Shown piece after piece: positions 1 through 13,112 of a stretch of DNA of 13,112 nucleotides. The first letter of the stretch is position 1; every line of letters begins with the position of its first letter. The notes under the pieces are model-generated. The model saw nothing but the letters and a program-made list of their open reading frames with translations. It did not search any database and was not told the origin of the DNA. Position numbers and translations under genes: made by a program. The stretch is from a bacterium (GTDB taxonomy: Bacteria > Babelota > Babeliae > Babelales > RVW-14), in assembly GCA_043822925.1 (NCBI GenBank), contig JBDRBF010000066.1, positions 1 through 13,112 on the forward strand. The letters run 5' to 3'.

Positions 1-725
1 GGGATTTTGTTTAGTTTATAATTGGCTGCAGCGGCGATATATGATTCTGCAACGCCAATAGCTATTCCCGCTTTTGGTTTAGAGAACTGGTAAAATAATC
101 CGTTTGTTCTGCCGCCTGGAAGCATAAGAGTATGAGTTCCTGATGGGAGTTCTTCTTCAGTAATATATTGGAGGTTCCAGAGTACGCCGTTTGTATCATA
201 CATAGGGACGATGACTGCATAGCCATATTCAGGTGAAAAATCGTAACGGAGGCCGTAAGCTCCAACGTTTTGACTGAGCAAGTAATCAGATATGCCACCG
301 GTTTTTGCATTTGTCCAAATCTCAAGCGCTTGTCTTGCTATCGATCGGTAGGTCATCAGTGTTTTTGCTGATTCTTTTGATTCTGTCGAATTTATCTGAG
401 TATCAAACATCGTTACGTCTGTAATTGGTTTTAAAGCAGCGCCTTGTTTTGGGCTGTTTGAGATAAACGTTTCGCCTTTACGGTCGCTATTTTTTCCCTT
501 AAACCATGTTTTTAAACCAATACAGCCACCGGGCATCTCTGTAGCCTGTGTTTTATACGAATATTTTTTTGTATTATATTTTATGGGGTCTCTTTCATAG
601 CAGGCAATAATAGGAGATTTTTCGTTGCCAATTATGAGCTCGTCTACATCAAGACTTTGTGTTTGCAGATGGTTAAGGTGGGCTGCTATTTGTTCTTCGT
701 AGGTCTGAAATACTAATGGTTTCAC
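1..725 (-). CDS. Phage/plasmid-type primase-like Toprim-domain protein (COG4643-like), partial, runs off the left edge
   Basis: Manually translated; not in the ORF track. The frame is open from GTG (725-723) to the window edge, 241 codons: MKPLVFQTYEEQIAAHL...ARQALEIWTNAK...DYLLSQNVGAYGLRY...VVIPMYDTNGVLWNLQYI...MLPGGRTNGLFY...IGVAESYIAAA. The motif order YL..GLR / IPM.D..G.L.NLQ.I / L.GG...G.F / AE(G)Y matches P4-alpha/TraC-like primase cores. Confidence 0.75.
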   Translation of the reverse strand, partial: MKPLVFQTYEEQIAAHLNHLQTQSLDVDELIIGNEKSPIIACYERDPIKYNTKKYSYKTQATEMPGGCIGLKTWFKGKNSDRKGETFISNSPKQGAALKPITDVTMFDTQINSTESKESAKTLMTYRSIARQALEIWTNAKTGGISDYLLSQNVGAYGLRYDFSPEYGYAVIVPMYDTNGVLWNLQYITEEELPSGTHTLMLPGGRTNGLFYQFSKPKAGIAIGVAESYIAAAANYKLNKI

Positions 726-867
726 TCGTTTGTTCTTTCAAGTAGTATAGAAGGGGGAACTTTTAGTCGTTTAAGAGAGAAGACTTTATACAATCATAAT
801 AGCATAAGATGTTCTAATCTGCTATTGGGGGTTTATGCTTTTGTTTACACGGTTATTGTGAATTTTT

Positions 868-895
868 TTGCAAAAAACTTTTAAGACAATATAAT
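868..895 (+). promoter_or_regulatory. Putative sigma70 promoter for the RBR-like gene
   Basis: TTGCAA (868-873), 16-nt spacer, perfect TATAAT (890-895). The -35 sits inside the palindrome TTTTTTGCAAAAAA (864-877). The -10 overlaps the ORF-track ATG at 894, which argues for a downstream start. Confidence 0.5.
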
Positions 896-971
896 GGGTT
901 TCTCAAAAAGATTTACGAGTGTTTATTGGGAGAAATATGGGGAAAAGACTATACAATTTGGTTATTTGTTT

Positions 972-2480
972 ATGAAAAAAATGGCGGCAGTAATTTTTGT
1001 TCTTTTTGGAACTTTTTCGTTATTGCAAGCACAATCATGGGGTCAGGTACAGGCACGTTCGGCAACGGTTGCAAATTATGCTGAAATGGGGCTTGCCCTT
1101 GCCAGCATTCCGGCTGATATTGCTGCGCATGTACAGGACGGGAAAAAGAATAAAAAAACGTCGCTTATTTTACATCTTGCGTACGATGCGCTCAGCATTT
1201 TGAATAAATTTTTTTCTATTTATAACGATATTAAAATGCAAGAGCGTGATGGTAATGTTGCTGGCGCGAGCAAAGAGTTTTCTGTTAATGGCGTTATTAT
1301 GCTGTGTGATTTAATACAGTTGGGTCAGCATGCTAAACAGTTTTTACAGATAAAAGATGAACCTCAGGAGTCACTAGAGATATTAGATGCTCAAACTGAA
1401 AAAGAAATATCGGCGCTTGCTTCTACTTGGAACACTGTTGGCCTGACGAGTTTTAAGGGTGTAACGGCTTTTGCATTGGCGTGGTGTCAGAGCAACAATA
1501 GTGGGGCAAAAGCGCGCGCCGTATGCGCTGTTGCACATGCTCTTACGCGGTTATTAGATGCATATGCGCAGATGGACCCTCGTTCTTCTTATCGAAATTT
1601 TGTTTTGGTCGCAATTTTGGCAAATGCTGCATGGCTTATTTTTGAATTAACCAATCAAGAGTTAGAGCTGGAGTCAAAAAAACTACAGAAAAAGCGAGCT
1701 CAAAAAAAAGAGTTAAAGGCAGGTGAGCCAGGTTTTTGTGGTTATTGTTGGAATTATAAGAATAATGTGATCATAGGTGTTGATGGGGTTTGTTATTGTT
1801 CTGATTGCAGAGCACGAGATAGTTTTTTGTTGCAGCCAGAGTTGCCGGCAAGAAATAATTGGCCGCAGGTTGCTCCGGTTAGGTCAGAGGCTGGTTTGGT
1901 TAAGCCTGCGGTAGGGCAAGATGGACAAGTAAATAATCAGCCGATTAAATGTCCAATTTGCATGGAAGAAAAAAACGAAGATGATATGTTCGTGTTAGGG
2001 TGTGAAGATCATTTTTGTCGGGATTGCATGCAGGGACATCTTAAGGTTCGTTATGAAGATCATGGAACAGATTTTGATAGAGTAGTTTGTCTCAACCCAA
2101 ATTGTGCACATCATTATGTGATAGGAAGAGATGAAATCCAAGCTATTAATAATGATCCAAAATATCTTGAGAGGTATGATAATGCTGCTCGTGAACATCA
2201 ACAGGCGGAAATGGGCAAAAAACTTGGAGCTGAAAATATTGATTTAAGTATGTTTGGTGGAAGTATAAAATCATGTCCTAAGTGTGGTAATGGGGTCGAG
2301 AAAGATGGAGGATGTGATCATATGACGTGTAAGTGCCGCCATGAGTTTTGTTGGCGTTGTTTAGGGGATAGAAGAAGTTATTCAGGACATACTTGTTATC
2401 AAACAGCGCCTTTATTGCGTAATTCTACGACTGCTCGGTATCTTAATCAGAATTCGACACCTGTATTAAATTTTCGGTGA
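972..2480 (+). CDS. Exported/membrane-associated RBR-type (Ariadne-like) E3 ubiquitin ligase-like protein: RING1 + RING2/Rcat, no IBR
   Basis: Likely start is ATG 972 with signal peptide MKKMAAVIFVLFGTFSLLQA. Hydrophobic segment at 1599-1649. Cys cluster at 1737-1808. RING1 CPIC..CEDHFCRDC..CLNPNC at 1950-2105. Rcat CPKC..VEKDGGCDHMTCKCRHEFCWRC..H.C at 2274-2396. Confidence 0.85.
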   Translation: MKKMAAVIFVLFGTFSLLQAQSWGQVQARSATVANYAEMGLALASIPADIAAHVQDGKKNKKTSLILHLAYDALSILNKFFSIYNDIKMQERDGNVAGASKEFSVNGVIMLCDLIQLGQHAKQFLQIKDEPQESLEILDAQTEKEISALASTWNTVGLTSFKGVTAFALAWCQSNNSGAKARAVCAVAHALTRLLDAYAQMDPRSSYRNFVLVAILANAAWLIFELTNQELELESKKLQKKRAQKKELKAGEPGFCGYCWNYKNNVIIGVDGVCYCSDCRARDSFLLQPELPARNNWPQVAPVRSEAGLVKPAVGQDGQVNNQPIKCPICMEEKNEDDMFVLGCEDHFCRDCMQGHLKVRYEDHGTDFDRVVCLNPNCAHHYVIGRDEIQAINNDPKYLERYDNAAREHQQAEMGKKLGAENIDLSMFGGSIKSCPKCGNGVEKDGGCDHMTCKCRHEFCWRCLGDRRSYSGHTCYQTAPLLRNSTTARYLNQNSTPVLNFR

Positions 2481-2519
2481 GTTGAATTATCCAATCCCGA
2501 CTTGGCGGCATCAAGGTTA

Positions 2520-2981
2520 TTAATTAATTGAGAAAACTACTAGATGTGTATTTTTACTGGCTGTGGTCATTGGGATTCCAGCAAGTTCGCCTTCTTCTTG
2601 AATTTCTTTAATATACATATTCTTTTCCCTAATAAAAAAGATTTCTACATCATATGTATCATCAATAAATTTTTTATTTCGATACGCAAGGTTCAGGTCA
2701 TTACAAGAAAAGGGCTTACCTGAAGGCTCTCGCTTAAGCCAATCGGGGATTTGGTAATTGTCTTGCACAAATATAATAAAATCAAAATCAGAATATAAAC
2801 TATTGCGAAATCCTGGTGGCTCATATTTGCCGAAATCATTCTTTACTGAAGAACCAATTAAACAAATTTTGATAATTTTTTCGTTTGGCAAAAACAGAGA
2901 TAAGATTTTATTAATCGCTTTTTTTCTTAGTAGTTCTGTTTTAGTAGAAGAATAAACTTTTTTTCTTGGTCTGTTTTTCAT
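2520..2981 (-). CDS. DNA polymerase beta-superfamily nucleotidyltransferase domain protein
   Basis: 153 aa with the hGS...DhD signature (ICLIGSS...YSDFDFIIFV) and a later acidic strand (YDVEIFF). Confidence 0.7.
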   Translation of the reverse strand: MKNRPRKKVYSSTKTELLRKKAINKILSLFLPNEKIIKICLIGSSVKNDFGKYEPPGFRNSLYSDFDFIIFVQDNYQIPDWLKREPSGKPFSCNDLNLAYRNKKFIDDTYDVEIFFIREKNMYIKEIQEEGELAGIPMTTASKNTHLVVFSIN

Positions 2982-2986
2982 GGGTT

Positions 2987-3895
2987 TTATTCTTTTTTAT
3001 AAGCGTAAATTAAGCTGTCTTTAATTTCAAAAGAAAAACCAGCTTTATTAAAGATATCGAACAGTTGTGCAAGCTTGCTTAGTGGCGCGTGATATTCCAT
3101 AATTATTTTATTAATAAATTTTAATTTATCTTGATCAAAGAGATCTTGAAAAACGTCGTACTCGGCGCCTTCTATATCTATTTTTAAAAGGTCTACGTCT
3201 TGATTTATATAGTTTGATAATCTTGTTATAGGCACGATTTCATAGTTTTCTGTTTTGCCGTTTTGGCTTTGGCAAACGGTTCCAGATGTTGACCCTGGAT
3301 TATAGAGTTTTATTTCGCCATTTTCTTTATATGCGAGAGCTTTTTTGAAAACTTGAACTTGTGTAATATTGTTATTTTTTATGTTTTTTCCCAAAAGCTC
3401 AAAATTTGTTTTGCTGGGCTCAAAGCCGATAATTTTCGCATCAGGGTACATTTTTTTGAAAAATAGAATACTTATACCAATATTGCTGCCCGCGTCAATA
3501 ATAAACGGCTCTTTATTTTGTGATTCAAAGGCATAAATCTTATGGATAAAAATCTCGTTTACTAAGCAAAAAAGCATGACATAATCGGTAAAACTAATAT
3601 TAAGACCTAGAATATTCTCTGAGTAAATAGTCCCGTTCTTTGGTTGGTGAGAAGCATCTTTGAGTAGAAGTTTTGTGTTTGCGTAAATTTTTTGGAACGT
3701 ACTTGGTTCGCCTGGATACTCAAAAGTATCTTTTTTTATGTTTTTCTTAATAAATGCACCGGTACTATTTATTAAAAAATTAAATGGTCGAGCGGGAACT
3801 GTTAATTTTGCGGTTAAAAATAATAAGCCAAATAAAAAGACAAAAAAAACCGTAACATCAAGTATCATTCTGAGTAGTTTTAAAATTATATTCAT
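2987..3895 (-). CDS. FkbM-family SAM-dependent methyltransferase with N-terminal membrane anchor
   Basis: Motifs IIDAGSNIG, IIGFEP, DLLKIDIEGAE and MEYH; hydrophobic N-terminus VTVFFVFLFGLLFLTA. Confidence 0.9.
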   Translation of the reverse strand: MNIILKLLRMILDVTVFFVFLFGLLFLTAKLTVPARPFNFLINSTGAFIKKNIKKDTFEYPGEPSTFQKIYANTKLLLKDASHQPKNGTIYSENILGLNISFTDYVMLFCLVNEIFIHKIYAFESQNKEPFIIDAGSNIGISILFFKKMYPDAKIIGFEPSKTNFELLGKNIKNNNITQVQVFKKALAYKENGEIKLYNPGSTSGTVCQSQNGKTENYEIVPITRLSNYINQDVDLLKIDIEGAEYDVFQDLFDQDKLKFINKIIMEYHAPLSKLAQLFDIFNKAGFSFEIKDSLIYAYKKE

Positions 3896-3922
3896 AACTA
3901 ATTATCTTTCTAAATTAAAAAC

Positions 3923-3947
3923 TTGAATTTAAACATTGAATTTAAAC
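3923..3947. repeat. Tandem direct repeat TTGAATTTAAAC x2 in the divergent promoter region
   Basis: Exact 12-mer copies at 3923-3934 and 3936-3947 (13-bp period). Confidence 0.7.
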
Positions 3948-4023
3948 CGTATGGATTTTACTATACCAAATACGTTGTTGAATGAAATAAAATGAGTGTG
4001 AAATATTTTAGAGAGGAAGAAGG

Positions 4024-5187
4024 ATGATTGTTTCAGGTATTCAAACAATGCTTTTTACTTGTGTCATTTTTATGAGCATTTTGTGGGCTTTTATATGTAT
4101 TAAAATACTTTTTTTAAACCAGCGTTTACAGAAAATTTTTATGATTTTGTGGAGTGGCTTTTTGCTTTTGATTGCATGTTTTTGTTTGTCAAAACAAACA
4201 ATTCTAGCTGTCGTGCTTTATAATATAATTACTTTTGCTTTTAGTATAAGTTTACTGGCTTGTGTTGCGTTATTGTATGTTATTCGTAAATATAAGCGGT
4301 TACAGTCAGTTCTGTATGATTTCTTTTTGTTTTTTAAATCAAAGATGCTTAAAAAAACACAGCTTTCTTATGATAAACGTTTAATTTTTAAGCATTATAT
4401 CTTGTACGTATTACGTTATATACGTGCTTTAGAGTTTGTAAAAACGCCGATATATAAGCAAGCCAAGCAAGATAAGCTTTTAAGTTATAAACTTTTTTTT
4501 GTTAACTATAGCAGTATGTTTGTCATGTTTAATGAGATTTTTGGCCATGAAGTTTACAAGTTTTCGTCAGATACTAAAACACCTGTTATTATTGATGCGG
4601 GTAGTAATATAGGACTTGCAATCTTATATTTTAAAGCCTGTTTTCCCGATGCGCATATTATTGGTTTTGAGCCAGGACCTGAAACGTTTCAGATTTTACA
4701 AAAAAATGTGATAGAAAATAAGCTTGCGAACGTTACAATTCATAATAAAGCACTTGATAATAAAACTGGTCAAATTACATTTTATACGTGTAAAGATAAC
4801 GCTGCGATTGGTGGATGGAGTCTTAAGAGTCAGACGAGCACGGCGTATCAAGAATGCCCACAACTTATAGATGCGACTCCCCTGTCGCCATATATAACCC
4901 AACCTGTTGATCTGCTCAAAATGGACATAGAAGGTGCTGAAACAGCTGTTTTGGAAGAGCTTGCAAGCTCTGGTAAACTCAAACTTGTTAAACGAATTAT
5001 TCTTGAGTATCACCATCATATGGTTAATGTGAACGAAGATAATTTATCTCTTGTTTTAAAACTTTTTGAAGACAATGGCTTTGGGTACCAATTTAATTAT
5101 GTAGAATTGGCTGTTCCTGAAAAAAATAATCGTAATGTCTTGATATTATATATTTATAATAAAGCGCTTGTTACGCATAATTTATAA
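4024..5187 (+). CDS. FkbM-family SAM-dependent methyltransferase with about three N-terminal transmembrane helices
   Basis: Motifs IIDAGSNIG, IIGFEP, DLLKMDIEGAE and LEYH; three hydrophobic stretches in the first ~90 aa; purine-rich RBS (GAGAGGAAGAAGG) directly before the ATG. Confidence 0.9.
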   Translation: MIVSGIQTMLFTCVIFMSILWAFICIKILFLNQRLQKIFMILWSGFLLLIACFCLSKQTILAVVLYNIITFAFSISLLACVALLYVIRKYKRLQSVLYDFFLFFKSKMLKKTQLSYDKRLIFKHYILYVLRYIRALEFVKTPIYKQAKQDKLLSYKLFFVNYSSMFVMFNEIFGHEVYKFSSDTKTPVIIDAGSNIGLAILYFKACFPDAHIIGFEPGPETFQILQKNVIENKLANVTIHNKALDNKTGQITFYTCKDNAAIGGWSLKSQTSTAYQECPQLIDATPLSPYITQPVDLLKMDIEGAETAVLEELASSGKLKLVKRIILEYHHHMVNVNEDNLSLVLKLFEDNGFGYQFNYVELAVPEKNNRNVLILYIYNKALVTHNL

Positions 5188-5197
5188 TATATAACGT

Positions 5198-5636
5198 ATG
5201 AATGTGTTAGATTATTTTAAGTCATGTCTAGAAGCGACTGTAAGTCTCATGGCCGTAAAAAATATGCTTACTGAAAATCAAGAAGCTGTTTGTATTATCG
5301 ACGTCAGAAACGGCCCTCCACAACTTTTAAAAACTAAAATTAAAGGGGCAATTGTTGTGCCACAAATGTTTATTGAACAGCGCCTGGACCAATTGCCTAA
5401 AGATAAAATTTTAATTTTGTATTGCAGGGAGACCTGGTGCAGCTTAGCTGTTAGCTGTCAAAGCTGCCGTACCGTTATTAGAACATGGTTTTAAAGTAAA
5501 AGAATTATACGGTGGCATGGCTGCTTGGAGTACGCTTAATTTGCCGGTTGAACCTGTTGATGGCTGCTCGGTTGTTGCGGGTGGTGATGATAATAAAAAA
5601 CAGGTTGCAGCTGTTAATTTCTGTTTTTATGCTTAA
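5198..5636 (+). pseudogene. Single-domain rhodanese-like protein, frameshifted by a 7-bp tandem duplication
   Basis: The first frame has IIDVR and LYCRETWC. TTAGCTG is duplicated at 5444-5457. Removing one copy gives ...CSLAVKAAVPLLEHGFKVKELYGGMAAW...FYA* (TAA 5634-5636, 143 aa), restoring the rhodanese L.GG..AW motif. Confidence 0.85.
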
Positions 5637-5648
5637 ATACGGCATTTT

Positions 5649-6119
5649 ATGACAAATAATTATCTTTGGTTGATTAAAATATCAATAAACAATTACCTAA
5701 AGAAAGTTATTTTAATAATTATTAAATATCTATCGCCAAAAGCAGGTTGGACTAGGGTTATTCGTCAGGCTCTTGGGATGACCAGTTATCAACTGGCTAG
5801 TTGAATGGGATGTAATCAATCAAATGTGGTTGCCCTTGAGCGGCGTGAACAAGCTGGAAATATTTCACTTAATTCTCTTGAGCAAGCAGCAAAGGCTATG
5901 AATTGTCGCTGTGTTTATTTTTTTGTGCCGCAAAAATCACTTAATCAAATTATGGAAGACCAGGCTCGTTTGGTTGCAAAAAAACGGCTTCAGGCCGTTG
6001 CTCATTCAATGTCATTAGAGCAACAGGGTCTTACGCCTGAGCAAACTAAACAACAAGAAGATTCGTTAATAGGTGAACTGCTATGGGCTAAAACTAAATT
6101 TTTCCCATGGGGCGAATAA
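5649..6119 (+). pseudogene. Mobile mystery protein A (XRE-HTH) with an internal nonsense codon
   Basis: One frame from ATG 5649: ..PKAGWTRVIRQALGMTSYQLAS*MGCNQSNVVALERREQAGNISLNSL..AMNC..VYFFVP..HSMSLEQQ. The in-frame TGA at 5802-5804 lies within the HTH. The GW..IR.ALGMT and HSM.LE.Q motifs are characteristic of the family. The start is uncertain. Confidence 0.8.
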
Positions 6120-6374
6120 ATCGCAACTGCCATATCCAGTTGCATAATGTAGCGCTGTTAATTGGAGTTCGTCAGATTTATTAATGAATTCAGAAACATT
6201 CAAGCTAATCTTGTGTAGTAAGGCTAATATTTCTTTGACTTGGGCAAAATCAAATAATTTTACAGCTGCTATGAGTTTTGTTTCTGTGGCACATTCTTTT
6301 TTCGGAGTTTCCATTCCATAAGCGCACGAAACGTGCATCGCTACAATAAGCATTGATAATAAAAGTTTTTTCAT
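6081..6374 (-). pseudogene. Secreted ankyrin-repeat protein, probably 3'-truncated
   Basis: Signal peptide MKKLLLSMLIVAMHVSCAYG followed by ME; RBS AGAGGGA. The ankyrin consensus INKSD..LTALHYA..YG breaks off mid-repeat where the ORF runs into the convergent gene (39-bp overlap). Confidence 0.6.
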
Positions 6375-6406
6375 AACAATTCCCTCTTTGTTTTTTAGTG
6401 TTAAAT

Positions 6407-8485
6407 TTATTTTAGGCCTTCTGTTTTTTTATCAAAAATATACTGGTCAACAACTTCTTCAAGTATAACAAGTGGCGTTGCACCAATCTCCAGGACAACG
6501 TTATGGAATTCTCGAATATCAAATTTTGTACCCAAAGCATCTTTGGCCCGTTGTCTCAGTTCAAGAATTTTTAGTTGGCCAATTTTGTAAGAACATGCTT
6601 GTCCAGGGGATACAAAATATCGTTCTATTTCTGAAACGACGGTTGTTTTTGGCATCCCGGTATTTTTTCCCATATAATCAATAGCTTCTTCGAGCGACCA
6701 TCTCTTTTTATGGATACCGGTGTCAACAACTAAGCGAACTGCACGTACAAGTTCCCATTGCAAGTGGCCCAGGCGTGTAAAGCATGATGAATAGAAGTTT
6801 TGTTCATAGGCAAGTTTTTCTGCATACAGAGCCCATCCTTCAGTATATGCATTATCGCCATTAAGTTGTCGCATGATCGGCAGGGTTGATTCTTGTTGAA
6901 GGGATATTTGAAAATGATGTCCAGGTTCTGCTTCATGGACCGTGAGCGTTTCCATCTCGAACTTTGGATTTTCGTGTGAGCTGCGTAGATTGACAAAGAA
7001 GACTCCAGGACGAGAGCCATCAATATTTTGCCGGCGATAAAAAGCTGGAGCAGCTCCTTCTTCTTCGTGCTGAGGGACCGCTTGAATTTTTACGGGTGAT
7101 TGTGGTTTAAGGTAAAACAGTGGATATAATTCTTTTCTGCTTCGTTCTAAAATAGTTCCGAAATCTGTTAAGCATTGTTGGCGGCCTTCTTCTGTTTCAG
7201 GATAAAAAAATTGGGGATTTTTTGAGAGTTCTTGCATTTGCAAAGCCACTGTTTTTTCTTTATCTTCTAAGCCTGCTTGTACAAAAATTGTTCGCATTTC
7301 TTCTTGGATTCTATGAACTTCTTGTAAGCCCAAGTTATGAATTTGATCAGCAGAAAGATTGGTTGATGTCTGATGTTTAAGCAAAAAAGCATAATACTCG
7401 TCGCCATCTGGTAAAGCCCATACGCCGTTATTTGCAGTAGTCTGGCTGAGCATGTTTTTTAGATAATCTTGTAATTTTTGATACGCCGGATACACAAGTG
7501 TTTGGATGATGTTTGTTGCTTTTGCGAGCACTTCTTCTTTATTTGTTATTCCTATAGTTTCTATATTTTTAGCTAGGTGCGAGTAAAAAATATTTTCTTC
7601 GATTGTCCGAGGTGTTATTTTTTGCATCATGCTTATAATTTTTGAGAGCGTAAATGCTGGTGGAATAACGCCCAGATTTTTTTGATGCTCGAGTAACGTA
7701 ATTGTCTGTTCGAATTGTTCAGGGATCTTGCTCAGCCGAGTAACGTACAGCTCGACATCTTCTGGTGTTTTGAGTGGGTGAATCTGGGTGAATAGATTGG
7801 TTATATCAAAGATTATTCCGTAGTTGTGGCTGATTTGGTAATTATGAAATAAGAACTTTTCGTTATTAACTGACAGTTTAAATTTCCAGAGAAAGATTTT
7901 ATAGGATATTTTTTGCTCTGGAGATGCGTTATCAAGAGAACAATTTTGTAAGAGTTTTAGATTTTGTTTTGTTTCTTCAAGATCAGCAATTATAGCATCA
8001 GGCGAAACATCATTGAGATAGGCATTGTGGTCGTAGATGCCGATGGATTCAAAAAGACCGCGGTAAGTCAGAGCTTCTGGATTTCTATACATTTTTGATA
8101 AAAAAAGCGTGTCAAAGACGTTGTCTATATTGTCATCCCGTCCTGCGCTCTCCCTGGCCTGCCCTGCTATAGCCGTGTCTTTATTATCATCCCAGAAACG
8201 CTCACCCTGAGCCGCGCTCATGCTGAGCCCTGAGTTTGCCGAAGGGTCGAAGCATCGAAAGGGATCTGGGATCCAGTCCTTTATCTGTGCGACGGTCTTG
8301 AGCGCAGCAGCTTTATCTTTGTGAGCTGCCTGCAAAAGTGCTTGCCAGTAAAGATGGGCGTTGGGCTTGTCCTCAAATAGTTTACCGGTATTTGTTGGGA
8401 TTTTTTGGTCAGCATTGAGCATGTTTATAGTGCTTGCGAGTATCAAGATGGCACATGTGCTGAGTAATTTCCTGAAATAAGCCAT
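6407..8485 (-). CDS. DUF885-family exported protein with HExxPGHH metal-binding motif
   Basis: Motifs GVWALPDGDEYY, APAFY..DGSRPGVF, HEAEPGHHFQ, AYTEGWALYAE, RAVRLVVDTGIH, EIERY..PGQACSYKIG and FDIREFH. Likely start is ATG 8485 (RBS AAGGGA, signal peptide MAYFRKLLSTCAILILASTINMLNA); the ORF track extends it to 8560. Confidence 0.9.
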   Translation of the reverse strand: MAYFRKLLSTCAILILASTINMLNADQKIPTNTGKLFEDKPNAHLYWQALLQAAHKDKAAALKTVAQIKDWIPDPFRCFDPSANSGLSMSAAQGERFWDDNKDTAIAGQARESAGRDDNIDNVFDTLFLSKMYRNPEALTYRGLFESIGIYDHNAYLNDVSPDAIIADLEETKQNLKLLQNCSLDNASPEQKISYKIFLWKFKLSVNNEKFLFHNYQISHNYGIIFDITNLFTQIHPLKTPEDVELYVTRLSKIPEQFEQTITLLEHQKNLGVIPPAFTLSKIISMMQKITPRTIEENIFYSHLAKNIETIGITNKEEVLAKATNIIQTLVYPAYQKLQDYLKNMLSQTTANNGVWALPDGDEYYAFLLKHQTSTNLSADQIHNLGLQEVHRIQEEMRTIFVQAGLEDKEKTVALQMQELSKNPQFFYPETEEGRQQCLTDFGTILERSRKELYPLFYLKPQSPVKIQAVPQHEEEGAAPAFYRRQNIDGSRPGVFFVNLRSSHENPKFEMETLTVHEAEPGHHFQISLQQESTLPIMRQLNGDNAYTEGWALYAEKLAYEQNFYSSCFTRLGHLQWELVRAVRLVVDTGIHKKRWSLEEAIDYMGKNTGMPKTTVVSEIERYFVSPGQACSYKIGQLKILELRQRAKDALGTKFDIREFHNVVLEIGATPLVILEEVVDQYIFDKKTEGLK
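8131..8276. repeat. Nested palindromic REP/RPE-like repeat cluster inserted in-frame in the DUF885 gene
   Basis: GC is about 58% (87/150 counted over 8131-8280) in an AT-rich gene. The outer inverted repeat ATCCCAGA (8189-8196) / TCTGGGAT (8265-8272) encloses three nested NNNT-GAG...YCGA-ANNN units. A second TGTCATCCCG begins at 8131. Confidence 0.8.
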
Positions 8486-8846
8486 ACTATCCCTTTTCGA
8501 AAAATATATAAAAAATAAAAATATTCTTATAGGGATACTATAGTTATTTAGAGTTTTCAATCTTTTTATCGTTTAATTCTTTTATATGGTAATTATTTGT
8601 CTCAGCAGGCGTTTTTATGAGGCACCCCGTTTGATAAAGGGGCCTAAATAGGCCAAACTGGGTATAGGTATGTGAGCGCTTTACGCTGACCACGGGTAAG
8701 TCTTCTTTGGTTGTTACCGAGCTGGGGGATAGATTAGACGTTGTTGTGTAAGTTTTGCTTTAATTTATTACTTGTTTTTCGTGTTTTTTGCCATACAAAG
8801 GCGATGACTTGTGGCCCGAAGGCGTTTATATCATGATTATACTGGT

Positions 8847-9662
8847 TTATTTGTCATCACACAGCGAAATGAGTTTGGTAAGCACGCTTATTTCTTCTTT
8901 ATAACTGATAAGCTCTTCGGACTGTTTTTTTGGCGTGCAAATTTGGCATAAACTTGTCTGTAACTTGTCTATTTTTCCCGACTTTATGATGATATTTTCA
9001 AACTCGCTGCAGCGTTTAAAAAATTGTGCAGTTTCTTTTTCGTTGCTTAGATCTTGTACTGTTTCATAGTCGATGTAAAGTTCCCTGGTACAGGCTTTTT
9101 CTTGTATTGTTTTATGATTGATCGTGCAAAATTGATAATATCTAAGTGCATGTAAAATGGTTGGTTTTTTGATGGTGAATTTTGCCAGCCCTTGCTTTTT
9201 ATCTGATATGGTAATGTCCAGGTCGTAGGCTAGCGGGGCGTCCAGCCAGTGGAATTCGTTCATAAGTTTTTTGAAAAATGAGTTCGATACGCAGTGTTTG
9301 AGTGCGAAATAAAAAACAATGTTCCGTTTTTCTTCCAGTGCAAGATCTTTGCAGGCTACTTGTACAGCTTCTAAATCTTCGTCCAGAATACCGAATGCAA
9401 GTTTGAGCTCTATATCCTGTTTTTCTTTTTTGATTCGATTATTTTTTTGCATCAGTTCTTCTTGAAGGTCTTTTTGAGCTACTTCCTGAGCGGCTTGTAT
9501 TATGCTCTCCCAATTAGGTGTCTGTGCGCGTACTTTTTTGATTCTTTCTTGGTATCCAGGCTTGTGTGTATTTTTCATGCCGTGTACCAGAATATTGTTG
9601 AGTAAAAGTAGTGAAAGAAGAGAGAGAAAAGAGTTTCTGCGAATGTGTTTGAATTTTTTCAT
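8847..9662 (-). CDS. Hypothetical secreted protein
   Basis: 271 aa; RBS GGAAGGA; signal-like N-terminus MKKFKHIRRNSFLSLLSLLLLNNILVHG followed by MK; charged helical region; no recognisable domain. Confidence 0.7.
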   Translation of the reverse strand: MKKFKHIRRNSFLSLLSLLLLNNILVHGMKNTHKPGYQERIKKVRAQTPNWESIIQAAQEVAQKDLQEELMQKNNRIKKEKQDIELKLAFGILDEDLEAVQVACKDLALEEKRNIVFYFALKHCVSNSFFKKLMNEFHWLDAPLAYDLDITISDKKQGLAKFTIKKPTILHALRYYQFCTINHKTIQEKACTRELYIDYETVQDLSNEKETAQFFKRCSEFENIIIKSGKIDKLQTSLCQICTPKKQSEELISYKEEISVLTKLISLCDDK

Positions 9663-9980
9663 GGTGATCCTTCCCCGTTAAGTACCACTCAGAATTATGT
9701 TAGTTCACTGTACCTAATGAGGGGCGTTATTTGCAAGCGTATAGAAAAGTTTGAGGTGCGGTCAAAAAATAATTGGGGGTTCTTTCTACGCTCTGCAATT
9801 TATTGTTTTTCTTTGAGCATATTTGTTTTTTTACTTCTAATTAGTCCAAGTTGCTTTAACGCTTCCGGACAGTCTATTAAAAGCTGGTCAATAAAGTTGT
9901 CTACGCATTTATGTGCGAGGTTGACGATACTATTTACTTGGTTTTGCAGGACAGTTTCAAAGCTGCCCGAGGCCACGAAA

Positions 9981-10030
9981 TTAAAATGAATAAAGCCCTT
10001 GTTCTTGCCTATTGGCAAGAACAAGGGCTT
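9981..10030 (-). terminator. Perfect 17-bp hairpin with a minus-strand T-rich tail; putative intrinsic terminator for the deaminase gene
   Basis: AAGCCCTTGTTCTTGCC (9993-10009), loop TATT, GGCAAGAACAAGGGCTT (10014-10030). On the minus strand the GC stem is followed by TTTATTCATTTT. Confidence 0.5.
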
Positions 10031-10144
10031 GTAAGTTTAGTTCCAAGATATGATGAATTCCATGGAGTTTTATGAACCGCCGTATACCGAACGGTACGTA
10101 CGGTGGTGTGGGAGGAGGAAGCTAGACGCTTCCTCCTCCACGAT
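9986..10144 (+). mobile_element. 5'-truncated group IIC intron remnant (IEP C-terminal tail + domain V + domain VI)
   Basis: 9986-10075 encodes MNKALVLAYWQEQGLVSLVPRYDEFHGVL*, resembling class C IEP tails (AL...YW..QGL.SL..RY), with the stop abutting D5. D5 is 32 nt, ACCGCCGTATACCGAACGGTACGTACGGTGGT (10076-10107), with CGC triad and GAAC loop. D6 hairpin at 10111-10139. The element ends ...CGAT at 10144. Confidence 0.92.
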
Positions 10145-10154
10145 ATTTTGTTTA

Positions 10155-11357
10155 TTAAATATATGTAGGGTGGATCCAAGAAACAAATCGTGGACTGCCC
10201 GATCTGAGCTGGTGGCGGCCAAATATTTGTGTGCGCAATTTGGTGAATTTGTCTTTAAACTTTTGTGTTAGTTCTTTCTTTTCTTTGTCTGGTAATAAAC
10301 TGGCAGTAATTCCGTTTAAACTTATTTTTTTAAGATCTTCTATCGTAAAGCGATAGGTATCGATCAAGAGATCATATTCGTGATTAAGATCGATGCCAAA
10401 TATTCCTGGGTCATCAGTGTTGATGTTAATGCACAGGCCAGCATCCCACAGATATCTTATAGGGTGTTGTTTATAGTTGGGGTATACACCTAATCTTACG
10501 TTGCTGGTGACACATATGTCTAGTGGGGTTTGTTGCTCGGCGAGTTTTTGTACAAGTTTTGCGTCTTCGATGCACCGTACCCCGTGATCTAGGCGTGGCG
10601 CGTTGCAATAATTAAGAGAGTTCCAGATACTTACAGGGCCCTGAAATTCTCCTGCGTGGGGAATTATTGGTAGGTTTGCTTTGTGTGCTTTATCAAAGAT
10701 AGTCTGGAATTCAGGTGCTTGTTTAGTAATGAGCGTTTCACTCAGTCCCATTGCGACTAGTCCGTAATTTTCTTTGCGCGCTTTAAGTAAAATATCGACG
10801 AATTCTTCTGGTTGGAAAAATTTAGTGCGGGTTAAATCAAATATCCAGTTCCAGGAGATATTAAATTCTTTTTGTGCGCGTTCTCTTCCTATATTAATAG
10901 CTTTGACGATTGTTTGCCAATCCAGGCCGGAAGCCATACAGTTGCTGCTGAGTGAAAAAATAACTTCTGAGTAACAAATATTATTGCGTGCAGATTCTTT
11001 GCCATATTCATATGCAATTTGTGTGAAATCTTTTGGGGTTTTAAGCACCCCCATAATTTGTTTAAAGAATGTGACGAAATCTTCAAAAGATGAAAACTTG
11101 GTCTGTTTATAAAATTGTTTTTTGTTTTTATACGGCATTTTGATATGGTTTCTTTTGGCTATTTCTATGATTGTGTCTGGGGCGACAGAGCCTTCTAGGT
11201 GGACGTGAAGCTGGGTCTTTGGCATTTGGTGCGCAAATTCATGCAACTTTTTTTGCAGCTCTGTGCTGTGTGCGAGTAGGGCGCCTGAAAAAGCAACGAT
11301 AAATGTTATTAGAGCTAAGCATGTGTAGCGTGTGAAAAAACTTTTTTTTCTGATCAT
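10155..11357 (-). CDS. add: Adenosine/adenine deaminase family protein with N-terminal signal peptide
   Basis: Motifs PKTQLHVHLEGS, IPHAGE, RLDHG and INTDDP are all intact; RBS AGGA; signal-like MIRKKSFFTRYTCLALITFIVAFSGALLA. Substrate specificity cannot be determined from motifs. Confidence 0.9.
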   Translation of the reverse strand: MIRKKSFFTRYTCLALITFIVAFSGALLAHSTELQKKLHEFAHQMPKTQLHVHLEGSVAPDTIIEIAKRNHIKMPYKNKKQFYKQTKFSSFEDFVTFFKQIMGVLKTPKDFTQIAYEYGKESARNNICYSEVIFSLSSNCMASGLDWQTIVKAINIGRERAQKEFNISWNWIFDLTRTKFFQPEEFVDILLKARKENYGLVAMGLSETLITKQAPEFQTIFDKAHKANLPIIPHAGEFQGPVSIWNSLNYCNAPRLDHGVRCIEDAKLVQKLAEQQTPLDICVTSNVRLGVYPNYKQHPIRYLWDAGLCININTDDPGIFGIDLNHEYDLLIDTYRFTIEDLKKISLNGITASLLPDKEKKELTQKFKDKFTKLRTQIFGRHQLRSGSPRFVSWIHPTYI

Positions 11358-11500
11358 GTCCTGTTCCCCCTATAAATTGGCCCGTTTTATTTGCGATTTT
11401 GTGTGTTTTGTTTTATTTATTGTCCCATATTTTATGTTGAGAAGTATAGATTTTAGGGTAAATAGCTTGGGCTCTTAGTCCGTGTTATTTTATCTTGGCC

Positions 11501-11530
11501 TTGACGGTACTGTAAGATAATTGCTATTTT
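11501..11530 (+). promoter_or_regulatory. Putative sigma70 promoter for the glycosyltransferase
   Basis: TTGACG (11501-11506), 18-nt spacer, TATTTT (11525-11530) preceded by TGn; RBS TAGGAG at 11561-11566 before GTG 11575. Confidence 0.35.
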
Positions 11531-11574
11531 GACACCCAATTAAGATTAGTTTGGTTGTTTTAGGAGAATAATAC

Positions 11575-12827
11575 GTGAAAAAATTAATGGGTCTTGGTTC
11601 TTGTTTTGCGGTACTGTTTTGTTTTGTTACGGCTTTTGGCTCTATTTTTGCTGCTGGTTCTGCTGTTCATGCAACTAAGGCACCCCGCAAGATTGCAGTT
11701 CTCACCAGTAAAGGAGGTAATGGCCATATGGCTGCCTGTGCAGTTTTAAAAGATATTTTTCCTAATTCAAAAATAACGCTTTTTAATCCAATATACGATG
11801 AATTTCATAATGTATTTGATGGTGAAGATTTGTATGTGAAACTTTTCCAAAATGGTTGGATAAGAACGTTAAATATTGTTGCAGGGTATGTTGGGCCGAC
11901 GTATTTTAAAATGAACAGTAGATCGATTAAAAAAAGTATTGTGAAGTATCTTGAGCAAGAAAAGCCAGATATCTTGATTTCGGTCATCCCATTACTTAAT
12001 TTTCCTGCGTATGAGGCTGCCCAGCAGTGCAAGACACCATTTATGAATATTACGTTAGATGCTGACCTTACACTTTGGTTGCTTGATATGGAACGTTGCA
12101 AAACGCATAATTTTGTTATTACGGTTCAAGCTAAAACGCCACTTATTAAAAAACAGTTGGCGCGGCATAAAGTTCCGGCATCTTGTGTGCGTGAAGTTGG
12201 ATGCTCTTTGCGTAAAGATTTTTTTGAGAAAAAAGATATTCAGGCCATTAAAAAAGAATGGAATATTCCAACAGGAAAAAAAGTTATTTTGCTGATGCGT
12301 GGTGGTACGGGTTCTACGAAGTTAGTTGACTATGTAGAAGCAATTAGCGAGCTTGATAAGCCATTACATTTATTAGTTTGCATTGGAAAGAATACAAAAC
12401 TTATAAAAGAGCTTGAAGAAGTCAGGAAAGAGCTGCAGCATAATAAAAAGAACAAAAAAATATTACGTTTACGATTGTTCCATTTACTAAAAAAATACCA
12501 GATCTTATGGCTATTTCAGATGTGCTTGTTGCACAATCAAGTCCTAATACGTGTAACGAAGCGATTCATATGAATCTTCCTATACTTATAGATAGAACGA
12601 GTCCTACGGTTTTTTGGGAAAAAGCGACTATTGATTGGGTTAATATGTTTGGATATGGAAAAATATTCAAGAGCATGAGAGCTCTTAAGAAGTTAGTTAT
12701 CGACTCTCTTGATAAGAAACAAGAGCTTGTCGTCCAGAAGTCAAAGCAAAATATAGCGTTTAATGCGAATATTTATGGGATTGTTGATTCGCTTATTACT
12801 GCCAATAAGCTCAAGCATTCAAAGTAG
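11575..12827 (+). pseudogene. MGDG-synthase/UgtP-like GT28 glycosyltransferase split by a frameshift at an A7 run (real lesion or sequencing error)
   Basis: The first frame has GGNGHMAA, PDILISVIP, GGTGS and VCIGKN. Adding one A to the run at 12454-12460 gives ..NKKNITFTIVPFTKKIPDLMAISDVLV..EAIHMNLP, joining ORF 12507-12827 into one 417-aa protein. Confidence 0.85.
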
Positions 12828-12848
12828 GTTATTGGGTTTTATGAATTT

Positions 12849-12880
12849 AAAAGAGAGCTCAACATGAGCTCTCTTTTTTT
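12849..12880. terminator. Bidirectional Rho-independent terminator
   Basis: AAAAGAGAGCTC-AACAT-GAGCTCTCTTTTTTT lies between convergent stops at 12827 (+) and 12886 (-). Confidence 0.85.
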
Positions 12881-12885
12881 AAGTA

Positions 12886-13112
12886 TTATTTAGGAGCTAT
12901 TTTTGCTTGTAGCGCTGCTTGATAACGTCTTTTGGCAATGCCTGATAAGCTTTCTTCTATATCAGTAAAAAACACGTTAAATTCTGAACTCATAAGAGTA
13001 AGATTTTCTATTGTTTGAACTTCTCCATCAAAAAAAGTTTTTGTTGATGTGCTTTGGGGGGTATTAAAGAGCCGCTCAAGCATTGAGTTTTCGCCTAAGC
13101 TCTCTTTAATTA
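12886..13112 (-). CDS. Hypothetical protein, C-terminal part (starts beyond the right edge)
   Basis: The frame stays open to the window edge (..IKESLGENSMLERLF..AKIAPK*) and ends next to the terminator. Confidence 0.65.
   Translation of the reverse strand, partial: IKESLGENSMLERLFNTPQSTSTKTFFDGEVQTIENLTLMSSEFNVFFTDIEESLSGIAKRRYQAALQAKIAPK

Follow-up and report, generated by a model that had tools for sequence, protein, structure and literature searches.

A diversified bacterial protein family with a RING1-helix-Rcat module and a probable role in subverting the ubiquitin system of protist hosts

Here, we describe a gene at positions 972 to 2,480 of a 13,112-nucleotide stretch of bacterial DNA (the window; Babelota, contig JBDRBF010000066.1 of assembly GCA_043822925.1) whose product, P0001, belongs to a sizeable and diversified family of bacterial proteins that share a conserved N-domain of their own. 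Behind this domain lies an Ariadne-like module in which RING1 and Rcat are joined by helices and the IBR domain is absent, so that the architecture is RING1-helix-Rcat and not that of a canonical RBR ligase. We propose that the family probably interferes with ubiquitin signalling in a protist host, and the account that we favour, as rather probable, is that P0001 is a Sec-exported, host-directed, cysteine-dependent E3 ligase that uses host E2~ubiquitin. Its export, its delivery to the host, its use of an E2, its activity without an IBR and its target are what we infer for P0001.

Results

The gene and its genomic setting

The features discussed here, all on the plus strand, are as follows.

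867..895, plus strand: sigma-70-like promoter match (TTTGCA/TTGCAA, 16-17 nt spacer, TATAAT), 10/12 matches
972..2480, plus strand: coding sequence of the 502-residue protein P0001, an open frame, stop codon included
972..1037, plus strand: signal-peptide-like N-terminus, residues 1-22 (MKK, hydrophobic core, LQA/QS), from hydropathy
1068..1721, plus strand: six-helix N-domain, residues 33-250, from the AF2 model, conserved alongside the RBR module in relatives
1596..1655, plus strand: hydrophobic core of helix 6, residues 209-228, with a Kyte-Doolittle (KD) 19-residue peak of 1.75 in P0001
1722..1949, plus strand: low-confidence insert, residues 251-326, AF2 pLDDT < 50, predicted disordered
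1950..2105, plus strand: RING1, residues 327-378, eight zinc ligands
2106..2273, plus strand: helical linker without any Cys, residues 379-434, replacing helix-IBR-helix
2274..2396, plus strand: Rcat (RING2), residues 435-475, Pfam IBR_1 above its cut-off

The frame from 972 to 2480, with RING1, an intact Rcat, the GGCDHM motif and its cysteine codon at 2313-2315, is borne out as a preliminary description of this DNA had given it. A longer frame of the same gene, starting at ATG 894, would encode 528 residues; we favour the start at 972 because the TATAAT -10 box overlaps that ATG. From 972, 34 residues lie ahead of the NYAEM motif (60 from 894), and most relatives have 23-43. The sigma-70-like promoter seen earlier does not stand out from chance, as 6 such sites were found in 650-2700 versus 6.0 +/- 2.2 in shuffled sequence. 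An Rfam scan of the window gave no match, and a repeat scan found nothing linked to the gene. In a metatranscriptome run, one 372-nt contig falls on 2290-2652 with 4 differences, covering the 3' end of the gene and the downstream ORF that converges on it; this contig may stem from carried-over DNA.

The contig is bacterial and its composition is native. Its 4-mer profile agrees with the rest of the bin at r 0.993 (rank 41/56 from lowest), the coding fraction of the window is 0.80, and the neighbouring genes are of bacterial type (two FkbM methyltransferases, a rhodanese, a DUF885 protein, an adenosine deaminase and a glycosyltransferase). The GC content of the gene, 0.406, is on the high side, 7.7% of the 1.5-kb pieces of the genome being as high. 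Two contigs from public run X1 (223-2356 and 2349-3042) bridge both ends of the gene with 0 differences, and one from X3, which belongs to another study, covers 2319-2581, also with 0 differences, and bridges the 3' end; the 3' junction is bridged in two runs and the 5' junction in one, possibly the source sample. We attach no meaning to the uncovered parts of the stretch in X3, X5 and X10. The same architecture is found on a closed 1.45-Mb chromosome (G123). The bacterial contig and neighbours of the preliminary description are upheld by this linkage, by composition and by the closed-genome homologues, all of which contradict the eukaryotic or chimeric contig that it had named as refuting its reading.

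The genome is a bin of 86 contigs, 92% complete and with 3.2% estimated contamination, from an apparently host-dependent bacterium with a small genome; the phylum holds 261 species genomes in GTDB, all listed at no more than about 2.1 Mb. It carries five ORFs for TLC ATP/ADP translocases, with which the host-directed role suggested earlier fits.

RING1, linker and Rcat

The eight ligands of RING1 (C327, C330, C344, H347, C349, C352, C373 and C378) occupy columns that are each at least 90% conserved over 47 family rows. Its histidine is displaced by one (C344-E-D-H347-F-C349), and D346 takes the canonical His column, which is conserved in the family. Foldseek matched the RING1 of 1wim with a TM of 0.75 by target and an rmsd of 1.6. 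All Pfam RING models score below their cut-offs on P0001, among them zf-RING_2 on residues 326-358 (E 1.5e-4, 22.4 bits, cut-off 27.3); this score and the displaced histidine are observations that speak against a host-directed E3.

Between C378 and C435 lie 56 residues with 0 Cys, and the IBR domain is therefore absent. The AF2 model places two helices here, at 386-392 and 396-428, and by sequence comparison it is these two linker helices that flank the IBR in IBR-bearing relatives.

The Rcat has its full set of ligands (C435, C438, C453, C455, C460, C463, H473 and C475) and, in GGCDHM, the catalytic Cys448 (nt 2313-2315) and His450 (nt 2319-2321), with Glu458 further on. GGCDHM aligns with GGCNHM in both ARIH2 and ARIH1. 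Glu458 aligns with an Asp of ARIH2, and an Rcat catalytic triad whose third residue is acidic or an amide is described in the cited part of PMC11354881. The HMM search proposed in the preliminary description places IBR_1 (E 7.7e-11, 42.1 bits, cut-off 27) and IBR (E 2.4e-7, 31.1 bits, cut-off 24.3) on residues 431-467; at E<=0.01, Pfam has no match outside residues 326-467. The 27 residues from the Rcat to the C-terminus have low pLDDT.

All 35 distinct PDB sequences matched by phmmer at E<=0.01 are RBR ligases, and the ARIH2 match (E 2.8e-15) comes in two stretches, one on RING1 (310-365) and one on the Rcat (429-478). With the family profile, the best matches are ARIH1 (5.8e-26), ARIH2 (7.4e-25) and CUL9 (3.3e-21). 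By fold, nearly all among the PDB matches listed by Foldseek are RBR ligases, headed by HOIL-1 (8eaz, E 1.6e-4), and giant-virus proteins in BFVD match as well (Hokovirus 4.9e-6, Fadolivirus 1.8e-5 and 2.2e-5, Klosneuvirus 2.3e-4). Sequence and fold together rank ARIH2, ARIH1 and CUL9 best, followed by HOIL-1, parkin and RNF216. Of the earlier label "RBR-type", the Ariadne-like module is confirmed, with ARIH2 the best single sequence and ARIH1, ARIH2 and CUL9 the best for the profile, and the full RBR falls away with the IBR.

The N-terminal half of the protein

The N-terminus of P0001 reaches a 19-residue Kyte-Doolittle peak of 1.59 near residues 4-22, and a hydrophobic N-terminal stretch is present in 45/45 alignment rows with an intact N-terminus (11-residue KD peak >= 1.78). 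In most relatives it ends in x-A followed by A or T, shortly ahead of the conserved motif. The N-terminus is thus signal-like, and calling it Sec-type rests on hydropathy and on this conserved small-x-Ala site in relatives. RBR ORFs of the phylum that have no N-domain also carry a hydrophobic N-terminus.

The N-domain is modelled by AF2 at pLDDT > 90 in the full-length protein and at 89.1, with a pTM of 0.82, when folded alone. It has no match in Pfam even at E<=10 and none in NCBIfam; against the ESM Atlas it finds generic helical bundles only (TM<=0.5, no usable match), and Foldseek against the PDB gives none at E<=0.001 (best E 0.4, TM<=0.33). The weak top fold matches are unrelated helical membrane proteins, from which we draw no inference. 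Ten residues are near-invariant (E38, N85, P159, G163, A170, Q173, R182, N218, W221 and E225). The most likely role of the domain is in localisation, the choice of substrate or regulation.

The TM-like segment of the preliminary description corresponds to helix 6. Its hydropathy is there in P0001, where residues 234-249 behind it form a basic stretch, and its conservation as an anchor is not: helix 6 reaches a KD of 1.6 in 8/47 family rows (median 1.23), which makes an anchor role doubtful, and across the family the net charge behind the helix has a median of 0. Helix 4 passes the same value in 11/47 rows and the remaining N-domain helices in 0, so that over the 47 rows hydropathy gives no conserved transmembrane segment or hairpin of the kind expected of a membrane-anchored, Inc-like or tail-anchored effector. 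N218, W221, L222 and E225 lie on one face of helix 6 and all four are invariant in one alignment; L222 is outside the near-invariant columns of the larger family alignment.

The insert at residues 251-326 has no Pfam match and is missing from the relatives P0002 and P0004. It holds a cluster of five cysteines (C256, C259, C274, C276 and C279; nt 1737-1808), and its alignments to the two RING1 copies of P0019, over the first half of each, are in register but fall short of significance (E 0.37 and 0.47). To judge from sequence, the cluster may be the remnant of a second RING1.

A diversified family with and without the IBR

Word-indexed searches are nearly blind to this family, finding 3 relatives with the whole protein and 2 with the RBR part, and an exhaustive profile-free search was needed. 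Rcat-type domains above the Pfam cut-off occur in 43/261 genomes of the phylum, closed chromosomes included, and 46 of the 48 representative clusters (50% identity) that bear the N-domain join it to RING1 and Rcat. Family rows are 23-38% identical to P0001. All 16 zinc-ligand columns of the module are at least 90% conserved except that of H473, the catalytic Cys is kept in 44/45 RBR rows and the His at +2 in 35/45. The recent or isolated horizontal acquisition implied by the preliminary description is at odds both with this diversified bacterial family and its own N-domain and with the native composition of the contig. No paralogue was found in the same genome by tblastn or with the IBR_1 profile.

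By our sorting, 30/45 RBR rows are IBR-less with all Rcat ligands kept, 12/45 bear an IBR (7-8 Cys in 98-122 residues) and 3 are intermediate or partial. In the linker region of four IBR rows that were scanned, an IBR model matches above its cut-off in P0014 and P0027 and just below it in P0031 and P0098. The family tree, from which P0003 and P0094 (without an RBR) and P0004 and P0051 (truncated) were left out, unites 9/12 true IBR rows and the 3 partial rows in one group (SH-aLRT 92) and places P0001 with the IBR-less P0008 and P0020 (SH-aLRT 85). Counts of IBR changes on the tree were discarded, seven rows labelled as IBR really carrying a second RING1. As the tree is unrooted, we take the direction of change from the presence of an IBR in eukaryotic RBRs.

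The setting of the gene is not conserved. In 20 kb around the homologue in G123 no neighbour is shared with the window, and in 13 kb around that in G144 a distant adenosine deaminase is the only one; gene position therefore gives no hint of function.

Export machinery and ubiquitin cascade

Three secretins match above cut-off in the genome. Searches of this 92%-complete genome found neither the type III export gate FHIPEP nor a VirB4-type ATPase, each serving as the one marker for its system (type III and type IV, respectively). According to the cited parts of PMC4378268 and PMC6561590, cultured members of Dependentiae, probably this phylum, are protist parasites with Sec/type II export only, type II being the only secretion system reported there, and their signal-peptide-bearing eukaryote-like proteins are treated as secreted into the host.

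The earlier observation that the window has no E2 or ubiquitin gene extends to the whole genome, where neither ubiquitin nor an E2 (UQ_con) was found. The E2 result is a weak negative because UQ_con matched in 0 of 14 control genomes.

Discussion

In light of these findings, how might P0001 act? On the account that we favour, the signal peptide would carry the protein over the inner membrane, and the secretins, as a type II-like route, or vesicles would release it from the cell. Once it is in the host cytosol, its C-terminal module would fold round four zinc ions and RING1 would dock a host E2~ubiquitin, whose ubiquitin would move to Cys448 of the Rcat as a thioester, assisted by His450 and Glu458, before a host substrate receives it. 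Mutating cysteines of the HOIP IBR reduces E2-dependent activity, and E2-mediated delivery is said to require both RING1 and the IBR (PMC3463842, in the part cited here); loading of Cys448 may therefore be weak or differ in P0001, which has no IBR. As regards the path itself, a cysteine-rich zinc protein must pass through the periplasm and no route over the host membrane is identified, both of which count against a host-directed E3.

It is unlikely, in our judgement, that P0001 is instead a pseudo-ligase or decoy. Its module would then still fold, but with the IBR lost it would no longer turn over ubiquitin, and it would act by binding and sequestering host E2~ubiquitin, ubiquitin or some partner of Ariadne-type ligases. 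The missing IBR points this way, given that HOIP IBR mutations cut E2-dependent activity (PMC3463842, same part), as do the displaced RING1 His and some relaxation in the family, where the His at +2 is replaced in 10/45 rows and the catalytic Cys in 1/45. However, the catalytic Cys persists in the other 44 rows at 23-38% identity to P0001, P0001 itself has Cys448, His450 and Glu458, and the 30/45 rows that combine the lack of an IBR with a full set of Rcat ligands would be hard to explain if loss of the IBR had killed the enzyme.

We consider it quite improbable that P0001 is a type I inner-membrane protein with its signal cleaved, its N-domain in the periplasm, helix 6 spanning the membrane and RING1-Rcat in the bacterial cytoplasm, its targets there being bacterial proteins or a bacterial ubiquitin-like system. 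A hydrophobic helix followed by a basic stretch, with the C-terminal half cytoplasmic, obeys the positive-inside rule, and the KD of 1.75 and residues 234-249 of P0001 supply both; zinc fingers, moreover, readily fold in the cytoplasm. Helix 6 and its basic stretch would fit an inner-membrane anchor that leaves the ligase in the bacterial cytoplasm, an observation against a host-directed E3. Across the family, however, neither the hydropathy (8/47 rows) nor the charge (median 0) is maintained, and helix 6 is modelled as the last helix of the N-domain, at pLDDT > 90 and with a conserved polar face. The genome, too, lacks a match to ubiquitin and, as a weak negative, to an E2, and the nearest relatives of the module, without exception from eukaryotes or giant viruses, work with eukaryotic E2s.

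Little credence is given to the same chemistry being directed at an unusual acceptor, be it a non-lysine or non-protein target, or to the loading of some ubiquitin-like modifier in place of ubiquitin. The top match by fold is HOIL-1, HOIL-1 and ARIH1 act on Ser/Thr, with Ser ubiquitylation by HOIL-1 and non-canonical ubiquitylation by ARIH1 reported in the cited part of PMC10657180, and the column of the His at +2 varies across the family. Against this, P0001 has the standard Cys-His-Glu set, and sequence does not distinguish acceptor chemistry.

Scarcely credible is that the gene is a eukaryotic or viral fragment, mis-binned or chimeric, as the otherwise eukaryotic or giant-viral module, the 86-contig bin with its estimated contamination and the high GC of the gene might suggest; we reject it because the 4-mer profile, the gene-dense window with its bacterial-type neighbours, the contigs of X1 and X3 bridging both gene ends, the closed chromosome G123 and the Rcat-type domains of 43/261 genomes contradict it.

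Returning to a host-directed ligase, we can tentatively, and with more doubt than conviction, sketch a history for it. A bacterial lineage might have acquired an Ariadne-type RBR and fused a new six-helix domain to it behind a signal peptide, and most descendants might then have cleanly excised the IBR and kept the flanking helices. This would leave a minimal, thioester-forming RING1-helix-Rcat class of E3 that loads from host E2~ubiquitin, with an N-domain, most hydrophobic in helices 4 and 6, that might be a membrane-insertion or translocation device.

If such a minimal class is real, the IBR would be dispensable for the RBR mechanism, and a bacterium without an injection apparatus would be able to deliver a working ubiquitin ligase to the protist that it lives in. 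An active P0001 would add a mechanistic class to the bacterial manipulation of host ubiquitin. It would also turn the 30 IBR-less, 12 IBR-bearing and 3 intermediate relatives into a natural experiment on the purpose of the IBR, and structural work would gain RBR modules that are compact and may be constitutively open. For Dependentiae, the family sharpens the question of the path by which signal-peptide-bearing effectors reach the host cytosol.

Comparison with known systems

The closest likeness is to the Ariadne RBRs (ARIH1/HHARI, ARIH2/TRIAD1 and CUL9), with which P0001 shares, in alignments, the C-x4-C last pair of RING1 and, in the Rcat, G-G-C-x-H-M at the catalytic Cys followed by F-C-W-x-C-L-G. 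In the Ariadne subfamily, a C-terminal Ariadne domain masks the Rcat and a UBA-like domain is present. P0001, in contrast, has no IBR and, by lack of a Pfam match, no Ariadne autoinhibitory domain and no UBA-like or acidic region. It ends 27 residues past the Rcat, and it has a signal-like N-terminus and a six-helix domain of no known family in a bacterial gene. With the RBR ligases of giant viruses (Klosneuvirinae, Fadolivirus, Megavirus and others in BFVD) it shares the setting of an RBR module in a parasite of protists, but it is encoded by a bacterium, and the viral matches show no sign of the N-domain.

To our knowledge, RBR ligases are regarded as enzymes of eukaryotes (and giant viruses), a class missing from the catalogue of bacterial E3 mimics; we found no described bacterial RBR-type ligase in the literature. 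As described in the cited parts of PMC4378268, PMC12591485 and PMC5819833, the Legionella U-box and F-box proteins, Simkania SneRING and the Babela RING-finger and F-box proteins are, like P0001, eukaryote-derived E3 components in intracellular bacteria that depend on host E1, E2 and ubiquitin. Unlike P0001, whose module is of the thioester-forming RBR class, they are F-box proteins or RING/U-box adaptors and have no Rcat-type catalytic Cys. Type III or type IV systems inject most of them, whereas the one route in view for P0001 is Sec and the secretins.

Finally, the RING2-LDD minimal core of HOIP and other truncated RBR constructs are a point of comparison for P0001, as they show, according to the cited part of PMC3463842, that Rcat chemistry can run without RING1 and the IBR. 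The HOIP construct, however, loses E2-dependent activation, whereas P0001, a natural protein, lacks the IBR alone and retains RING1 and the two linker helices.

Results

We propose that P0001, the 502-aa product of the ORF at 972-2480 (+), is a predicted RING1-helix-Rcat ligase derived from the RBR (RING1-IBR-Rcat) class of E3 ligases and not a canonical RBR. Its parts are as follows.

Anatomy of P0001 (residues)
1-22: signal-like N-terminus (MKK, a hydrophobic core, then LQA/QS)
33-250: six long helices (the N-domain), modelled confidently (pLDDT >90 in the full model; alone 89.1, with pTM 0.82)
251-326: insert modelled with low confidence, containing a cluster of five Cys and missing from the relatives P0002 and P0004 (alignment and model)
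327-378: RING1, eight ligands
379-434: helical linker, Cys-free (sequence and model)
435-475: Rcat
476-502: disordered tail (model)

The Rcat passes the Pfam cut-offs (IBR_1, 7.7e-11; IBR, 2.4e-7), and the codon at 2313-2315, named in the preliminary description as that of the catalytic Cys, does encode it (Cys448), with His450 and Glu458 completing the usual catalytic set. The Pfam RING model matches below its cut-off (1.5e-4); the canonical RING1 His column, which holds His in 44 of 47 family rows, is Asp346 in P0001, followed by His347. Searched against the PDB with phmmer, P0001 matches RBR ligases only (35 distinct sequences at E<=0.01), the first being ARIH2 (2.8e-15), covering RING1 as well as Rcat. 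A profile built from 47 members of the family finds ARIH1 (5.8e-26), ARIH2 (7.4e-25) and CUL9 (3.3e-21), then HOIL-1, parkin, RNF216 and HOIP, so that the earlier label "Ariadne-like" is apt for sequence affinity; by Pfam, P0001 has neither an Ariadne domain nor a UBA-like region. With the AF2 model, the matches listed by Foldseek are almost all RBR ligases (three at E<=0.001; HOIL-1, 8eaz, on top at 1.6e-4), and among viral models they are giant-virus RBR-type E3s (Hokovirus, 4.9e-6). The original reading as an RBR ligase thus stands for RING1 and Rcat but not for the middle domain: the 56 residues from the last RING1 Cys to the first Rcat Cys hold 0 Cys, there is no IBR, and because of this P0001 lacks a feature that defines the class.

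An exhaustive search with P0001 returned 3,422 proteins at E<=0.001; tightening the threshold to 1e-10 left 103, and to 1e-30, 20. The N-domain occurs in 48 of the best 151 representatives, P0001 among them, and is tied to RING1/Rcat in 46 of these 48 clusters, since phmmer also matches the RBR part in 40 and Pfam, partly below cut-off, adds six of the remaining eight (RING and IBR-type matches in five, RING alone in one); P0003 and P0094 have neither a RING nor an IBR-type Pfam match. The aligned rows (47) share 23-38% identity with P0001, yet the columns of the RING1 ligands, the Rcat ligands (except H473) and the catalytic Cys are all at least 90% conserved, the last being present in 44 of the 45 RBR rows (His+2 in 35/45). 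These 45 rows were classed by the content of the stretch from RING1 to Rcat.

Content between RING1 and Rcat (rows)
Single RING1, no IBR (includes P0001): 23
Second RING1, no IBR: 7
Full IBR, the 98-122 residues containing 7-8 Cys: 12
Partial IBR: 3

On sequence comparison, the helices flanking the IBR in IBR-bearing rows resemble the two linker helices of IBR-less rows, and the IBR therefore looks to have been cleanly excised in the latter. In a quick tree, whose row labels were partly in error, nine of the 12 IBR rows and the three partial rows form one group (SH-aLRT 92). Two RING1 copies stand ahead of one Rcat in P0011, P0019, P0026, P0030, P0032, P0035, P0038 and P0044; we know of no such arrangement in eukaryotic RBRs. 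Genes for N-domain plus RING1/Rcat also occur in tandem, three consecutively on a 4.6-kb contig (L002, G145:C112, 540-4413) and two in another genome of the phylum (L016, G144:C17, 7191-9969), a pattern suggesting that copies arise locally by duplication and then diversify, in the manner of effector families.

The N-domain has no match in Pfam at E<=10, none in NCBIfam, no usable Atlas neighbour and no counterpart fold in the PDB (best E 0.4, TM<=0.33). Its conserved polar or small residues (E38, N85, G163, A170, Q173, R182, N218, W221, E225) are spaced along helices 4 and 6 with helical periodicity. The "TM-like segment" reported earlier is indeed hydrophobic in P0001 (helix 6, 209-228, 1.75 on the 19-residue Kyte-Doolittle scale), but a conserved membrane anchor is unsupported, because helix 6 reaches 1.6 in only 8/47 rows (helix 4 in 11/47) and the median net charge following it across the family is 0. 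The domain is better described as a helical bundle in which two moderately hydrophobic helices are buried; it may serve in targeting, in regulation or, once released, in membrane insertion. The only sign of N-domain re-use comes from two clusters without Rcat: P0003 (378 aa) has a different C-terminal part with just a weak DUF3293 hint (E 0.0042), while P0094 (366 aa), with no Pfam match, keeps the RING1-type Cys columns in the family alignment, ends without Rcat and may be a shortened form.

The window is the entire contig C66 (13,112 bp) of a genome of 86 contigs (1.52 Mb, 92% complete). A longer frame is open from ATG 894; we favour the start at 972 because ATG 894 lies inside the TATAAT of the one good promoter-like site (867-895, 10 of 12 matched) and most relatives have 23-43 residues ahead of the first conserved motif. 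The sigma70-like promoter once assigned to the gene is at chance level (6 such sites, against 6.0 +/- 2.2 in shuffles). A 372-nt metatranscriptome contig from a groundwater run, which is no proof of transcription, aligns to 2290-2652 with 4 differences, taking in the Rcat-coding gene end and the beginning of the convergent downstream ORF; it is from a relative or strain variant.

The gene's bacterial setting, including its bacterial neighbours, was borne out. Contig and genome agree in GC (0.368 and 0.373) and 4-mer profile (r 0.993 against the remainder of the bin, 41st of 56 counting up from the lowest), the coding fraction is 0.80, and the gene types are bacterial. By itself the gene is unremarkable in 4-mer fit (28th percentile), and 7.7% of random 1.5-kb pieces have a GC at least as high as its 0.406. 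Contigs from public runs join gene to flanks with 0 differences: Logan contigs of X1, a groundwater run that may be the source sample, cover 223-2356 and 2349-3042, and biofilm run X3, from another study, gives five identical pieces, including 2319-2581 over the 3' junction. Run X5, from a third study, contributes more identical pieces.

Among the 261 species genomes of the same GTDB phylum (each listed one <=about 2.1 Mb), P0001 has matches at E<=1e-5 in 36 (25/189 high-quality, 12/34 of the same family), and Pfam IBR_1 exceeds its cut-off in 43 (64 at E<=0.001), against 0/14 controls. Closed single-contig carriers include G123, which has a 449-aa frame with N-domain and RBR, G184, G242 (10 matches), G024 and G251. 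Gene position is not conserved between the window and the homologue loci compared. Signal-like starts also occur in N-domain-less RBR ORFs of the phylum (L005, L009). Not regarded as RBR-type was a 104-158-aa frame with sub-cut-off IBR_1 matches (positions 2-31, E 1e-5 to 8e-4) in many genomes, mostly of family f5 (for example G061:C1:1161105-1161191), probably an unrelated small zinc-ribbon protein.

On inspection of sequence, four neighbours in the window have signal- or anchor-like hydrophobic N-termini.

Neighbouring genes
6407-8560 (-): DUF885 protein, with ~170 residues ahead of the Pfam match
8847-9662 (-): ORF of no family
10155-11357 (-): adenosine deaminase (TIGR01430, 2.1e-79)
11575-12573 (+): diglucosyl-diacylglycerol-synthase-like glycosyltransferase

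If exported, the adenosine deaminase would suit the scavenging of purines from a host. Between its 3' end and the ORF at 9645-9989 (+) lies an inverted repeat (9993-10030) whose 17-bp arms match perfectly around a 4-nt loop, probably a two-way terminator hairpin. A divergent pair of FkbM-family methyltransferase genes, 2987-3895 (-) and 4024-5187 (+) (Pfam 6.1e-16 and 2.3e-15; TIGR01444), whose products are each hydrophobic at the N-terminus, adjoins a 98-aa rhodanese (5198-5494).

Discussion

What might P0001 do? To the observed anatomy, conservation and context we add a proposed course: P0001 would be exported via Sec, then released through a secretin route or in vesicles, and, once in the cytosol of the host, would work as an E3 that depends on Cys448 and is fed by host E2~Ub. 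The window's genome encodes three secretins and carries five ORFs for TLC ATP/ADP translocases; no FHIPEP, VirB4-type ATPase or ubiquitin was found in it, nor UQ_con, a weak negative in that the same search matched no control genome. Among cultured Dependentiae, type II is reported as the sole secretion system of Babela, for which one F-box protein, one RING-finger protein and three secreted ubiquitin hydrolases are listed, with IBR unmentioned there (PMC4378268); for Chromulinavorax, signal peptides are reported in 44% of CDS (PMC6561590). Doubts about this mechanism come mainly from the missing IBR, mutants of which in HOIP are reported to lower E2-dependent activity (PMC3463842), from the crossing of a host membrane, a step it leaves unexplained, and from a rival topology in which the ligase module would stay in the bacterial cytoplasm.

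That intracellular bacteria carry eukaryote-derived E3 components is, as a general idea, well known. A 2026 preprint makes the general statement that, in ubiquitin-system trees, eukaryotic clades often have Dependentiae, Chlamydiota and viruses as sister groups (10.64898/2026.05.08.723234). In the literature we searched, no RBR-type ligase is described from a bacterium, though figure S3 or the supplements of that preprint may include RBR families. Thus, as far as our literature searches reach, bacterial members of the RBR class are new, as are the form without an IBR and the N-domain.
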